DNA of 64,000 nt from positions 72,764-136,763 of the forward strand of contig JANNSO010000119.1 in the NCBI GenBank assembly GCA_031402655.1, written 5' to 3'. This DNA is from Spirochaetota bacterium (GTDB lineage: Bacteria > Spirochaetota > Spirochaetia > Treponematales > UBA12059). The translations under genes and the position numbers were made by a program. Position 1 is the stretch's first letter; the number at the start of each line of letters is the position of its first letter. Below the pieces are notes generated by a model. That model worked only from the letters and a program-made list of their open reading frames with translations, had not been told where the DNA came from and did not search any database. Positions 1 to 64,000 of the stretch are shown piece after piece.

Positions 1-303
1 GGTAAAGATCATGCCGTAGCCGTCGGTGGCGTACTGGCGTATGATGCGCTCGGCATCGGGGCCTTCGGGCACGTTTTCGATGAAGGCTGTCTCGACCTTG
101 CTGCCAAAAGCCGCTTCGACGGCCTTGCGTCCACGGTCATGCTCGTACGTCCATCCGAGGTCGCCCGGCGGTCCGATGTAAACGAACGCGATTTTAAGAG
201 CCTTGACGGCGGCCGGCGCGTCGGCGGGTTTGGCTGCCTTGGTACAGCCCGCGATGGCGACGACCATGGTCAGCGCCAGTAAAACGATAAGAATTTTCTT
301 CAT
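1..303 (-). CDS. BMP-family ABC-transporter substrate-binding lipoprotein, 5' part only (gene continues past the left edge)
   Basis: Own translation of the minus strand from ATG 303..301 gives MKKILIVLLALTMVVAIAGCTKAAKPADAPAAVKALKIAFVYIGPPGDLGWTYEHDRGRKAVEAAFGSKVETAFIENVPEGPDAERIIRQYATDGYGMIFT. It has a signal peptide with lipobox IAGC, then the V/IYxGPxGDxGW..HDxGR pattern I associate with BMP-family binding proteins. An AAAGGAG SD lies upstream. It is not in the ORF track because it is truncated. Confidence 0.7.
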   Translation of the reverse strand, partial: MKKILIVLLALTMVVAIAGCTKAAKPADAPAAVKALKIAFVYIGPPGDLGWTYEHDRGRKAVEAAFGSKVETAFIENVPEGPDAERIIRQYATDGYGMIFT

Positions 304-339
304 TGTAATGCTCCTTTTGTACGGAAATTCATCCTAGCT

Positions 340-368
340 ACGTTAGTACTGAAATTTCAGTCTGTCAA
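340..368 (-). promoter_or_regulatory. candidate sigma70-type promoter with a perfect 14-bp palindrome in its spacer, upstream of the BMP-family gene
   Basis: The minus strand reads TTGACA (368..363), a 17-nt spacer, then TAACGT (345..340). The spacer contains ACTGAAATTTCAGT (348..361), a perfect palindrome. Confidence 0.4.
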
Positions 369-428
369 GCTAAATGGTGAGCCTTAATCGATAAGCGCGC
401 GTAATATCCACTGCTGTTTCGATGTGTC

Positions 429-1466
429 CTAAAGCTTTCGCACCGAATCGCGGATTTCGAGGCGAACCGGGAGCCTGACATCCAGTACCGGAACCGCTTC
501 CTTCTTTATGAGTTTTATGAGCATGGATACGGCGCTCTGACCTTTAAGGAATACATCCTGATGCACCGTCGTAAGGTGCGGCCGTATAAGCCGCGAATAG
601 CTGTTGTCATCGAACCCCGCCACCGAAATCTGTAGGGGAACCGCGACGCCGTGCTCGATGAAAAAATCGATTGCGTCGACAGCGTAATAGTCGGCGGAAA
701 AAAAGAGCGCAGTAAAGGGAAACGGCGGGGTAATGAAGCGGCTGTAGAGTTTGTGCCTTTCCCGGCCGTCTTTGGAAAGAGGAATGAAGCAATCGTCCCT
801 TTTGATCAGGCCTTTCTCGGAGAATGCCTGCCTGTAACCGTCGAAACGAGCGTCGTCACCGCCGGGGAAGCCTTGCGCGTTTGCCAGAAAGGCGATTTTT
901 TCGTGTCCCATGGAAAGCAGGTACTTCGTCATTTCATAGCCGCCCCGTTTGTCTTCGAGGCCAATATTATGGAAGCTTTGCTTGTGGTCGTCGAAGTAGC
1001 AGTCGATAAATACGACCGGCGTTTCGGTACGTCCCCTGATGCTGCTGCAAATTTCGCCGGGTACCCATAAAAGTATCAGGCCGGCAAGTTTCCATGTCGC
1101 AGCCAGCCTCAGCACTTCGTCCTTGTCGCAGGTTGTATGCAGCATCATGAAATAATCGTCCCGCCGTATTTCCAGCTCGATGGCCCCGAGGATAGTCGAG
1201 GTAAAGGGATCCTCCAGGACCGTTTCGTCGCTCCTGGGTTCCTGAAACATTATGACCCCGATTATCCGCGAATTGCTGTGGGCCAGAATGACCGCACCCA
1301 TGTTCCGGGCGAAATTTTCATGTTCGAGTATCGATTGCACTTTTTCCAAAGTGGCGGGAGAAACCTTTGCCGTCCTTCCGTGCAATACGTTGGAAACGGT
1401 AGTGAAGCTTACTCCCGCCTTTTCGGCGATCTGCTTTATCGTGGCCATATTCGCTGTAATCTGCAC
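429..1466 (-). CDS. LacI/GalR-family transcriptional regulator
   Basis: 345 aa. N-terminal HTH MATIKQIAEKAGVSFTTVSNVLHG followed by a sugar-binding-fold domain. It is the last gene of the minus-strand sugar operon. Confidence 0.9.
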   Translation of the reverse strand: MQITANMATIKQIAEKAGVSFTTVSNVLHGRTAKVSPATLEKVQSILEHENFARNMGAVILAHSNSRIIGVIMFQEPRSDETVLEDPFTSTILGAIELEIRRDDYFMMLHTTCDKDEVLRLAATWKLAGLILLWVPGEICSSIRGRTETPVVFIDCYFDDHKQSFHNIGLEDKRGGYEMTKYLLSMGHEKIAFLANAQGFPGGDDARFDGYRQAFSEKGLIKRDDCFIPLSKDGRERHKLYSRFITPPFPFTALFFSADYYAVDAIDFFIEHGVAVPLQISVAGFDDNSYSRLIRPHLTTVHQDVFLKGQSAVSMLIKLIKKEAVPVLDVRLPVRLEIRDSVRKL

Positions 1467-1477
1467 GTATCAAGGGC

Positions 1478-2833
1478 TTATTTCAAGTACCCGAGCCACT
1501 TGCCCTGCACGGTTATCATCCTGTCCACCATTGCCTCGATGCCCGAGGTTCGGTGCACGACGGGATTTGCCAGCATTGCCTGTATTACGTAAGACTTCTT
1601 CCTGTGAATGATCGCCTCTGCCGTAAGATCGTACACTCCGCAATAAGAGCGCAGCAGCGACAGGTATCCCTTGGGTACGTTTTGCATCGCTATGCCTTTG
1701 ACCCCGGACTTGCCGATTACGGCCGGAACTTCCACCGCTATCCACGGTGGCAAATCGCCGATGAGTCCGTTGTTTTGCAGGTTGACCGCGGATTCCTCGA
1801 AGCCTGCGTCGGAAAGCATCCCGTCGATGATGGGAATGACCCGCTCGCTGGTCTGCAGCTTTATTTCGTGGCGGGTGTCCTGCGACAGCATCACCTTGTA
1901 CGCGTCGTAGAAGTCCATGATACCGCGATGGTCCACCTCGTCCCATGCCCAGCCAAGATATTCGCCGAAGTGGCTGTCGGTGGTTATCGGCAAAAGGTCA
2001 TACTTCTCCAGCATGAATTTTACCAGCCGCCGGTCGGCCCATTCATAGTTGCCTTTTTGTCCCGACTGCACCTTTTTGTACGCTTCGGACTCGTCCATCA
2101 CGCCTGTTTCCCGGTACATATCCAACAAATCGCTGTATCCGGGTTCATGGATAAAAAAATCACCGGCTTTTTTCAGCACGTCCGGATACAGGTCCCTGCC
2201 GCTTTTTTTGTCTTTCAGCTCGAGCATGCAGCTGAAATGGTTAAGGCCGGCCGCCCTGAAGTGCATGTCTTCCTCTTTCATGCCCAGCATGCGCGGCAAC
2301 CATCGGGACAGCCAGCCTATCTCGTGGCACATTCCCACGAACTTCGCCTGCGGATAAGCCCGCTTTACCGTAGTGCAAATAGCGGTCATCGGGTTGGAAT
2401 AGTTGAATATCCAGGCATCCGGGCAGATTTCCATGGCGTCTTTTACTATTTCCAGGATTACCGGAACGATGCGCAGGGCGTGGAATATCCCCCCCGGTCC
2501 GCCGTTTTCCCCGTATACCTGATGCACGCCGTACTGTTGCGGGACTTTCCAGTCTTCATCCCACAACTGAAAGCGGTTTCCAACTTCTATGGACGAGATG
2601 ATGAAATTCGCATCCTTGAAGGCCAGCTTCCGCTCCGTAGTGGCGCTTACCGTAAATTTGAGGCCGTGTTTTTTAATGCTTTCCCTAGCGAGCAGCAGAA
2701 CCTTTTCCAAAGACCTCGCATCGATATCGAGCAGCGAAATCTCGCTGCCCTCGAGTGTCTTGCTGCAAAAAATATCACCCAGGGTGCCGCAGCCGAACTG
2801 CGCGCTGCCCGCGCCTACCAGAACGATTTTCAT
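1478..2833 (-). CDS. family-4 glycoside hydrolase (MelA/AglA-like alpha-galactosidase or alpha-glucosidase)
   Basis: 451 aa. N-terminal Rossmann motif MKIVLVGAGSAQFG and a GMCHE motif. Length and layout match GH4 enzymes as I recall E. coli MelA. Confidence 0.85.
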   Translation of the reverse strand: MKIVLVGAGSAQFGCGTLGDIFCSKTLEGSEISLLDIDARSLEKVLLLARESIKKHGLKFTVSATTERKLAFKDANFIISSIEVGNRFQLWDEDWKVPQQYGVHQVYGENGGPGGIFHALRIVPVILEIVKDAMEICPDAWIFNYSNPMTAICTTVKRAYPQAKFVGMCHEIGWLSRWLPRMLGMKEEDMHFRAAGLNHFSCMLELKDKKSGRDLYPDVLKKAGDFFIHEPGYSDLLDMYRETGVMDESEAYKKVQSGQKGNYEWADRRLVKFMLEKYDLLPITTDSHFGEYLGWAWDEVDHRGIMDFYDAYKVMLSQDTRHEIKLQTSERVIPIIDGMLSDAGFEESAVNLQNNGLIGDLPPWIAVEVPAVIGKSGVKGIAMQNVPKGYLSLLRSYCGVYDLTAEAIIHRKKSYVIQAMLANPVVHRTSGIEAMVDRMITVQGKWLGYLK

Positions 2834-2842
2834 TGTATCCTC

Positions 2843-3709
2843 CTATTTGATAGAACCGTCAACCATGCCTTTTATTATGTAGCGCTGCGCGAACAAATAT
2901 AAAACGATGACCGGCAGCATGGCGATCAAGGTCGATGTAAGGATAAGGTCCCACTGCTTCAGATACGCTCCGGCGAAGGCCGTAACGGCTATCGGTATGG
3001 TTTGGACCGCGCCGTTGGAGCCCAGGACTAGCAGCGGCAGCAGGTAGTCGTTCCATATCCAGATGCCGTTCAGTATGAGCACCGTGACGATGATGGGCTG
3101 CAGCAGCGGAAATATGATGGAGAAAAAGATCCTGGGCTTGGAGCAACCGTCGATAGTCGCCGCTTCCTCGAGTTCGTATGGAATGTTCTTGATGAAGCCG
3201 TGGAAAATAAAAACAGACAGCGGACAGCCGAAGCCCAGGTACGCGAACACTATTCCGGGAATCGACCCGAGGATGGGGAAGTGCATAAAGTCACCCACCA
3301 GGCGCAGCCAGCGGACGAGCGGGTACATGAGAACCTGGAAGGGTATCACCATAGCCGCGACGAATATCATGAACAGGATGGCGGACCAGGCCGTCTTGTT
3401 CCGGACCAGGACCCACGCGCACATCGATGAGAACAGCACGATGACGACCAGCGACAGGCTGGTTATTACGGTGCTGTCCAGGAATGCCCCGAGGTAATCC
3501 ACCGTGGGATTGTTGAAGATCAAGCCTATATTGGTAAACAGCTGGCCCCAATGGGACGGCATGCTGATGGCGCTGTAAATAATCTCTTTGGCGGTTTTGG
3601 CGGAATTGAGCACTACCATGCCAAAGGGGATCATGAAGAACAGAAAGAGAAAGGCGACGGCTATCTCGAGGACGCGCTGACTCTTTGCGATGGAAGAATA
3701 TTTTTTCAC
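2843..3709 (-). CDS. carbohydrate ABC transporter permease (MalG-like)
   Basis: 288 aa multi-TM protein with an EAA-type loop, ELEEAATIDGCSKPRIFFSIIFPL. It overlaps the upstream permease by 4 nt. Confidence 0.9.
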   Translation of the reverse strand: MKKYSSIAKSQRVLEIAVAFLFLFFMIPFGMVVLNSAKTAKEIIYSAISMPSHWGQLFTNIGLIFNNPTVDYLGAFLDSTVITSLSLVVIVLFSSMCAWVLVRNKTAWSAILFMIFVAAMVIPFQVLMYPLVRWLRLVGDFMHFPILGSIPGIVFAYLGFGCPLSVFIFHGFIKNIPYELEEAATIDGCSKPRIFFSIIFPLLQPIIVTVLILNGIWIWNDYLLPLLVLGSNGAVQTIPIAVTAFAGAYLKQWDLILTSTLIAMLPVIVLYLFAQRYIIKGMVDGSIK

Positions 3710-4593
3710 ATTTCCACCTCTTTCTTCTTGTTCGCCGAAACCTGGATCAGCGCCAGCACGACGAGCGTGACGAAGAGCACCACGGCCTTGGCCTGGGCCT
3801 CGGCCATGCGATTCGCCGTGGCGGTGGTAAATATATTCATGGCCAGCAGCTGGCTTGCTTTTACGGGGTTTTCCAGGAACCGCGTCGCCGGCCCGCCGTT
3901 GGTAAGCGTCAGGTTCATGTCGAACTGCTTGAACGATGCGGTAAGCGTAAGGAAGAGCGAGATGGTAAACGCGTTTGCCATCATGGGTATGAGGATGCGG
4001 AATACGCGCGTTACGTAGCTCGCGCCGTCGACGCTGGCAGCCTCCATGATGGAGGCGGGAATACCCTGGATGGAGGCGACGTAAATAAGCATTATATACC
4101 CCGCGTATTGCCAGGTGTTTACCGCGGACATGATCCAGATGACCATGCCCGGCTGGCCCAGGAACGACGTCTGCAGGCCCTTGATGGAAAGGCCGGTGCC
4201 TATCGCCACGAGTGCGTTATTGAAAATGAACTGCCAAATGTACCCAAGTACTATCCCCCCGATCAGGTAGGGAACGAAAAATCCGGCGCGGAAAAAATTA
4301 CGAAAACGGATTTTACTGGTAACGACAAGCGACAGCACGAAACTGACCGCGTTGACAAGTACAATGTTGATAAGGGTATAGGCTATGGTGATAAGAAATG
4401 AATATAGGAAATCCGGTGAGGAAAACAGCGTCCGGAAATTTTTCAAGCCGATGAAGCGGACGGTGTTGTTTACGCCGTTCCAGTCGGTCATGGAATAATA
4501 CAATCCCAAGAAAAACGGAATGAGGATGATCATGGTAAACGCGAACACGCAAGGCGCTACGAACAGTATGCTGACTACCCTGGTTTGTCTCAT
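3706..4593 (-). CDS. carbohydrate ABC transporter permease (MalF-like)
   Basis: 295 aa multi-TM protein with EAA loop IMEAASVDGASYVTRVFRILIPM. Confidence 0.9.
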   Translation of the reverse strand: MRQTRVVSILFVAPCVFAFTMIILIPFFLGLYYSMTDWNGVNNTVRFIGLKNFRTLFSSPDFLYSFLITIAYTLINIVLVNAVSFVLSLVVTSKIRFRNFFRAGFFVPYLIGGIVLGYIWQFIFNNALVAIGTGLSIKGLQTSFLGQPGMVIWIMSAVNTWQYAGYIMLIYVASIQGIPASIMEAASVDGASYVTRVFRILIPMMANAFTISLFLTLTASFKQFDMNLTLTNGGPATRFLENPVKASQLLAMNIFTTATANRMAEAQAKAVVLFVTLVVLALIQVSANKKKEVEM

Positions 4594-4671
4594 TTTTTCT
4601 CCTGAATTAAGGAAAGAGCGCCGGGCAGGAGAGGCGAAAACCCCTCCCGTTCGGCCCTTGTAATAATTTTG

Positions 4672-5949
4672 TTACATTGCTGGCAAGAGTGCGACCGCCT
4701 TTTTCATGTCCGCGACAAACTGGCTCAGGTTGTCGGGATTCTGTGCGAACAGGTCGAAGATGGGGCCGAATACGTTTTGGCCGGTTCCGTCGGGAAGCAT
4801 TCCGAAGAACACGCCGTAGTTGCCGCCCTTGGCGTTGGCCGCCATGAGCGCCTGGCTCAGCTGTCCGCTGGGTTTGAGCGTTACGGACTTGAACGCGGGA
4901 ATCATGCCTGCCTGGTTTACCATATAGTCATGGCCTTCCGGAGTGGAGGCCATCGCATTGAGGAAGGCCTTGGCCGCTGCCGCGTTGGGGCTCTTGGCGT
5001 TGACGCAGTACCAGCTTGGCGCAAACAGGTATAATCCTGCTTCTTCAGTATCGAGGAACGCATGAGGCGCATAGGCGATCTTGAACGTTACCCCGAGCTG
5101 CTTGAGGTTCGGGTCAACCCAGTTGCCTTGGTGCAGGAATGCCGTTTTGCCCTGGGCAAATGCGCCTACCTGGTCATCGTAGCCGCCGGTGAGGAGGATT
5201 TTTTTATCCGCGTATTTGTACAGCAACTGGAGATATTTTGCGTATTGCAGGAAACGGCCTTCGTCAAGGGAGCCCTTCAATGCCTGGTTGATTACGCTGG
5301 TGTCGTCAAAAGCGAGCCCGCCGCCCCAATAACATGCCAGGTTGTGCTGGGCAGCGACCCACCACATGCCTCCGGCCACGGATGCGGCCATCGAAACCGG
5401 TGCGGTGATTCCAAGTTCTGCCTTCTTCGAGTTAAGAATAGTGAATGCTTTCTCGTATGCCGCACGGGTTGTGAGCGTAGCCGGATCGATGCCTGCTTTT
5501 TGCAGTATATCTGCGTTATAGGCTAGTCCGTACCCTTCGATGGCTACAGGAAAACCTATGACCTTGCCATCCACTTTCATGGCCAGATCGGTGTTTTTTA
5601 CCCAGGTTTCCGCGCTCAGGTCGGCTATATAGTCTTTCCAAATTTCGTAGCCTCCGCGGCCTTCGATTACGAAAATATCGGGCATTTGTCCCGCCTGCGA
5701 CTTGGCCTTGAGCGCTCCGCCGTAATCGCCGCCGCCGCCGAGCGTTTCGACCTTCATGGTTACGCCGGGGTTAGCCGCGGTGTATTTCGCCGCATAGCCG
5801 TCAATCGCATCCTTGATTTCTACTTTGAGCTGGAACATGTTGAGCGTAATGTCCTTGGACTTTTTCTGGCCGCCGGAACAGGCTGCCGCCGATACAAGAA
5901 CCGCGAGAGCTATGCCAAGCGCCAAACCTCGTACCATCGTTTTTCTCAT
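4672..5949 (-). CDS. extracellular solute-binding lipoprotein of the sugar ABC transporter
   Basis: The track ORF is 4672..6000. I prefer the start MRKTMVRGLALGIALAVLVSAAACSGG at 5949 because GGAGG lies 6 nt upstream. The protein has a lipobox AAAC and family-1 SBP-like composition. Confidence 0.85.
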   Translation of the reverse strand: MRKTMVRGLALGIALAVLVSAAACSGGQKKSKDITLNMFQLKVEIKDAIDGYAAKYTAANPGVTMKVETLGGGGDYGGALKAKSQAGQMPDIFVIEGRGGYEIWKDYIADLSAETWVKNTDLAMKVDGKVIGFPVAIEGYGLAYNADILQKAGIDPATLTTRAAYEKAFTILNSKKAELGITAPVSMAASVAGGMWWVAAQHNLACYWGGGLAFDDTSVINQALKGSLDEGRFLQYAKYLQLLYKYADKKILLTGGYDDQVGAFAQGKTAFLHQGNWVDPNLKQLGVTFKIAYAPHAFLDTEEAGLYLFAPSWYCVNAKSPNAAAAKAFLNAMASTPEGHDYMVNQAGMIPAFKSVTLKPSGQLSQALMAANAKGGNYGVFFGMLPDGTGQNVFGPIFDLFAQNPDNLSQFVADMKKAVALLPAM

Positions 5950-5976
5950 TTCACTTCCTCCATAATAACTGGCTGT

Positions 5977-5994
5977 AGGTGTTACGTAACACCT
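5977..5994. promoter_or_regulatory. 18-bp perfect palindrome, candidate LacI-family operator of the sugar operon
   Basis: AGGTGTTACGTAACACCT has a central CG, as in LacI/GalR-type operators. It lies between the predicted -10 box and the SD of the binding-protein gene. Confidence 0.6.
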
Positions 5995-6002
5995 TGCCAT
6001 TC

Positions 6003-6030
6003 AGCATAGCACTTAATTCCAGCCTGTCAA
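6003..6030 (-). promoter_or_regulatory. candidate sigma70 promoter of the sugar ABC/GH4/LacI operon
   Basis: The minus strand reads TTGACA (6030..6025), a 16-nt spacer, then TATGCT (6008..6003). Confidence 0.5.
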
Positions 6031-6336
6031 GAAAAAAATGAGGTAAAATTCTTTATATATGGCAAGCATCGAAGCCATGAAACTGATTCTCGGGAATCTT
6101 GTGGCTGTATACGAGGATGGTTCGAGCATGGCCGGCAGGGAAGCGCTGCTTAAGGCCGCATTCCTTATGCGGTTTTTTGCGGCCATACCCACAGTCTGGC
6201 GCTGCTTGCCCGGGGTTCAGGGGCGGTCGCTGCAGGCCTTGGGGATTCCGCAGCAGCAGCCGCTTTTATATCCTTGATCAAATCGATGAATCGGGAAATG
6301 GCAATTTCCGGGCCAAAGCTTTTCAGTCAACGCCCC

Positions 6337-6366
6337 CTGACAAATAGCCATAACTCTTGCTATACT
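6337..6366 (+). promoter_or_regulatory. candidate promoter of ruvA (possibly giving a leaderless mRNA)
   Basis: CTGACA (6337..6342), an 18-nt spacer, then TATACT (6361..6366). The ruvA ATG follows 6 nt after the -10 box and has no SD. Confidence 0.4.
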
Positions 6367-6372
6367 GTCTTT

Positions 6373-6978
6373 ATGTACAACGCTATCAGCGGCACTCTTG
6401 TCTACAAGGGTCCCGATTATATTCGCATCGACAATCACGGTATCGAGTGGGAATGCTCCGTGCCTTCGCGCTCGGTGGATCTGTTTGGAAGCCTTGGCGA
6501 CCAGGTGCGCGCACTCGTGTGGCTCCTGCACCGCGAGGACGGCATGAAGCTTTTCGGCTTTCCCTCCGAGGGCGATCGCGCGGTGTTCCTCGAACTCCTG
6601 ACGGTGGACGGCATCGGCCCCAAGGCCGCAATCAAGATACTCGGGGGCATTTCCCCTCTCGAACTCGAGCGCGCGCTGGAAACCGAAGACCTTAGCCGCC
6701 TGCAGGCCGTTCCCGGACTCGGCAAAAAAACAGCCGAGAAGCTGGTGTTTTCGCTCAAAGGCAAGCTGCCTTCCGCCACGGCGCATAAAAGCGGCGTGCA
6801 GAGCGCAGGACCCCATGAGGATATAGTGCGCGCCATGGTGGACATGGGTTACGACCGCAAGCGCTGCATCGAGGCTATCGCCAGGATCGTGGACGGCTCC
6901 GACCTGTCCGCCGTCAGGGCGGAAGAACTCGAGCGCGAGATATTCAGGCGCGCCATCGTTGCCTTGAGCGGTTCATGA
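6373..6978 (+). CDS. ruvA: Holliday junction branch-migration complex subunit RuvA
   Basis: The track ORF is 6274..6978. The RuvA-like sequence starts at MYNAISGTLVYKGPDYIRIDNHGIEWECSVP (6373). HhH motifs are present (LLTVDGIGPKAAIKIL, LQAVPGLGKKTAEKL). The 3' end overlaps ruvB by 4 nt. Confidence 0.9.
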   Translation: MYNAISGTLVYKGPDYIRIDNHGIEWECSVPSRSVDLFGSLGDQVRALVWLLHREDGMKLFGFPSEGDRAVFLELLTVDGIGPKAAIKILGGISPLELERALETEDLSRLQAVPGLGKKTAEKLVFSLKGKLPSATAHKSGVQSAGPHEDIVRAMVDMGYDRKRCIEAIARIVDGSDLSAVRAEELEREIFRRAIVALSGS

Positions 6979-8006
6979 GCCAGAATGAAACCGCGTCCCT
7001 GGTATCGGGCGCGTTTAATCAGACGGAAGACGAGCGCGACAACATCCTGCGCCCGCGCATGCTCGCCGAATTCCTGGGACAGGCGGCCATCAAGGAAAAC
7101 CTGGCCATATTCATAAAAGCCGCCACCCAGCGTCAGGAAGCCCTGGATCACGTGTTTCTAATCGGCCCGCCTGGCTTGGGGAAAACCACGCTCGCGGGCA
7201 TCGTCAGCCGCGAGATGGGAGTGGACTTCAAGGTAACCAGCGCGCCAGCCTTGGAAAAAGCCAAGGATCTCGCGGGCATCCTAACCACGCTTGCGCCCCG
7301 CTCGGTATTCTTTATCGACGAAATACACCGTCTCAAACCCGCCATCGAGGAAATGCTGTACATGGCCATGGAAGACGGCGAGCTGGACTTTATAATCGGC
7401 CAGGGGCCTTCAGCGCGAACCCTGCGCATTCCATTACCGCCCTTTACGCTCGTGGGCGCAACCACGCGCGCGGGCATGGTGGGCAGCCCGCTTATCAGCC
7501 GCTTCGGCATTACGGTGCGCCTGGGCTTTTACGAGCGGGAGGATGTCATAGCGATACTCAACAGGTCGGCCGCCATCCTGGAGACGCAGCTCGAAGCCGA
7601 AGGCGCCTCGCTCCTGGCCGCCGCCAGCCGGGGCACGCCCCGCGTCGCCAACCGCCTCCTGCGGCGCATGAGGGATTTCGCTCAGGTGGCAGGCAAATCC
7701 TCCATAGACGACGCCGTGGTGCGCTCGGGTTTGGACAGGCTCGAGGTGGACAAATACGGCCTGGAGCGTCACGACCGCGACGTGCTCAAGGCCGTTATAG
7801 AAAAGTACGGCGGTGGACCCGTAGGCGCCGAGACCCTAGCGGTGTCCACGGGCGAAAGCATCGAAACCCTCGAGGATTACGTCGAACCATACCTGATGCA
7901 GGCAGGCTTCATCATGCGCACCCCGCGGGGTCGCGTCGTTACGCCCCTTGCGTACGAACACCTTGGGTACCGGAGGCGGAATGAACCTGACGGACTTCCA
8001 TTTTAA
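6975..8006 (+). CDS. ruvB: Holliday junction DNA helicase RuvB
   Basis: 343 aa. Walker A GPPGLGKTT, FIDEIHRL, and a typical RuvB C-terminal winged-helix region. Confidence 0.95.
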   Translation: MSQNETASLVSGAFNQTEDERDNILRPRMLAEFLGQAAIKENLAIFIKAATQRQEALDHVFLIGPPGLGKTTLAGIVSREMGVDFKVTSAPALEKAKDLAGILTTLAPRSVFFIDEIHRLKPAIEEMLYMAMEDGELDFIIGQGPSARTLRIPLPPFTLVGATTRAGMVGSPLISRFGITVRLGFYEREDVIAILNRSAAILETQLEAEGASLLAAASRGTPRVANRLLRRMRDFAQVAGKSSIDDAVVRSGLDRLEVDKYGLERHDRDVLKAVIEKYGGGPVGAETLAVSTGESIETLEDYVEPYLMQAGFIMRTPRGRVVTPLAYEHLGYRRRNEPDGLPF

Positions 8007-9009
8007 GCTTCCCGAAGAATTGATAGCGCAGGAACCTCCTTTGGAGCGCGGGACTTCGCGCATGCTTGTCCTTGACCCGAAGGGAGGCGGAATCGAGCAC
8101 TCTTTCGTTTCCGCTCTCGCGGATTTTTTGCCCGCCGGGGCGTTACTTGTGTTTAACGACTCCAAAGTACGACGGGCCAGGCTGTTCGCCTCTTCGGCGG
8201 GAGGCGGCAAAGTCGAGCTGCTCCTGCTGCGGCGCGAGTCGGAAAGGCACTGGGCGGCGCTGACAAGCCGCATGGCCAAACAGACCGTGGGGAAAATACT
8301 GAGCCTGCCTGAGGGTTTGAGCGCTGAGGTAATTCAAGTGAGGGCGGAAGAACGTCTTCTGGCTTTCTCCTCCGAAATCGATGACGACTACCTTGAGCGA
8401 AACGGGCATTTGCCTCTGCCCCCCTACATCAAGCGTGCCGATACGGGCTCCGATGCGGAACGATATCAGACCGTGTATGCCCGCGAGCAGGGTTCCGCGG
8501 CCGCCCCAACGGCCGGGCTGCATTTTACGCAGGCGATCCTGGACGGCATAAGCGCGCGGGGCATCGAGATTCGCTACCTCACCCTGCATGTAGGCTTGGG
8601 TACGTTCTGGCCGGTCCGGGTAGATACAATAGAAGAGCACACGATGCACTCCGAGGACTTTACGGTTTCGCAGGCGACGGCAGCGGCCGTCAACAAGGCC
8701 AAAGCAGAGGGAAGGCCGGTCGTAGCCGTGGGCACGACGAGCCTCCGCACCCTGGAGAGCGCCTGGGTGGACGGTGCGCTCAAGGCAGGCAGCGCTTCCA
8801 CGAACATATTTATATACCCCGGCTACGAGTTTAAGGTGGTGGATTCCCTGTTTACCAATTTTCATACCCCCGAATCTACCTTGCTCATGCTGGTATCCGC
8901 CTTTGCCGGCCGCGACCAGGTTTTTGCCGCGTACGGCGAGGCTATCCAAAAGCGTTATAGATTCTTCTCGTATGGCGACGCGATGTTCATACGCAACAGG
9001 GGACGGTAA
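7981..9009 (+). CDS. queA: S-adenosylmethionine:tRNA ribosyltransferase-isomerase QueA
   Basis: The QueA N-terminus MNLTDFHFKLPEELIAQEPP starts at 7981 (track ORF starts at 7948). Conserved PLPPYI and LHAGLGTF-like (LHVGLGTFWPV) motifs are present. Confidence 0.93.
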   Translation: MNLTDFHFKLPEELIAQEPPLERGTSRMLVLDPKGGGIEHSFVSALADFLPAGALLVFNDSKVRRARLFASSAGGGKVELLLLRRESERHWAALTSRMAKQTVGKILSLPEGLSAEVIQVRAEERLLAFSSEIDDDYLERNGHLPLPPYIKRADTGSDAERYQTVYAREQGSAAAPTAGLHFTQAILDGISARGIEIRYLTLHVGLGTFWPVRVDTIEEHTMHSEDFTVSQATAAAVNKAKAEGRPVVAVGTTSLRTLESAWVDGALKAGSASTNIFIYPGYEFKVVDSLFTNFHTPESTLLMLVSAFAGRDQVFAAYGEAIQKRYRFFSYGDAMFIRNRGR

Positions 9010-9022
9010 AAAAGCGGAGCCG

Positions 9023-9138
9023 CGGATGAGGATTTTCAACACTTCAAAAATGTAACATTACCGTAGCATTTGTAATCAAATGCGAGGAATGTTTAAGGTT
9101 GTTGGAAAAGCCACAAGCTTTTTCAACAGCCTGCTAAG
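9023..9138 (-). repeat. repeat family A, copy A1 (about 115 nt, multi-hairpin), inverted relative to A2 and A3
   Basis: Near-identical to the reverse complement of 24121..24236. Core hairpin is GGTTGTTGGAAAAGC-CACAA-GCTTTTTCAACAGCC, with a second hairpin GCATTTG-TAAT-CAAATGC. It lies directly 3' of queA. Confidence 0.85.
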
Positions 9139-9162
9139 CTGTTTCTAACGGAGGGATCATCG

Positions 9163-9342
9163 ATGGCTGAAAGGGTGGGGGAATTCCTGGTTCGAATCGG
9201 TGCTATGACGACGGACCAGGTAGCCGAGGTAGGCAAAATTCAGGATGCAGAGGAAGAACCGAGACTATTCGGAGAGATAGCCATCGAACTGGGATATATT
9301 GACGACGCGGTAATCCTGCGATACCTGTCCGAAAAAAAATAG
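9163..9342 (+). CDS. small stand-alone MshEN/T2SSE_N-like protein (59 aa), absent from the ORF track
   Basis: Own translation gives MAERVGEFLVRIGAMTTDQVAEVGKIQDAEEEPRLFGEIAIELGYIDDAVILRYLSEKK. A GGAGGG SD lies 7 nt upstream. The protein has two copies of the RLGxxLVxxGLIxxxxLxxxLxxQ-type motif. Confidence 0.55.
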   Translation: MAERVGEFLVRIGAMTTDQVAEVGKIQDAEEEPRLFGEIAIELGYIDDAVILRYLSEKK

Positions 9343-9346
9343 TATT

Positions 9347-10096
9347 CTAAAATAACGCCGCCATCATCACCGCCGCAGCGGTGGCTACGCTGAGCGACTC
9401 AGCCCGGCCGGCTCCCGGAATCGTCGCTATTTCGTCGGCAAGGGCAAGGATGGCTTCCGAAGGCCCGCGCGCTTCGTTTGAAAAGACGATAGCCTTAGGC
9501 TCGCCGCCCCTGAATTCCCGGTAATCGCGGCCATGTAAATCGGCTACGACAAGCCGGTAGTTTTTTTTAAGCTCCAGCAGTTTGACCTCTAGGCTTTCGC
9601 ACAAGATGAAATGGCTGCGGAATACCGACCCCATGCTGGAGCGCACCGCCTTGGAGTTGAAAGGATCCACGCAGGTCTCGCCGATTAGAATCTCGCTAAA
9701 ACCGAACCAATCGGCGCTGCGCACGATGTTTCCCATATTGCGAGGGTCGGCCACGTCGAACAGCACCGGCAGGATGCTTTTTGTCGCCTCGGCAGTCACC
9801 AGGGATGTATACTCAAAAACACCGATCAGACCCTGCGGATGTTCCGTTTCGGCCAGCCTCAAAAAATCCCGCTCGCCTAGAATAATGGCATTGGCGGCAC
9901 TCAAGAGCGCGTCGGTATCCTCGTGTTCCCCATAAAATCCCTCGCGTACGTACACCGCGCGGCAGGCGCAGGGAGAGCGGAGGCCTTCTTCCACGACTTT
10001 ACGCCCCTCGGCCAAAAAAAGCCCGCTTTCCTGCCTGGCCTTCCGCTGCTTCAGGGATATGCTAAACTTGAAATCGCTTGGACTATCGCTAATCAT
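9347..10096 (-). CDS. TrmH/SpoU-family RNA 2'-O-methyltransferase
   Basis: 249 aa with SpoU motifs: DPRNMGNIVRSADWFG, IVFSNEARG and IPGAGRAESLSVATAAAVMM. Confidence 0.85.
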   Translation of the reverse strand: MISDSPSDFKFSISLKQRKARQESGLFLAEGRKVVEEGLRSPCACRAVYVREGFYGEHEDTDALLSAANAIILGERDFLRLAETEHPQGLIGVFEYTSLVTAEATKSILPVLFDVADPRNMGNIVRSADWFGFSEILIGETCVDPFNSKAVRSSMGSVFRSHFILCESLEVKLLELKKNYRLVVADLHGRDYREFRGGEPKAIVFSNEARGPSEAILALADEIATIPGAGRAESLSVATAAAVMMAALF

Positions 10097-10191
10097 TGAT
10101 CCCAGTGTAACACAGAGCCGGTCGCTGGGTAAGTCTTTTGGATTGGAATCCGCGGCATGACTCGCGATGATGACCTTTTTTTCCTTTTTCC

Positions 10192-10220
10192 TTGACGAGA
10201 GGCCGCAGGGAGACTAGTCT
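10192..10220 (+). promoter_or_regulatory. weak candidate promoter immediately upstream of repeat copy B1
   Basis: TTGACG (10192..10197), a 17-nt spacer, then TAGTCT (10215..10220). The predicted start would fall at the first base of B1. Confidence 0.3.
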
Positions 10221-10228
10221 AATATTTG

Positions 10229-10336
10229 AGGGAAGCTCGAAAAACTTCAGTTTTGCGAGGTTGACCAATAAAAAACCTGATTCCTGGAAGGAATCAGCGA
10301 GGCACCTCTGATAACCATAGGGTTATTAGAGATGCC
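10229..10336 (+). repeat. repeat family B, copy B1 (full length, three hairpins)
   Basis: Aligns over about 105 nt with 50551..50658. Hairpin 1 is CTCGAAAAACTTCAGTTTTGCGAGG. Hairpin 2 is CTGATTCC-TGGAA-GGAATCAG. Hairpin 3 is GGCACCTCTGATAACC-ATAG-GGTTATTAGAGATGCC. Confidence 0.85.
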
Positions 10337-10365
10337 CTTGAATCATTTTTCTAGGAGGAATAAAA

Positions 10366-11052
10366 GTGAAACGATTGCTCGTTCTTTTTCTGTTCATGAC
10401 CGTTGCGATGACCTTGGTCTTTGCGCAAAGCATCTCCGAGCTGAAAGCAGCTTCCGAAGCGGCAGTTAGAGTTGCCGCTGCAGCGCCCGGCGATTATGCC
10501 TCCAACTGGATGGCGGCGAAGGCTCAGCGCAAATATGGCGCGGAACTCGTTACCCTGGAGGCGCAGGATTGGAAAGGCCTTGCGAAAGCCGCCGCGAAAG
10601 ACGGAATGAAATTCGGCGAGATTGCGCAAAAACTCAGTCCCAACGGCATCGAAGGCTGGTATTGGTATGGACTCTGCGTCGGTACCTATGCAGATTGCGT
10701 AAGCATTCTGACGGCTCTGGGCGAAGGCCTCAAAGGCAAGACCCAAAAGGGTTTCGAGATGGCGTACAAAGTAAACAAGATGTACGACAACGGCGGACCG
10801 ATGCTTTCGTTGGGTCGTTTCTGGCAGGTTTTACCTGGAATCGCAGGCAAGGACCTCAAGAAAGCCGAACAATTGTTTAATGAATATATGAGTCTCCTTG
10901 GCGCAAGCAAGGATGCCAACAAGGACGCCTGGTACTACCGCGGAGCGCTTTACAAGGAATTGGGCAGGATACCCGAAGCCCGCGCCGACCTCCAGAAAGC
11001 CGTTTCCCTAGGCCAGAAAGACGCGCCCAAGCTGCTCGCCGAGCTTAAATAA
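10366..11052 (+). CDS. secreted hypothetical protein, TPR-like C-terminus
   Basis: 228 aa. GTG start with an AGGAGG SD. Signal peptide MKRLLVLFLFMTVAMTLVFAQS. The helical-repeat-like end is AWYYRGALYKELGRIPEARADLQKAVSLG. Confidence 0.6.
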   Translation: MKRLLVLFLFMTVAMTLVFAQSISELKAASEAAVRVAAAAPGDYASNWMAAKAQRKYGAELVTLEAQDWKGLAKAAAKDGMKFGEIAQKLSPNGIEGWYWYGLCVGTYADCVSILTALGEGLKGKTQKGFEMAYKVNKMYDNGGPMLSLGRFWQVLPGIAGKDLKKAEQLFNEYMSLLGASKDANKDAWYYRGALYKELGRIPEARADLQKAVSLGQKDAPKLLAELK

Positions 11053-11064
11053 GATCGACTCAAT

Positions 11065-11098
11065 CTGCCTGCCCAGTCTTTTAAGTTGGGCAGGGCAG
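11065..11098. terminator. hairpin between convergent genes (possible bidirectional terminator)
   Basis: CTGCCTGCCCA-11 nt loop-TGGGCAGGGCAG, an imperfect stem with one bulge. Confidence 0.4.
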
Positions 11099-11169
11099 CA
11101 TTTAAACCTATTTGCTCCTGTCTTCCTCTGTGTTCTCCGTGCCTCTGTGGTAAAAATTCCTGTATTCTT

Positions 11170-11769
11170 TCAGTATCCCTTTTCGTCCATCGCCTCGAAC
11201 GCAGCGCGAACCTTCTCAAGCCTTGCGAGTTCCCGTTCTATCATGCGCTGGTAATCCAGTTCGCCGTTGGCGATCCGGTAGGATTCATCCACCCAGAATT
11301 GTACTTCGGGAACAAATACCCAGGGCATTTGCTCGGCTTTTGCGGACCATTCTTTGGCGGTCTTCCAGTAAAAAAGGGCGGCTTTATAGGCGGTTTCTGC
11401 TGTTTTAAGGCTTTCGAGATTTTCATTTTTCCAGGGCGCATTGTAGAAATATGCAACCTGCTTGTCGAATTTGCTGCCCAGTAAAAGGTGCTGTTCTATC
11501 ATTTTAAGCTCGATGTGCATGTTAAAAAGATAACGGTATCGTTCCCAGTGTTTTTCGTCCGCGATCTTGGCCATGGCATACAGCGGATTGCAGAAATCGG
11601 CTTTGCGCGCCTGTTCCAGCCAGTAAATGTTCTCGATCGTGTCGTCGGGATATTGTATGTAATGCGTGTGATAAAGCTTAAAATACTGCTCTTTGAAGTA
11701 AACCGGGAAGGCGGTGCCGGCAAAGCTTACTAGAAGTATCAGGGTAAGGAGTAAGGCTATTCGCTTCAT
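11170..11769 (-). CDS. secreted hypothetical protein
   Basis: 199 aa. Signal peptide MKRIALLLTLILLVSFAGTA. No motif recognised. Confidence 0.6.
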   Translation of the reverse strand: MKRIALLLTLILLVSFAGTAFPVYFKEQYFKLYHTHYIQYPDDTIENIYWLEQARKADFCNPLYAMAKIADEKHWERYRYLFNMHIELKMIEQHLLLGSKFDKQVAYFYNAPWKNENLESLKTAETAYKAALFYWKTAKEWSAKAEQMPWVFVPEVQFWVDESYRIANGELDYQRMIERELARLEKVRAAFEAMDEKGY

Positions 11770-11801
11770 GTTGCAAGTATCGGCATGAATTCAGCGTTCT
11801 T

Positions 11802-12446
11802 TTACCGTGGATTTTCAGCCTTTTCCAGCAAGGGCCTCATTTCCAGGCGGATTATGGCTTCTATTTCGTCGGGTTTCATGGATGCGTCTATAGTGACTAT
11901 TTTCATGGGACTTGTTCGGAACGATTCGATTACGGCGCAATACTCCAGCGCCACTTTTTCCTGAAATGGCAGGGTTTCGTAAATTTCCAGCGATTTGCGG
12001 CTCTCCATGCGTTTCATGGCGGTTTCCGGGTGAAGCTCAAAGAAAAACAGAAGCTCAGGAAGCGGAAACGATGCGTTCAACAGCCCTGGCAGGTCGCGCC
12101 CGCAGGTGATTCCCTGGTAGGCAAGGGAGGAGAACAGGTAACGGTCGCTGATAACCAGCTTTCCCTGCAAGCACTGCTCCCTGATACCTTTTTTACCGTA
12201 CACATGCTCGCAGCGGTCGGCCGCGAACAGGTAGGCTACGGTTTTTGGGTCCAATGACAGGCCGCCGGCCAAGGCCTGCCTGATAAGGAGGCCGGACTCC
12301 GCGTTTGTGGGTTCAAAGCTGGTTTCATGTGGAACGAGCTGCGAGCACAGATAGGCATCGAGGCGCTTGAGCTGGGTGGTCGTACCCGTTCCGTCGATGC
12401 CCTCGAAGACGACGAAGCCTTCCAGTATTTTGGTGTTTTCTTTCAT
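11802..12446 (-). CDS. tmk: thymidylate (dTMP) kinase homologue with an atypical P-loop
   Basis: The track ORF ends at 12488. I prefer M15 (MKENTKILEGFVVFEGIDGTGTTTQ) because it places the P-loop at the usual distance from the N-terminus. A DRY motif (SDRYLFSSLAYQG) and a lid-like region are present. The P-loop reads GTGTTT rather than GxGKS/T. Confidence 0.8.
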   Translation of the reverse strand: MKENTKILEGFVVFEGIDGTGTTTQLKRLDAYLCSQLVPHETSFEPTNAESGLLIRQALAGGLSLDPKTVAYLFAADRCEHVYGKKGIREQCLQGKLVISDRYLFSSLAYQGITCGRDLPGLLNASFPLPELLFFFELHPETAMKRMESRKSLEIYETLPFQEKVALEYCAVIESFRTSPMKIVTIDASMKPDEIEAIIRLEMRPLLEKAENPR

Positions 12447-12540
12447 GGAACCATACAGATACCACAGAAAACCGATAGCATCAAGCATGGTTTTTTACCG
12501 CTTCTAGCGAAATAATGGCCTCTGTGGTATCCTCTGGCTT

Positions 12541-15500
12541 GTGAAAGCAAAACTACCGGCAAGGGTTTACAGCATCTTGATTATTGCGGTCGCCCTTTCA
12601 GCGGCCTGGGCCTTTGCCATACGCCCGATTCAGCTCGAGTTCGAAGGGACAATCCGTTTACAGCTCAGGGATTTTCTGTCTTCCGCGCTGCGGCCGTATG
12701 AAATCGAAGTATCGTACAGGAATATTTCCCCGGCTCTCTGGGGACAGGTCAAAATCCGGGGAATTTCAATTGCATCGCGGGGGCATCTCCTGGCTACGGT
12801 TCCCGCGCTGGATATCGGCTACGATTTCCTGGGGCTCCTAAGGAGGCAAGGAGGCTCAAGCCTTAAAAGCATTACCGTCAGCGGCATGGATTTGACATTC
12901 GACCCGCAGCGGGACAAGCATCTGCTTGACCTGATAGTCAGGCTTGCTTCCGGACAGCGGAAAATGCCCGTGCTGCCCGAATTTAGGCTTGTTATAAAAA
13001 ATTCCGTGTTTAAGCTTGCACTCCCCGATGGCGGCCTTGTCGAGCTGAAGGCCAATGCGCTCAAGGCGGCAGTGGGGAAACCGGATATCAAGGTGGACGC
13101 GAAGGCGGAAATCCTCGCATCCTTGGCGAGCCCGGTTTTGGGCCTGCAAACCATCCGAGTTCCCGTATCCGCCGCAGGCTACGTTCTTGCGGATTTTTCC
13201 CTTGCGGAGGCGGCGATTCGGTTTACCGCCATCGCCCCCGGCTTCACTCTCAAGGACAGGACTTGGCGGTTCAAGGCTACCAAGGATTCCGTTACGGCGG
13301 CTTTGTCGGGCAAGGCAGGTCCGCCGGAGGCTTCGCTGGTTTGGGATGCGATGAGCCGGCGGCTGCAAGCGTCGGTAGTAATGGATAAGTTTAAGCCCTC
13401 GAGCCTCATCGCCGTATCTGGGGGCTATAAAAGCATTGAGCCTCTGCTCGCCGGCGGATATAGCGGAAGGCTTGAAGCCAATACCGATTTTACCGCGGGG
13501 GGAACCGATTTTTCGGCCAATTTGGATGCGCAGCTTCCCTTCGAAGCTCCCGGTGGCAGGATAAACGCGTCAGTGCTGCTGTCAGGGTCGCTGAATCAAG
13601 TGGACGTGCAGCGCATCAGATTGGACAACGCCTCGCTTGGCATACAGCTCTCGGGAACCGCATACCCCGCCAAACTCGGATTTGAGGGCCTGCTGACGGC
13701 AGCTTACGCGCTGAACAAAACCGATGAAATCCGGACAAGCATGGAGATTTTTGCCTCCGGGGGTTCGGTATTCGCCTATGCGAACGAAACCCGGGTCGCG
13801 GATGCCCTGATACACGATCTTACGGCATCCATCAGCTTTAAAGGCGAGGAGTTATTTTTTCTTATCGATGCTATGCTGCCTACCCGGACAGGGGCGATTC
13901 AAAATTCCGCGCCCTCGGGGATAGGCGGAGTTTCCCTCGCCGAAAACCGCAGCAAGCTAAGCTTCGAAGGAAGCGTCTGGCTGGGGAAATCTCCTTATTT
14001 TTCCGCGTCGCTCTCGCTCGAGTCCCTTGCGCTGGCTGGATTTTCCCGAGCCCTGGAATCTCTTTTCGATCCTGCGGCTTCAGGCTTCCTCAGAAATTTA
14101 GTGTTTTCGGGTAACCTGAGCGTTTACGGCGATTTCAAGGATTTTTCGTACAGTGTCAGCAACGCCATCGTAAGCTATGCCGCCTTGAAAAATACTTTTG
14201 CCGTGTTGACGCTCCAGGGAAACCGCCGAAAAATCGAGTTGTCCAAGATTGACGCGCACGTTGCCGGTTATTCGATCAGCGGCAGAGCCGCCATGGTTTT
14301 GGAGTCCGAGGCCGCAAGGTCTGTGCAGGTCGATATATCCATAAACGACATTCCCTACGCCATCGACGCATCGTTTATGGAAAATGAAATTTATATAAAC
14401 GGAAATTACGGTGTCAGGGTAATTCTCAACACGGGGGATACGGGAATATCGGGCAGCATTTCCGCTGAGAATTTTCCGATTCCCGTGGGCAAGTCGATTT
14501 TTTTCGTTACCTCAAATTCCTTCCTGCAATTTGAATCCTTCGATAACTGGAAGCTTGTTCTCGAGTCCTTGAGCGTCGTCCCTTCCGGAACAAGCGTGGC
14601 CACCATGGTACGTATCGATTTAGCCGGCGAGCTTCACCAGAACGGCGCATACCTGAAACCCGTTCGCGTCCAGGGTACGGCTTCGGCGCTCGAGGGCACT
14701 ATCGATGTAACCTGGGGCTTTGCCAGCGGTTTACGAGTTGCGTTCAGTTCGGTATTGAATGGTTTGAACGGCGAGTCATATCGTGCGACGGGCGAATACG
14801 CGGCCGGCAGCCTGTCGGCCGCGGTATCTGCGCGCAAGGCCGTGCTTGAGCGCTGGAATATAGATGTCTTAAAAGGAATCGCAAACATGGATGCAAAAGT
14901 ATCCGGACCCCTGCTGGAACCAAAGGTAATCGCCTCATTTACTTTCAACGAAGGGAGGGAGCTGCCTAAATTCCCTTATCTTGAAGGCAGCGGTACCTAT
15001 GAGGCAGGCGTTATCCGCCTTGATTCCCTTAATGCATATTTGGAAGGATTGAGTGTCAATAACGCGGCCGTGGAATATGACATCGCAACAGGCACACTCT
15101 CCTGTGACGGCGACATCAATTACGGTTTTCAGGCTTTTGAGGAAGTATCCACCGTCATCGGCAAGTTTTCCGCAAAAGGAAACGCTCCGGGAGCGGCTCT
15201 TCGAGCGATCGATGCCCCCCATGACCTGGTAACGGTATTTTCCGCAAATCCCATCGACTCGTTCTCAGAATACCGTATAAGCGGATCCGTTACCTCGTTT
15301 TCGGTACGGGGAAAAAAATATAACGGCTGGCCTTTCGATCTGGCGCTCGGAACGGCAAGCCTTAACCTGGTCTGCGGATCCAATCGCGAGCTGGTGCTCA
15401 AAAGCGCGGCTACCGGGGAATTCAGCGCTAGCGTCGCGCCGGGCCTGCCGGTATCGGGCGACTTAACCGGCAGGGTGCTCAATGGCGTCGTCAACATAAA

Positions 15501-16917
15501 AACGGAAAACGCCCGAGCTGATATGCCCTTTCTTTTCGCGTTTCTCGCGTTGCCCGTCGTCAAGGCAAAAAGCGGCGTCGCCTTCGCAAACATACAGATA
15601 AGCGGCCCGGTATCCGACCCCCTGATGAACGGCTTGATCGAATTCGAGAACGTATTCTTTACGGTCAACGATTTCGTTTCCGATCCGATCGGGCCGATAA
15701 ACGCTCCGCTCAATATCAATGGCAAGGAAGCCGAGCTTACGCAGGCCCTCGTCGCCTGCGGCGATGCTAGCGTTTCGGTACAGCTGGTAATGCCCCTGTC
15801 GCGATGGCTTCCTCAATCCGTGCGCATCAACGTCAAGGGAAGCGAAAGCCTCCCCGTGCACGTGAAATCCACCATCCTTGGCCTTAAGATCGATGGATAC
15901 GCCGCTCCGGAACTCGTGGTTGCCGTCGATGCGAACGGGCCCAAGGTATCGGGAAAGCTTACGTTCCCCAAAGGTGATATAGAAATAACAACCGAGACCC
16001 TCGCAAGAGGCGGCGGCCAGTTTGTGCGTCCGCCCGAAGGTGCCTTAAGCGCGGATATGCAGATACTGTTCGGGAAAAGCGTAAGCGTAAAATTCCAGCC
16101 GTACAAGTTCGCGATCTTCTCCGGCCAGACCGACCCTTCCAGCCAGCTGAGGGTTCAGTACAACGGCGATACGGGAGACTATTCCGTCAAAGGCAAGACA
16201 ATCCTCCGGGGCGGGAGCGTATTCTATATACAAAAGAATTTCTTCCTGAAAACGGCTACGGTAACTTTCGATGAGGATTCATCGTCATTCGATCCACTGG
16301 TTACCCTTAAGGCGGAGACGCGCACTTCCAACGCCAGGGGATCCGTCCTGGTTTTGTTGAGCGCCGACAATGTGCCGCTGCAATCGCTTGCCTTTAAGTT
16401 GGAATCCATTCCTTCGTATTCCGAGCTTGAAATTGCCCAGTTGCTCGGGCAAAGCCTTACGGCAACCAATAAGGGCGGTGATTTCGATCCGGGAAAGGCC
16501 TTGATTGAAAACAGCGATTTAATCCCCCAATTGGATATTGTTTCGCTTTTCAAAACCCAGGTGCAATCCGTTTTGGGTCTCGATGTCTTTTACATGAAAT
16601 CCCTGGCTGTCCAGCGATGGCTGTATGATCTTTCGGGTCTCGGTTCCGGTGTCGTCCCCATGACCCTTTCCGATTATCTGGAGAATACGTCCATCGTCGC
16701 GGGGAAGTACCTGAGCGATAACCTTTTCCTCCAGCTGATGTTCCGCCTGCAGGATTCTCCGCTTGCACAGGCAGGTAATTTACGGGTAGACTCCGAAATA
16801 AGCTTGGAGTGGAATGCCCCGCATTTTTTGCTTAATTGGCAGATCAAGCCCGATCTTTATAATTATTTTTTGCCTGAGCAGTCCTTGTCTGTTTCATGGC
16901 GTATCGTTCTTCCGTAG
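12541..16917 (+). CDS. tamB: TamB-like translocation and assembly module protein (DUF490 C-terminus)
   Basis: 1458 aa, GTG start. N-terminal membrane anchor YSILIIAVALSAAWAFAI, a long beta-rich body, and the C-terminal GKYLSDNLFLQLMFRL...ISLEW pattern typical of TamB. It lies immediately upstream of bamA. Confidence 0.8.
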   Translation: MKAKLPARVYSILIIAVALSAAWAFAIRPIQLEFEGTIRLQLRDFLSSALRPYEIEVSYRNISPALWGQVKIRGISIASRGHLLATVPALDIGYDFLGLLRRQGGSSLKSITVSGMDLTFDPQRDKHLLDLIVRLASGQRKMPVLPEFRLVIKNSVFKLALPDGGLVELKANALKAAVGKPDIKVDAKAEILASLASPVLGLQTIRVPVSAAGYVLADFSLAEAAIRFTAIAPGFTLKDRTWRFKATKDSVTAALSGKAGPPEASLVWDAMSRRLQASVVMDKFKPSSLIAVSGGYKSIEPLLAGGYSGRLEANTDFTAGGTDFSANLDAQLPFEAPGGRINASVLLSGSLNQVDVQRIRLDNASLGIQLSGTAYPAKLGFEGLLTAAYALNKTDEIRTSMEIFASGGSVFAYANETRVADALIHDLTASISFKGEELFFLIDAMLPTRTGAIQNSAPSGIGGVSLAENRSKLSFEGSVWLGKSPYFSASLSLESLALAGFSRALESLFDPAASGFLRNLVFSGNLSVYGDFKDFSYSVSNAIVSYAALKNTFAVLTLQGNRRKIELSKIDAHVAGYSISGRAAMVLESEAARSVQVDISINDIPYAIDASFMENEIYINGNYGVRVILNTGDTGISGSISAENFPIPVGKSIFFVTSNSFLQFESFDNWKLVLESLSVVPSGTSVATMVRIDLAGELHQNGAYLKPVRVQGTASALEGTIDVTWGFASGLRVAFSSVLNGLNGESYRATGEYAAGSLSAAVSARKAVLERWNIDVLKGIANMDAKVSGPLLEPKVIASFTFNEGRELPKFPYLEGSGTYEAGVIRLDSLNAYLEGLSVNNAAVEYDIATGTLSCDGDINYGFQAFEEVSTVIGKFSAKGNAPGAALRAIDAPHDLVTVFSANPIDSFSEYRISGSVTSFSVRGKKYNGWPFDLALGTASLNLVCGSNRELVLKSAATGEFSASVAPGLPVSGDLTGRVLNGVVNIKTENARADMPFLFAFLALPVVKAKSGVAFANIQISGPVSDPLMNGLIEFENVFFTVNDFVSDPIGPINAPLNINGKEAELTQALVACGDASVSVQLVMPLSRWLPQSVRINVKGSESLPVHVKSTILGLKIDGYAAPELVVAVDANGPKVSGKLTFPKGDIEITTETLARGGGQFVRPPEGALSADMQILFGKSVSVKFQPYKFAIFSGQTDPSSQLRVQYNGDTGDYSVKGKTILRGGSVFYIQKNFFLKTATVTFDEDSSSFDPLVTLKAETRTSNARGSVLVLLSADNVPLQSLAFKLESIPSYSELEIAQLLGQSLTATNKGGDFDPGKALIENSDLIPQLDIVSLFKTQVQSVLGLDVFYMKSLAVQRWLYDLSGLGSGVVPMTLSDYLENTSIVAGKYLSDNLFLQLMFRLQDSPLAQAGNLRVDSEISLEWNAPHFLLNWQIKPDLYNYFLPEQSLSVSWRIVLP

Positions 16918-16995
16918 TTTGGCGTGCCGATAAATGATGGGACCTGCCAAACGATTAAATGCGCAAAAGGGTTTCCAAATAGGGAGTTTAGTCAG

Positions 16996-19542
16996 ATGAA
17001 GAAATGCTTGTTGGTTTTAATGATCTCTTTTCTTGCCCTGGGTTTTATATCCGCCCAGGACGATTCTGCCTGGTATGTTGGCAAGCAGATCAAGGAAATT
17101 CGCTTCGAGGGTTTGCAGACGATAGGACAAAAGGATATCGATCCGGTCGTCCGCGATTATAAAGCCCGCATTTTCAGCGAGGAGTTATGGGCGGAACTGC
17201 TGACGCGCGTATATGACCTTGGCTTTTTTGATGAAATCGTTCCCGAGGCCAAGCCAGGCGACAGTCTCAGGCAAAGCGTAATAATCGTCTTCAAGGTAAC
17301 GGAACGGCCGGCTGTCTCGCTGATTCGCATCGAGGGCAACAAGGGGCTTAGAACCAGCGAAATCCAGGATATCCTTACCCTTAAAATCGATACGATCTAT
17401 AAAGAAAACCTGGTCAGGCTGGACGAAATAGAAATACGCAAACTATATCTGGACAAGGGCTACCCTGAAATCACCGTTTCCTCCCGCGTCGAGGGGGATA
17501 ATGGCAAAATTACCGTAATCTTTGCCATCGATGAGGGAACCCGGATTACCTTGGATAAAATAGAATTTTCAGGAATTTCCGCGCTCTCGGCGTTTGCCCT
17601 CAAAAACGAAATGGAGCTCAAGGAAAGGGGCTTGTTTCAACAGGGAGCCTTCAGCGAGATAAAGCTCGAGACCGACAGGCAATCCATCGAATTGCTGTAT
17701 AAGACCAAAGGCTACATAAACGCGCAGGTCGCGGATGTAGGGAGGCAATTCGTAACGGAAGAAAAGACCGGGATTCGACGCCTATCGCTGCTTTTGACGA
17801 TTACGGAAGGGAAGCGCTACACATTCGACAGCGTTACCTTCAGCGGAAATAACGTTTTCTCGACAGAGACCCTTTCTTCGTTTTTTACCATGAAAAAGGG
17901 TACCATATTTAATTTCAAGCGCTTTATGGAGAACAAGGCGGCCCTCGACGACCTGTATTACGAAAACGGCTATATCTTCAACAAGATCGACCCCGTCGAA
18001 TCCCGCGACGAGGACCGCAACTCCGTATCATTTGTGATACAAATAGCCGAGCAGGAAAGAGCGCACATAGAAAACATAATAATCAGGGGCAATACAAAGA
18101 CGAAGGATAACGTCATCTATCGGGAGATTCCCCTGGAATCGGGCGATATTTTCTCCAAGACGAAGATAATAGAAAGTTTACGCAACCTATCCAATCTGCA
18201 GTATTTCAAGAATCCAATTACTCCCCAGTTGCTTCCAGGCAGCGAGAATCTGCTCATGGACCTGGTAATGAACGTCGAGGAACAAAGCACGGCCGATATC
18301 AACTTCGGCTTCTCCCTTGCCAACATCGGCGCAAAAACCAGCAATTTCCCCATAGTCGGCATGATCAAGTGGAACGACAAGAATTTCATGGGTAACGGCC
18401 AGAATTTCTCCATAGGCGCGAATGTTGCGTATGATTCCCAGGACCTTACCTTCGGCTTCAAGGAGAATTGGCTGCTCGGCAAGCGCTGGTTCGGCGGGGT
18501 GGACCTTACCTTCAAGCACGAAAGCCTCACCGCGATGCAGGATTCGGTAGGACCTACGTTCTCATTTACGAATCCCGCCCGCGTCCCGGATCCGTACAGC
18601 TCCCTGGAAGAATATGCGCTCGCGGGCTACAAAGTGCCTGAGGCATATCTCATGGACTACGAAACCCTGAGCATGAGCCTGGGATTCAGTTCCGGTTATA
18701 CATTCCTCACTCCAGCGGGCAACCTTACCCTTGCCGGCGGTTATCTGGCGGCGCTCAACCGGAAGACCTACGACGATAACCTGTTCAAGCCCTTCGACAA
18801 GACCATAGCCGATAATCTTAACAGGTGGCTAATTTCCAACGCTTTTTACGGCAAGGTCAGCCTCAACAATCTCGACCTTTCATACGATCCAAGCCTCGGC
18901 TATTATGCCAGCCAGCGTTTTACCATCAACGGTTTCGCTCCCAACGAGCTCAATCGCTACTTCCGCCTGGACAGCCGGCTGGATGGATACATTACCCTTA
19001 TCGACCATAAATTCGAAGATCTGCCCCTGCTGGAAACCTGGCCCCTCAAGATCGTCTTGGGTGTGCATACCGGCGCCAGTTTCCTCCTGCCCTGGTTTGC
19101 TGAAGATTCGGTTATCGCCAGCGCTACCAATATGCTTCGAATCGACGGAACTTTTATAGGCCGCGGATGGAGCGATCTTTCAACCTTCAGCGGCACTACA
19201 CTGTGGGAAAATTGGCTGGAACTGCGCATGCCCATCGTTCCCAACGTCATAGCCCTCGACGGATTCCTGGATGCGGCGGTCCTCGGCACCGATGCCGGTT
19301 TCCTTAACATAGCCGGCGTAGTTAATAAAACTTCCGTAATTGACCCGGGCACCGGACTGTCCTCCCTGGGATTATCCAATTTCGCCTTGAGCCTGGGCGG
19401 CGGAATCCGTTTCCTTATCCCGCAGTTTCCGTTCCGCATTTACATGGCAAAGCGTTTTTACGTAAACGAAGGTGGCGCGTTCGCGTGGGCAAACCCGGGC
19501 AAGGTAGATTTTGTGCTGAGCGTTTCCCAGCCGCTGAACTGA
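16996..19542 (+). CDS. bamA: outer-membrane protein assembly factor BamA
   Basis: Preferred start is MKKCLLVLMISFLALGFISAQDD with an AGGGAG SD (track ORF starts at 16924). Repeated POTRA-like modules (IKEIRFEGL, ISLIRIEGNKG, LDKIEFSGIS, FDSVTFSGNN, IENIIIRGNTKT) are followed by a beta-barrel. Confidence 0.9.
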   Translation: MKKCLLVLMISFLALGFISAQDDSAWYVGKQIKEIRFEGLQTIGQKDIDPVVRDYKARIFSEELWAELLTRVYDLGFFDEIVPEAKPGDSLRQSVIIVFKVTERPAVSLIRIEGNKGLRTSEIQDILTLKIDTIYKENLVRLDEIEIRKLYLDKGYPEITVSSRVEGDNGKITVIFAIDEGTRITLDKIEFSGISALSAFALKNEMELKERGLFQQGAFSEIKLETDRQSIELLYKTKGYINAQVADVGRQFVTEEKTGIRRLSLLLTITEGKRYTFDSVTFSGNNVFSTETLSSFFTMKKGTIFNFKRFMENKAALDDLYYENGYIFNKIDPVESRDEDRNSVSFVIQIAEQERAHIENIIIRGNTKTKDNVIYREIPLESGDIFSKTKIIESLRNLSNLQYFKNPITPQLLPGSENLLMDLVMNVEEQSTADINFGFSLANIGAKTSNFPIVGMIKWNDKNFMGNGQNFSIGANVAYDSQDLTFGFKENWLLGKRWFGGVDLTFKHESLTAMQDSVGPTFSFTNPARVPDPYSSLEEYALAGYKVPEAYLMDYETLSMSLGFSSGYTFLTPAGNLTLAGGYLAALNRKTYDDNLFKPFDKTIADNLNRWLISNAFYGKVSLNNLDLSYDPSLGYYASQRFTINGFAPNELNRYFRLDSRLDGYITLIDHKFEDLPLLETWPLKIVLGVHTGASFLLPWFAEDSVIASATNMLRIDGTFIGRGWSDLSTFSGTTLWENWLELRMPIVPNVIALDGFLDAAVLGTDAGFLNIAGVVNKTSVIDPGTGLSSLGLSNFALSLGGGIRFLIPQFPFRIYMAKRFYVNEGGAFAWANPGKVDFVLSVSQPLN

Positions 19543-19545
19543 TTT

Positions 19546-19588
19546 AGCAGGTTGTTGAAAAAGCTTGTGGCTTTTCCAACAACCTGCT
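19546..19588 (+). repeat. repeat family A, copy A2 (core hairpin only), terminator-like between bamA and skp
   Basis: AGCAGGTTGTTGAAAAAGC-TTGTG-GCTTTTCCAACAACCTGCT forms a 19-bp stem with one mismatch, followed by TTTCTTCT. It starts 4 nt after the bamA stop. Confidence 0.8.
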
Positions 19589-19657
19589 TTTCTTCTACAT
19601 TGGCGATGTCGCCCCTTTGGCGAATCGCACGCCAAGGCAACTTTTTGGAGGCAAGAA

Positions 19658-20197
19658 ATGAAAAAGCGGCTTACCATTACCCTGCTCTTTTTTGCGGGCT
19701 TATCGCTGATGGTTTTTTCCCAGCAAATTACCCGTGTCGCGGTAATCGACCTTCAAAAAGTTTATATGACGTATTACAAAGACTCCCAGGCGGTACGGAG
19801 TTTCGAGGAAGAAAAATTACGCGTTCAAAACGAAATCAAGCGCCTTGGCGAAGAAATTAAGGTGATGCAGGTAAAGCGCTTGGAAACTCAATCCGGCGGC
19901 GACATCGTTGCCCTTCAGGCGCTGGATGCCCAACTGCTCCGCAAAGCCCAATTTCTCCAGGATTACATCCGCATCAAGAAGGCCGAGCTTGACGACAAGG
20001 CAAAAGCCCTGTCCGAGACCAACGCTTTTATCCAGACTTTGTACCGAAAAATCCAATCGATGGCAGAAATGGACGGATACTCGCTCGTACTCAGCTCCAG
20101 AAACACCGACAGCGTAACAAGCGGCATTGTATGGTTCAGCCCCATGATCGATATTACCGACAAAGTCATTCAGGCGCTTTTGGTAGCTCCGCAGTAG
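19658..20197 (+). CDS. skp: OmpH/Skp-family periplasmic chaperone
   Basis: Preferred start is MKKRLTITLLFFAGLSLMVFSQQ with a GGAGG SD (track ORF starts at 19565). The body is coiled-coil rich and the gene sits downstream of bamA. Confidence 0.8.
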   Translation: MKKRLTITLLFFAGLSLMVFSQQITRVAVIDLQKVYMTYYKDSQAVRSFEEEKLRVQNEIKRLGEEIKVMQVKRLETQSGGDIVALQALDAQLLRKAQFLQDYIRIKKAELDDKAKALSETNAFIQTLYRKIQSMAEMDGYSLVLSSRNTDSVTSGIVWFSPMIDITDKVIQALLVAPQ

Positions 20198-20266
20198 GGA
20201 AAGGCCAGCCGCAGCGGCGGCTCCTTCCCGTTGACCGTTTCCTTTTCAGCGCATACAATTGTCTCC

Positions 20267-22276
20267 ATGACAAAGGAAACGACACCAGCGCGGGCGATGC
20301 GCATAGCGGAACTGGAACAATTGATTCCGTATCACCAGGATTTATACTATAATGGAGATTCCGTAATAAGCGATGCGCAGTTCGATGCCCTGTGGGACGA
20401 GCTAAAAGCGCTGTCTCCGGCCAGTCCGGTGCTCAAGGCAATAGGCAAGGATAGCAGCTCGCGCGGAGCTGTGCCGGACGGATTTCCCAAAGCCAGACAC
20501 GTGCTTCCCATGGGCAGCCAGGAAAAGGCGGCAGACCCCGAGGAATTTTTGGCTTGGTGCATCAAAATAAACCATCCTTTATATATTATAGAAGACAAGA
20601 TGGATGGCGCCAGCATCGAACTGCAATACGAAGCTGGTTTGCTCGCCAGGGCGATAACGCGGGGCGACGGGGTTATTGGGGACGATATTACGCCCAACGT
20701 TCGCAAGATGCGCGGAGTTCCGCCGAATCTAAACCTGCCTTGGGACGGAGCCGTGCGCGGCGAAGTGCTTATGTCCAGGGAAGTGCACCGTAAGCATTTT
20801 GCGGATAAAGCCAATTGCCGCAATGCCGCCAACGGCCTCATGAAACGCAAGGACGGCGTCGGCGTAGAACATCTGCAGGTACTGTGTTATGACGCCGCTC
20901 CGCGCGGCCTGTACGACGGCGAGCAGGGCAGCCTGTTCGCGCACGAGGCGCAGCCTCCCTTCAATGATGAATTGGCTAAAATCGAATGGCTGCGAAAAGC
21001 CGGATTCGATGTCGTGCGGGTCCAGAGTTTTAAGGAGCCGTATCAAGTCATAGACTACCGGGCCCGCGTCATGGCCGAGCGCGGCTCATACCCTTACGAC
21101 ATCGACGGACTCGTAGTAAAAGGCCAGGCTGTCGACCCCGACGATATGCGGCGCGCCAGACCAGAGAAGCAGGTCGCCTTTAAATTCGCCCTTGAAGAAG
21201 CGCTTACCACGCTTGTGGACGTGGAGTGGAGCGAGTCGGGCGCAACGTTTACTCCCATAGGCGTCGTGGAACCGGTTCGCCTCGCGGGAACCACGGTCAA
21301 GCGCGCCAATCTTTGCAACACCAATACCATAAACGGCATGGGATTAAAACTAGGGTCACGGGTGATTATCGTGAAACGCGGGGAAATTATTCCCAAAATC
21401 GAAGGCGTGGTGGATAATCCCCCTGGAGCACGGGACATACCGGTTCCCCGTAACTGTTCCTGCGGTTCCGCCCTGGTGGACGAGGGGACTCGCCTTTTGT
21501 GCCCAAACGCCTCCTGCCCCAAGAAAATATTGCACCGCATCGAGAAATGGCTTTCCGTCCTGGATGTGCGGGATTTCGGCGGCGTCATCGTGGGTAAGCT
21601 TTGCGCGTCGGGTAGGGTAAAGGGTATTGCCGATCTTTATTCACTTACCGTGGATGAGCTTAGCTCGTTCGACCGCATGGGCGGGACGCTTGCGATAAAA
21701 ATATTGCAGAATCTTCATGCCAGGTCGGAATTGACCCTCGCTGATTTTCTTGCGGGTTTCGACATAGAAGGCATAGGCAAGGCTCTCGCCGAAAAGGCGG
21801 TGCTCGCCGGCTATGACAGTCTGGAGAAATTAAAGACGGCCGCTGTCGAGTCCCTGGCGACCATAGACGGCTTCGGCGAAATCAATGCCGGCGTTCTTGC
21901 AGGCGGGCTGGCGCTTCTTGGCTCCGACATGGATGCGGTCCTTAAAACGGAAGCGGTTTCCATACGTCAGGCGACCGTGGCGGAGGGTCCGCTTGCCGGC
22001 CTTTCTTTCTGCTTTACCGGGGAGTTGTCCGCCATGAAGCGTTCGCGCGCCGAGGCTCTGGTCAAGTCGCTGGGCGGACAGGCGCGCGCCTCGGTCGTAA
22101 AAGGCCTGTCGTACCTGGTAAGCAATGAACCGCAGTCCGGTTCCGCAAAAAACAAAAGCGCCATTAAGCTGGGCGTTCCGATAATCGGCGAGCAGGAATT
22201 CCTGGCGATGTTACAAAAGGAGACCTCTGAAAACTTCAGTTTTGAGAGGTCTACCATTAAAAAGGATGCATCATGA
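20267..22276 (+). CDS. ligA: NAD-dependent DNA ligase LigA
   Basis: The LigA N-terminus IAELEQLIPYHQDLYYNGDSVISDAQFDALWDELKAL follows a start at MTKETTP (20267). The adenylation motif KMDG, a Cys4 zinc finger (CSCGS...CPNASCP), HhH repeats and a BRCT domain (LSFCFTGEL) are present. Confidence 0.95.
   Translation: MTKETTPARAMRIAELEQLIPYHQDLYYNGDSVISDAQFDALWDELKALSPASPVLKAIGKDSSSRGAVPDGFPKARHVLPMGSQEKAADPEEFLAWCIKINHPLYIIEDKMDGASIELQYEAGLLARAITRGDGVIGDDITPNVRKMRGVPPNLNLPWDGAVRGEVLMSREVHRKHFADKANCRNAANGLMKRKDGVGVEHLQVLCYDAAPRGLYDGEQGSLFAHEAQPPFNDELAKIEWLRKAGFDVVRVQSFKEPYQVIDYRARVMAERGSYPYDIDGLVVKGQAVDPDDMRRARPEKQVAFKFALEEALTTLVDVEWSESGATFTPIGVVEPVRLAGTTVKRANLCNTNTINGMGLKLGSRVIIVKRGEIIPKIEGVVDNPPGARDIPVPRNCSCGSALVDEGTRLLCPNASCPKKILHRIEKWLSVLDVRDFGGVIVGKLCASGRVKGIADLYSLTVDELSSFDRMGGTLAIKILQNLHARSELTLADFLAGFDIEGIGKALAEKAVLAGYDSLEKLKTAAVESLATIDGFGEINAGVLAGGLALLGSDMDAVLKTEAVSIRQATVAEGPLAGLSFCFTGELSAMKRSRAEALVKSLGGQARASVVKGLSYLVSNEPQSGSAKNKSAIKLGVPIIGEQEFLAMLQKETSENFSFERSTIKKDAS
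22219..22265 (+). repeat. repeat family B, copy B2 (first hairpin only), inside the ligA 3' end
   Basis: AGACCTCTGAAAACT-TC-AGTTTTGAGAGGTCT followed by ACCATTAAAAAGG. It aligns with the first 48 nt or so of B1 and B4. Confidence 0.8.
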
Positions 22277-22884
22277 AATTTGTTTTCTTGAAAATACTTC
22301 TGGCGATTTTTCTTGTAGGAGCCTTGTTCTCCGGTTTGCTTTTCGGCTTCAAGTATATGCAGGAGCGGAAACTCCACGATCTTGAATCGGGTATCGAAGC
22401 GCTTCAGTCGGAGACTGTGCCGCTGCGTTTCATGGTGCTTTCCCGCGATGCCGAATCCGTAAGCGTGCGCGTTCGGCTTTATGACCTCGCGGGAACGGAA
22501 ATCGGTTTCATGGAGACGAATCTTCCAGGTCGACAGGTTTTCTTCGATTTTATCGCTGCGCCCTACAAACAGATCTGGCTTGCTTTTCCTTACAGGATTT
22601 TTACCGAAAGGGTTCCTCCCGCCGACGGCGTGGATCTTTCGATACTTGTGGCGCCCGAAGGTATTCCCCTGACCTACCGCAATGGCTCGCTCAATGCCGA
22701 TGCGCTCAAGAAACTGGGGGAATTGCATGCTTCAATTCTGCGGGGCGATTCCCCGAAGGGCTCTTTCGGCAACGCCGTCCATGACGTAGCCGAGCTGGGG
22801 ACTTTTTCTCTGGAGACCGTGTACAAGATAGTCATACGCGCCAAAGGCGGCATGGAAATACTGGAGGACGAAGATGGAAACTGA
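22273..22884 (+). CDS. membrane-anchored hypothetical protein, paralogue 1
   Basis: 203 aa. ATGA overlap with the ligA stop. N-terminal TM segment. Shares motifs with the next ORF (see findings). Confidence 0.6.
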   Translation: MKFVFLKILLAIFLVGALFSGLLFGFKYMQERKLHDLESGIEALQSETVPLRFMVLSRDAESVSVRVRLYDLAGTEIGFMETNLPGRQVFFDFIAAPYKQIWLAFPYRIFTERVPPADGVDLSILVAPEGIPLTYRNGSLNADALKKLGELHASILRGDSPKGSFGNAVHDVAELGTFSLETVYKIVIRAKGGMEILEDEDGN

Positions 22885-23779
22885 AATAGTTAAGAAAATA
22901 TTATTCGCCTACGCGGATATCGTTCGCTTTCTGCTTGCTACCAAGGCGGGAGTCATCGTCCTCCTGGTGCTGGCGGCCGGCTTTTTTCTCTTTCGCGTAT
23001 GGAGCGCCGCCCGAGCGCGCTCCCTTGCCTGCGAGGCGGCGGATACGAAAATGTCCACCGGGGAAGCATTGGCTCTGCTGGCCAAGGAATTGTACGATAC
23101 GGTACTGGGTGCGATCGCGGCCCTCCCCGCGATCGTAGCGGTCGTGGCGGTTTCAGGTACTTTGTACGCAGTGTCCGATTCCCTGAAATCCATCGACGGG
23201 ATGCGCCTGAACGCCGCCAGGATCAATGAGCTGTCCGTCGTCGTCCGCAACCTGGAGAAGCGCCAGAAAGTCGCTGATGTTTTAATCACATCGGTGGAGG
23301 GCGACATTAGCTCCATGAAGCTTACCTACTTCGACGCCTCGTCGGGCCAAAAAAGCGTATCCGAGCAAAGTGTCAGCGTTAAGGGAACGGACATATATTT
23401 CGACGCCATCGTCTGCAATTTCGACTATACGGAAATTGCCTCCGGCCGCAAGGTAAATCTGGCAATCCCTTATAGGGTTTTTTCCGACCAAACATCTCAG
23501 GCCAACGGTGCGCTCCTGGCTCTTCGCGACTCCAAAGGGGTACCGTTCATGTATTCCCGCGAACCTGGCGATATTTACGGTATTGCGCCCGAGGCATACG
23601 CTGTGCGGCTAGCCGAACTGCTTGCCGTGCTTAACGACGAAGAGAAGGCCAGGGCTGAAGGTATCGTGCGAAGCATCTATGGCAGCGCCGTACACCGCCG
23701 CGTCAAAACCGGAGACCGGTTTTCCATCTGGGTCGAACAGAGCGGCGGCATCGTCATCAAGAATGCGCGGGAGTTTTAA
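22874..23779 (+). CDS. membrane-anchored hypothetical protein, paralogue 2
   Basis: 301 aa. Overlaps the previous ORF by 11 nt. It has two hydrophobic segments and a C-terminal domain related to paralogue 1. Confidence 0.6.
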   Translation: METEIVKKILFAYADIVRFLLATKAGVIVLLVLAAGFFLFRVWSAARARSLACEAADTKMSTGEALALLAKELYDTVLGAIAALPAIVAVVAVSGTLYAVSDSLKSIDGMRLNAARINELSVVVRNLEKRQKVADVLITSVEGDISSMKLTYFDASSGQKSVSEQSVSVKGTDIYFDAIVCNFDYTEIASGRKVNLAIPYRVFSDQTSQANGALLALRDSKGVPFMYSREPGDIYGIAPEAYAVRLAELLAVLNDEEKARAEGIVRSIYGSAVHRRVKTGDRFSIWVEQSGGIVIKNAREF

Positions 23780-23784
23780 CGCTT

Positions 23785-24111
23785 ATGAAACTGGAAATCC
23801 GACACAGCGGAAACAATATAATAGTTCCGGTAAAAGTAATCCCGGGCATGCAGGTTTCGCTCTTCGCCGGCGTCCGTGCGGGGGAGTTGCTCTTTAAATT
23901 GGCGGCCCCGCCGGAACAAGGCAAGGCTAACGCGGAGCTGGAACGGTTTTTTTCAAAACTTCTTGGAATTTCCCGTTCTGCCATAAGCATCGTCAGCGGA
24001 GGAGCCTCGCGGCACAAAAACGTTTCGCTCCCCCTGAAAGCCCTGGCTGCGATCGAACGACTCGCGGCTACCGAAATAATCGACGACAGCGATATCGAAA
24101 GCACAAAGTAA
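23785..24111 (+). CDS. DUF167 (YggU-like) family protein
   Basis: 108 aa. The pattern KVIPGMQVS...LLFKLAAPPEQGKANAEL..FFSKLLGISRSAISIVSGGASRHKNV matches the YggU/DUF167 family as I recall it. Confidence 0.75.
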   Translation: MKLEIRHSGNNIIVPVKVIPGMQVSLFAGVRAGELLFKLAAPPEQGKANAELERFFSKLLGISRSAISIVSGGASRHKNVSLPLKALAAIERLAATEIIDDSDIESTK

Positions 24112-24120
24112 AGGGAAGCC

Positions 24121-24236
24121 CTCAACAGGCTGTTGAAAAAGCTTGTGGCTTTTCCAACAACCTTAAACATTCCTCGCATTTGATTACAAATGCTACGGTA
24201 ATGTTACGTTTTGGAAGTGTTGAAAATCCTCATCCG
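24121..24236 (+). repeat. repeat family A, copy A3 (about 115 nt)
   Basis: Reverse complement is near-identical to 9023..9138. It begins 10 nt after the DUF167 stop. Confidence 0.85.
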
Positions 24237-24271
24237 AGGTTTTTCAACATCCTGTTAAATATATTTTTCTC

Positions 24272-24302
24272 TTGACTCTCCCCTTGCAGGAGCCTTGATA
24301 CT
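24272..24302 (+). promoter_or_regulatory. candidate MerR-type promoter with a 19-nt spacer
   Basis: TTGACT (24272..24277), a 19-nt spacer, then GATACT (24297..24302), upstream of the MerR-family gene. Over-long spacers are characteristic of MerR-controlled promoters. Confidence 0.4.
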
Positions 24303-24330
24303 AAGGGGGAGAGGAGGAGCGTACGAAATA

Positions 24331-25131
24331 ATGGAATACAGCATAGGGGAATTCTCGCAGATAGCGAAGCTTACGGTCAAGGCTTTGCGATTTTATCAGG
24401 AAGAAGGCATTCTCCAACCCGCGCGGATCGACGCGTTTACCGGCTACCGCTATTACCGCGAGGATCAGTTCGAAAAAGCCGCCATGATACGCATCTTGCG
24501 GCAATGGGATTTCTCCCTTGATGAGCTGCGGGAAACTATGGTCGGGGTAAGTTGCGATGAGGAGTTGAAACCGTTTCTGGAAAAAAAGCTGAAACAGACG
24601 CGGGAATCCATGGCTGACCTTGGATTGCGCTCTGAAGCGATGGAATCGGCATTGCGTTCTTTTAAGGAGGAAAGCATGGGCAAATCAGGTGAAATTTTTA
24701 TCAAGGAAATCGGGGCGCTGCGGGTTGCCTCACGGAGACATAGCGGAAGGTATTCGGATTACGGAATGGTAATTTCCTCTCTTTACAAAGTATTCGGACG
24801 CTGGGCGGATGGCAGGCCCATTGCGCTCTATTACGACGGCGAGTACAAGGAGGAAGGCGCAGATTTTGAACCCGCCATTCCTGTGAGAAAGGAGGCGACA
24901 GGTCCGGAAGTCAGGGACTTGGCCCCCTGCAAAGTTATTTCGGTAGTGCATCAGGGAGCCTACGATACCCTGTCCGCTTCGTATAAACTGCTTACCGATT
25001 ACGCCGCCAAGAACGGGTACAGGGTACTGCGTCCTACCCGCGAGGTTTATCTTAAGGGACCGGGGATGTTCTTCAGGGGCAACCCGGCGCGCTACCTGAC
25101 GGAAATCCAGTTTCCGGTGGAGGGCGCATGA
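24331..25131 (+). CDS. MerR-family regulator with a C-terminal GyrI-like effector domain (BmrR-like architecture)
   Basis: Preferred start is MEYSIGEFSQIAKLTVKALRFYQEEGIL with an AGGAGG SD. A MerR HTH and coiled coil are followed by a GyrI-like domain. Confidence 0.85.
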   Translation: MEYSIGEFSQIAKLTVKALRFYQEEGILQPARIDAFTGYRYYREDQFEKAAMIRILRQWDFSLDELRETMVGVSCDEELKPFLEKKLKQTRESMADLGLRSEAMESALRSFKEESMGKSGEIFIKEIGALRVASRRHSGRYSDYGMVISSLYKVFGRWADGRPIALYYDGEYKEEGADFEPAIPVRKEATGPEVRDLAPCKVISVVHQGAYDTLSASYKLLTDYAAKNGYRVLRPTREVYLKGPGMFFRGNPARYLTEIQFPVEGA

Positions 25132-25754
25132 AGAGCGAATGGAAAAAGAACGCCAGGGAGATTTATTTACCCAAGGAGGAGCCTTCCGTAATTACGCTTC
25201 CCGAGTTCGGTTTTTTCGCCATTGACGGACGTGGAAACCCCAACGGGCAAGGTTTCGGCGTTCTTGTCGAAACCCTGTACTCGCTTTCCTATGCTATAAA
25301 AATGTCACCGAAATCGGGGAATGCGCCTGAAGGATATGGCGATTATGCCGTTTTTCCGCTGGAAGGATTTTGGGACATAAGCGAAGAAGCGAAGGAAAAT
25401 TTCAGTGTGCTCGACAAGGACTCGCTGGTTTACACGATCATGATACGGCAGCCCGAATTCGTCAATGCCGGATACGCTGCGGATATTCTCTCTGCGGTAA
25501 AAAAGAAAAAGCCGCAGCTTCCCGTGGAATCGGCGCGATTCGAGAGGCTCACGGAAAGCGCGTGCGTCCAGATGATGCATGTCGGGACTTTCGAAACCGA
25601 GCCTGCCAGTTTTGCGTGCATGGAAGCCTTTGCCATCCGGCAGGGCCTGAAGCGCGTCTCCAAAAAGCATCATGAGATTTACATTTCCGACCCGCGCCGC
25701 ACTGCCCCAGAAAAAATGAAGACAGTCCTCCGTTTTCAGGTGACAGGTGCCTGA
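25128..25754 (+). CDS. stand-alone GyrI-like small-molecule-binding domain protein
   Basis: 208 aa. ATGA overlap with the MerR gene. It shows a duplicated beta-alpha-beta-beta pattern (FFAIDGRGNPN ... MMHVGTFETEP). Confidence 0.7.
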   Translation: MKSEWKKNAREIYLPKEEPSVITLPEFGFFAIDGRGNPNGQGFGVLVETLYSLSYAIKMSPKSGNAPEGYGDYAVFPLEGFWDISEEAKENFSVLDKDSLVYTIMIRQPEFVNAGYAADILSAVKKKKPQLPVESARFERLTESACVQMMHVGTFETEPASFACMEAFAIRQGLKRVSKKHHEIYISDPRRTAPEKMKTVLRFQVTGA

Positions 25755-25815
25755 GTGGCAGGTGTCTGAGCTTGCTCCTCCGCGGCATTGTGGGGTACCA
25801 TGATCGCCAATCCCG

Positions 25816-27603
25816 ATGTTCCCTGGAGGACGCTCCGTGAGCGATGTTCAATCTATTCTTTCTGAGGCTTTTTCTCATGCCATCGCTGCTGCTTACGGCG
25901 ACGAATATAAAAACTGCGACCCGCTCCTGCGAGCGTCCGGCGATGCGGCTTTCGGGGACTGGCAGGCGAACTTCGCCATGAGTCTGGCCAAGCGCATGGG
26001 AAAGAATCCGCGCCAGGTGGCCGAAACGGTGCTGAGCAAACTGGCTGTGGCCGATATCGCCGAATCGGTGGAGATTGCCGGTCCTGGCTTCGTGAACATC
26101 CGGCTGTCCGGGGATTTCCTTGACCGCAGCATTACCCGGATAGCATTGGATCCCCGTAAAGGTGTCGCAAGAATCGACAAGCCCATCGTTATCGTAGTGG
26201 ATTATTCTGCGCCCAACGTAGCCAAGGAAATGCATGTGGGGCACATTCGTTCCACCATTATCGGTGATGCATTGTCCCGCCTGTTCGAGTTCCAGGGGCA
26301 TACCGTCCTTCGCAGGAATCACCTGGGAGACTGGGGGCTGCAATTCGGCCAGCTCATCGAGCACATGGTGGACCAAAAGCTCACGGACGCAAGTGCCGCG
26401 CATGCCATCGGCGATCTCAATGAGCTGTATAGAGCCTCAAAAGCGCGCATGGACGGCGAAAGCGAATTCGCCGCCCGAGCGGGCAGGCGCGTCGTCTCCC
26501 TTCAAGCCGGCGATCCGGAGACCCTGAGGCTCTGGCATCTGCTCATCGACGAGTCCAAGCGGCACTTCCAGCAAATTTACGCGGTCCTGGGCGTAGGACT
26601 CGAGGAAAGCCACTATTACGGAGAAAGTTTTTATAACGACATGCTCGCGCCCGTCACCGAAGAGCTGCTCGCCTCGGGTGTCGCGCTTGTGAGCCAGGGC
26701 GCTGTCTGCCTGTTTCCCCCCGGATTCAAGGGAAAGGACGGAGAACCCGTTCCGCTCATCGTGCGGAAGAGCGACGGCGGCTACGGCTACGACACCACCG
26801 ACCTGGCGGCCATCCGCCATCGCGTGCGCGACTTGGGCGCCTCACGCATCGTGTACGTCGTCGACGCGCGCCAGAAGCATCATTTCTCCATTTTATTTTC
26901 CGGAGCCAGGCTGGCGGGCTACCTTCCCGAAGGCGTCCTGGCGGAGCATGTTTCCTTCGGCTCGATACTTGGAGACGACGGCAAGCCGTTTAAGAGCCGC
27001 TCGGGCGACGTCGTGCGCCTTGGCGACCTGATGGACGAAGCGCTTTTGCGAGCCAAGGCCATAGTGGACGAGAAGTCACCCGGCGTGCCGGAGGACGAGC
27101 GCAGGACAATAGCGCGCGCCATCGGAATCGGCGCCCTCAAATACGCGGACCTCTCCAACGATCGCGTCAAGGATTATGTATTCAACTGGGAAAGAATGCT
27201 GGCCTTCGACGGCAATACCGCTCCGTACTTGCAAAATGCATATGTTCGCATCCAGGGAATATTCCGCAAGGCTGCCGAGGCGGGTTTCGATTTTTCCGCG
27301 GCACCCGATGCCCCCGGTGCACCGATAAGACTTGGAATGCCCGAGGAACGCGCTTTGGCTATTGAGATACTCAAGCTCCCTGATTTGATAAACCAGGTGT
27401 CGCATAGCCTGGAACCGCACCGCCTCTGCACCTATCTGTACGGACTCGCTTCCCTGTTCCACGGTTTCTACGAAAAGTGCCCGGTAATGAACGCCGAGGA
27501 CGAAACCACCAAGCGAAGTCGCTTGGCATTATGCAAATTGGTAGCCGAGACGCTAAAACTCGGGCTGTCGCTTCTGGGAATCGATGTCATGGACCGGATG
27601 TGA
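25816..27603 (+). CDS. argS: arginine--tRNA ligase
   Basis: 595 aa. Class-I HIGH variant (NVAKEMHVGHIRST), an ArgRS N-terminal additional domain, and a C-terminal anticodon-binding domain ending in the invariant M. The exact start is uncertain. Confidence 0.92.
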   Translation: MFPGGRSVSDVQSILSEAFSHAIAAAYGDEYKNCDPLLRASGDAAFGDWQANFAMSLAKRMGKNPRQVAETVLSKLAVADIAESVEIAGPGFVNIRLSGDFLDRSITRIALDPRKGVARIDKPIVIVVDYSAPNVAKEMHVGHIRSTIIGDALSRLFEFQGHTVLRRNHLGDWGLQFGQLIEHMVDQKLTDASAAHAIGDLNELYRASKARMDGESEFAARAGRRVVSLQAGDPETLRLWHLLIDESKRHFQQIYAVLGVGLEESHYYGESFYNDMLAPVTEELLASGVALVSQGAVCLFPPGFKGKDGEPVPLIVRKSDGGYGYDTTDLAAIRHRVRDLGASRIVYVVDARQKHHFSILFSGARLAGYLPEGVLAEHVSFGSILGDDGKPFKSRSGDVVRLGDLMDEALLRAKAIVDEKSPGVPEDERRTIARAIGIGALKYADLSNDRVKDYVFNWERMLAFDGNTAPYLQNAYVRIQGIFRKAAEAGFDFSAAPDAPGAPIRLGMPEERALAIEILKLPDLINQVSHSLEPHRLCTYLYGLASLFHGFYEKCPVMNAEDETTKRSRLALCKLVAETLKLGLSLLGIDVMDRM

Positions 27604-27613
27604 CAGCGTGCCG

Positions 27614-27643
27614 TTGACATCCTAGTGGCTTTCATAGTATAAA
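27614..27643 (+). promoter_or_regulatory. strong candidate sigma70 promoter of the rplU-prp-rpmA operon
   Basis: TTGACA (27614..27619), an 18-nt spacer, then TATAAA (27638..27643). Confidence 0.55.
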
Positions 27644-27648
27644 ATCGC

Positions 27649-27800
27649 GCCGGACAACCTTATTTATCGTTGTCGGCACGTCATGAAACCGTTCATGATG
27701 GCGTGCGGCCCGTACGGGTCGTTGTATCGATGTACACGTCGGTCGGCAGGGCTTTTGGTCCGTTTCGGCCTCGTCATACTTACTAAAGAGGTTTACAAGC
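27649..27800 (+). promoter_or_regulatory. structured leader of about 150 nt upstream of rplU
   Basis: At least three stem-loops: GCCGGACAAC...GTTGTCGGC (27649..27677), TCATGAA-ACCG-TTCATGA (27681..27698) and GGCCCG-TA-CGGGTC (27707..27720). The SD AAGAGG lies at the 3' end. Confidence 0.4.
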
Positions 27801-28112
27801 ATGTACGCAGTCGTAGAAGTCAAGGGAAAGCAGTATCGTGCCGAAAAAGGCGCAGTTCTCCGCGTCGATCGCATGGAAGGTGACAAGGGAGCCGCGGTTT
27901 CCTTCGATTCCGTCCTTCTTGTTTCCGGCGATACCATCAAGGTTGGTGCTCCTTATGTAAAAGGCGCTTCGGTCAAGGCGGTTATCCAGGATCAGAACAA
28001 GGGCGACAAGGTCATCGTATTCAAGTACAAGCCCAAGAAAGATTATCGCCGTACCATGGGTCATCGCCAGTGCTACACGATGATCAAAATAGAGGATATT
28101 GTTGGGGCCTGA
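27801..28112 (+). CDS. rplU: 50S ribosomal protein L21
   Basis: 103 aa. MYAVVEVKGKQYRAEKG... is a typical L21 sequence. Confidence 0.95.
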   Translation: MYAVVEVKGKQYRAEKGAVLRVDRMEGDKGAAVSFDSVLLVSGDTIKVGAPYVKGASVKAVIQDQNKGDKVIVFKYKPKKDYRRTMGHRQCYTMIKIEDIVGA

Positions 28113-28122
28113 TGCTCCTTTT

Positions 28123-28470
28123 GTGCGCATACGCCTGCAGCTAGGTCAAGACGGAATTATCCGCCAGGCCGACGCGGTGGGGCATGCGGGCACGGAAGCC
28201 GGCGGCTTCAACGTTGCCTGTGCCGCGGTAAGCGTGCTATTGCGAAGCGCTTACGAAACGTTTGCGCAGTTTAAAGGCGTGGATATAAGCGGGCAGGCTG
28301 GCGCTCCGGGCAATCTTTCGTTTACGGTTCGGCATTTTTTGCCGGAATTAGAACAAAAGATGCGAGGCGCGAGCGATTTTCTACTTGTCGGGCTATCGGG
28401 CGTAGAGCGCGAATATCCGGGCAAGATTCAACTTGATATCAGCATTTTTGGAGGCAATTATGGCTCATAA
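28123..28470 (+). CDS. prp: ribosomal-processing cysteine protease Prp homologue (DUF464)
   Basis: The track ORF starts at 28099 (TTG). A GTG at 28123 gives [23 protein letters not shown]...[12 protein letters not shown], with the His and Cys of the Prp dyad. The gene sits between rplU and rpmA, as in Firmicutes. Confidence 0.7.
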
Positions 28471-28702
28471 GGGAGTTAACGGTCGCGATTCCAATCCCCA
28501 GCACATGGGTATTAAAGCATTCGGCAATCAGACTATTACGGCAGGTTCCATCATCGTTCGCCAGCGCGGCACAAAAGTACACCCGGGCACCAACGTCGGC
28601 TGTGGCAAGGACTACACGCTGTATGCTCTTAAAGATGGCCGCGTGGCTTTCAAAGAATATCGCGGCAGGAAATACGTAAGCATCGAGCCTACGCAGGTTT
28701 GA
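28460..28702 (+). CDS. rpmA: 50S ribosomal protein L27
   Basis: ATG at 28460 is preceded by GGAGG at 6-nt spacing and gives [22 protein letters not shown]...[26 protein letters not shown]. The track ORF (28433, TTG) would add 9 codons that lie inside prp. Confidence 0.92.
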
Positions 28703-28733
28703 TACTGTTTCGCGAGATCTTTTCCTTGATATG

Positions 28734-28772
28734 CCGCCGCGACCGGTTTTTCCGGGCGGCGGTGTTTTTTTT
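28734..28772 (+). terminator. rho-independent terminator after rpmA
   Basis: The GC-rich hairpin CCGCCGCGACCGG-TTTTT-CCGGGCGGCGG is followed by a run of nine T. Confidence 0.7.
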
Positions 28773-28802
28773 AAGGCCTTAAGGCCGGCCTGGAGGCCAG
28801 TA

Positions 28803-29834
28803 ATGATTAAATTTGCCGATGAAACAACTATCACGGTTACTTCCGGTAAGGGAGGCAACGGGTGCATAGCGTTCCGCAGGGAAAAATATGTTCCCTTCGG
28901 CGGACCGGCGGGCGGCGACGGCGGCAGGGGCGGCGACGTTATTTTCGAAGTCAGACGGAATCTTCGCACGCTGGCCCACCTGCGATATACTCATTCTTTC
29001 AAGGCTAAAAACGGCCATGACGGCATGGGGCGCAACATGTACGGCCTGGATGGAGACGATGTCGTAATTCCCGTTCCCCCGGGAACCGTGCTTATCAGCG
29101 AGGAAACAGGCGACGTAATTAGGGAATTCCTGTCTGAGAAGGAAGGCCGCTGGGTTTTTCTCAAGGGCGGCAACGGCGGCTGGGGCAATACCCACTTCAA
29201 GTCGAGCACAAACCAGGCGCCGCGCACGGCAATTCCCGGGCAGATAGGCAGATCCATAGACCTTCGGCTTGAATTGCAGCTGATGGCCGACATCGGTTTC
29301 GTAGGCTTTCCCAACGCCGGAAAGTCGAGCCTCCTTGACCGTTTTACGAATGCGCGCCCCAAAATAGCGCCCTATCCGTTTACGACTAAAATTCCCAATC
29401 TGGGCGTGCTCACGGTTGCTGAGCGGGACATAATACTGGCTGATATCCCCGGTATCATAGAAGGAGCGCACGACGGCCTTGGACTCGGGATTCGCTTCCT
29501 CAAGCATATAGCGCGCACGGCGGCTCTTGCCTTTCTAATCGATCTTTCGGACGACAATTACCACGAGGCATTTGGAATCTTGCTCTCCGAGCTTACCAGC
29601 TTTTCGGAAGAACTGGCCGTTAAGCCACGCATCGTTCTTGGAACAAAGCTGGACCTGAGCGAGACCGAAGGGCGATTGGAGGAACTCGCGGCACTGCTGC
29701 CAGGCGAAACGGTTCTTGGAATTTCGGTATTTTCGGGTGTAGGATTGGCGGAGGTATCAAAATCGTTCCTAGAATCGGTGGTAAAATTGGAAAAATTTGA
29801 TTCTCGGGACTCCTGGACCGGGAATCCGCTGTAA
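28803..29834 (+). CDS. obg: GTPase Obg/CgtA
   Basis: The Obg fold starts at MIKFADETTITVTSGKGGNGCIAFRREKY (28803) with a GGAGG SD. Glycine-rich N-domain, then G1 GFPNAGKSS and G3 DIPGII motifs. Confidence 0.95.
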   Translation: MIKFADETTITVTSGKGGNGCIAFRREKYVPFGGPAGGDGGRGGDVIFEVRRNLRTLAHLRYTHSFKAKNGHDGMGRNMYGLDGDDVVIPVPPGTVLISEETGDVIREFLSEKEGRWVFLKGGNGGWGNTHFKSSTNQAPRTAIPGQIGRSIDLRLELQLMADIGFVGFPNAGKSSLLDRFTNARPKIAPYPFTTKIPNLGVLTVAERDIILADIPGIIEGAHDGLGLGIRFLKHIARTAALAFLIDLSDDNYHEAFGILLSELTSFSEELAVKPRIVLGTKLDLSETEGRLEELAALLPGETVLGISVFSGVGLAEVSKSFLESVVKLEKFDSRDSWTGNPL

Positions 29835-29975
29835 GAGGGATGCCATGCTCGAGTCGGAAACCATGACCTTAATTAAAAAGCGCAACGGCTACCGGCCGTT
29901 CGGATACTGCGGGCTACGGCTGCCCCCGTATGAGCGCGCCTTGCACAGCGAATCGGAAACTGGCGGGGTTTTCAG

Positions 29976-31157
29976 GTGAAGCGAATCGTTCTGGATAAAA
30001 GTATTATTTTTTTATTGCTTATCGTAATCCTGGTTGCGGCTTCCGTTGTTTTTATGTCGCTCAAGCTCAGGAGCGATCCTTTTGAACAGGCCGTGGGCGA
30101 TGATCGCATCATGAATATTACGTTTATCGTCGAAAAGCAGGGCAAGCCTATCGCTACCGAAATATTCATGTATTATCCGGTCAACAGCCGCGGTGCCCTG
30201 ATGGACATTCCGGCCGAAACCGGCCTTATCATCAAGTCCCTGAACCGCGTCGACAAAATCGAGGTTCTGTACGATTCAAAGAACCCGCAACGATATCTGG
30301 ATGAAATCAGCGAGCTTACGGGAGCCGTTCTGCCCTGGTATGTCGTAATCGATGAAAAAGCACTGGTCCAACTGGTAGATATCATGGATGGTTTCGAGGT
30401 ATTTATTCCCAACCAGATTATCACCGAGGTCGACAAGCACAAAGTTCTGCTCCCTTCGGGGGCAAACTTGCTGGACGGCAGTAAAATGCGAATTTACGCC
30501 ACGTATCAGGATGAATTCCGTCCAGAGGCCGAAACGGTGGCGAGACGCCAGAACGTAATACATGCTTTGCTGAGCACCCTCGGCAAACGAAGCGACTATG
30601 TGCTTGATAAAAAGGTATTTCCTTCGGTTTTCAGGCGGCTCCGCACCAACCTGCCGCAAAAAGCTCTGGCAAAACTGGTTGAAGGGTTAAAAAGCCTTGA
30701 TACCGAACGGCTTGTCTATCAGCGGCTAACCGGCACGCCGCGAAAAGTTGAAGGTGTGCTTTTGCTTTTTCCGCATTACGATGGAGAGTTGGTTCGGGAT
30801 ATTGTTAGGCAGACATTAAACGCCTTGCTGAATACCGCTTCCTTTTCCGCCGACGAAAAGATTTTTACGCTTGAAATACAAAATGGAACCGCAATCCGCG
30901 GTTTAGCTCAAAAAGCCGCGGATATTTTTCAGAGTTTCGGCTATGACGTCATCGCGGTAGGCAATGCGCCGACACAGGATGAGGAATCTACCCGAATCGT
31001 CAACAGGTATGGGGATAACAATGCCCTTGCCACGATCGCCAACGTAATACGCTGCAAGAAGGTGGAATCAGGCGATTCAGTGTTACCCGGTACCGTACCG
31101 GCTGACTTTGTCATTATTTTAGGGAAGAATTTTAATGGGAGGTATTGTGTCGACTGA
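29976..31157 (+). CDS. LytR-CpsA-Psr (LCP) family protein with a LytR_C-like C-terminal domain
   Basis: 393 aa, GTG start. N-terminal TM anchor, an LCP core (MNITFIVEK...PVNSRGALMDIPAET) and a C-terminal IQNGTAIRGLAQKAADIFQSFGYDV module. Confidence 0.75.
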   Translation: MKRIVLDKSIIFLLLIVILVAASVVFMSLKLRSDPFEQAVGDDRIMNITFIVEKQGKPIATEIFMYYPVNSRGALMDIPAETGLIIKSLNRVDKIEVLYDSKNPQRYLDEISELTGAVLPWYVVIDEKALVQLVDIMDGFEVFIPNQIITEVDKHKVLLPSGANLLDGSKMRIYATYQDEFRPEAETVARRQNVIHALLSTLGKRSDYVLDKKVFPSVFRRLRTNLPQKALAKLVEGLKSLDTERLVYQRLTGTPRKVEGVLLLFPHYDGELVRDIVRQTLNALLNTASFSADEKIFTLEIQNGTAIRGLAQKAADIFQSFGYDVIAVGNAPTQDEESTRIVNRYGDNNALATIANVIRCKKVESGDSVLPGTVPADFVIILGKNFNGRYCVD

Positions 31158-31515
31158 AATTCAAGAAGCCGCGTTTTTATGCGCGCAGGTTCTCGCGGAT
31201 AACAACGGGGGAAACACCCTTGTCATCGATTTGCGAAAAGTTTCCGGCTGGACCGATTTTTTTGTCATAGCTACGGCTACGAGCTCGACGCACATGCGCG
31301 GCCTTGTACGTCATCTGGATGAAATTGTGCATGTGCAGGGCATTTCCCCGCTAAGGCGACCCCGGGCAGCGGAAGACGAGCAGTGGTGCCTGGTTGATTT
31401 CGGAAATTTCGTGGTTCATATAATGAGCACCGAAGCCCGGGCTTTTTATGAACTGGAAACTCTGTGGTCGGAAGGTAAAATTACCGAATTTGCCTTGAAG
31501 CCAAAAGCCGTATAG
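31135..31515 (+). CDS. rsfS: ribosomal silencing factor RsfS
   Basis: 126 aa. The pattern LVIDLRKVSGWTDFFVIATATSSTHMRGL...W.LVDFGNFVVHIM...R.FYELE.LW is typical of RsfS/Iojap. Confidence 0.85.
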   Translation: MGGIVSTEIQEAAFLCAQVLADNNGGNTLVIDLRKVSGWTDFFVIATATSSTHMRGLVRHLDEIVHVQGISPLRRPRAAEDEQWCLVDFGNFVVHIMSTEARAFYELETLWSEGKITEFALKPKAV

Positions 31516-31603
31516 ACGGAAATTCGTTTAATTAATGGCCTGGAGCTTTTCTTCTATGCCGCTCATACCATGAAGTAGAGCGGTTTAAAAGCATATAAGC
31601 AGT

Positions 31604-31915
31604 TTATTCATCAAAGTCGTTGTAGTCTATATCATCCTCGACATCGTATCCTTCGCCTTCCTCTTCAAACTCCTCATCGTCCTCGTCGTCATCGAAGTCA
31701 TCGTCATCCTCGAAATCGTCGTCCTCGTCGCCGAAGTCGTCAAAATCGTCTTCGCTTTCAAAATCATCCTCTTCCTCGAAATCGTCTTCGGCTTCATCTT
31801 CATAATCGTCGAAGAGAATGCAAGGGAGATGGGGAGCCTGTGTAAAGTCTCCAACGTTGACGAGTTCGAGCTCCAAAACGTTGTCAAGCATCGTCGTGTC
31901 CCTAATCGGATCCAT
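31604..31915 (-). CDS. hyper-acidic small protein (DDF-type repeats)
   Basis: 103 aa. GGAGG-like SD (AAGGGAGGATCGAA then ATG). By my count, 49 of the C-terminal 68 residues are D or E. No family recognised. Confidence 0.55.
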   Translation of the reverse strand: MDPIRDTTMLDNVLELELVNVGDFTQAPHLPCILFDDYEDEAEDDFEEEDDFESEDDFDDFGDEDDDFEDDDDFDDDEDDEEFEEEGEGYDVEDDIDYNDFDE

Positions 31916-32167
31916 TTCGATCCTCCCTTATTACAGAAATTAAGCGTTCGTTGTAAGCAATAACGTATATGAAATCTAAAAGAGAGTTTGATACTCTGTC
32001 AACTATATAATTCACTATTTTAGGATATATTTGCGTGATTTATCGTTTTGAGCGAATTCGGTCGTCAATATTCCGGATTAAGCTTGCGCGGAGCAGAGGG
32101 CGGGTTTAGAATCCAGTCGGTAAAATTAGTAAAAATCCTGCGTTGCATTGCCAAGGAGACGAGCCGA

Positions 32168-32449
32168 ATGAATATCACCGACATCCGGATCAGGAGGGTA
32201 AGCGAAGAAGGAAAGCTCAAAGCCTACGTTTCCGTTACCTTTGATGATTGCTTCGTTTTGCACAATATCAAGATAATCGAGGCCAAAACCGGATTTTTCA
32301 TAGCGATGCCGAGCAGAAAGACAAAAGCGGGGGAGCACAAGGATATCGCCCACCCTATATGCCCGGAATTCAGGACGAAACTCCAGGACTCCATCGTTCA
32401 GGCATTTGAGGTTCCTCCTTCCGCAGAGGATATGGACTTGGCGGATTAG
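32168..32449 (+). CDS. spoVG: SpoVG-family nucleic-acid-binding protein
   Basis: [64 protein letters not shown], with an AAGGAG SD. The track ORF starts 120 nt too early. Confidence 0.9.
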
Positions 32450-32583
32450 CCCGGCTTAAACGGTAATTCATTAAAAAAATTGCGTAAAAATTACTTTATC
32501 TCGTATTACCCCCGTGACAAAGTACCTGCTTCCAGGGTATAAACTACGCGCTATCCCAAGAATTTATCTTGGTATATTATTTT

Positions 32584-32655
32584 TGGGACGTAGACAAGCG
32601 GTAAGTCAGCGGTTTTTGGTTCCGCCAATCGCAGGTTCGAGTCCTGCCGTCCCAG
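32584..32655 (+). tRNA. tRNA-Gln (anticodon UUG), no encoded CCA
   Basis: Manual fold. Acceptor TGGGACG/CGTCCCA with U1-A72. D-arm GAC-AAGCGGTAA-GTC. Anticodon arm GCGGT-TTTTGGT-TCCGC (U31/U39 unpaired). T-arm GCAGG-TTCGAGT-CCTGC. Discriminator G. It is colinear with E. coli tRNA-Gln as I recall it. Confidence 0.85.
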
Positions 32656-32691
32656 TGCATACAACACGCAATGAGCGAGGAGAGAATATTC

Positions 32692-33372
32692 ATGAGTCAG
32701 CCCGTATTAACCGCAGGCGCACGCGCCATATCCACTAAAGGTGCCCTGAATTCCCTGAGACGAGAGGGTAAGATTCCTGCCGTCGTGTACAATCGCCACG
32801 GAAAAGCCACGGCTATTTCACTCGACGAGATTGCCTTTTTCAAGGCAACCAAGGGCGTTTCCGAGAGTACCATCGTCAAACTTCTTATCGATGGCAAGGA
32901 AACCGAGTGTTTCATCAAGGATCGCCAGCTCGATTGGCTCAAGGGCAAGCTCGTTCATGTCGACTTTTTCGAAGTTGAAAGCGGTATAAGCATCCGCCTC
33001 AAGGTTTCCATCCACCTGATCGGCTCCCCTGTTGGCGTACGCGAAGGCGGAATCCTTGAAAACCCCGTACACGAAGTCGAAGTCGAATGTCTTCCCAAAG
33101 ATCTGCCCAGCCATTTCGATATTGATGTTTCCGAACTGCATGCAAATCACTCGATCCATGTGCGCGACATAAAACGCACTGAAGGTGTAAAGATTCTCAG
33201 CTCGGCCGATCAGGTTGTGGCACTGGTTAAATTCGCCAAGGCCGATGCGGCAGCCGAAGCTCCTGCAGCCGTCGCTGCTGATGCCGCAGCCCCGGCAGCC
33301 GGTGCAGCTCCCGCCGCCGGTGCGGCTCCTGCAGCTGGCGCGGCTCCTGCGGCTCCTGCAGCAAAAAAATAA
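32692..33372 (+). CDS. rplY: 50S ribosomal protein L25 / general stress protein CTC form, with an Ala/Pro-rich tail
   Basis: Start is MSQPVLTAGARAIS with an AGGAGAG SD (track ORF starts at 32671). The sequence LRREGKIPAVVYN is typical. A second beta-domain is followed by the tail AAPAAGAAPAAGAAPAAGAAPAAPAAKK. Confidence 0.9.
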   Translation: MSQPVLTAGARAISTKGALNSLRREGKIPAVVYNRHGKATAISLDEIAFFKATKGVSESTIVKLLIDGKETECFIKDRQLDWLKGKLVHVDFFEVESGISIRLKVSIHLIGSPVGVREGGILENPVHEVEVECLPKDLPSHFDIDVSELHANHSIHVRDIKRTEGVKILSSADQVVALVKFAKADAAAEAPAAVAADAAAPAAGAAPAAGAAPAAGAAPAAPAAKK

Positions 33373-33397
33373 GACAAGCAACGAATAATGCAAAAAG

Positions 33398-33422
33398 GCC
33401 GTCCTTTACAGGGCGGCTTTTT
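33398..33422 (+). terminator. rho-independent terminator after rplY
   Basis: GCCGTCC-TTTACA-GGGCGGC followed by TTTTT. Confidence 0.65.
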
Positions 33423-33428
33423 ATCATA

Positions 33429-33485
33429 AGGGGACCTCTAAAAACTTCAGTTTTGAGAGCTGCCCATAAGGGGACTTCTAAAAGG
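33429..33485 (+). repeat. repeat family B, copy B3 (degenerate first hairpin plus a local partial duplication)
   Basis: AGGGGACCTCTAAAAACTTCAGTTTTGAGAGC, then CATAAGGGGACTTCTAAAAGG repeats the 5' end of the element. Confidence 0.7.
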
Positions 33486-33492
33486 ACTTTTT

Positions 33493-34929
33493 TTGAAGGC
33501 TGCTGTATTTACCGATGCTAATTTCGATGCCTCTGCCGTAATCAAGGCCGTTCGCGGGTTTCTTGAGGAAAATCCGGGTTTAAAACGCCTGCTCGTTGCG
33601 TATTCTGGTGGACCCGACTCTAGCGCCCTGCTTGAGGCATTGCATCTCTTGTCGGCCGGGTTCAAGCTGCAGCTTTTTGCCTGCTGGGTAAACCACAACC
33701 TTCGCAGCAAGGAAGAGTTGCAGGCAGAACGGGTTTTCGTCGAATCGTTTTGCGCCAAGCGATCGATTCCCGTACTTGTTTTTGAGGCGGAACCGGGTCA
33801 AATAAAGGCTGCGGGCAGAGTATCCCAAAACGGCGGGGTAGAGGCGGCGGCACGGGATTTTCGCCATAAGTGCCTGGAAAAAGCCCGAAGCGAAAATAGC
33901 TGCGATGCGATAGTGCTGGCCCATACTTTGGATGATGTACTTGAAACCATGGTGATGCGCTTTTTTACCGGGTCCGGAACCGGTGGGCTTCGAGGGATAG
34001 CACCCGCATCTGCTTGGCTTAGGCGTCCATTGCTGGGTATCGGCAAGGATGCAATTTACAAATTTCTTGAACACAAATCCCTGGAATATCGCTTTGATTC
34101 CACCAATGAACAACGAGATTACTTGCGGAATCATGTTAGGCACTCCCTGATGCCCCAAATCCATACGGTTTTTCCTAATTTGAGCATGGCTTTATCTACA
34201 TCCGCTCGAAAGGCAAGCATTGAGGACGATGCGCTCAATTCTTATGCGCAGGAGCTTCTTGTCCCTGCCGCGGTGCTGCCGGGTTCGCCATATTTGCCAT
34301 TCCGGATTCCGAGCGCGATTTTTAACCAAGCCCCGCTTGCCGTAAGGATTCGAGCCTTATATCTTGTCGCCCGCAGTTTTTCTTCCCGAATTCCCTGGAA
34401 CTTCATGCATAATGCGGCTCGCAATAATAAAAGCTCCGGATTACTGGCCGAAGGCGTTGGAATTTCGATATATTCAGACCGAGGATCAATCTGGATACGG
34501 AGATCTGCGGAACCGGATACTGCGGCGTCCTTTGAGTTTGTAGCCCGGACCTTTGGCGAGTACATGATAGGCAAAGAATTGAGCTTCGGTTTATACTGTT
34601 CGAGTGCGGCTGGATTACTTTCTGTTTCCTCCATACGGAGCGATTCATTTGCATGGCCCCTGCGCCTTCGAAGCGCAAAGGCTTCCGATATTCTTATGGC
34701 GAAAAATAAAGCGCGCCCGGTGTCGACCCTGCTGCTCGACATGAAAATACCAAGGGCACAGTGGAATCTTGTGCCTGTCGTGGAGGATGTTCGAGGTATT
34801 GTGGCCGTTTTGGGGCGTATTTGCGGGTCTCGCGATTTGTTTAGATATAATGGGGAAATAGAGCACTGCGAATCCCCTGCTTTTTTGTCTGTAGAGCTGA
34901 AAGGAGCCGTTTTCAAAGATGGAATTTGA
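33493..34929 (+). CDS. tilS: tRNA(Ile)-lysidine synthase TilS
   Basis: 478 aa, TTG start. PP-loop motif LVAYSGGPDSSALL. The gene sits upstream of ftsH, as in many bacteria. Confidence 0.88.
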   Translation: MKAAVFTDANFDASAVIKAVRGFLEENPGLKRLLVAYSGGPDSSALLEALHLLSAGFKLQLFACWVNHNLRSKEELQAERVFVESFCAKRSIPVLVFEAEPGQIKAAGRVSQNGGVEAAARDFRHKCLEKARSENSCDAIVLAHTLDDVLETMVMRFFTGSGTGGLRGIAPASAWLRRPLLGIGKDAIYKFLEHKSLEYRFDSTNEQRDYLRNHVRHSLMPQIHTVFPNLSMALSTSARKASIEDDALNSYAQELLVPAAVLPGSPYLPFRIPSAIFNQAPLAVRIRALYLVARSFSSRIPWNFMHNAARNNKSSGLLAEGVGISIYSDRGSIWIRRSAEPDTAASFEFVARTFGEYMIGKELSFGLYCSSAAGLLSVSSIRSDSFAWPLRLRSAKASDILMAKNKARPVSTLLLDMKIPRAQWNLVPVVEDVRGIVAVLGRICGSRDLFRYNGEIEHCESPAFLSVELKGAVFKDGI

Positions 34930-36784
34930 CGATGATAACAACAAGCTTCCGCGCAAGCCGAATGCAAGTCCGCCCCGCGCGAATAAATTATCCCTGATTG
35001 TTTTTCTGGGTTTGATTAGCGCAACAGCAATTTTTCTTTTTGTCGACGGAAAGTCCGCCAAGAATATCCTCCCGTATTCCACCTTCCTTACTCATTTGAC
35101 CGAGGGAAACGTGGACTCCGTTCGAATCATCGATCAGATGACCATAGAGGGGAAACTTCGAGGAAAAACCGGCGAAAGCCAGGAATTCCGAACGCTGATA
35201 CCGTATGTGGATCTGGAACTTCTCAAGGAACTGCGATCTAAACAGGTAATAATCGAAGGTTCCCTAAGTTCCGCCAGTCCTTGGAGAATCCTGCTCGAGC
35301 TGCTTCCATGGGGATTCGGATTCTTTATTCTCTGGCTGATGTTCAGGCAGTTTCAGGGTAACAACAAGGCGTTTACCTTTGGCAAGAGCAAGGCCAAGCG
35401 ATATAACGAATCTGACAAGAAATTTACCTTCGCCGATGTAGCCGGTCAGGTAGAAGCCAAGTACGAATTGACCGAAGTCGTGGATTATCTCAAGAATCCG
35501 CAGAAATTCGTCAAGATGGGCGCCAGGATTCCCAAAGGCGTACTGCTTGTAGGCATGCCGGGAACGGGCAAGACCCTTCTTGCCAAGGCGGTAGCCGGCG
35601 AGGCAGCCGTGCCGTTCTTCCATATGTCCGGTTCGGACTTCGTGGAAATGTTCGTTGGCGTCGGAGCCAGCCGAGTGCGCGATCTATTCGAGCAGGGCAG
35701 GCGCAGCGCTCCGTGCATCATTTTTATAGACGAGCTTGATGCCGTAGGAAGAACGCGCGGAGCTGGCTACGGCGGAGGGCATGACGAGCGCGAGCAGACC
35801 CTGAACCAGATGCTCGTGGAGATGGACGGCTTCGATACCAAGGATGGTGTTATAATCATTGCCGCAACGAACCGGCCAGATGTCCTTGACCCCGCCTTGC
35901 TGCGCCCCGGCCGATTCGACAGGCAGGTGGTCGTTGCCATGCCCGACATACAGGAACGCGAGGACATACTCAAGATACACATGGTGAAGGTTCCTGTGGA
36001 CGCTGCCATCGATATTAAGAAAATAGCCCGCGCTACGCCGGGTATGAGCGGTGCCGATCTTGCGAATCTTGTTAACGAGGCCACTCTTTTCGCTATCAGG
36101 CGGGAAAAGCCCACGGTGGAAATGCAGGATTTCGAAGAGGCGCGCGATAAGCTGATAATGGGAGTCGCACGGGCTTCATTGGTGATTTCGGAAGAGGAAA
36201 AGCTGGCCACCGCCTACCACGAAGCCGGTCATGCGCTTTTGCACTATTACCTCAAGAACGCCGACCAGCTGCACAAAGTTACCATCGTTCCGCGTGGCCG
36301 GTCCCTTGGAGCGGCTTTCTCCCTGCCCGAGCGCGATGCGTATTCCCGCGGACGCGGCTGGATACGCGACAGGATAGTCATTATGTATGGCGGTTTTTCC
36401 GCGGAAAGCATCATTTATAATGAAACTACCACGGGAACCACGCAGGATATAAAGGAAGCCACCAATTTGGCCCACAAGATGGCCTGCGAGTGGGGTATGG
36501 CTGAGGATCTGGGACCTATCGCCTATGGTCAGGAAGACGAGCCCATATTCCTTGGCAAGGAAATTGCCAGGCATAAGGACTATTCCGAAGATACCGCCAA
36601 GCGCATAGACCATGCCGTTTTCAAGATTCTTGAGGAAGCGCGAAAGACGGCGTTTGATTTACTTACGAAATACCGGGATCAACTGGAACGTCTAGCTCAG
36701 GAGCTCATGCTGAAGGAGACCTTGCTTGATGAAGATATTACGGCAATGTTCGGGTTTAAAAGCAGATCGGGCAAGGAAGCCTGA
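34919..36784 (+). CDS. ftsH: ATP-dependent zinc metalloprotease FtsH
   Basis: 621 aa. Two TM segments, Walker [14 protein letters not shown], an SRH region, and the zinc site HEAGHAL. Confidence 0.96.
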
Positions 36785-36806
36785 TACAGTCTCCGCTCAA
36801 CGCAGA

Positions 36807-38771
36807 ATGGCCCTGAAAATCAGCGGCCGTTCTGTGTTTTTATTATTTCATTTCTGTGTATTATTTTCTTTTTTGCCTCTTCAGTCCTTCGCAGAAGGGT
36901 CGCCTAACGGCGCGCCTAACGGCGCGCCTAACGGCGAGAATCCTGGCGCTGATACCCGTAAGCGGGATGCTGCTCTTTCGCGAACTCTCCTTGAGGGTGC
37001 CAGAAACGCCATAAGCCTGGGATACATGCTCGAGGCAATCGAGCTTATCGATGAATCCATCGAATATTCTCCTGCCAATTCCGATGCGCTTTATCTTCGC
37101 GCCCTCTGCGGTCTGTCGCTGAAGGAGCCGCAGGCCCAACTGGGTCTCCTGCTCGAGGGCGCTCTCAGCGGGAATGAGTTTTTTTATTATGCCAGGGAAG
37201 ATGCCCTGCTGCTCTACAGTTCCTTTCTTGTGCATACACGGGACTATCACGATGCATTGCGTTTTCTTTCCGCTCTTCGCCATAGTCCAAAGCGGGACAG
37301 CCTCGAAGCCGAAGCCTTGCGACTTTCGGGAAATCCCGAAAAGGCAAGGGAATCCCTGCTCATGCTGATTGGCAGATATCCCTCCGAGGCCGCACTCTGC
37401 ATTCCCTGGCTATTTTCCCTGAACCATGAGACTCGATCGGCAGCCGATGCCAAACTTGTAGCGGAACTCTTCCGGCTTTTGCCGGGTATAAAGGAAAAGT
37501 CGCCGGATTTTCTGGCAGCACTGGTACCGTTTGCATCCACCCTTGAGGATTCGCGCTTTATGCTGCGGGAGTTTAGGGCTATGGGCGGCAGCAGTGCCGG
37601 ATCCACGGTCTTGTCGTTGAAATACGGTCTTGTTGCTGAAGCCGATGCAATTACAGAATTTTTTTCGGGTGTTTATCCGCTGTTTGCCGATGTGGTTCGC
37701 GATTTTTATGGTAATTTGGGAAGCGATCAAAGCCAGCAATCCTTTTTGAAAACATTCCTAGCGTTTTCGGGAACCATCGCCGCTGATGATAACAGAGATG
37801 GCATAGCGGATTTTCTGGTACAGTACGAATCCGGGCAAGCCCTATCGGCAATCGTTGATCAAAACCAGGACGATGTCGCCGAAATACGGGTGTTTTTTAC
37901 TGATGGCGTGCCTTCGCAGGCTAAATCGCGGAGCGTGTCGCAGGATGTCGAGTTAAGTTATGGACTATGGCCGTATCTTGCTACCGTTTCGTATACTTCC
38001 CCGCTCGGCGGGAAAATGTACAGCGTCAAGCCTTCGGCCCTGGCATACCGTATTCTCGATTTTGATGTTCTTGGTCGCTATCAGGGGCGGGCTGTCATGC
38101 TTTATGGCAATTCTGCGATTCCGCTGCTTCTCGAACAGCAGGTTTTGTCCCAAGCCGTTCATGTCAGCGAGAAAACACCCCGAAAAATTCAGACGGCTGA
38201 CCTGATAGACGGCATGCCCGTGCAATCCTGGTATTCATTGCATACGGGTATGGCTGCGAAGGTTTTTTATACCAATGGCATGCCGGAATCTGAACAGGTG
38301 GATTTGAATGGCGACGGTAGATTCGAAGGACGGAAATACTGGGCCTTGAATTCGGCCGGCGAATCGATTCCCGTCAGCATAGAGATAGATGCAAATGCAG
38401 ACGGCATTTACGAGTACCTTGAATCGCTTGTGGCTCCGTTTGAAAAAAGCTGGGATCTTGACGACAACGGCAGTATGGACTTGAAGCTTATTCCACAAGA
38501 CGAAGGCCACCGGCGATACGAATTCTCGAGTCGGCTCAATAGTACGGTTGACATTGTGCTCGTCTATGCCTCAGGCAGGATAAGCAAGGCGTTTCGCAAC
38601 GATATTTCAATATCGCTGGTACCCGATGCCGGTGGCAAAGTAATATGGCTTGGCAAAAAGCCTTTTGACTTTGGGGTGGAAGTGCCAAAACCCGGCTGGG
38701 GAGTCAGAGCCTCGCTCAGGTATTTCGTGCTTGCTGTCGGCGATCTGCTCTATGCCGAAGTTTTAGACTGA
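36807..38771 (+). CDS. large secreted hypothetical protein (TPR-like N-half, DxDxDG-type repeats in the C-half)
   Basis: Preferred start is MALKISGRSVFLLFHFCVLFSFLPLQSFA, after the ftsH stop. Features are an (A)PNG x3 repeat and recurring motifs DDNRDGIADF, DQNQDDVAEI, DLNGDGRFEG, DANADGIYEY and DLDDNGSMDL. Confidence 0.6.
   Translation: MALKISGRSVFLLFHFCVLFSFLPLQSFAEGSPNGAPNGAPNGENPGADTRKRDAALSRTLLEGARNAISLGYMLEAIELIDESIEYSPANSDALYLRALCGLSLKEPQAQLGLLLEGALSGNEFFYYAREDALLLYSSFLVHTRDYHDALRFLSALRHSPKRDSLEAEALRLSGNPEKARESLLMLIGRYPSEAALCIPWLFSLNHETRSAADAKLVAELFRLLPGIKEKSPDFLAALVPFASTLEDSRFMLREFRAMGGSSAGSTVLSLKYGLVAEADAITEFFSGVYPLFADVVRDFYGNLGSDQSQQSFLKTFLAFSGTIAADDNRDGIADFLVQYESGQALSAIVDQNQDDVAEIRVFFTDGVPSQAKSRSVSQDVELSYGLWPYLATVSYTSPLGGKMYSVKPSALAYRILDFDVLGRYQGRAVMLYGNSAIPLLLEQQVLSQAVHVSEKTPRKIQTADLIDGMPVQSWYSLHTGMAAKVFYTNGMPESEQVDLNGDGRFEGRKYWALNSAGESIPVSIEIDANADGIYEYLESLVAPFEKSWDLDDNGSMDLKLIPQDEGHRRYEFSSRLNSTVDIVLVYASGRISKAFRNDISISLVPDAGGKVIWLGKKPFDFGVEVPKPGWGVRASLRYFVLAVGDLLYAEVLD
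36901..36936 (+). repeat. perfect 12-nt tandem repeat x3 (in frame)
   Basis: CGCCTAACGGCG repeated three times head to tail, encoding the SPNGAPNGAPNG part of the protein. Confidence 0.9.
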
Positions 38772-38849
38772 ATTATTCCTCTCCAGCCTTGATTTTCTCC
38801 ACTTGGTCTCCTAAAATTACTTTATTGCCAAATACGCAATGGGGGTAAT

Positions 38850-39197
38850 ATGGGTAGTTCCGAGCTTCAAGTGAACCTTCCTTTATCTGGTGTGCTAAAT
38901 ATAGAAAATTCTGCTGAAACAGCCCTCCTGCTTTCCGATGCAATCAACAAATCCGAAAAGCTGGCAATAGATTTAAGCGGAGTCAGGGAGCTGGATCTGC
39001 CTGGTATCCAGCTTTTATATTCGGCAAGCCGGACCGCCGCCAACAAGGGCAGGTCGTTGGTCCTTACGGGGAGCATAGCTCCGGAGGCAATTCGCAAATT
39101 GCTGCATGCCGGCTTTATTCAAAATACCTGCAGCTCAGGCGAGGCTTTGATGGCCATGCTTCCCGATTTTTTTGCGGCAGGCAGTAAGACATGCTAG
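38850..39197 (+). CDS. STAS-domain protein (anti-sigma-antagonist fold), first gene of the che operon
   Basis: 115 aa. LAIDLSGVRELDLPGIQLLYSASRTAANKGRSLVLTG resembles SpoIIAA/STAS, but DLPG sits where phosphorylatable STAS proteins have DSSG. It overlaps the cheA start. Confidence 0.7.
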   Translation: MGSSELQVNLPLSGVLNIENSAETALLLSDAINKSEKLAIDLSGVRELDLPGIQLLYSASRTAANKGRSLVLTGSIAPEAIRKLLHAGFIQNTCSSGEALMAMLPDFFAAGSKTC

Positions 39198-41350
39198 ATA
39201 AATTCAAAGACGCATTTCGCGAAGAGGCTCAGGAACTCCTTGGGAATCTGGAAACCCTGCTTTTGGAGCTTGAGGTGGACAGTACGGACATGGAACTGAT
39301 CAATGCCGCTTTTCGGGCTGTTCATACCATAAAAGGCTCGGCAGGCATGTTTGGCTTCGAACGCATCAGCCGTTTTACCCACGATTTTGAGACGCTTTTG
39401 GACAGCTGCCGCTCCGGTGCCTGCACGGTGGACAAGCATCTCATCGACCTATCGCTCAGAGCACGCGACGTCATACGCGAAATGCTCACCGAAGAAGACA
39501 ATACGCTTCCATTCAGCGATGTAGCGCAGCGGCTGATGGGTGAATTTCGCCTCGCCATCAGTTCGTGCGCGGACGCGGTTCCGGATGCTGCGCCTGCCAG
39601 GCTGCCTGCAGAGGGGAGCCTGGCAGTCCAACCCATTCAGCCGGCAATGCCGAGAGAAATATTTACCGTGGAACCCAACGACGACTCCAGCGGAACATAC
39701 CGGATATTCTTTAAGCCGCCCCCGTCCATCTTTAAGAACGGCACTCGCGTTTTAAAGCTATTCGAGGAGCTTGCCGATCTTGGCGAACTTTCCGCGCATC
39801 CGCGCATGCGCGACCTTCCGTCTCTCGATGCGCTTGACCCGGAGCTCTGCTACGTCGCCTGGGATATTATTCTTACTACCAGTCAGGGAATTAACTCCAT
39901 CCAGGACGTGTTTATCTTTATCGATTGCGCCGCGGATTTGAAGATAGAGCGACTCGATAACCCCGACGAGCTGCTTCGCGATCGGCCCAAAAAGCTTGGG
40001 GAGATACTCGTGGAACGCGGCTTGATTCAGGCTGAAGCCCTGGGCATTGCATTGAAGTCCCAGCGGAAGCTCGGGGAAGTGCTCTTGGAAAAAAATATCG
40101 TGTCGCCGGGGGAGCTGGAATCGGCACTGGTCGAGCAGGCGCATTTAAAGCGCGCTCAGGAAAAGCAAAGCGAAACCGCAGGTTCAATTCGAGTCTCCAG
40201 CGAAAAGCTCGATCAGCTGGTCGATCTCGTAGGCGAAATGGTGACTCTGCAAGCCAGGCTGGCCCGAACTTCTTTGCAGTTGGGGGACACGGGATTATCC
40301 TCGATATCCGAGCAATTCGAGCGGCTTGTTTCCCAATTGCGGGATAACGCCATGAGCGTGCGCATGCTGCCCATCGGTTCTACCTTTAATAAATTTCGCA
40401 GGGTTGTGCGGGATCTTTCTGCGGAGCTTGGCAAGGAAGTGGAGTTATTGACAGAAGGAGCCGACACCGAGCTGGACAAAACCGTAATAGAGCGGCTCAA
40501 TGATCCCCTGGTACATATAATAAGGAACTCACTGGATCATGGAATCGAGAAGCCGCAAGACCGCATTGCCGCAGGGAAACCTTCGGGTGGAAAAATAACC
40601 CTCTCGGCCCAGCATTCGGGGGCTCATGTCGTGATAAGCGTTTCCGACGATGGAAAAGGCCTGGATATCGACGCTATTCGAGCCAAGGCGATAGAGCGCG
40701 GCATCCTGAGTGCCAACCAGGACCTCAGTGACGAGGATGCGTTCATGCTTATCTTCAGGCCTGGTTTTAGTACCGCAAAAAACGTTACCAGCGTTTCAGG
40801 CAGGGGCGTGGGCATGGATGTGGTGAAGCGAGAGATAGATTCGCTGGGCGGCATGGTTACTGTGGAATCGATCAAGGGCAAAGGTTCCAGGATTTTGCTT
40901 AAAATTCCGCTTACCCTGGCGATAATCGAAGGTCTGCTTGTGCGCATCGGCAATGAGTTTTTCGTGCTGCCCCTGTCTTCCGTGGAGGGCTGCGTCGAAC
41001 TTTCCCGGGACGAAAACGGCTCGGGCGAGAATGGCAGGATAATGCGCTACCGCGAAGAATTGCTGCCGTATATCGATCTGCGCGACTTTTTCTCCGTGCC
41101 GGGAATCGCTCCCGCGCTTTCCCAGGTTGTGGTCATCAATTCCCAGGGCAGCCATATGGGACTGGTCGTCGATAATGTTATCGGGGATTACCAGACCGTC
41201 ATCAAACCGCTTGGACGCATGTTCAAGGATGCTGAGGGCCTGTCGGGAGCCACGATACTGGGTGACGGCACCGTGGCGCTTATAGTAGACTTTAACGGCC
41301 TGGCAAACCATTCCCGCGCTTCGGGTAAAATTAAAGCGGGTACACAATGA
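39191..41350 (+). CDS. cheA: chemotaxis histidine kinase CheA with an inserted MshEN-like segment
   Basis: 719 aa. Hpt domain (AVHTIKGSAGMFG), a dimerisation region, the HATPase (DHGIEKP...GRGVGMDVV) and a C-terminal CheW-like domain. The extra segment at aa 268-316 is described in the findings. Confidence 0.93.
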   Translation: MLDKFKDAFREEAQELLGNLETLLLELEVDSTDMELINAAFRAVHTIKGSAGMFGFERISRFTHDFETLLDSCRSGACTVDKHLIDLSLRARDVIREMLTEEDNTLPFSDVAQRLMGEFRLAISSCADAVPDAAPARLPAEGSLAVQPIQPAMPREIFTVEPNDDSSGTYRIFFKPPPSIFKNGTRVLKLFEELADLGELSAHPRMRDLPSLDALDPELCYVAWDIILTTSQGINSIQDVFIFIDCAADLKIERLDNPDELLRDRPKKLGEILVERGLIQAEALGIALKSQRKLGEVLLEKNIVSPGELESALVEQAHLKRAQEKQSETAGSIRVSSEKLDQLVDLVGEMVTLQARLARTSLQLGDTGLSSISEQFERLVSQLRDNAMSVRMLPIGSTFNKFRRVVRDLSAELGKEVELLTEGADTELDKTVIERLNDPLVHIIRNSLDHGIEKPQDRIAAGKPSGGKITLSAQHSGAHVVISVSDDGKGLDIDAIRAKAIERGILSANQDLSDEDAFMLIFRPGFSTAKNVTSVSGRGVGMDVVKREIDSLGGMVTVESIKGKGSRILLKIPLTLAIIEGLLVRIGNEFFVLPLSSVEGCVELSRDENGSGENGRIMRYREELLPYIDLRDFFSVPGIAPALSQVVVINSQGSHMGLVVDNVIGDYQTVIKPLGRMFKDAEGLSGATILGDGTVALIVDFNGLANHSRASGKIKAGTQ

Positions 41351-42204
41351 GCATGGAGGAGGCCGGCGACCTCAGACATTATGAGGGTCTTTCTGACAGG
41401 GCTTTTAAGAAACTCGCGGAATATATCGAAGCCCAGCTCGGCATCCGCATGCCCGACGCAAAGCGGATAATGCTGGAGAGCCGCCTGCAGAAACGGCTGC
41501 GCATACTCGGACTTCCCGATTATGACGCATATCTGGACCATGTCTTTTCAGACAGCGACAATACCGAACTTGTGCAGATGATCGATGCAGTGACCACGAA
41601 CAAGACCGATTTTTTCAGGGAACCCGATCACTTCGATATACTTACTTCGCGTATCCTGCCCAAAGCCCTGTCGAATCCGGGCATGGGTAGACCTTTTTCC
41701 TTCTGGTCCGCCGGATGCGCAACGGGGGAAGAGCCCTATACCCTGGCCATGGTGCTTGAGGAATTTATTTTAACCCATCCGGGTTTTTCCTACCAAATAA
41801 TAGCATCGGACATTTCTACGCAAGCTTTGCAAAAGGCTGTAAACGCGATTTACCCAAGCGAGCGCGTAGACGTGGTTCCCCTGGCGCTGAAGCGGAAATA
41901 TCTTTTGCGGTCTAAGGATTCGCAGAAAGGCGATGTACGATTCAAGAAGGAAGTCCGGGAAAAAATTAAATTCATCCGCTTGAATTTCATGGATGACAGC
42001 TATCCGTTCGAAGGCGTATTCGACATGGTTTTTTGCAGGAATGTTATTATTTATTTTGACCGTGCAACCCAGGAGAAGATGCTGGGCCGTATTTGCAGGC
42101 ACCTGCGGCCGGGAGGCAACCTGTTTCTAGGGCATTCGGAAACGCTGACGGGCATGAGTCTGCCCTTGCGTTCCATAGCTCCCACTGTTTACGAAAAATT
42201 ATAG
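41347..42204 (+). CDS. cheR: chemotaxis protein methyltransferase CheR
   Basis: 285 aa. TNKTDFFREPDHF, and SAM-binding FWSAGCATGEEPYTLAM and FCRNVIIYFD. Confidence 0.92.
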   Translation: MSMEEAGDLRHYEGLSDRAFKKLAEYIEAQLGIRMPDAKRIMLESRLQKRLRILGLPDYDAYLDHVFSDSDNTELVQMIDAVTTNKTDFFREPDHFDILTSRILPKALSNPGMGRPFSFWSAGCATGEEPYTLAMVLEEFILTHPGFSYQIIASDISTQALQKAVNAIYPSERVDVVPLALKRKYLLRSKDSQKGDVRFKKEVREKIKFIRLNFMDDSYPFEGVFDMVFCRNVIIYFDRATQEKMLGRICRHLRPGGNLFLGHSETLTGMSLPLRSIAPTVYEKL

Positions 42205-42225
42205 AAGACCAAGGACGGCCGATAG

Positions 42226-43292
<1,067 letters not shown>

Positions 43293-43345
43293 CTTGTAAA
43301 TCGAAGAGCCGCTTTTAGCGGCCAGTTTGGATTCAGGAGGTTTTT

Positions 43346-43714
43346 ATGGGTAAAAAAATATTGGTTATTGATGATTCCGCCGCGATCCGGCAGAGCATTT
43401 CCTACATTCTCAACCAGGAAGGCTATGAAACCACCGAGGCCTGCGACGGTCTTGAGGGGCTGCAGAAGCTGGACGGTGTTGACCATCTCGACTGCATCAT
43501 AACCGATGTAAACATGCCCAATATGGACGGCATTACCTTTATACGCAAGGCACGGGAAAACGGCAAGTTCAAATTCGTCCCGATTCTGGTGCTTACCACG
43601 GAATCGCAGGGAGCTAAAATGAACGAGGGCAAGGATGCGGGTGCCACGGGCTGGATCGTAAAGCCGTTCAGCGCCGACAAATTATTGGCCGTGGTAAAAA
43701 AGGTAGCGGAATAG
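43346..43714 (+). CDS. cheY: chemotaxis response regulator CheY
   Basis: 122 aa single REC domain. ILVIDDS, ITDVNMPNMDG, LTTE and WIVKPF motifs. AGGAGG SD. Confidence 0.9.
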   Translation: MGKKILVIDDSAAIRQSISYILNQEGYETTEACDGLEGLQKLDGVDHLDCIITDVNMPNMDGITFIRKARENGKFKFVPILVLTTESQGAKMNEGKDAGATGWIVKPFSADKLLAVVKKVAE

Positions 43715-43716
43715 CC

Positions 43717-44217
43717 GTGGAAAACGCCAAGCCGCTTGCGGGAAGGTTTCTGACGTTTATGCTCGACGGCGAGATTTACGCCGTAACGGTGGAACGCGTC
43801 GAAGTAGTACTGGAAATGCAGACTATTACGAGGGTTCCCAATACGGATTCGCAGATATGCGGCGTAATCAACCATCGCGGATCGGTGATTCCCGTAGTCG
43901 ATTTGCGAATACGGTTCGGCCAGAGGCCATCGCTTCGCGACGAGAGCTGCTCGATAGTCGTTCTCCAGGTCAAGTACGAAGGCGAAACGCTGACGGCAGG
44001 CATGCTTGCGGACGGCGTGCGCGAGGTGCTGGACATAGAAACCGACGCGCTGGAATCCACGCCGAAAATCGGTGAGCGAAAAGGCGTGGCATCCGGTTCC
44101 GCCGCTTCATCCTGCGTAGCGGGGCTGGCCAGGATAGGTAAAGATTTTATTATAATTTTGGATATCGACGCTACGTACGCCAGAGGTTCCTCTATTTTGG
44201 AAACGGGCCATGCATAG
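43717..44217 (+). CDS. cheW: chemotaxis coupling protein CheW
   Basis: 166 aa, GTG start. FLTFMLDGEIYAVTVERVEVVLE...ICGVINHRGSVIPVVDLR is a typical CheW sequence. Confidence 0.88.
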   Translation: MENAKPLAGRFLTFMLDGEIYAVTVERVEVVLEMQTITRVPNTDSQICGVINHRGSVIPVVDLRIRFGQRPSLRDESCSIVVLQVKYEGETLTAGMLADGVREVLDIETDALESTPKIGERKGVASGSAASSCVAGLARIGKDFIIILDIDATYARGSSILETGHA

Positions 44218-46135
44218 CAAAAAAAACCTCTCTACCCCCGTCGAATCGCCGGAAACCCGTATACTCATAGTGGAGGACGAAACCATAGTAGCCCTGGACA
44301 TGAGGGCCAGGCTCCAGAGCCTTGGTTACACGGTAGTGGGCACCGCTCCTTCCAGCGAGCTTGCCATTGCGCTTGCAAAAAAGTACGAGCCTCACCTGGT
44401 GCTTATGGATATAAAACTTCACGGCGATACCGACGGAGTCGAAACGGCGCGCAGGATCTGCAAGATACGCGAAGTTCCCGTGGTTTTCGTAACCGCTTAC
44501 ACCGATGAAAGCACGCTGCGGAACGTGCAGAGCTCGAGTTCCTACGGGTATATCGTCAAGCCCTACCACGAACGCGAATTGCGAATAGCCATCGAGCTGG
44601 CGCTGTCAAAGTTCTCCTATGAAAGAAAAATCCTCGAAGCCAAGGAAAAGGCGGAGGAGCACGATCGCGCAAAGAGTTTGTTCCTGTCGAATATCAGCCA
44701 TGAGCTTAAAACTCCCCTTAACGCGATTATAGGATTTACCGACCTTGCGGCGACACTGGCCGAGGATCCTGAGTTAAAAGAATATATCTATATGGCCAGC
44801 CGCGGAGCCAGAAAACTCGAGTCGAGCATAAACTCGCTCCTGGACTACACGAAACTGGAAAGCGGCGCGCTCGTGCCCGTATATTCGGAATTCGCCCTGG
44901 AGGACATGCTGGCGCGATCATGGGAACCATATGCAGCGGAGGCATACGGCAAGGGCCTGGCTTTGTCCCTGTGCCTGGATCCCGCTTTGCCCCAAACGCT
45001 GCACGGAGACGCCGTGCATATATCCGCCATTATAAAAAACCTGCTTGAAAACGCCGTCAAGTTTACCGAATCCGGCTATGTCAGCCTTTCTGCCCGTCGG
45101 GAAATCGTGGACGGCAAAAGCATGATGCAAATTTCAGTCGCGGACAGCGGACGAGGCATTCCCGCGGATTTTCGCGAAACGATTTTCAAGCGCTTTACCC
45201 AGTTTGACGAATCCTATACCAGGCTCGTCGGCGGCATGGGACTGGGGCTTTCCCTGGTTCAGGGTCTTGCCCATCTCCTGGATATACAATTGACCCTGCG
45301 CGAGAATCCTGCCGGCGGTACGGAATTCCAGTTGCGCATGGCTATCGATGCCAAGGCTGCCCGCTCATATCCGGAATCCGCTCAGCGATTCTATTCCTTT
45401 ACGATAGGCTTGTTCGGAATGCATCCGGAGGTGGCGAAAGGTATAGGCTTCATGGCCGAGAGTCTGGGGGCGGGTATTCTCGCCCTCGATTCGCTCACCA
45501 TCAAAAGCGGCAGCGTAAACGCCTTGTTTATCGATGTCGCATCCTGGTCGCGCTGTGGCGCGGAAGTCAGGGAGCGGTGCGTAGCCGCCGTGAAAAACGG
45601 CTTGCCGCTGCTTTTTATCGTTGGATCCCCGGGCGAACTTAAACAGAATCCCGAGCCTGGAACCCCCCAGCGCGTTTCGTATCCGCTTGGCTTGAATATT
45701 ATGTATTCGGCACTCCAAAGGGCAGCATCTGCCGTGGCTTCGGGAAAAGCCGTCGCCGACCCGTCCCCGCTGAAATATCTCGACGTTCGCATCGAAACGC
45801 CGGGGATACTCTCGCACGATAGCAATAAAAATAAACATGAAACCGCAAGTCTCGAATACGCAAAACTTTTCGATGCGGCAAAAACGGAGTTGCGGGCTTC
45901 GGCGGATATGAATTCGGCGATGCAAAACTTGTTCCTGGATATTCAGGATGCCTATATAAATGGCGACGAGGAAGCCATCGAGCGGATAGCAAAAAGACAT
46001 TACGACAACTTTTCTGAGCAAAAGGCCAGCGCATGCGCCAAGTTTACCTTGTCTGTTTTGATGGATTCGCGGAAAGGACCAGGGCCTTGGATTCGGAGTC
46101 TGCATGCACTTATGAAAAACAACCTTGGTTCTTGA
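44210..46135 (+). CDS. hybrid sensor kinase: N-terminal REC, HisKA, HATPase, plus a C-terminal extension of about 230 aa of unclear nature
   Basis: 641 aa. REC (ILIVEDE...LMDIKL...KPY), H-box FLSNISHELKTPLNAIIGF, and G-boxes DSGRGIP and GGMGLGLSLV. The C-terminal part could be a degenerate receiver plus an Hpt-like helix bundle; this is a weak inference. Confidence 0.85.
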   Translation: MHSKKNLSTPVESPETRILIVEDETIVALDMRARLQSLGYTVVGTAPSSELAIALAKKYEPHLVLMDIKLHGDTDGVETARRICKIREVPVVFVTAYTDESTLRNVQSSSSYGYIVKPYHERELRIAIELALSKFSYERKILEAKEKAEEHDRAKSLFLSNISHELKTPLNAIIGFTDLAATLAEDPELKEYIYMASRGARKLESSINSLLDYTKLESGALVPVYSEFALEDMLARSWEPYAAEAYGKGLALSLCLDPALPQTLHGDAVHISAIIKNLLENAVKFTESGYVSLSARREIVDGKSMMQISVADSGRGIPADFRETIFKRFTQFDESYTRLVGGMGLGLSLVQGLAHLLDIQLTLRENPAGGTEFQLRMAIDAKAARSYPESAQRFYSFTIGLFGMHPEVAKGIGFMAESLGAGILALDSLTIKSGSVNALFIDVASWSRCGAEVRERCVAAVKNGLPLLFIVGSPGELKQNPEPGTPQRVSYPLGLNIMYSALQRAASAVASGKAVADPSPLKYLDVRIETPGILSHDSNKNKHETASLEYAKLFDAAKTELRASADMNSAMQNLFLDIQDAYINGDEEAIERIAKRHYDNFSEQKASACAKFTLSVLMDSRKGPGPWIRSLHALMKNNLGS

Positions 46136-46151
46136 CGATAGGGAGGAAAAT

Positions 46152-46562
46152 GTGCCTAAATTTCTTGTTGTTGAGGACGATTTCGGCAGTCGTCGAATGA
46201 TGCAGAAACTATTGAAGGACTATGGCGACGTCGACGTAGTGGTGGATGGCGAGGAAGCCGTGCAGGCATTTTCGATGACCAGGGATGACGATATAAAATA
46301 TGCTGCGATTTTTTTGGATATCATGATGCCCAGGATGGATGGGCACGAGGCATTGAAGAGAATACGCGCCATGGAAAAAGAGCTTGGGGTAAACCCCGCC
46401 AGTGAAGTAAAGATAATTATGACCACCGTACTGGAAGATCCGAGGAATGTCGTGGATGCATATTTCAGCGGCGGAGCGACCTCCTATCTGGTCAAGCCGG
46501 TAGACAGGCTTAAAGTGCGTTCCGAGATGCAAAAGCTGGGCTTCCTGCCGGTTATAGGCTAG
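46152..46562 (+). CDS. single-domain response regulator (REC only)
   Basis: GTG at 46152 is preceded by GGAGG (track ORF starts at 46125). FLVVEDD, FLDIMMPRMDG and YLVKP motifs. Confidence 0.8.
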   Translation: MPKFLVVEDDFGSRRMMQKLLKDYGDVDVVVDGEEAVQAFSMTRDDDIKYAAIFLDIMMPRMDGHEALKRIRAMEKELGVNPASEVKIIMTTVLEDPRNVVDAYFSGGATSYLVKPVDRLKVRSEMQKLGFLPVIG

Positions 46563-46572
46563 GTATTATACA

Positions 46573-48042
46573 ATGAATAAAAATGTACGTATCGCAATTT
46601 GCGAGGATGAGCGGATCGTTTCGCTTGACATTGCTAAATTCCTCGAGCGTAACGGCTATGAATGCGCCGGTTCCTTCGATTCCGCCGAGGGATTGCTTCA
46701 ATACCTTGAGATGGAGAAGCCGGATCTGGTTTTGATGGACATCCATTTAAAAGGCAAAATGGACGGCATAGAGGCGTCTTCCATAATATTTACCAGGTTC
46801 ATGATTCCGGTGATTCTGCTTACAGCCTATGCCGATACGGCCACCATCGAGCGAGCCAAGATTACCCAGCCTTATGCCTACGTGCTCAAGCCTTATGACG
46901 AGCGGGAGCTTAAAACCGCCATAGAACTTGGCTTGTACCGTGCGACGATGGAACGTAAACTGCGCGATAGCGAGGCTTTGTACCGCGGCTTGTTTTCCGG
47001 CGGCCTTACCGCGCAATGCCTGATATCGGGCGATGGCATCATAAGCGAAAAAAACCAGGCTTTTTCCGCCCTGGCAGGTGTCGGCGAGGGCATCGTGCTT
47101 TTTAATGACCTTATTCCCGAGCCGGAATTCCGAGGGCATGTCGACGCCTGCCTGTCCAAGGGCCACGGAATGCCGGTACGCGAAACGGTGCTTCAGGCAA
47201 TAACGGGAGTAAAGAAAAATATACTGGTTAGCCTTACCCCGCTTAATCTTTTTTCGGGCTCCCTTTCGTTTCTCTGCCAGGCTATAGACATAAGCGAACG
47301 GCACGAACTCATGAAGCAGTTGCTGCAATCGCAAAAAATGGACGCATTGGGCAGGCTTTCGAGCAGCGTCGCCCACGATTTCAACAATATCCTGACGGCG
47401 ATAATTGGTTATGCGCGAATGCTGGAAACCGAGTTTCCCGATGATTCGCCCTCCCAGGGAGATATTGACGGAATAATCCAGACGGCAAATCGAGCTTCCA
47501 CGCTTACGCGCAGGCTTCTGATGTTTGCCCGTGCCGAAAATTCGGAACCGGTTCATATTTCGCTGCATGAATTATGCGGGGACATGGTGCAAATGCTGGC
47601 TCATCTCCTAGGCAGCGATACGCATCTGAATCTCGTGTCAGAGGGCACTTCCGACAATGTGTTCATTGACCGCTCGCGGATGGAACAGGTTGTCATGAAC
47701 CTTTGCGTCAACGCCAGGGATGCGACTCCCGGCGGCGGAATCATAGAGCTTACGACGGGCATCGTTAACCTGAGCGAAAAAATAATGGGAGCGGTAATGG
47801 AAATTCCCGAAGGCGCCTGGGTTTTTATGAGCGTCGAGGACCACGGTTCGGGTATGGACGAGTCGATCATACATCATGTGTTCGAGCCGTTTTTTACCAC
47901 GAAATCGCGGGAAACGGGCACGGGTCTGGGCTTGTCCACCGTCCTTGGCATAGTGCAAAGCGCTCATGGCTACATCGATGTAAATAGCAAGAAGAATTCG
48001 GGTTCCAAATTTACGGTATATTTGCCGCTTGTAGGTTGTTGA
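46573..48042 (+). CDS. REC-PAS-HisKA-HATPase sensor kinase
   Basis: 489 aa. The N-terminal REC is paralogous to that of 44210..46135. A PAS-like middle region is followed by H-box SSVAHDFNNILTAIIGY and an ATPase with DHGSGM and GTGLGLS. Confidence 0.85.
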   Translation: MNKNVRIAICEDERIVSLDIAKFLERNGYECAGSFDSAEGLLQYLEMEKPDLVLMDIHLKGKMDGIEASSIIFTRFMIPVILLTAYADTATIERAKITQPYAYVLKPYDERELKTAIELGLYRATMERKLRDSEALYRGLFSGGLTAQCLISGDGIISEKNQAFSALAGVGEGIVLFNDLIPEPEFRGHVDACLSKGHGMPVRETVLQAITGVKKNILVSLTPLNLFSGSLSFLCQAIDISERHELMKQLLQSQKMDALGRLSSSVAHDFNNILTAIIGYARMLETEFPDDSPSQGDIDGIIQTANRASTLTRRLLMFARAENSEPVHISLHELCGDMVQMLAHLLGSDTHLNLVSEGTSDNVFIDRSRMEQVVMNLCVNARDATPGGGIIELTTGIVNLSEKIMGAVMEIPEGAWVFMSVEDHGSGMDESIIHHVFEPFFTTKSRETGTGLGLSTVLGIVQSAHGYIDVNSKKNSGSKFTVYLPLVGC

Positions 48043-48045
48043 AGC

Positions 48046-48762
48046 CTAGTCTCTGTTCAGGATTGCGGCATACAACAGTGCTTCTATTCCGGCCGCGGCC
48101 GGACTGGCAAACGCGCGGTTTTCCCTGTCGAGTGCTACCCGGTGGGTTTCCTGCACCCGCGAGGGCTTATCGCTTAGGGTAATTATTGTATCACCGAGGT
48201 AAATCGCCTCGCGGACGTCATGCGTAACCACCAATGCGGTACGCCCGTCTTTGCGCCTGACTTCGAGAAAAGCATCCATTACCCCAATCCGCGTCCTAAG
48301 GTCAAGGGAGCTGAACGGCTCGTCCAGCAGCATTACCGATGAAGGGGAGGCAAAAGCCCGCGCCAGGGAAACCCTTCGTTTCATGCCTCCGGACAACTGG
48401 CTTGGAAACATGCGGCTATCCCCGGAAAGACCCATGGCCGACAGCACCTCCGCTGCCTTGATCCTGCGTTCCGGCTCCGCCATATACGGCTTCAATATAA
48501 AGGAAACATTGTCTTCGGCGCTCATCCAGGGCAGAAGCCTGTCCTCCTGGAATACGCAGCTTACGCCAGCCAAGGAAAAATCGCCGATGCTTCCCTCATA
48601 CTCTTTGTCGATGCCGGCCAATATGTTAAGGAGGCTCGTCTTGCCGCAGCCCGAGGGGCCGAGGAGGACGGTTATCTCTCCGGGATTGCAGCGCAGGTCT
48701 ATCCCGTCCAATATCCGGAGCGATGCATAAGATTTGCGCAGATTCGTTATGCTGTAGTCCAC
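48046..48762 (-). CDS. ABC transporter ATP-binding protein (NitT/TauT-type importer)
   Basis: Preferred GTG start at 48762 (VDYSITNLRKSY) with an AAGGAAG SD. Walker A GPSGCGKTS, signature LSGGMKRR, Walker B LLDEPFS. Confidence 0.88.
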   Translation of the reverse strand: MDYSITNLRKSYASLRILDGIDLRCNPGEITVLLGPSGCGKTSLLNILAGIDKEYEGSIGDFSLAGVSCVFQEDRLLPWMSAEDNVSFILKPYMAEPERRIKAAEVLSAMGLSGDSRMFPSQLSGGMKRRVSLARAFASPSSVMLLDEPFSSLDLRTRIGVMDAFLEVRRKDGRTALVVTHDVREAIYLGDTIITLSDKPSRVQETHRVALDRENRAFASPAAAGIEALLYAAILNRD

Positions 48763-49520
48763 TTGAGCTTCCTTGCCGCAAGGGCGAAAATAGCGTCCGA
48801 GACGGAGCAGAGCACTATGCCCGCCGCGGCCCATGCGAATACTTCGATAGTCTCAAGATTGAGCCGCGCGGTCTGCATGCCTGTTCCGAGGGCCAGCTTG
48901 GGCTGGCTTAGGATTTCGCCGGCAATGACTACCTTCCATGCCAGGCCAAGGGAGTTGCGCGCAGCCGCCACGATATGGGGCAGTGCGGATGGGAACCGTA
49001 TCTTCCACAGGATGTCCGCCTTCGATACCCTGAAGGAAACGGCCATGGAAACGAGATTCCTGTCCACACAGCGGACGCCTCCCGCGACATCGGAGAGTAC
49101 CACGGGAAATGCCATGAGCACGGCGGAGAATACGGGCACGATGTCATCGGGAAACCAAATCAGAGCGATAAGTATAATGGCGAGTACCGGCGTAGCCCGG
49201 ATTATAGCCATGAGCGGAGAAACAAGCCTTGCGAAGCGGGGCGACATCGCCGTAAAAAAGCCGAGAGCCGAACCGATGGCCATTGAAATAAAGAACGCTG
49301 CGAGCCCTCGAATGGCGGTGAAGGCAAGCGCGCCAAGGAATCGGGGGGCAAGGCAGAGCCTGACGAAAGTTAATAATACTTTATCGGGAGCCGGTAGGAT
49401 TATGTCCTTGCCGATTCCAAGCGAGGCGAGTTTCCAGATGGAGAGCAGCACGGCGAAGCCCAGAAGGTAATCGCCGGTGTTACCCGGCCCCTTAGTTTTT
49501 TCCATCGGAAAGATCGGCAT
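48747..49520 (-). CDS. ABC transporter permease (NitT/TauT-type)
   Basis: 257 aa, six TM segments, BPD-transporter-like loop. The start could instead be at 49505 (MEKTKG). Confidence 0.85.
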   Translation of the reverse strand: MPIFPMEKTKGPGNTGDYLLGFAVLLSIWKLASLGIGKDIILPAPDKVLLTFVRLCLAPRFLGALAFTAIRGLAAFFISMAIGSALGFFTAMSPRFARLVSPLMAIIRATPVLAIILIALIWFPDDIVPVFSAVLMAFPVVLSDVAGGVRCVDRNLVSMAVSFRVSKADILWKIRFPSALPHIVAAARNSLGLAWKVVIAGEILSQPKLALGTGMQTARLNLETIEVFAWAAAGIVLCSVSDAIFALAARKLKWTTA

Positions 49521-50499
49521 AGAAAGATGGAGGCGGCAGTTTGGAGCCGATCGACGCGGGAGATGAGGCCATGAATATTTCCAGTAGTCCGCTTACGGCG
49601 GCTCTTGACTTGCCGGATTTGATGAATACGTAATTGGAAACCGGAATCGCGGCGCTTGCGATGGGAGCCTTGAGTCCCAGCTCGAATGCCTCTACCAGCG
49701 TTCCTGCCTCCAGAGGGTCTGCAAGCACTTTTTTTATGGATTGTTCATAGGCATCAAGGAACGCCTTAACAGCGAGCGGACGTTCCTTGATGAGAGAGCC
49801 TTTGGCGACGAGTACCGTCATCGGATAATCATCCTGTCCGCTTGCGGCCTTCCAGAGGGGCAACACGGGGAAGGCGTCGCGCAGATCCTTGTTTCCCCGG
49901 AGGGCCATGGTGGCAAATGGTTCGGGTAGCAGCGCGTTGGAAATTCGGCCCGCTATCAAACTGGCGGCTATCTCCGGATAGGCCATATTGAATATGAGCT
50001 TTATTGCGGTATCGGTATCTATCCCCTCGTTTTTCAGTATGGTTCGAAGAATGAATTCCGGAGTTGCGCCCTGGCCAGCAACGTATAGCTCTTTTCCCCG
50101 CAGATCGGAAATACCCGTAACTGATGCATCGGCCGAAACAAGCTTCAGCATGCCGTTTCCTACGACAGCGAGCATCGGATAGTCGATGCCGGAATTGTAT
50201 AGTTTTGCCGCCATGTTAACGGGAAGGACTGCGACATCCAGCTCGCCCGAAAGCAGTTTTGCGGCGATGGCGTCGGCGGAAGCGTAGGCTTCCACTGTAA
50301 GCGATACGTTTTGGGGCAAAGCGGGCGGCTGAGAAAAAAGATGGATCATTCCAATTCCGCTGGGACCTTTTATGGTTCCCGCCGTAATTTCGAGCTGGGG
50401 AAGGCTTGCCTGGAGAGTCGACCCTTCCTTTCCGCCGAGGGAGAATAGCTGGAGGGAACAAAGCGCCAGTACGGCAAAGAGCGATAGGCAACGTTTCAT
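49492..50499 (-). CDS. ABC transporter periplasmic substrate-binding protein (NMT1/sulfonate-like fold)
   Basis: 335 aa. Signal peptide MKRCLSLFAVLALCSLQLFS. It is the first gene of the three-gene importer operon. The substrate cannot be inferred. Confidence 0.75.
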   Translation of the reverse strand: MKRCLSLFAVLALCSLQLFSLGGKEGSTLQASLPQLEITAGTIKGPSGIGMIHLFSQPPALPQNVSLTVEAYASADAIAAKLLSGELDVAVLPVNMAAKLYNSGIDYPMLAVVGNGMLKLVSADASVTGISDLRGKELYVAGQGATPEFILRTILKNEGIDTDTAIKLIFNMAYPEIAASLIAGRISNALLPEPFATMALRGNKDLRDAFPVLPLWKAASGQDDYPMTVLVAKGSLIKERPLAVKAFLDAYEQSIKKVLADPLEAGTLVEAFELGLKAPIASAAIPVSNYVFIKSGKSRAAVSGLLEIFMASSPASIGSKLPPPSFYADLSDGKN

Positions 50500-50550
50500 C
50501 GTGTTTCCTTTCTGGTTTTCGGGCGTACATGAGTTTTTATCTTTACACTA

Positions 50551-50658
50551 GGGGACCTCGAAAAACTTCAGTTTTGCGAGGTCGACCATCAAAAAACCTG
50601 ATTCCAGTAAGGGATCAGTTAGGCGCCTCCGACAACCAACAGGGTTATTGGAGGCGCC
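50551..50658 (+). repeat. repeat family B, copy B4 (full length, three hairpins)
   Basis: Aligns with 10229..10336. It lies in the divergent intergenic region between the ABC importer and mcsA. Confidence 0.85.
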
Positions 50659-50736
50659 AACTATAAGGTACCGCGAAAAACCCATGTTTTTCAAGGTGCC
50701 CTATATTATTTGCCGTAAATTTATTATAGTATCGGT

Positions 50737-51027
50737 ATGAGCGATAAAAGCTGCCCCTCCTGCGGCATGACGATAGAAAGCGTCAGGAAGCATGGCCTCA
50801 TAGGTTGTGAGTTTTGTCTCAGGGAATTCCGGTCCGAGATAGTGATGCAATTTCGCAGGAGCGGTCATGGATTCAACTATTCCGGCAAGATGCCGCTTTC
50901 CATAAAAAACAACGAATTGACGATGCTCGGGAAAGAACTTGAAAGCGCCGTAAACAACGATGATTTTGAACGCGCGGCCATTCTGCGCGACTCGATCAAT
51001 AAAATTCAGGCGGATGCGGCGAAATGA
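50737..51027 (+). CDS. mcsA: McsA-like protein (one Cys4 zinc finger plus a UVR motif)
   Basis: 96 aa. CPSCG...CEFC, then LGKELESAVNNDDFERAAILRDSINKI (UvrB/UvrC-type motif). It overlaps the mcsB-like gene by 4 nt. Confidence 0.7.
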   Translation: MSDKSCPSCGMTIESVRKHGLIGCEFCLREFRSEIVMQFRRSGHGFNYSGKMPLSIKNNELTMLGKELESAVNNDDFERAAILRDSINKIQADAAK

Positions 51028-52073
51028 GCAGGTTCTTCCAGCAGGCGCAAGATGATTCCTCCGTCCATCCTGGCGATTTCGATGTCGTGCTCCATTCCCG
51101 TGTCGGCCTTTCCCGGAACCTTTCGGCTTATCTCTTCGCACCCAGGATAGACCCCGAACAAAAACAAATTCTTCTTTCGGCGCTGCGAAAAAAACTGGTC
51201 GCATGCGGTCTTACTTTTTATAGGATACTCGAGCTTAGCGATGCACGGCGCGCTTTGCTCATAGACCGTGATTTTTTGCCTCGGGCTTTTGCGGTGGATG
51301 AGTCCAGCTCTTTGGCGCTTTCGGAAGATGAGCCTTTATGGGTGCTTTGCTTGGAAAGGGATCATGTCCTGGTGCAGGCGCAAAAAGATGGATTGGCGCT
51401 TCGGGAAGCCTGGAATTGCGTAAGGGAAACGGAGGAACGGCTTGGCTCCGATTGTGTATGGGCCTTTGATGCGGATTTTGGGTTTTTAACGAGCGATATA
51501 CAGAAGATCGGTACCGGATTATCGGCTTCGGTTTCGGTACACCTGCCTGCGCTTGAATTAGGCGGTTTTATAGAAAAAGCCTGCAAACAAGCTCTTGACG
51601 CCGGTTTTACCATCGGCGGAATGTATGGTTCGGGGGGCGTATCCGGTGGGGCACTGTACGAAATAGCGCTTCCCCAAGGATTTATGGACGCCGAAACAGT
51701 AGCGCTTGACAGGCTTGAACGAGCAACGAAATTATTGGTCGGGTATGAACGCAGCGCGCGAAATGAACTCCTGGAATCAGGATCCTGGGAGCTTTTCGAC
51801 TTTATTGGCAGGGCTGTAGGGCGCGCGCTGCACGCACACAGCGTAAGTTGGGACGAATGCGCGGAAATAGTATCCGGCATCAGGTTGGGTTTAAGCATAA
51901 AAGTGCTCGCGGGTATGGACGACAGCCGTGCCAGTGCCTTATTCTATAAAGTAAGGAATGTTCCTTTGTCAAAAGATCAAAATCAAAGGACGCCTGAACA
52001 TGTGACTCGCGCAGCCTTGCTGCGAAACTCTGTGCGTGGATTACATTTTTCCGAGAGGTACAAAGATGTTTAA
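51024..52073 (+). CDS. mcsB: McsB-like ATP:guanido phosphotransferase homologue (signature residues substituted)
   Basis: 349 aa. Colinear with B. subtilis McsB as I recall it: VVLHSRVGLSRNL, LERDHVLVQ, FGFLTSDIQKIGTGLSASVSVHLPAL and GGMYGSGG. Confidence 0.7.
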   Translation: MSRFFQQAQDDSSVHPGDFDVVLHSRVGLSRNLSAYLFAPRIDPEQKQILLSALRKKLVACGLTFYRILELSDARRALLIDRDFLPRAFAVDESSSLALSEDEPLWVLCLERDHVLVQAQKDGLALREAWNCVRETEERLGSDCVWAFDADFGFLTSDIQKIGTGLSASVSVHLPALELGGFIEKACKQALDAGFTIGGMYGSGGVSGGALYEIALPQGFMDAETVALDRLERATKLLVGYERSARNELLESGSWELFDFIGRAVGRALHAHSVSWDECAEIVSGIRLGLSIKVLAGMDDSRASALFYKVRNVPLSKDQNQRTPEHVTRAALLRNSVRGLHFSERYKDV

Positions 52074-54573
52074 AGGCTTGACCAAGAGAGCGCAGCGCAT
52101 CCTGACTATACTAGCCCAGGAAGAGGCAAAGCGCTTTCACGCATCCGAACTGAGTCCGGAGCATGTGCTTCTGGCAATTCTCCATTCCGTCGAAGGTTCG
52201 GGTTATAAGCTGGTCGAAACCCTGAAAATCGATATTCATGAGTTGGTTCTGGAGCTCGAGCGCAATGCCATAAGCCGCAAGGGCGGCTTTATCTTGGGCG
52301 ACGCGCCTTTATCGCGGAGGCTCAAGAGCATGCTCGAGGCCGCCGCCGAGGAAGCACGGCTTATGGAATGCGAATATATCGGCAGCGAGCATCTGGTCGT
52401 CGCATCCGCGCGGGAGACAGGTTCTGCCTTCGAGGGACTCCTTGGGCGCTACGGTATTTTTTACGAGCAGCTGCGCGGGGCACTTCGCCTGATAGTGGCT
52501 TCGGGCGAAGAGCGGACCACCAAAGCGCGCATAGTCATGCAGAATCAGATTCTGCCAGGCGCACAGCACAAAGCTGCGCAGGAGGCTCCCACGCCGCTCC
52601 TGAACGAACATTCCCGAGACCTGACGGCCCGGGCGCGGGAAGACAAAATAGACCCGGTGATCGGCCGTAACACCGAAACAACCCGGCTTATACGCATACT
52701 ATCCCGGCGCACCAAGAATAACCCCGTGCTTATCGGCGACCCCGGCGTCGGCAAGACCGCGATCGTAGAAGGCCTTGCCCTCCGCATCGCGCGCGCCGAG
52801 GTTCCTGTCGGGCTGCTCAATAAGCGGCTCATGGTACTCGACGTCGCCTCGATAGTGGCGGGAACGAAATACCGCGGCGAATTCGAGGAACGGCTAAAGC
52901 GCATCATGAAGGAAATCGCGGCGGCGGGCAATGTCATACTGTTCATCGACGAATTGCATACGATTATCGGGGCGGGCAGCGCCGAAGGCACGATCGACGC
53001 TTCCAATATGCTGAAACCCGCATTATCCCGTGGGGAACTGCAATGCATCGGAGCCACTACCCTGGACGAATACCGCAAGTACTTCGAGAAGGATGCCGCG
53101 CTGGAGCGGCGTTTCCAGACGGTGCTCGTCGAGGAACCCGACACGCTCATGAGCATACAGATACTCAACGGCATCAAGGAACGCTACGAGCGCTTCCATT
53201 GCGTGCGCTATTCACCCGAGGCCATCGAGGCATCGGTAGCATACGCCAAGCGCTACATCAGCGAGCGCTGCATGCCCGACAAGGCCATCGACGTGATGGA
53301 TGAGGCAGGCGCACGCAAGAAGATAGAAAATGTCGAGTCCATTCCCGAGCTTGGCGTAATAGAAGAAGAGATACGCAAGCTCACGGAAGAAAAGCTGGCC
53401 CTCGTTTCCACGCAGAATTACGAACGAGCCGCCCATATCCGCGACAGCGTCAAGGCGCTTCGCCTGGAACTCGATGAACTCAAGGCCAGGCAGCTGTCAC
53501 TGAACGGCAAAGGCGTGGCATGGGTTAACCATGACGACATCCGCGCAGTGGTGTCCGAAATTACGGGGATTCCCCTGGAACGGATAGCCGAAGGCGAGTC
53601 GGGCCGATTGATCAACATGGAAAGCGAACTGCACAAGAAAATAGTAGGGCAAGACGCGGCGGTAGAGGCTTTGGCCCAGGCCGTACGACGTGCGCGCGCA
53701 GGCATCGGCGACGCCAAACGGCCATTGGGGTCGTTTATCTTTTTGGGACCCACCGGAGTCGGCAAGACATTGCTGGCAAAAACCCTGGCAGAAACGCTTT
53801 TTGGAAGCCAGGATGCGCTTATTCGCGTGGATATGTCCGATTTTATGGAGAAACACAACGCATCCCGCCTCGTGGGGGCGCCGCCGGGCTACGTAGGCTA
53901 CGACGAGGGCGGAATGCTAACCGAGCGCGTGCGCCGCAAGCCATACAGCGTTGTGCTTTTCGACGAGATAGAAAAAGCCCATCCGGACGTATTCAACCTG
54001 CTGCTGCAGCTTCTCGAAGAGGGGGAGCTGCGCGATAACCTGGGCCACGTCGTGTCGTTCCGCAACTGCGTGATTATAATGACCAGCAACGCCGGCACAA
54101 GGGATATAACCCGGGGCACGAGGCTGGGATTCGGAGCCGAGGCATTCCGTTTCGATTACCAGAGCGTCAAGACGGCAGCCCTTGCGGAGCTCAAGCGCAT
54201 CTTCAACCCGGAGTTCATAAACCGGGTGGACGAGCTCGTGGTATTCCACCCCCTGAATAAAGACCAGGTAACCAGCGTCCTCCAATTGGAGCTCAACGGC
54301 CTGCGTCAGAGGCTCGCGGAGCGGGGAGTCTCCCTGGATCTGGACCGCAAGGCTACCGAGCAGCTGGTGGAAAAAGGCTATGATGCCGCTTACGGAGCCC
54401 GCCCGATGCGGAGGCTCATTACCAAGGAGCTCGAGGATCCGATAGCCACATTCATGGTGTCAGGCGAATGTCCGCCAGGGGCCACGATAAAAGTCCGGCT
54501 CAAGGATGACGCCCTGAGCCTGAAGGTTAGCATGCCTTCCAAAAAGGTCGATGACGAAGTAGCCAAGACTTGA
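52066..54573 (+). CDS. clpC: ATP-dependent Clp protease ATP-binding subunit ClpC
   Basis: Start is [24 protein letters not shown] (Clp_N repeats). There are two AAA+ modules ([16 protein letters not shown]) with a UVR motif between them. Confidence 0.93.
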
Positions 54574-54576
54574 TAC

Positions 54577-54607
54577 CGCGCCTAAGCGCGCCGCGCCATT
54601 AGGCGCG
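54577..54607. terminator. 9-bp GC-rich hairpin between convergent clpC and the NFACT gene (no U-tract)
   Basis: CGCGCCTAA-13 nt loop-TTAGGCGCG. Confidence 0.35.
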
Positions 54608-54608
54608 A

Positions 54609-56012
54609 TTAGTCCATATCATGGCCTATGAGGCGGCGCAGCTCGCGAATCCTTGAGTCCTCGATGCGCACGTGCATGTTTTTTTCCTGCATGGGTATAA
54701 CAAGTCCTTTGGGACCGTTTTTGGCCCTGCGCAGGTATTTAACGAAAGTATAATAAAGGTCTCCAGCTCCGGCAGATCTAGCTTTGGAGTAATAGAGGGC
54801 CAGGGTTCCCGCATCCAGCAGCGTTTCCAGCGGTACGCTCTTTCCCGAGCGGGACTTGATGAACACATAAGAGCCCGAGTAGTCGCGCGCGTGCAGCCAC
54901 ATGTCGTTACCCTTTACGTGCCTTCGGAGCAGCTGGTCGTTTTCCGGGGCGGATCTACCTATCAGTAAGAGCCAGCCGTCCTTCTCGAGGGAAAGACCGG
55001 GAAAACGGCGAGTCGTTTCGGCCACCGAGCTCTTCTTTTTTATGAGGAAGGCGCGTATGGCGTGCGGGTTGTTTTCCGTCTCCACGGCCGCGGCGTCTTT
55101 TTCCAGCGCGTCCACGGCTGTCTGCGCCGACTGGATTTCCAGCATGGTTTCCACGGCGCCCGATTTTGCCTTTTTCGACTTTTCGTAATAATCCCCGGCG
55201 TTGGAAACCATGTTCTTTTTTGGATCAATCCGGATTCGGATTTCGCCGCCCCGGTAAAAATCATCGAGAACAACTTCGTTTTTCAGCGGAACAGCCTGCC
55301 CGTTAGCCATGAGTATGTCGCCAATTTCCCGAAAGCGCTCGGGATCGGAATACTCCTGCGCCGTTTTGTCAAGGGATGCCAGCCTTCCGGCCAGCACGTG
55401 CCTCCTGCCGTCCAGCCAGGCCTTTGCTTTTTTAAGCAATGCGTCCCGCGACAGTTCCGCTCCGTGCTCCGCGTAGTACCGGTCTATTCTGTCGTTGAGC
55501 GTACCCTCCCCGGGAAAGTCGCGAAGCGCGAATTCCCGCGGCGCGAGCTTCCCGGATTCAGGAGAGTACAATTGCCCGGCGATCTCGCCGCGCAGGGGTT
55601 TCCTGGCCAGTACATCGATTATCCGACCGTCCGCTTTGGTAAGAATCACGTTTGCCGCGCCGGACCACAGCCGCACATACAGCCAGCGCTCCCCCTCGTC
55701 GTAGCCGAGTCGAATCTTTATGATGCGCTCGGTACCTAGCTGTTCGATCGATTCTATGCGGGCACCCCGCACGTGCGCCCGTAGAAGTTCGGTAAAGCGC
55801 TGCGGCTTTTCCGTTTTATGCACCGGGTAGCGCGTTGTGTGGATGCGGCAGGCTCCGTGGGCGACGCAGATGAGGAGCTCAGTTGCCTTTCCGGGTTTGT
55901 ACAGCGACAGCACGATGGTGTCGTAGGCGGGCTGGGTTATTTTTTGCAGCTGCGCGCCGGCGAGATCAAGCTCGGCCAGAACCGCGTTTATCTCTTTCCA
56001 GTTAAGCGACAT
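54609..56012 (-). CDS. NFACT-family protein (FbpA/RqcH-like, DUF814 C-terminus)
   Basis: 467 aa. NFACT-N-like N-terminus (LQKITQPAYDTIVLSLYK...QLGTERIIKIRL) and a DUF814-like C-terminal region (DMWLHARDYSGSYVFIK). It is shorter than the roughly 570-aa RqcH proteins I remember. Confidence 0.78.
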   Translation of the reverse strand: MSLNWKEINAVLAELDLAGAQLQKITQPAYDTIVLSLYKPGKATELLICVAHGACRIHTTRYPVHKTEKPQRFTELLRAHVRGARIESIEQLGTERIIKIRLGYDEGERWLYVRLWSGAANVILTKADGRIIDVLARKPLRGEIAGQLYSPESGKLAPREFALRDFPGEGTLNDRIDRYYAEHGAELSRDALLKKAKAWLDGRRHVLAGRLASLDKTAQEYSDPERFREIGDILMANGQAVPLKNEVVLDDFYRGGEIRIRIDPKKNMVSNAGDYYEKSKKAKSGAVETMLEIQSAQTAVDALEKDAAAVETENNPHAIRAFLIKKKSSVAETTRRFPGLSLEKDGWLLLIGRSAPENDQLLRRHVKGNDMWLHARDYSGSYVFIKSRSGKSVPLETLLDAGTLALYYSKARSAGAGDLYYTFVKYLRRAKNGPKGLVIPMQEKNMHVRIEDSRIRELRRLIGHDMD

Positions 56013-56026
56013 GGCACGATACCTCC

Positions 56027-56058
56027 AAAAAAAGCCGACGGGCTAAATCCCCGTCGGC
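56027..56058 (-). terminator. rho-independent terminator after secA, abutting the SD of the NFACT gene
   Basis: The minus strand reads GCCGACGGG-7 nt loop-CCCGTCGGC followed by seven U. GGAGGT follows immediately, and the ATG is at 56012. Confidence 0.7.
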
Positions 56059-56066
56059 CATTATCG

Positions 56067-58835
56067 TCATGAACCGTGGCAGTGTTTGTATTTCTTTCCC
56101 GAGCCGCAGGGGCAGGCATCGTTTCTGCCTACTTTAGGAACCGTTCGCACGACCGTGGCCGCCTTGAGCGCCGTGCCTTCCGCCATGGGACCCGCCGCCT
56201 GCCTTCCCGTCGGTGCCTGAGCTGCCGCCATGCCGAATTGTCCGACTTCATCATGGCGCGTCGCGCCAACGCTGCTGACCACGGAGCGCACGTTTCGCTC
56301 TTCCTGTTTCTGCACGCGCACGAGAAACAGGTTCGTGGCCACCGATTTGCGTATCTCTTCTATCATGATGTCGAATATCTCGAAGCCCTCAAGCTTGTAT
56401 TCGAGCAGCGGATTCTTTTGGGCGTAGTGCCGCAGGTAGACCGCTTCGCGGAGCCCTTCCATATTTTCCAGGTGATCCAGCCATTTCTGGTCGATGGTGG
56501 TTAAATATTTCCAGCGCAGGAAATGGTTAAGGTTTTCGCTGCCTGCCATCGCCCGTTTTTCGTTAAGGTCGTCGTCGAGCAGGACTCGCGCCGTGTCGCG
56601 GAGGGTTTCCACCTTGCGAATTTCCGGTGAATCCTGGTGGTAGGGCAGCTGAATGCCAAACTGGTCTTTCAGGTCGGTTTGCAGGTTCGACCAGGCAAGG
56701 GCGGGGTTATTCTTGCCCGTGCTTACGAAAGTTTCCAGGAGCAGGTCGAGCATTTCTATGCCGGTGTTCTTGACGCGATCGGAAATGTCCTCGTCGTGCA
56801 CGATGCTCGTGCGCTGTTCGTACACGAATTTACGCTGTTGGTTCAAGACATCGTCGTATTCCAGGAGGTGTTTGCGTACCTCGAAGTTTCGCTCCTCCAC
56901 CTTTTTCTGTGCTCCCTCTATGGTGCGGTTGAGTAGCGGATGGTTGATGGCCTCTCCTGGTTTCATGCCGATGCGCTGCATCAGGCTCTTAAGTTTGCTG
57001 CCGCCGAACAGACGCATCAGCTCGTCGTCCAGCGAAATAAAGAACTTGGAGCGCCCAGGATCGCCCTGGCGACCCGAGCGGCCGCGCAGCTGGTTGTCGA
57101 TGCGCCTCGATTCATGGCGCTCCGTTCCCAGGACATAGAGTCCGCCCGCCGCCTTTACTTCCTCGTAATCCTTGCGCCATGACTCGAATTCATCCTTGAG
57201 CACTTTTTTGAACGTTTCGGCATCTGCCTGGGTGCCGGCTTTTTTTCGCGCGCGGTAATCGGGATTGCCGCCCAGTTTTATGTCGGTGCCTCGGCCTGCC
57301 ATGTTGGTGGCTATGGTGACTGCCCCTCTGGAACCGGCTTCCGCGATGATAGTCGCCTCGCGGGCATGGTTCTTGGCGTTCAGCACCTCGTGCCGGATGC
57401 CTTTGCGGGTAAGTGCCGCCGAGAGCTTCTCGGATTTCTCGATGGAAACGGTTCCGATGAGCATGGGTTGGCCCTTGGCGTGAGCCTGGGCTATTTCGTC
57501 GCAGATGGCGTCGAATTTTTCGTCTTCGTTCAGGTAGACGAGGTCGTCCTCGTCGTTTCTGGTTACCGGCCTGTTGGTGGGTATGACGATAACGTCGAGG
57601 CTGTAAATCTTGGAAAATTCGACCGCTTCCGTTTCCGCGGTTCCCGTCATTCCGGAGATTTTGCCGTACATGCGAAAGAAGTTCTGGAAGGTGATGGTGG
57701 CCAGAGTCCTGTTTCTTCGCGCTATCTTGATTCGTTCCTTGGCCTCGATCGCTTCGTGGAGGCCGTCGGAATAGCGCCTGCCGTGAAGGATGCGCCCGGT
57801 AAATTCATCGACGATTTGAACAAGGCCGTCCTGAACGACGTATTCCACGTCCTTGGAAAACATTTCCCGCGCCCGGACCGCCTGTATGAAGTAATGGGAA
57901 AATTCAAAATTCTGCTCGTCGAACAGGGACCCCTGGATAAGGCCGCGTTTCTTGAGCAGTTCCTCGATTTTTCCAAGACCATCGGAGGTAAAGGATATTT
58001 TTTTGTTTTTTTCCTCTTTTTTGTAATCGCCCACCATTATTTCGCCGTTTTCTTCTTTTGGATATTCTCCCGTGGCAGGATCCAGGGCTACTTCCACAAG
58101 ATTACCGACAAGGCGGCTGACTTCGTTTATTTTAAAGGTATCGTCTTCCGCGGCGCCCGATATGATAAGGGGCGTGCGCGCCTCGTCTATGAGTATCGAG
58201 TCGATTTCGTCTATGACGCAGTAGTGGTGTCCGCGCTGTACCCGCTGCGCCGGATCCATGGTCATGTTGTCGCGCAGGTAGTCGAAGCCAAGTTCGTTGT
58301 TGGTGGCGTAGGTAATGTCCCTGCCGTAGGCGACTCGTCTGGCGTCGTTATCCATGTTGGAAAGTATCGCCCCCACGCTTACGCCGAGGTATGCGTATAC
58401 TTGTCCCATCCACAGGGCGTCGCGTTCCGCCAGATAGTCGTTTACCGTTACTATGTGGACGCCCTTGCCGCTCAGCGAATTAAGGTAGACCGTGGAAACG
58501 GAAGAAAGGGTTTTTCCCTCTCCGGTCTTCATTTCCACGATTTTGCCGCTGTGCAGCACTATACCGCCCATTATCTGGGTATCGAAGGCGCGCTCGCCCA
58601 GTGTACGGCGGGCAGCTTCCCGCGCAAGGGCGAATGCCTCGGGCAAAAGCTTTTCGAGGGATTCCCCGTCGGCTACGCGTTTGCGCAGCTTTGCCGTTTC
58701 GGCAGGGAAATCTTCCGGTTTGAGCGCCATTGCCCACGCTTCTTTTTCGTTGACCGCATGGAGGGCTGGTAATAATTGTTTTATGTCGCGCTCTCGTTTT
58801 GAACCAAAGAGCGCGGTTAGGGGGTTGAAGGCCAT
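56067..58835 (-). CDS. secA: preprotein translocase ATPase SecA
   Basis: 922 aa. MKTGEGKTL Walker A, a DEAD-like VIDEIDSILIDEA motif, and the C-terminal zinc-binding tail CPCGSGKKYKHCHG. Confidence 0.97.
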   Translation of the reverse strand: MAFNPLTALFGSKRERDIKQLLPALHAVNEKEAWAMALKPEDFPAETAKLRKRVADGESLEKLLPEAFALAREAARRTLGERAFDTQIMGGIVLHSGKIVEMKTGEGKTLSSVSTVYLNSLSGKGVHIVTVNDYLAERDALWMGQVYAYLGVSVGAILSNMDNDARRVAYGRDITYATNNELGFDYLRDNMTMDPAQRVQRGHHYCVIDEIDSILIDEARTPLIISGAAEDDTFKINEVSRLVGNLVEVALDPATGEYPKEENGEIMVGDYKKEEKNKKISFTSDGLGKIEELLKKRGLIQGSLFDEQNFEFSHYFIQAVRAREMFSKDVEYVVQDGLVQIVDEFTGRILHGRRYSDGLHEAIEAKERIKIARRNRTLATITFQNFFRMYGKISGMTGTAETEAVEFSKIYSLDVIVIPTNRPVTRNDEDDLVYLNEDEKFDAICDEIAQAHAKGQPMLIGTVSIEKSEKLSAALTRKGIRHEVLNAKNHAREATIIAEAGSRGAVTIATNMAGRGTDIKLGGNPDYRARKKAGTQADAETFKKVLKDEFESWRKDYEEVKAAGGLYVLGTERHESRRIDNQLRGRSGRQGDPGRSKFFISLDDELMRLFGGSKLKSLMQRIGMKPGEAINHPLLNRTIEGAQKKVEERNFEVRKHLLEYDDVLNQQRKFVYEQRTSIVHDEDISDRVKNTGIEMLDLLLETFVSTGKNNPALAWSNLQTDLKDQFGIQLPYHQDSPEIRKVETLRDTARVLLDDDLNEKRAMAGSENLNHFLRWKYLTTIDQKWLDHLENMEGLREAVYLRHYAQKNPLLEYKLEGFEIFDIMIEEIRKSVATNLFLVRVQKQEERNVRSVVSSVGATRHDEVGQFGMAAAQAPTGRQAAGPMAEGTALKAATVVRTVPKVGRNDACPCGSGKKYKHCHGS

Positions 58836-58907
58836 GGCTCTTAATCTATATCTTTTAGGTATGCGCGGTCAAGGTAATACTGTCCGCAACGTTCCGGAGG
58901 CCAGCAC

Positions 58908-60170
58908 ATGAAGTTCATAAAATCACGTATCGCTTTTTTCGCCGCAGTCGCAGGCACGGCGGCGTTAATGCTATCGTGTTCAAATAACCGGGTTGTCGAG
59001 ACGCTCAAGCGGGAACAGCTGTATACGATGAGTTACGGGCTTCTCGAAGACCAGTTGAACCTTTTTACCCTGGAAGGAAGCGCAGCTCCTCTAAAGACCC
59101 GCCTGGCGATGCGCGACGGTATCTTTTATATCGTAAACGGAAGCGCAGGCAAGGTTCTTACCACTTCCTCCTTCGGCGACCTTCTGGCTATGATTTACAA
59201 CCCCGAGCGCAATCCTCCGCCCATCGTGCTCAAGATCGTCGACCCCAACCTTCCCGTCGATGCTTCCCAGGCTCCACGAACCCGAAGCGCGGTCTCCTAC
59301 CCATTCAACGAGCCCGGCGAGATCGCCGTAAACTCCAAGCGCTCATTGTTCGTGGAAGACCGCGTACCCGAGGAACGACGGAGCAAGGACGCAGAAACAG
59401 GAGCGGAGCTCGAGTACGTCGTGGTTCGATTCGCCTCTGACGGCACTTATATGGACTACCTGGGCCAGGAAGGCGTGGGCGGTACGCCGTTTCCCTTTAT
59501 TTCAGGCGTGCATATAACGGCGAACGACGAATGTATCGTCGTAACGGTAATACCCGATGCCTGGACAGTCTTTATGTTCGATGAACGGGGAGCACTCAAG
59601 TCTACCGTTACCATCCGGCGGAATGAACTGCCTCACCCGGACACGGGCGGCAAGCAAGTCCCCGACGACGAGCGTATCGCTTCGCTGGACAGTATCTATC
59701 CCGATCCCGAGAGCGATACTCTTTTAATCAAAATCGATTACTTCAGGGAAACCGTCGATCCTGAAACGAAAACGCCTTCAGGCATCATACTGGATTCCAG
59801 CTATGTATGGCAGATGGACAGGGGGAGCGGCGTTTATATCGGTAAGCACGAAATTCCCGCATTCGAGTCTATTTCCGCCAAGAAAAACGGAGAAGCGATC
59901 ATAGCGCGGAGTTGGGATTTTGTCGGCTCAGCCCGAGGCTCCCTGTTTTTTACCTCCAGCGACGAGGATGGAGCCACCTATTACGCGCTGTACGGGCTTT
60001 CGAATCATTCTTTTAAACGATACCAGTTGCGCATAGATGCCGAGGAACTTAAGTACACCGCATATTCCCTTTCCCTGGACGGGATACTAAGCGCGGTTCT
60101 CTGCACCGAGTTCGAGGCCAGGCTGGTCTGGTGGCGTTTCGACAAAATACTTGGCGGCATCGGCTCATGA
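58908..60170 (+). CDS. hypothetical lipoprotein
   Basis: 420 aa. Signal peptide with lipobox LMLSCS. No motif recognised. Confidence 0.6.
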   Translation: MKFIKSRIAFFAAVAGTAALMLSCSNNRVVETLKREQLYTMSYGLLEDQLNLFTLEGSAAPLKTRLAMRDGIFYIVNGSAGKVLTTSSFGDLLAMIYNPERNPPPIVLKIVDPNLPVDASQAPRTRSAVSYPFNEPGEIAVNSKRSLFVEDRVPEERRSKDAETGAELEYVVVRFASDGTYMDYLGQEGVGGTPFPFISGVHITANDECIVVTVIPDAWTVFMFDERGALKSTVTIRRNELPHPDTGGKQVPDDERIASLDSIYPDPESDTLLIKIDYFRETVDPETKTPSGIILDSSYVWQMDRGSGVYIGKHEIPAFESISAKKNGEAIIARSWDFVGSARGSLFFTSSDEDGATYYALYGLSNHSFKRYQLRIDAEELKYTAYSLSLDGILSAVLCTEFEARLVWWRFDKILGGIGS

Positions 60171-61714
60171 AGAACCTCGTCTCCTGCGAGTATTCCCGCC
60201 TCCTTGAAAGGCAAATCCAGGAATCCTGCCATATTTCTTCCGATATACTTATGGAAAATGCCGCAAGGGGCATGTATTCAATAATCAAGGATCGATATGG
60301 CGGGGATTCCATCGTTGCACTTTGCGGTGGCGGAAATAACGGGGGTGATGCCTTGGCCGTTCTGCGGCACGCGCTCTTCGACGGAGCGCAAAATTGCGTG
60401 GCCATCGTCACGGATCCCCCCTGCGAGCAAACGATGCGGCGAATTGCGGAAGCCAGGGGAGCGGGCGCCTTGATTCTCGAAGCCGCCGATGAACGCGTAC
60501 CCGCTTTTTTGGAACATGCCAAAATTATCCTCGATGGCCTGACGGGAACCGGTGCCAGGGGGGCGCTGCGGGGACAGAGCCTGTACCTGGCCTCTCTCTG
60601 CGGCACAGCTGGGGCAATCATAGCGGCCGTGGATATTCCTTCGGGTATGTTCGAGTCATGCTCCCCCGGCGGATGGTCCGATGATACTTCCCTGGTTCTG
60701 AAAGCACATCGTACGCTTACGGTCGCGCCAGCGAAAGCCATGCTCTATTATCCGGCCTACCGCTCCTCCTGCGGCGAAATAATGGAAGTCCGCGGGGTGT
60801 TCCCCGAGGGTTGCGCTTCAAAAAGCCCTATTGCTCTCTATGACGAAAGCGACCTGAGCCGATTATTGCCTGTATTGGCCGCTGACATGCATAAAGGAGA
60901 CCGGGGTAATCTGGGTATCTACGCGGGTTCGGTGGGCAGTACCGGAGCCGCCTTGCTGGCTGTAAAAGCGGGAGTAGCCTCGGGGGCGGGCACGGTTACT
61001 CTGGGTGTTCGCGACGAACTGTACTCCCTGTTCGCGGGAAGAGTCTCCGGCACCATGGTTCGCCCCCTGTCTCTGGGAAACAGCCGCGATTATCAGGCCA
61101 TGCTGATTGGTCCGGGGCTTGGAATAGACGACACGAGCCGTACCTTGCTGGAGCAGTGCTGGAACACAGCTATTCCACTGGTGGTGGATGCGGATGCACT
61201 GCGCATGCTTGGCACGCGCAGCGCCCGTCGGCGAAACGCCGCGGGTACCGTAGTTACGGTACTTACGCCGCATCCAGGCGAACTGGCGGCCATAATCGCG
61301 AACTGCGCCATGATAGAGCACAGCGAGGCAGAGCATCGCATTCGTTTTGATACATACCCGCTGTGCCTGGAACTAGCCCGTCGCTTCGACAGTATCTTAG
61401 TTCTTAAAACTTCGGTAAGCTGGATCGTGCATCCCGATGGCCGGGCAGCCGTATACGACGGCAGAATCCCGGCATTGGCCACCGGCGGCTCAGGCGACGT
61501 ACTCGCAGGCGCTTTGGCCGGCCTGCTGGCGCGGGGGATGGACCCCTTCGACGCCGCAACCGCCGCGACTATTGCCCATGGTCTGGCCGGCCGTATTTTG
61601 GAGCGGGAAAAAGGCTTTTTCGACGCCGCCGAATTAACGGAGCCTTTGGCTTTAGTGATGTATGGGCTCAAGCGCCCGCAAAGGAATTATGATGGAAACA
61701 CGGGAGAAAGATAA
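60167..61714 (+). CDS. nnr: bifunctional NAD(P)H-hydrate repair enzyme Nnr (epimerase plus ADP-dependent dehydratase)
   Basis: Preferred start is MKNLVSCEY, with an ATGA overlap with the upstream gene. YjeF_N motif CGGGNNGGDALAV. The C-terminal carbohydrate-kinase-like domain has HKGDRGNLGI and GGSGDVLAG. Confidence 0.88.
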   Translation: MKNLVSCEYSRLLERQIQESCHISSDILMENAARGMYSIIKDRYGGDSIVALCGGGNNGGDALAVLRHALFDGAQNCVAIVTDPPCEQTMRRIAEARGAGALILEAADERVPAFLEHAKIILDGLTGTGARGALRGQSLYLASLCGTAGAIIAAVDIPSGMFESCSPGGWSDDTSLVLKAHRTLTVAPAKAMLYYPAYRSSCGEIMEVRGVFPEGCASKSPIALYDESDLSRLLPVLAADMHKGDRGNLGIYAGSVGSTGAALLAVKAGVASGAGTVTLGVRDELYSLFAGRVSGTMVRPLSLGNSRDYQAMLIGPGLGIDDTSRTLLEQCWNTAIPLVVDADALRMLGTRSARRRNAAGTVVTVLTPHPGELAAIIANCAMIEHSEAEHRIRFDTYPLCLELARRFDSILVLKTSVSWIVHPDGRAAVYDGRIPALATGGSGDVLAGALAGLLARGMDPFDAATAATIAHGLAGRILEREKGFFDAAELTEPLALVMYGLKRPQRNYDGNTGER

Positions 61715-62198
61715 CGTTACCTATTACTATAACCGGGAACGGCGCTTGGCTAACGCAAGCGAGCAGGCGCGTTTCGCGGCTACCATGCTAACGCGGAAGC
61801 GCACAGGCTTTTTTGGCACCCTGGTAGCTTCGGCCAGCCTGAAAGTTATGTTCGTAGTCATGGTTCTATGCGTCATCGCCTCGGGACTCCTGTATCTATC
61901 GACGGGAACGCGGGACAAGGGCTCGCTGGCCGGCTATTCGGTCTTTTTGAGCGCTTTGTGGTTTGAAGGCGATGTCTATATTTCCGTTAACAGAAGTCCC
62001 GGCTTTTTAAAGCCTGCACCGGTTCCAGTCCAGTTTTCCATGCTGGCCACCGTGGGCAGAGAGGCTGTCTCCTTTATTTTGCCCGCGGCGGAAGCATCGG
62101 GAAAAATAAAGATGCCGGTACGCGAAAAGCCCAAGCTGGCTGCGGTAATCGTAAGCTGCGGCGATGAGAAGCTGGACTTGATTTGTCCGGTAAAGTAG
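61689..62198 (+). CDS. hypothetical membrane protein
   Basis: About 169 aa, starting from MMETREKDN. It has one central TM segment (KVMFVVMVLCVIASGLLYL). The start is uncertain. Confidence 0.5.
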   Translation: MMETREKDNVTYYYNRERRLANASEQARFAATMLTRKRTGFFGTLVASASLKVMFVVMVLCVIASGLLYLSTGTRDKGSLAGYSVFLSALWFEGDVYISVNRSPGFLKPAPVPVQFSMLATVGREAVSFILPAAEASGKIKMPVREKPKLAAVIVSCGDEKLDLICPVK

Positions 62199-62266
62199 AA
62201 ATCGCAAAGCTCCTTATTGACCCCGTATAGTCTTTCCAGTATGGTAGATAGCAGGGAGAGCGCAGA

Positions 62267-62677
62267 ATGATACAGTTTTATTTTCTGAGCGTGCTTCTCA
62301 ACGTTATTGCGGGCTATGCCCTGTTTTCCTTTGCTGCCGAAGCCAAAGGCTCTAAATTCGACGGTGTACGCGAGTTCGTCAAGGATCCGGTAATACGGCT
62401 CGTCGTCGGCGTCTTATGCGCCACGGTCGGCTTTATGAAGCTGCTTACGGTCATGCGCGGAGATATCCCCGTGGTAGGGGATCTTATTCCGTCCTTTGCC
62501 GGCATGGCAGCCGGTTTTACCATGCTCCTCGAGTTCTACCGAAGCAATTCTACCGTTAGCACCGCCACATTGGAAAAGCTTGACCGGATATTTATAACAA
62601 ATCGCCGCCTTGTTGGAATTATTTCCATGGCCAGCGGTTTTGCCCACTTCCTGTTTGCCAATATTCTATTCCTCTAA
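62267..62677 (+). CDS. hypothetical integral membrane protein
   Basis: 136 aa with four predicted hydrophobic helices. No motif recognised. Confidence 0.55.
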   Translation: MIQFYFLSVLLNVIAGYALFSFAAEAKGSKFDGVREFVKDPVIRLVVGVLCATVGFMKLLTVMRGDIPVVGDLIPSFAGMAAGFTMLLEFYRSNSTVSTATLEKLDRIFITNRRLVGIISMASGFAHFLFANILFL

Positions 62678-62685
62678 AAGATAGC

Positions 62686-63081
62686 GTGATGCCGTATAAA
62701 CGATCGGTTGCGGGTATCGCCATCAAGGGTGGCAGGGTGTTTATAGCCAAAAGACCGCCCGGAGGAGACCTCGGCGACAAATGGGAGTTTCCCGGCGGCA
62801 AACTTGAGCCTGGCGAAGACGACGCCCAGGCGCTTATACGCGAATATCGCGAAGAATTCAATATAACAGTCACCGTTGGAGCTTTTCTTGGCGAAACGAG
62901 TTTTTTACACGACCGTTGCGTGTACCTCCTGGCGGCGCAGCGCATCGAACTGCCTGAAACCCCCGTATCCCTTGTCGAACACAGTGCCGTCAAATGGGTA
63001 GACGCGGAAACCCTTATTCAGCAGGACCTTGCGGATTCAGACAGGTCGCTGCTGCCTTTTATTCTTCCCTTATTGGTGTAG
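62686..63081 (+). CDS. Nudix hydrolase (MutT-like)
   Basis: 131 aa. Nudix box GGKLEPGEDDAQALIREYREEFNI. Confidence 0.8.
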   Translation: MMPYKRSVAGIAIKGGRVFIAKRPPGGDLGDKWEFPGGKLEPGEDDAQALIREYREEFNITVTVGAFLGETSFLHDRCVYLLAAQRIELPETPVSLVEHSAVKWVDAETLIQQDLADSDRSLLPFILPLLV

Positions 63082-63088
63082 GATTCTG

Positions 63089-63322
63089 TCAATTCACTTC
63101 TTGGTCGAAGAGACCCAGTTCGGGCTTACCGTCGGGAATGGCGGGCTGGTTGAGGAGAATCTCCACGCGGCCTTCCAGTTTGCCCATGTCTTTTTCGAGG
63201 CTGCGTGATAATTTTATGCCTTCTTCGAAAACGGTCACCGCTTCTTCCAGGGGTAGGGCGGTGTCGCGTATCTGCTCGGCGAGTTGTTCAAGGCGTTCCA
63301 GTCGTTCCTCGAAATTTTTCAT
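63089..63322 (-). CDS. xseB: exodeoxyribonuclease VII small subunit
   Basis: 77 aa. The pattern [15 protein letters not shown]...[19 protein letters not shown] is typical of XseB. It overlaps xseA by 4 nt. Confidence 0.88.
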
Positions 63323-64000
63323 GTTGAGCTCTCCTTGATTATGGCGGATGCCTTTCCGACGGCGAATTGTATGCTTATCGCGTCATTGCGGCTTAGTTCA
63401 GAACAGTTCCGGATGGCTCCCGCCTCCCCCTGCTTGTGAACCACGGCGAAGCCGCGCGCGAGTATCGACGCCGGATCGGCCGCCGCGAGAATGGCGCCTG
63501 CCTGCGCCAGGCGGTTGGCTGTACGGGTTTTGGACGATTGTATTCCGTAGAGCAGGGCTTCGCGGCTGTAATCCATGCGCTGACGGTAAGGCTGCAGGTT
63601 ACGTTCAAGCTTGAGGGCGAGCGCTTCGCTCGAAAAACCCTGGATAAGCATGCGGGCGTGCCTGAGCCGCGATTTTATCTCGCCGATCAGCGCATTTTCT
63701 GAATTGGCTGCGCGCACTCTTACGGCTGATGCGCTTTCCGATACCAGTTCCGCCGCTGCGCTGGGGGTAGCCGCCCGAAGGTCCGCCGCGTGGTCGCACA
63801 GGCTCCAGTCGATCTCATGACCCACGGCGCTTATTACGGGTATGCTTGAATCGGCCACTGCCCGCACAAGCGCCTCGTCGGAAAATGCAAGCAGGTCTTC
63901 GAGCGAGCCCCCGCCGCGGCCGATGATGATCACCTCGCCCATTCCAAAGGCATTGGCCGTTTTTATCTGGCGAACCAGGGCGTCCGGGGCATCGGCGCCC
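63319..64000 (-). CDS. xseA: exodeoxyribonuclease VII large subunit, 3' part (gene continues past the right edge)
   Basis: [61 protein letters not shown] is the conserved XseA catalytic region. The reading frame stays open upstream of the track's internal Met, up to position 64000. Confidence 0.88.

Follow-up and report, generated by a model that had tools for sequence, protein, structure and literature searches.

A CheA1/F8-type chemosensory operon of a Treponematales spirochaete that may feed a relay of receiver-controlled histidine kinases

Results

The window analysed here, i.e., the whole 64-kb stretch of DNA under study, lies on a 145-kb contig and contains, in positions 38850-48042, nine plus-strand genes with Pfam domains of STAS, CheA, CheR, CheB, CheY, CheW, a receiver-bearing histidine kinase (HK1), a single-domain receiver (lone REC) and a second receiver-bearing kinase (HK2), in that order (Table 1). 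From 5′ to 3′, the junctions measure -7, -4, +21, +53, +2, -8, -11 (or +16) and +10 nt, so that the tight, co-directional packing of the original prediction holds, as do its domain assignments except for details of cheB and of the PAS domain. The predicted absence of receptor (MCP), flagellar and CheX/C/D genes from the window was also confirmed: on the entire contig, Pfam yielded no match to MCPsignal, CheX, CheC or CheD, and the remaining window ORFs of at least 110 aa with Pfam matches are all housekeeping genes. The promoter-like site is the only one in the gap upstream of the STAS gene, with a regional count of such sites not above that in shuffled controls. At the opposite end, a minus-strand ABC-transporter operon converges on HK2.

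Table 1. Coordinates of the operon genes, their subregions and the off-operon receptors
Feature	Coordinates	Strand	Basis and remarks
Promoter-like site TTGATT-17-TAAAAT	38789..38817	+	Within 78-nt gap 5′ of STAS gene
STAS-domain protein, 115 aa	38850..39197	+	Pfam STAS_2 7.6e-12; stop overlaps cheA start by 7 nt
CheA, 719 aa	39191..41350	+	Pfam Hpt, H-kinase_dim, HATPase_c, CheW; PDB CheA matches
CheA, P2-like ferredoxin-type domain	39692-39955
CheA, tandem MshEN-like 24-residue motifs	39992-40138
CheR methyltransferase, 285 aa	41347..42204	+	Pfam CheR 1.8e-57, CheR_N
CheB methylesterase (REC + esterase), split in two ORFs	42226..43292	+	Pfam CheB_methylest halves; ORFs 42226-43005 and 42996-43292
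CheY, 122 aa, canonical D/D/D/T/K	43346..43714	+	Pfam, alignment
CheW, 166 aa	43717..44217	+	Pfam CheW 4e-28; stop overlaps HK1 start by 8 nt
HK1, 641 aa, REC-linker-HisKA-HATPase-pseudo-receiver-5-helix bundle	44210..46135	+	Pfam, AF2, Foldseek, alignment
HK1, pseudo-receiver	about 45401-45742
HK1, 5-helix bundle	about 45830-46126
Single-domain receiver (lone REC), about 136 aa	46152..46562	+	Pfam, alignment; ORF open from TTG 46125
HK2, 489 aa, REC-PAS-like-HisKA-HATPase	46573..48042	+	Pfam for REC, HisKA, HATPase
34H-type receptor, contig C112	9691-11436
34H-type receptor, contig C94	26931-28481
34H-type receptor, contig C110	4042-5391

Full nine-gene synteny was found in 16 relatives and in 6 further metagenome genomes, i.e., in >20 Treponematales genomes from about 10 genera. 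Because the order STAS-CheA-R-B-Y-W-HK1-REC-HK2 recurs in this way, the che set and the two-component trio that follows it are, judging by gene order, one operon that is conserved as a unit. In other spirochaete families, partial versions combine the che genes with HK2 or with REC-HK2; thus, G245 carries CheA-R-B-REC-HK2, L126 carries CheA-R-B-HK-REC-HK2, and in G036, CheY and CheW are followed by a single kinase with REC-PAS-HK-REC architecture. Most CheA1-type clusters, in Treponemataceae, Borrelia-like spirochaetes and others, contain no kinase genes.

CheA consists of P1/Hpt, the P2-like domain, the MshEN-like motifs, a short P3, P4 and P5 (AF2 model, pLDDT 79.5), with no C-terminal receiver detected by Pfam. 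In a maximum-likelihood tree of the P4-P5 region, it forms one clade with Borrelia-like CheA1 (support 96/91), whereas the CheA encoded on contig C85 of the same genome joins the F2 CheAs (100/100). The CheA1 of Borrelia burgdorferi has been assigned to class F8 (PMC7666581), the single literature-labelled F8 member of the tree, through which phylogeny indirectly points to a CheA1/F8-type protein. An alternative-cellular-function (ACF) type of system, as originally predicted, is not borne out by this placement. The ACF class is unlikely given that this CheA has no C-terminal receiver, its cluster has no MCP, and it lies apart from the CheA-REC hybrid of the same genome (contig C112), in a tree without a labelled ACF reference.

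Between P2 and P3, residues 268-316 of CheA hold KLGEILVERGLIQAEALGIALKSQ and KLGEVLLEKNIVSPGELESALVEQ, both kept in 13 orthologues and defined as MshEN-like after PMC5013675. These tandem motifs depart from MshEN in that the spacer is 1 residue instead of 5 and Pfam T2SSE_N gives no match at E<=10; an MshEN fold is also absent from the Foldseek top 50 for the region. Nevertheless, the motifs may act as a c-di-GMP reader.

Among the smaller Che-type components, the STAS protein carries a D-L-P-G motif in which, as predicted, the phospho-Ser position is taken by a non-phosphorylatable Leu, in 12/12 orthologues. A SpoIIAA-like anti-sigma-factor antagonist was considered and dismissed on these grounds: the STAS fold is present according to Pfam, but the Ser of DSSG is replaced throughout. 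CheB is found where expected, but as a reading frame broken by a 1-nt frameshift. One base is missing from an Ala codon near 42985, as seen in a DNA alignment with three relatives, and parts 1-80 and 84-173 of CheB_methylest fall in separate ORFs. The gene is in frame at this site in every relative examined, the frameshift being confined to the present assembly. CheY is the most conserved product of the cluster, with 73-98% identity among relatives with the kinase genes; identity is 54% to its counterpart in the Borrelia-like CheA1 cluster and no more than 31% to the F2 CheY encoded in the same genome. The nearest paralogue of the operon CheW is the CheW adjoining the 34H receptor on C112 (38%).

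In HK1, REC (aa 18-128) is followed by a helical linker, HisKA (aa 154-219) and HATPase (aa 266-377); across 8 orthologues, D67, T95, K117, H164, N281 and the G boxes do not vary. This is the LvrB-type layout, namely, an N-terminal receiver with the acceptor Asp, a helix, DHp with its His, and CA; HK2 is built likewise, with a PAS-like insert. The 230-aa extension previously ascribed to HK1 exists but is about 250 aa long and comprises a pseudo-receiver, which gives Foldseek matches to the receiver fold, and a 5-helix bundle (AF2 model of HK1, pLDDT 70). A hybrid HK-REC-HPt phosphorelay within HK1 was discarded, the acidic pocket, Lys and acceptor Asp of the tail not being conserved and the bundle having no conserved His.

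The PAS domain claimed for HK2 has no Pfam match in HK2 itself; the region at aa ~130-250 is nonetheless PAS-like: ThkA, a PAS-kinase (3a0r), aligns with aa 147-482, which takes in most of it, and in G036 and G245 the orthologous kinases have Pfam PAS matches at the corresponding position. Among PDB structures, the kinase core resembles CckA (5idj, 8.8e-44), and LvrB is also matched (8vc9, 1.7e-24). The receivers of HK1 and HK2 are indeed paralogues, as had been proposed from their shared motifs: they are 42% identical and the motifs are present in both. The lone REC has a canonical acidic pocket and D/T/K set and a long alpha3-beta4 loop. Its start is probably GTG 46152, downstream of a GGGAGGA Shine-Dalgarno site. 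Receivers of this type are rare, occurring in 16/401 sampled spirochaete genomes (E<=1e-25). CheA, HK1 and HK2, like each of the five receivers, have intact phosphorylation sites, and the catalytic boxes are retained in HK1 as well as in HK2.

The description of the system as lacking an MCP is true of the operon but not of the pathway, for which three candidate 34H-type receptors are encoded elsewhere in the genome; the receptor search and heptad classification suggested in the original prediction thus gave a positive outcome. All three have a EAARAGEAGKGF tip and a 17-heptad arm; most other receptors of the genome have 24 heptads. The C112 receptor, next to its own CheW, ends in a DFEEF tether. 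The CheA type and the 34H receptor type occur in the identical 15/50 Treponemataceae genomes, and wherever a CheA1-type cluster of another genome includes a receptor, that receptor has its best match among the three 34H receptors; in G004, MCP-MCP-CheW is inserted immediately upstream of STAS. Receptors of the 34H type have been assigned to F8 (PMC11253619). Co-occurrence and best matches make these three the likely cognate inputs of the operon CheA.

The prediction of a non-flagellar system was upheld as well, the flagellar F2 set of the organism lying on contigs C85 and C37 (long CheA, CheW-CheR-like gene, CheX, CheY), beside which the genome holds about 13 or more 48H-type receptors. The operon of this free-living Treponematales spirochaete is most probably a further chemosensory set, distinct from the flagellar one.

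Discussion

We propose, with the scales evenly poised, that the operon links a second chemosensory pathway, of the CheA1/F8 type, with histidine kinases that are under receiver control and form a relay. Under this proposal, the 34H receptors would form arrays with CheA, with the participation of the operon CheW, and would be adapted by CheR and CheB, and CheA might additionally sense c-di-GMP through its MshEN-like motifs. Phosphorylated CheA would then donate to CheY and CheB and to the N-terminal receiver of HK2, HK1 or both; receiver phosphorylation would free the catalytic domain and turn the kinase on, as shown for LvrB, in which the receiver gates the kinase (PMC13269768). HK2 would add a cytoplasmic PAS input, and the kinases would pass phosphoryl groups to the lone REC and/or CheY and on to a probably non-motor target. 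The STAS protein, translationally coupled to CheA, would probably be a CheA-associated adaptor. Gating of the REC-kinases by CheA is plausible by analogy with Rhodospirillum centenum, where CheA3 phosphorylates the receiver of CheS3 (PMC3868531), and with LvrA to LvrB transfer in Leptospira.

The closest relative of the chemosensory part is the B. burgdorferi cluster cheW2-bb0566(STAS)-cheA1-cheB2-bb0569-cheY2, of class F8. Both clusters have a STAS gene (PMC6719511) directly 5′ of a short-P3, single-P2 CheA and include CheB and CheY; the two CheAs share a clade and 40% full-length identity, the CheYs are alike to the extent given above, and in both organisms the flagellar F2 system is accompanied by the CheA1-type set. 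The Borrelia cluster differs in having an MCP-like gene (bb0569) but no REC-kinases, lone REC or CheR, and the MshEN-like motifs are not matched in Borrelia-like CheA1, where the match spans residues 2-97 only. Borrelia CheA1 has RpoS stability as its output, an effect described at the level of phenomenology only (PMC10703414).

For the kinase part, a close parallel is R. centenum Che3 (CheA3/CheS3/CheY3, ACF), a che cluster with a second kinase that has an N-terminal receiver and PAS; there, CheA signals to the receiver of the second kinase and the latter to a single-domain regulator (PMC3868531). The logic proposed here would be identical, and the genetic layout agrees with it. R. centenum is an alphaproteobacterium, its CheA3 is a CheA-REC hybrid, an MCP lies in the cluster, and CheS3 belongs to the HWE kinases and has two receivers, in contrast to the HisKA kinases HK1 and HK2. 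The present operon has two REC-kinases and a STAS gene, and the lineage of its CheA resembles F8 and not ACF. Leptospira, also a spirochaete, provides a second parallel in LvrA/LvrB/LvrC, with adjoining cytoplasmic kinases and the REC-helix-DHp-CA architecture of LvrB that recurs in HK1. Unlike the present operon, the Lvr system includes no Che genes, its donor is the PAS kinase LvrA and a REC-anti-sigma factor, LvrC, serves as its output; HK1 in turn has the additional pseudo-receiver and helical bundle. Finally, a STAS/anti-sigma-antagonist gene also comes first in the "stage 1" ancestral F7 clusters of gamma-proteobacteria (Vibrio cholerae cluster III, Shewanella oneidensis Che1), whose function is related to stress or sigma factors rather than motor control (PMC7184735, PMC9855816). 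These belong to another CheA class, include Aer2-type 36H receptors and CheD in the cluster, and have a serine phosphatase, not histidine kinases, as output.

Alternatively, the wiring could be convergent, with HK1 and HK2 acting as extra donors that bring cytoplasmic PAS signals to the lone REC, CheY and perhaps CheB in parallel to CheA, and with their own receivers charged mutually (HK2 to HK1) or by acetyl phosphate, a scenario that we regard as rather unlikely but deserving serious attention. The HK1-REC-HK2 triad stands by itself, with no adjoining che genes, in L095, L101 and G013, where some donor other than a neighbouring CheA must serve the receivers of the kinases; the lone REC gene sits between the two kinase genes; LvrA to LvrB transfer links adjoining kinase genes in another spirochaete (PMC5863495); and R. 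centenum CheY3 is phosphorylated only by the second kinase, not by CheA3 (PMC3868531). Against this stands G036, in which CheA is the sole other kinase of the operon able to charge the receiver of the kinase after cheW. Moreover, the association of REC-HK genes with the present CheA type recurs in at least 4 lineages, which suggests direct coupling. The lone-REC type is also found beside CheA genes without kinases (contig C30 of the same genome, G228 and G238), so that it could be a CheA substrate and not a kinase substrate; together with the che-less triads, this leaves flow from CheA to the kinases as one candidate direction of phosphoryl transfer.

It is improbable, in our estimation, that the F8-type Che genes and the two-component trio are independent modules that share no more than a locus or a transcript and exchange no phosphoryl groups. 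Each is found separately in other genomes, but about 10 genera keep the same gene order, the stop of cheW overlaps the start of HK1, and distant families show the association anew, each with its own subset of the genes. That the operon is the flagellar chemotaxis system of the organism, with CheY acting on the motor switch, we consider highly improbable: F8 is nominally a "flagellar" class, F8 components of Pseudomonas syringae modulate swimming (PMC11253619) and the operon CheY is highly conserved (73-98%), but a complete F2 set with CheA, CheW-CheR-like gene, CheX, CheY and 48H receptors exists elsewhere in the genome, the operon CheY has little identity (31%) to the F2 CheY, and Borrelia can dispense with the homologous CheA1 in chemotaxis (PMC10703414).

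The proposed CheA-to-kinase relay can be extended into a bolder scheme, for which we would claim only a slim chance: c-di-GMP and the 34H receptors would jointly set CheA, phosphorylated CheA would gate both REC-kinases, and the lone REC and the STAS protein would steer a sigma-factor/protease circuit, making the pathway a second-messenger-aware controller of stress or lifestyle, of which Borrelia CheA1 would be a reduced remnant.

Borrelia CheA1 is needed for transmission, and we know of no molecular route from it to its targets. The operon described here, which many environmental Treponematales share, gives the F8-type CheA lineage candidate downstream partners, namely, the pair of receiver-gated kinases and the rare lone REC, as well as candidate inputs, the 34H receptors and possibly c-di-GMP. 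The question of F8 targets thereby becomes addressable by phosphotransfer between soluble proteins, and the logic of a CheA feeding a second kinase is extended from one alphaproteobacterial ACF example to another class and phylum. The design of CheA plus REC-kinase has a known precedent; the present operon may show the signalling targets of its class.

Results

The operon STAS-CheA-CheR-CheB-CheY-CheW-HK1-REC-HK2, in which HK1 and HK2 denote two kinases with N-terminal receivers (REC-kinases), belongs to a 3.71-Mb draft assembly of 139 contigs. The nine co-directional genes of the original prediction were all recovered by Pfam (see the table), with junctions, from STAS to HK2, of -7, -4, +21, +53, +2, -8, -11 (or +16), and +10 nt. 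For the lone receiver, the listed TTG start is probably wrong and the GTG, which lies behind a GGGAGGA site and agrees with the N-termini of orthologues, is probably the actual start. The operon is preceded by tilS, ftsH, and a gene for a 681-aa secreted TPR-like protein, and is followed by a converging minus-strand ABC-transporter operon and then mcsB and clpC; the remaining genes of the window are housekeeping. The 78-nt gap before the STAS gene holds a promoter-like site, and promoter and terminator scans of the region gave no excess over shuffled controls. In profile searches, MCPsignal, CheX, CheC, and CheD had no match on the entire 145-kb contig, so that their predicted absence holds beyond the window.

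Coordinates of the operon genes and of related features (window positions, unless a contig, C, of the source genome, G000, is given)
Feature	Position	Strand	Evidence
Window	G000:C119:72764-136763
STAS gene	first gene of 38850-48042 set	+	Pfam
CheA	second gene of 38850-48042 set	+	Pfam Hpt, H-kinase_dim, HATPase_c, CheW domains
MshEN-like motifs of CheA	39992-40138		fit to consensus
CheR, CheB, CheY, CheW	in that order after CheA, within 38850-48042	+	Pfam
cheB, two ORFs	42226-43005; 42996-43292		Pfam
Absent base in cheB	near 42985 (42982-42989)		DNA alignment
HK1, 641 aa	after CheW	+	Pfam REC-HisKA-HATPase
Single-domain receiver (lone REC)	between HK1 and HK2	+	Pfam
Start of lone receiver (listed TTG; probable GTG)	46125-46154; GTG at 46152		orthologue N-termini
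HK2, 489 aa	last gene of 38850-48042 set	+	Pfam REC-HisKA-HATPase
F2 operon, two parts	G000:C85:102-3852; C37:49-1441
Second CheA locus with MshEN-like motifs	G000:C30:9096-11983
Hybrid CheA locus (L172)	G000:C112:1-11936
34H-like receptors	C112:9601-11433; C94:26931-28481; C110:4042-5391
Third REC-kinase, 697 aa	G000:C98:27186-29276

The predicted CheB gene is present but is not a single ORF: a DNA alignment with three relatives shows that one base is absent in an Ala codon, so that the methylesterase profile matches in two pieces, positions 1-80 and 84-173, in separate ORFs and the Ser/His portion of the esterase is parted from the Asp portion. The gene is in frame in every orthologue examined. 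Because identity to the same-genus orthologue reaches 96-98% on either side of the break, the lesion is either recent, i.e., a very recent pseudogene, or an assembly error.

The genome encodes four CheA proteins, namely, that of the window, those of C85 (817 aa) and C30 (762 aa), and a CheA-CheW-CheW-REC hybrid on C112 that is cut by the contig end. Maximum-likelihood analysis of 24 P4-P5 core sequences placed the window CheA together with STAS-linked CheAs of other spirochaetes (clade support 96/91). Among the latter is a 728-aa protein from a Borrelia-like genome, in which the cluster reads CheW-STAS-CheA-CheB-MCP-like-CheY, which we take to be the published cheW2-bb0566-cheA1-cheB2-bb0569-cheY2 layout. 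The labels Borrelia-like, T. denticola-like, and T. caldarium-like are our own assignments, inferred partly from gene order. The C85 CheA, for its part, joins the T. denticola-like CheA and the Borrelia-like CheA2 with 100/100 support, and its gene is followed by a CheW-CheR-like fusion, the set continuing on C37 with CheX and CheY. This set, split over two contig ends, is the F2 flagellar operon, as described previously in work in which the two Borrelia kinases are designated CheA1-F8 and CheA2-F2 (PMC7666581). Thus, given the tree placement and the separate F2 set, the window operon is, in agreement with the original proposal, not the flagellar system of the organism; it is probably of class F8, rather than of the alternative cellular function (ACF) type that had been suggested for it. 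At the C30 locus, the CheA contains two Hpt-like regions and tandem MshEN-like motifs of its own, and the lone receiver of the operon has its only paralogue (33%) in the divergently transcribed neighbour of this CheA.

In the window CheA, P3 is short and Pfam shows no C-terminal receiver. A conserved beta-alpha-beta-beta-alpha-beta domain situated between P1 and P3 (AlphaFold2 pLDDT 79.5; ferredoxin-like Foldseek matches) is taken, from the model, to be a divergent P2. It is followed, in the P2-P3 linker, by two back-to-back 24-residue motifs that fit the consensus of the c-di-GMP-binding MshEN domain and are conserved in 13/13 orthologues, with a spacer of 1 residue compared with 5 in Vibrio MshEN. 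For this stretch, Pfam at E<=10 gave chance-level matches only, and with the P2/MshEN model Foldseek gave nothing beyond generic ferredoxin-like folds. CheA-MshEN fusions have been catalogued (PMC5013675), and c-di-GMP input to the window CheA is a lead, not a finding.

All five receivers of the operon (CheY, CheB, HK1, lone REC, and HK2) retain the canonical set of acidic pair, acceptor Asp, Thr/Ser, and Lys. Those of HK1 and HK2 are 42% identical and have in common the motifs from which they had been called paralogues. A third REC-kinase in the genome has a receiver 49% and 46% identical to those of HK1 and HK2, respectively, above the HK1-HK2 level. Eight HK1 orthologues show no variation at D67, T95, K117, H164, or N281 or in the G1/G2 boxes. 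The HK1 C-terminal extension (~250 aa; AlphaFold2 pLDDT 70) comprises, in its first half, a receiver-like fold, for which Foldseek gives receiver domains, a FleQ domain, and the CikA pseudo-receiver (target TM-scores ~0.57-0.68), and, in its second half, a five-helix bundle (block-mean pLDDT 74-93). On the modelled folds, we read this tail as a degenerate REC-HPt remnant; because the orthologue alignment contains no conserved acceptor Asp or His, a working REC-HPt phosphorelay was rejected. A word-indexed homologue search with the tail found only itself and the same-genus orthologue, the tail being too divergent for the method.

The HK2 kinase core is closest to CckA (5idj, 8.8e-44) and LvrB (8vc9), and its receiver is similar to ANTAR-type receivers. 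As for the PAS domain attributed to HK2, Pfam at E<=10 found nothing in that region (nor in the CheA P2-like region or the HK1 tail), but the alignment with ThkA (3a0r) runs from residue 147 through it, and in two other genomes the orthologous kinase has a Pfam PAS match at the equivalent position. The STAS protein has Leu in place of the phosphorylated Ser of SpoIIAA in 12/12 orthologues. Partner-switching modules are abundant in the genome, which encodes 13 SpoIIE/PP2C phosphatases and many RsbW-like kinases; none of their genes adjoins the operon, and a look for a REC-anti-sigma output like LvrC gave no candidate linked to it.

Among related loci from Spirochaetes/Treponemataceae metagenome genomes, the full order (ftsH-TPR)-STAS-CheA-R-B-Y-W-HK1-REC-HK2 recurs in 15 of the 17 examined and in five further genomes; HK1 orthologues were found in 15/24 sampled same-family genomes and in one of a neighbouring family. 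Reduced forms from other lineages are CheA-R-B-REC-HK2 (genome G245), CheA-R-B-HK-REC-HK2 (locus L126), and, in genome G036, a che set ending in CheY-CheW and followed by one REC-PAS-HisKA-HATPase-REC kinase. The HK1-REC-HK2 triad also occurs without neighbouring che genes (L095, L101, and G013, a 57%-complete genome), and many CheA1-type clusters carry no kinase genes, with six such loci in family f3 and others in the Borrelia-like genome and three further families. The lone-REC type is rare (16/401 sampled genomes) and also adjoins CheA genes that lack such kinases (C30 of the source genome, G228, and G238). In some genera (L083, L084, L085, L087, and L204), a 2-kb gene separates STAS from the gene for the secreted TPR/FG-GAP-like protein; it encodes an HtrA-type PDZ serine protease and is ruled out as a missing receptor.

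The source genome has 24 MCPsignal matches. Most receptors with a recognisable hairpin tip carry EAAHAG, with the C-terminal arm spanning 167-168 residues (24 heptads, 48H-like); in three, the tip is EAARAGEAGKGF and the arm has 17 heptads (34H-like), a receptor class assigned to F8 systems (PMC11253619). The C112 member has a ~78-aa tail that terminates in DDDFEEF, a pentapeptide-like tether, and is followed by the CheW to which, among paralogues, the operon's CheW is closest. Its locus also contains the hybrid CheA, three 48H-like MCPs, CheW, CheB, and CheR. Receptors embedded in CheA1-type clusters of seven other genomes all match best the C112 receptor, then C94, then C110, with other receptors far behind. 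In a 400-genome sample of the phylum, this CheA type and the 34H receptor type occur in the identical 15 of 50 f3 genomes, as well as in 8/8 Borrelia-like, 1/4 f5, and 1/1 f11 genomes. In genome G004 (L077/L170, G004:C29), two 34H-type MCP genes and a cheW are inserted between the TPR-like gene and STAS, directly upstream of the latter; the congener G015 is without them. Given three 34H-like receptors linked to this CheA type, "MCP-less" is true of the operon but not of the pathway, and the C112 34H-like MCP and its following CheW probably serve the window CheA rather than the C112 cluster.

Discussion

With the anatomy, conservation, and lineage of this system established, together with its intact catalytic and acceptor residues and its candidate receptors, its wiring can be considered. 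In the proposed relay, 34H receptors and CheW would control CheA, with CheR and CheB adapting the receptors; CheA-P would pass phosphoryl groups to CheY, to CheB, and to HK2 and/or HK1 at the N-terminal receiver; receiver phosphorylation would free the CA domain and switch the kinase on, as in LvrB (PMC13269768); HK2 would contribute PAS input; and the two kinases would in turn phosphorylate CheY and/or the lone receiver. Functionally, the nearest precedent is the Che3 system of R. centenum, where CheA3 phosphorylates REC1 of the REC-REC-PAS kinase CheS3, and CheY3 is phosphorylated by CheS3 only (PMC3868531). The G036 layout favours transfer from CheA to the kinase receiver, since CheA is the only other kinase in that operon. 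However, the simple relay is weakened by the ability of the triad to stand alone and by the lone-REC type beside CheA genes without such kinases. The lone receiver may be a node common to both kinds of kinase. On balance, we give the relay an even chance.

Convergent wiring, in which HK1 and HK2 would feed the Che response regulators in parallel with CheA and against which the G036 layout counts, seems somewhat unlikely. Mere adjacency could accommodate the separate triads and the kinase-less clusters, but the association is recurrent yet variable, a pattern that speaks for some functional tie of the REC-kinases to this CheA lineage, albeit one whose direction the association does not fix; we regard adjacency alone as improbable. 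Flagellar control is most improbable, considering the separate F2 set.

The logic of a Che system that feeds into a second kinase gated by a receiver is already known, as are the linkage of STAS with CheA1 and CheA-MshEN fusions, which have been catalogued. Our literature search retrieved no account of spirochaetes in which an F8/CheA1-type cluster is joined, as a conserved unit, to a lone receiver and two REC-kinases, nor of the accompanying assignment of 34H receptors. The main value of the finding is that the operon supplies candidate downstream partners, open to testing, for this CheA lineage.

Follow-up and report, generated by a model that had tools for sequence, protein, structure and literature searches.

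The MshEN_N domain is a four-helix module composed of two half-motifs, and one molecule of c-di-GMP is bound by it in the ATPases MshE, PilB and PilF. MshEN_N-containing CheA proteins were catalogued in 2016 (Wang et al., Nat Commun 7:12481, PMC5013675, main text, Supplementary Tables 4 and 6, and Supplementary Figure 3), and residues 261–390 of one of them, Aeromonas veronii CheA (EKB11881), bind c-di-GMP with a KD of 2.6 µM (PMC5013675, Supplementary Table 6). Since CheA is named there among the partners of MshEN (PMC5013675), the view in an earlier note on the locus described here, that such an architecture was not known to have been described, does not stand. Cross-talk between c-di-GMP and chemotaxis is so far known to follow three routes, through PilZ adaptors (YcgR, MapZ and PlzC), through receptors that contain PilZ and through CheY-like proteins. 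A sensor that is part of the kinase would add a fourth and more direct route, which was proposed in 2016 on the basis of domain architecture and a single ITC measurement; a search of the open literature for functional follow-up of CheA-MshEN returned only Wang et al. 2016 as relevant. Among chemosensory gene clusters, stage-1 F7 has the order STAS, cheY, cheA, cheW ... cheR ... cheB (Ortega et al. 2020, Nat Commun 11:2041, PMC7184735), and its full set comprises STAS, cheY, cheA, two cheW, an aer2-like MCP, cheR, cheD, cheB, one MCP resembling mcpA, STAS and a serine phosphatase (PMC7184735). Neither c-di-GMP nor MshE is mentioned by Ortega et al. (PMC7184735). In a 2026 census of Leptospira, the sole MshEN found was of the GspE type.

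The CheA analyzed here is encoded in a Spirochaetota genome, in a 64-kb stretch of DNA that was analyzed as a whole and is referred to as the window. The identity of the 719-residue open reading frame was established by the NCBIfam CheA model (E 4.8e-139) and by PDB matches to E. coli and T. maritima CheA structures, with E-values up to 4e-121 (E. coli 6s1k). The Hpt, H-kinase_dim, HATPase_c and CheW domains are all above Pfam gathering thresholds and in canonical order (Table 1), and the phospho-acceptor His45 of P1, located in an HTIKGS motif, is invariant in 61 homologues. In the full-length AF2 model (mean pLDDT 83), a disordered linker (residues 130–163) precedes a predicted α/β domain. 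This segment (residues 168–254) has neither a Pfam nor a PDB sequence match and is called P2-like by its position and predicted fold class only; it was recovered by phmmer in 77 of 80 CheA reading frames of other genomes.

Table 1. Features of the cheA locus, in window coordinates
Feature	Position	Strand	Basis or remark
STAS-domain gene (anti-sigma-antagonist type)	38850..39197	+	Pfam STAS_2 7.6e-12; 7-nt overlap with cheA start
cheA, 719 aa	39191..41350	+	ORF; order P1 (Hpt), linker, P2-like, MshEN_N, P3, P4, P5
P1/Hpt, aa 7–101	39209..39493	+	Pfam Hpt 7.2e-17
P2-like α/β domain, aa 168–254	39692..39952	+	AF2 full-length secondary structure and pLDDT
MshEN half-motif I, aa 268–291, KLGEILVERGLIQAEALGIALKSQ	39992..40063	+	All motif positions satisfied; position 1 is K for R
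One-residue spacer, R292	40064..40066	+	K, R or H in all homologues
MshEN half-motif II, aa 293–316, KLGEVLLEKNIVSPGELESALVEQ	40067..40138	+	Position 1 is K for R; position 10 is N302, turn Gly absent
Helix α4 continuation (to aa 330), then low-confidence hinge, aa 331–336	40139..40198	+	AF2 full-length
P3 dimerisation domain, aa 332–390	40184..40360	+	Pfam H-kinase_dim 2.3e-12
P4 kinase (HATPase_c, aa 438–575) and P5 (CheW-like, aa 580–707)	40502..41311	+	Pfam; PDB CheA P3–P5 structures
cheR	41347-42204	+	Pfam
cheB	42226-43292	+	Pfam; frameshift near 42988 splits the gene
cheY	43346-43714	+	Pfam
cheW	43717-44217	+	Pfam
Two REC-HisKA-HATPase hybrid kinases	44210-46135 and 46573-48042	+	Pfam

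Positions 39992–40138 of the window (+ strand) translate exactly to KLGEILVERGLIQAEALGIALKSQRKLGEVLLEKNIVSPGELESALVEQ, which corresponds to CheA residues 268–316 and reads KLGEILVERGLIQAEALGIALKSQ-R-KLGEVLLEKNIVSPGELESALVEQ. Two back-to-back MshEN half-motifs between the Hpt region and the dimerisation domain, as claimed in the earlier note, are thus borne out by the exact translation, and likewise by the profile, PDB and fold matches given below. Both halves begin with KLG, and every class of residue that contacts the ligand in MshE is retained, with (R/K)-L-G at each start and L...L..Q at each end. In half I these are K268, L269, G270, L284, L288 and Q291, and in half II K293, L294, G295, L309, L313 and Q316, so the equivalents of MshE R9/L10/G11, L25/L29/Q32, R38/L39/G40 and L54/L58/Q61 are all kept, with K for R. 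Lysine at motif position 1 is permitted by the relaxed motif of Wang et al. (PMC5013675), and PilF GSPII-B, for which there are crystals with c-di-GMP, natively has a lysine (K167) there. The NCBIfam profile NF053729.1 (cyclic di-GMP-binding domain, MshE-related) aligned with residues 268–316 over its full length (model positions 1–53 of 53), with a score of 40.2 bits for the whole CheA (cut-off 38) and 45.7 bits for an isolated 76-residue segment. The model of the c-di-GMP-activated glycosyltransferase NfrB also matches CheA, via the MshEN region of NfrB. A phmmer search against the PDB matched full-length Thermus thermophilus PilF (1.9e-8), the c-di-GMP-binding GSPII-B domain of PilF (~1e-3) and Vibrio cholerae MshE (5HTL, 0.015). 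Of the profile matches sought in the earlier note, that to an MshEN model was found, but the test with T2SSE_N failed: Pfam T2SSE_N (PF05157) gave no match at E ≤ 10 with either full-length CheA or the 76-residue segment, and Pfam returned only weak DUF4388 (0.004) and FumaraseC_C matches. This does not refute membership, because most of the Pfam model corresponds to a part that proteins with MshEN_N only do not possess, and NF053729.1 matches. The CheA result is consistent with the category 'MshEN_N only, no T2SSE_N1 domain' described by Wang et al. 2016 (PMC5013675).

The AF2 model of residues 262–326, obtained in a ligand-free run, is a four-helix bundle with a pLDDT of 92.3. In a Foldseek search against the PDB, ranks 1–11 were all c-di-GMP-bound MshEN domains (9glg, 5htl, 8pdk and others), with probabilities of 0.99–1.00 and TM(query) values of 0.68–0.75; the E-values were weak (0.07–0.3) because the domain has only ~55 residues. 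Ten crystal structures superposed with an rmsd of 1.0–2.2 Å over 54–58 columns, most of them at 1.0–1.5 Å, and the rmsd for the NMR model 8pkz was 3.9 Å. For c-di-GMP-bound MshE and PilF, the values were 1.0–1.4 Å. The resemblance to the N-domain of V. cholerae MshE (MshEN, 5HTL), which the earlier note had expected of the predicted fold, extends to the two 24-residue half-motifs and the four-helix bundle (rmsd 1.0 Å, TM(query) 0.75, 34% identity). By sequence as well as by fold, the closest match is T. thermophilus PilF GSPII-B (8PDK, 9GLG, 8PFA; Foldseek rank 1, 38–41% identity). At the levels of sequence and of predicted fold, the segment is a member of the MshEN_N family. Leucine-rich amphipathic helices are common beside P3, and together with the lack of a T2SSE_N match in Pfam this could suggest a chance resemblance, in which case the segment would be an ordinary helical linker between P2 and P3 or would extend the P3 coiled coil at its N-terminus. 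However, the strict half-motif occurs only twice in the six frames of the window, both times in CheA and adjacent to each other, and in none of 200 amino-acid shuffles, while the relaxed motif of Wang et al. has one match in the window (half I) versus 0.165 expected. Moreover, two glycines and a glutamine are invariant at motif positions, the E. coli CheA does not align over residues 268–304 of the spirochaete protein, the curated profile scored above its cut-off, and the PDB matches in sequence and fold were MshEN domains only. A fortuitous resemblance is hence extremely improbable, and the profile match, the shuffles and the Foldseek result refute it in practice.

Conservation was analyzed in an alignment of 121 sequences (the 120 closest homologues and the CheA of the window) and in a second sample of 80 CheA loci of other genomes (Desulfobacterota, Nitrospirota, Brocadia and others), for the retrieval of which some motif positions were used. 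Residues G270, G295, L298, L313 and Q316 are invariant in the 121 sequences, and in half I G277 is conserved in 113, L288 in 115 and Q291 in 107 of them. In the 80 loci, motif positions are more conserved than 'x' positions (Mann–Whitney p 3.5e-4, calculated for positions outside the retrieval set). Among the invariant positions, G3 in each half as well as L21 and Q24 in half II contact c-di-GMP in 5HTL, and the pattern in the 121 close homologues and 80 CheA proteins of other phyla clearly indicates purifying selection on the ligand-contact positions.

The spacer consists of one residue, as the earlier note had cautioned, and this is the case in all 120 closest homologues and all 80 sampled CheA loci of other genomes. 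For comparison, a HMMER profile of the segment was run against 1.84 billion representative proteins and gave 15,336 matches, of which the top 150 mostly contain 3–10 MshEN repeats. Spacers of 4–7 residues dominate in these other MshEN proteins, and a one-residue spacer was found in 1 of 216 adjacent half-motif pairs. The one-residue spacer is therefore a conserved hallmark of this compact type of CheA that other MshEN proteins rarely share. In MshE, the spacer has 5 residues and the domain 53, whereas the CheA module comprises 49 residues and falls short of a spacer of ~5 residues. In the description of MshE by Wang et al. (PMC5013675) the spacer makes no ligand contact, and its length is not strictly defining because c-di-GMP is bound by Aeromonas CheA despite a 9-residue spacer. 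The second caveat of the earlier note, asparagine for glycine at position 10 of half II, was also confirmed: the turn glycines G18 and G47 of MshE correspond to G277 and N302 of CheA. G47 is needed for the α3–α4 turn of MshE (Wang et al., PMC5013675); AF2 still predicts the turn at N302 with high confidence. In the spirochaete clade this position is K in 70 sequences, N in 19, H in 16 and G in 7, and across phyla 56 of the 80 sampled loci have G there.

These deviations could be taken as signs of a degenerate MshEN_N fold that no longer binds a nucleotide; located between P2 and P3, it would act as a rigid spacer or would dock a protein such as the co-conserved STAS protein or another array component. 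There are precedents, as the N-domain of XpsE does not bind c-di-GMP and that of Xanthomonas PilB docks PilZ, and Wang et al. (PMC5013675) warned that many MshEN domains are probably non-binding now. In line with this reading, few other MshEN proteins have a spacer of one residue, the turn glycine of half II is substituted by N302, and 53 of the 80 non-spirochaete CheA loci have Asp and not a hydrophobic residue at position 11 of half I. STAS is also tightly linked to MshEN_N-type CheA, and the next-best structural matches (Foldseek ranks 12–15) are X. citri PilB N-domain–PilZ complexes. The TM(query) values of the latter (0.58–0.59), however, are lower than those of the nucleotide-bound structures, and the strongest constraint lies on the c-di-GMP contacts of 5HTL. 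Furthermore, the XpsE substitutions which Wang et al. (PMC5013675) blamed for the loss of c-di-GMP binding (G11V, I19R, L29R, R38G, G40L, L54H, L58C and Q61V) are all absent from the CheA segment, and binding was shown for one CheA-embedded MshEN_N, that of A. veronii. A non-binding module thus appears unlikely, though it is the most serious of the alternatives. The explanation we favor, and consider probable, is that a compact MshEN_N domain, made up of residues 268–316 and inserted between P2-like domain and P3, binds c-di-GMP as a second input to the kinase. By analogy with the A. veronii CheA fragment, its affinity would be in the low-micromolar range.

A further alternative is that a nucleotide is bound but that the physiological ligand is another cyclic dinucleotide, for example 3′3′-cGAMP, especially in the Geobacter/Desulfobacterota members. 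Geobacteraceae use cGAMP signalling, and many of the loci of the compact CheA type come from this family. The V. cholerae MshEN_N binds cGAMP measurably (KD 3.3e-4 M), and a shift in specificity could result from the changed spacer and turn. This binding is nevertheless ~660-fold weaker than that of c-di-GMP, the two motif halves are symmetric and of the guanine type, with the G3 backbone amides reading O6/N7, and the sole CheA tested bound c-di-GMP. We regard a different ligand as quite improbable, less so than a chance resemblance but more so than a loss of binding.

A possible way for c-di-GMP binding to reach the kinase core is suggested by the full-length AF2 model, in which a helix spans residues 306–330, the pLDDT drops below 50 at residues 331–333, and the next helix comprises residues 337–364. 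The fourth helix of the bundle would thereby be extended by ~14 residues and separated from P3 by a six-residue hinge. In the alignment of 121 sequences, H318 and K320 within this extension are nearly invariant, and columns 326–331 are variable or gapped. Given the helix extension and the short hinge, ligand-induced ordering of the bundle would alter the tethering of P1/P2 to the P3–P4 core, which in turn could change autophosphorylation or phosphotransfer. The intracellular level of c-di-GMP would then be a second input to a STAS-CheA-CheR-CheB-CheY-CheW-(REC-HK) pathway, with a direction of the effect on CheA that is not predictable. The idea of an MCP-independent input, through a putative coupling of c-di-GMP to kinase activity, is plausible.

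No MCP, cheD or serine phosphatase genes were found by Pfam in the cheA cluster of the window. The two REC-HisKA-HATPase hybrid kinases are the probable downstream phosphorelay of the Che cluster; in the closest relative the order matches that of the window, and a 136-residue REC gene sits between both kinases. A motif scan of the 64-kb window detected no GGDEF, HD-GYP or PilZ motifs, which leaves cheA without a local connection to c-di-GMP metabolism; the EAL-like matches were short and non-specific, and Pfam analysis of 40 of the larger reading frames of the window gave housekeeping genes only. The position of the STAS gene is kept across phyla, as it was located within 1.5 kb upstream of the MshEN_N-type cheA in 46 of the 69 loci with enough flanking sequence. 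We tentatively propose, as a possibility that we hold with distinctly less confidence than c-di-GMP binding itself, that the MshEN_N with a one-residue spacer marks a distinct chemosensory class that spans phyla and in which a cyclic dinucleotide (c-di-GMP or another) gates CheA directly via the helix that leads into P3. This candidate class is seen in Spirochaetota, Desulfobacterota, Nitrospirota, Brocadia, Deferribacterota and Magnetospirillum, and it would usually combine a non-flagellar output of the phosphorelay type with a STAS gene that lies just upstream of cheA and is translationally coupled to it. If this is true, the class has a receptor-independent input to the chemosensory array, for which the searched literature contains no functional demonstration in any CheA.

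When the spirochaete protein is compared with the known systems, the closest in architecture is A. veronii CheA, which also contains MshEN_N only, without T2SSE_N1/MshEN_C, with the module at approximately residues 260–340, directly before P3. The Aeromonas protein has a 9-residue spacer and its first half starts with MLG, whereas in the spirochaete CheA the spacer is a single residue, both halves start with KLG and half II is devoid of the turn glycine. Binding of c-di-GMP was measured for the former (KD 2.6 µM), and the spirochaete type is known here from sequence and predicted fold. MshE carries MshEN_C (T2SSE_N1) and regulates a secretion/pilus ATPase, and PilF, an ATPase for pilus extension, has three GSPII domains in tandem and a normal 5-residue spacer, while the spirochaete module sits in a histidine kinase. 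Compared by gene order alone, the F7 order from STAS through cheY, cheA and cheW to cheR and cheB is seen around most non-spirochaete cheA genes of the MshEN_N type. In contrast to F7, the spirochaete cluster has no cheY between STAS and cheA; MCP, cheD and serine phosphatase genes are missing from its vicinity, and its last genes are two REC-histidine-kinase hybrids. The range of MshEN_N-containing CheA reported in 2016 comprised Actinobacteria and Proteobacteria, and the CheA described here belongs to Spirochaetota. The CheA-embedded module is under strong selection, is spread far more widely than the 2016 range, and has its own conserved geometry and a conserved gene partner, STAS. For experimenters, this provides a well-defined family and clear mutant designs; the conceptual picture is unchanged. 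In summary, the structural call of the earlier note stands and its claim of an undescribed architecture does not: the CheA-MshEN architecture was already known in 2016, and what is added here is the Spirochaetota lineage, the one-residue spacer as a conserved hallmark and the usual upstream STAS gene.

The product of the ORF that holds the double motif is identified by its sequence as CheA. It matches the NCBIfam CheA equivalog at 4.8e-139 and the CheA structures of E. coli and T. maritima in the PDB with E-values up to 4e-121, and Pfam assigns Hpt (residues 7–101), H-kinase_dim (332–390), HATPase_c (438–575) and CheW (580–707) domains to it, all above gathering thresholds. The regions listed in the table are those of a full-length AlphaFold2 (AF2) model (mean pLDDT 83), in which helix 4 of the MshEN_N bundle extends ~14 residues past the final motif Gln and is separated from the dimerisation helix only by a short, variable Gly/Ser/Ala/Thr hinge. 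Residues 268–316 (window 39992–40138) read KLGEILVERGLIQAEALGIALKSQ-R-KLGEVLLEKNIVSPGELESALVEQ, identical to the translation in the earlier note, and both irregularities pointed out there, the single-residue spacer between the halves (R292) and the Asn in place of Gly in half II (N302, position 10 of the 24-residue half), are confirmed. In all six frames of the 64-kb window, the strict half-motif occurs only as two adjacent copies, both in CheA, and it is absent from 200 shuffles; we consider a chance resemblance to MshEN extremely improbable.

Features of the che region (nucleotide positions in the window) and of CheA (residues; regions from the full-length AF2 model)
Feature	Position	Remarks
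681-aa protein	36726–38771	weak TPR match only; TTG start; between ftsH and STAS gene
STAS gene	38850–39197	overlaps cheA start by 7 nt
cheA ORF	39191–41350	+ strand; 719-aa product
cheB	42226–43292	frameshift near 42988 (break near 42985–42996)
cheB first ORF	42226–43005	REC and first half of methylesterase
cheB second ORF	42996–43292	second half of methylesterase; overlaps first ORF
Two REC-HisKA-HATPase hybrid kinases	44210–48042	641 and 489 aa; directly 3' of cheW
CheA P1	aa 2–128	five helices
CheA linker	aa 130–163	disordered
CheA P2-like domain	aa 168–254	alpha/beta
MshEN_N helix 1	aa 269–275	
MshEN_N helix 2	aa 281–289	
MshEN_N helix 3	aa 294–300	
MshEN_N helix 4	aa 306–330	
CheA hinge	aa 331–336	low confidence
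CheA P3	aa 337–391	
CheA P4 and P5		C-terminal of P3, rest of CheA
Equivalents of MshE R9/L10/G11	K268/L269/G270	half I
Equivalents of MshE L25/L29/Q32	L284/L288/Q291	half I
Equivalents of MshE R38/L39/G40	K293/L294/G295	half II
Equivalents of MshE L54/L58/Q61	L309/L313/Q316	half II

By three independent lines, namely profile, PDB sequence matches and predicted fold, the segment belongs to the MshEN_N family. The earlier note had looked to T2SSE_N/MshEN profiles, and the outcome was divided: the curated NCBIfam domain model NF053729.1 aligns over its entire length (positions 1–53 of 53) with residues 268–316 at 40.2 bits for whole CheA (cut-off 38) and 45.7 bits for a 76-aa excerpt, and Pfam T2SSE_N gives no match whatever on CheA. 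Since Wang et al. 2016 (PMC5013675) treat 'MshEN_N only, no T2SSE_N1 domain' proteins as a separate class that includes CheA, the Pfam negative is expected and is no refutation. The NCBIfam entries for the c-di-GMP-activated glycosyltransferase NfrB and its paralogue are also matched, via their MshEN regions. The significant PDB sequence matches of the segment are Thermus thermophilus PilF, its c-di-GMP-binding GSPII domains, Vibrio cholerae MshE (5HTL) and PilB N-domains, and this group makes up most of the 19 matches up to E = 10. An AF2 model of residues 262–326, built from 61 homologous segments, contains four helices (mean pLDDT 92.3) and is predicted to adopt the MshEN_N fold. In the kind of comparison proposed in the earlier note, it superposes on c-di-GMP-bound MshEN domains, which occupy Foldseek ranks 1–11 in the PDB (probability 0.99–1.00, TM(query) 0.68–0.75) and are followed by PilB N-domains and then noise; the ten crystal structures among those eleven fit with rmsd values of 1.0–2.2 Å over 54–58 columns at 31–41% identity. 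The very small size of the domain makes the E-values weak (0.07–0.3); the order of matches is nevertheless unambiguous.

When contact positions are assigned by MshE numbering, the ligand-contacting positions prove to be kept in both halves (see table). The Lys at motif position 1 is permitted by the relaxed motif of Wang et al. (PMC5013675) and is native (K167) in the PilF GSPII-B domain, which was crystallised with c-di-GMP, and none of the substitutions blamed for lost binding in XpsE is present in the window's CheA. MshEN_N by itself binds c-di-GMP 1:1 with a KD of 0.35 µM and is stabilised by it, and the Aeromonas CheA fragment 261–390 binds with a KD of 2.6 µM (Wang et al., the latter in Supplementary Table 6; PMC5013675). 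By analogy, c-di-GMP binding is most likely the function in the window's CheA as well; that the ligand is another dinucleotide such as cGAMP we regard as improbable. Position 11 of half I, hydrophobic in the canonical motif, is Asp ('ERGDL/I') in 53 of 80 sampled CheA loci, a change noted for the non-spirochaete CheAs (L006–L080); the window's CheA has Leu. The equivalent change, I19R, is among those listed for non-binding XpsE (PMC5013675), and clades of MshEN_N-type CheA may therefore differ in binding competence.

The best 120 homologues are all spirochaete CheAs (56–87% identity; annotated Spirochaetota, Rectinemataceae or Treponema), and every one keeps the double motif with the 1-residue spacer. 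G270, G295, L298, L313 and Q316 are invariant among them; at position 10 of half II this clade carries K, N or H, not G. With one genome per GTDB species, a pattern scan yielded at least 390 confirmed loci. In all 80 retrieved, the match lies inside a CheA-like ORF (mostly ~700 aa, some ending at contig edges; around residue 230–300 in complete ORFs) and has a 25-residue period, i.e. a 1-residue spacer. The full P1-P2-MshEN-P3-P4-P5 order was found in 65 of them, the others being incomplete or partly detected. These loci come from Treponemataceae, Geobacteraceae (Geomonas, Geotalea), Syntrophobacteraceae, Smithella, Desulfovibrionaceae, Nitrospirota (including magnetotactic lineages), Brocadia, Seleniivibrio and Magnetospirillum. 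Purifying selection acts on the motif positions, and the 'x' positions are less conserved than these across the phyla sampled (Mann-Whitney p = 3.5e-4, restricted to positions outside the retrieval pattern). An exhaustive search covered 1.84 billion representatives; its best 149 non-CheA proteins contain 216 half-motif pairs, with spacers mainly of 5 (89 pairs), 6 (34), 7 (20) or 4 (15) residues, and a 1-residue spacer occurs once. The short spacer thus characterises CheA-embedded MshEN_N as a class and is no local accident. The strongest matches of the CheA MshEN_N profile among all the representatives searched (P0121–P0135) are proteins of 400–1200 aa with 5–10 tandem MshEN_N-like stretches.

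The cluster runs STAS - cheA - cheR - cheB - cheY - cheW - REC/HisKA/HATPase - (REC) - REC/HisKA/HATPase, the bracketed gene being a 136-aa REC gene present in the closest relative (L081, GCA_964485395.1; CheA 87% identical). About 260 C-terminal residues of the larger kinase have no Pfam match. Spirochaetota loci, among them those of Treponemataceae, conserve the order FtsH - TPR protein - STAS - cheA (L001, L003, L007, L009, L081); the usual order in other phyla is STAS - cheY - cheA - cheW - cheR - cheB. Of 69 loci with sufficient flank, 46 have STAS within 1.5 kb upstream of cheA, and the gene precedes MshEN_N-type cheA, sometimes with cheY between, in Spirochaetota, Desulfobacterota, Nitrospirota and Brocadia. 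That the segment is a degenerate, non-binding MshEN_N that serves as a docking module, possibly for STAS, we judge unlikely. The che cluster of the window contains no MCP gene, which together with the hybrid kinases suggests phosphorelay output rather than flagellar control. A motif scan of the 64-kb window detected short EAL-like matches and no GGDEF, HD-GYP or PilZ motifs. If a single base has been lost at 'gca gg|tac tat gtg', adding it back restores the frame of cheB, and the gene is intact in L081 and homologous loci (about 355 aa; 355–360); the split reflects either true pseudogenisation or an indel that arose in a G run during assembly. Further downstream (51024–54573), a ClpC/ClpB-type double-AAA+ chaperone that carries Clp_N and UVR motifs comes after an ATP:guanido phosphotransferase of the McsB-like protein arginine kinase family; the pairing is best known from Firmicutes and occurs here in a spirochaete.

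On the preferred reading, c-di-GMP would bind the MshEN_N bundle of CheA and rigidify it, repositioning the P1-P2 arm relative to P3-P4. This would alter autophosphorylation or phosphotransfer and thereby feed the cellular c-di-GMP level into the CheA pathway, which probably acts through a phosphorelay and not on the flagellar motor. The effect on the kinase, like its sign, is one that we infer.

The architecture, which the earlier note took to be undescribed, was in fact described by Wang et al. 2016 (PMC5013675), whose main text lists CheA as one of the MshEN partners and whose Supplementary Fig. 3 shows a drawing and an alignment of 'CheA_Aerve'; NCBI annotation models also already recognise the motif. 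A search of the literature after that paper found no work on a c-di-GMP effect on any CheA. In gene order, the STAS-linked cheA loci resemble the clusters that Ortega et al. 2020 (PMC7184735) call 'stage 1 F7'. Structurally, the spirochaete MshEN_N of CheA is a minor variation; what it adds to prior art is the occurrence in spirochaetes and in several other phyla, the 1-residue spacer and the STAS partner, both conserved, and the second turn glycine being lost in the spirochaete clade.
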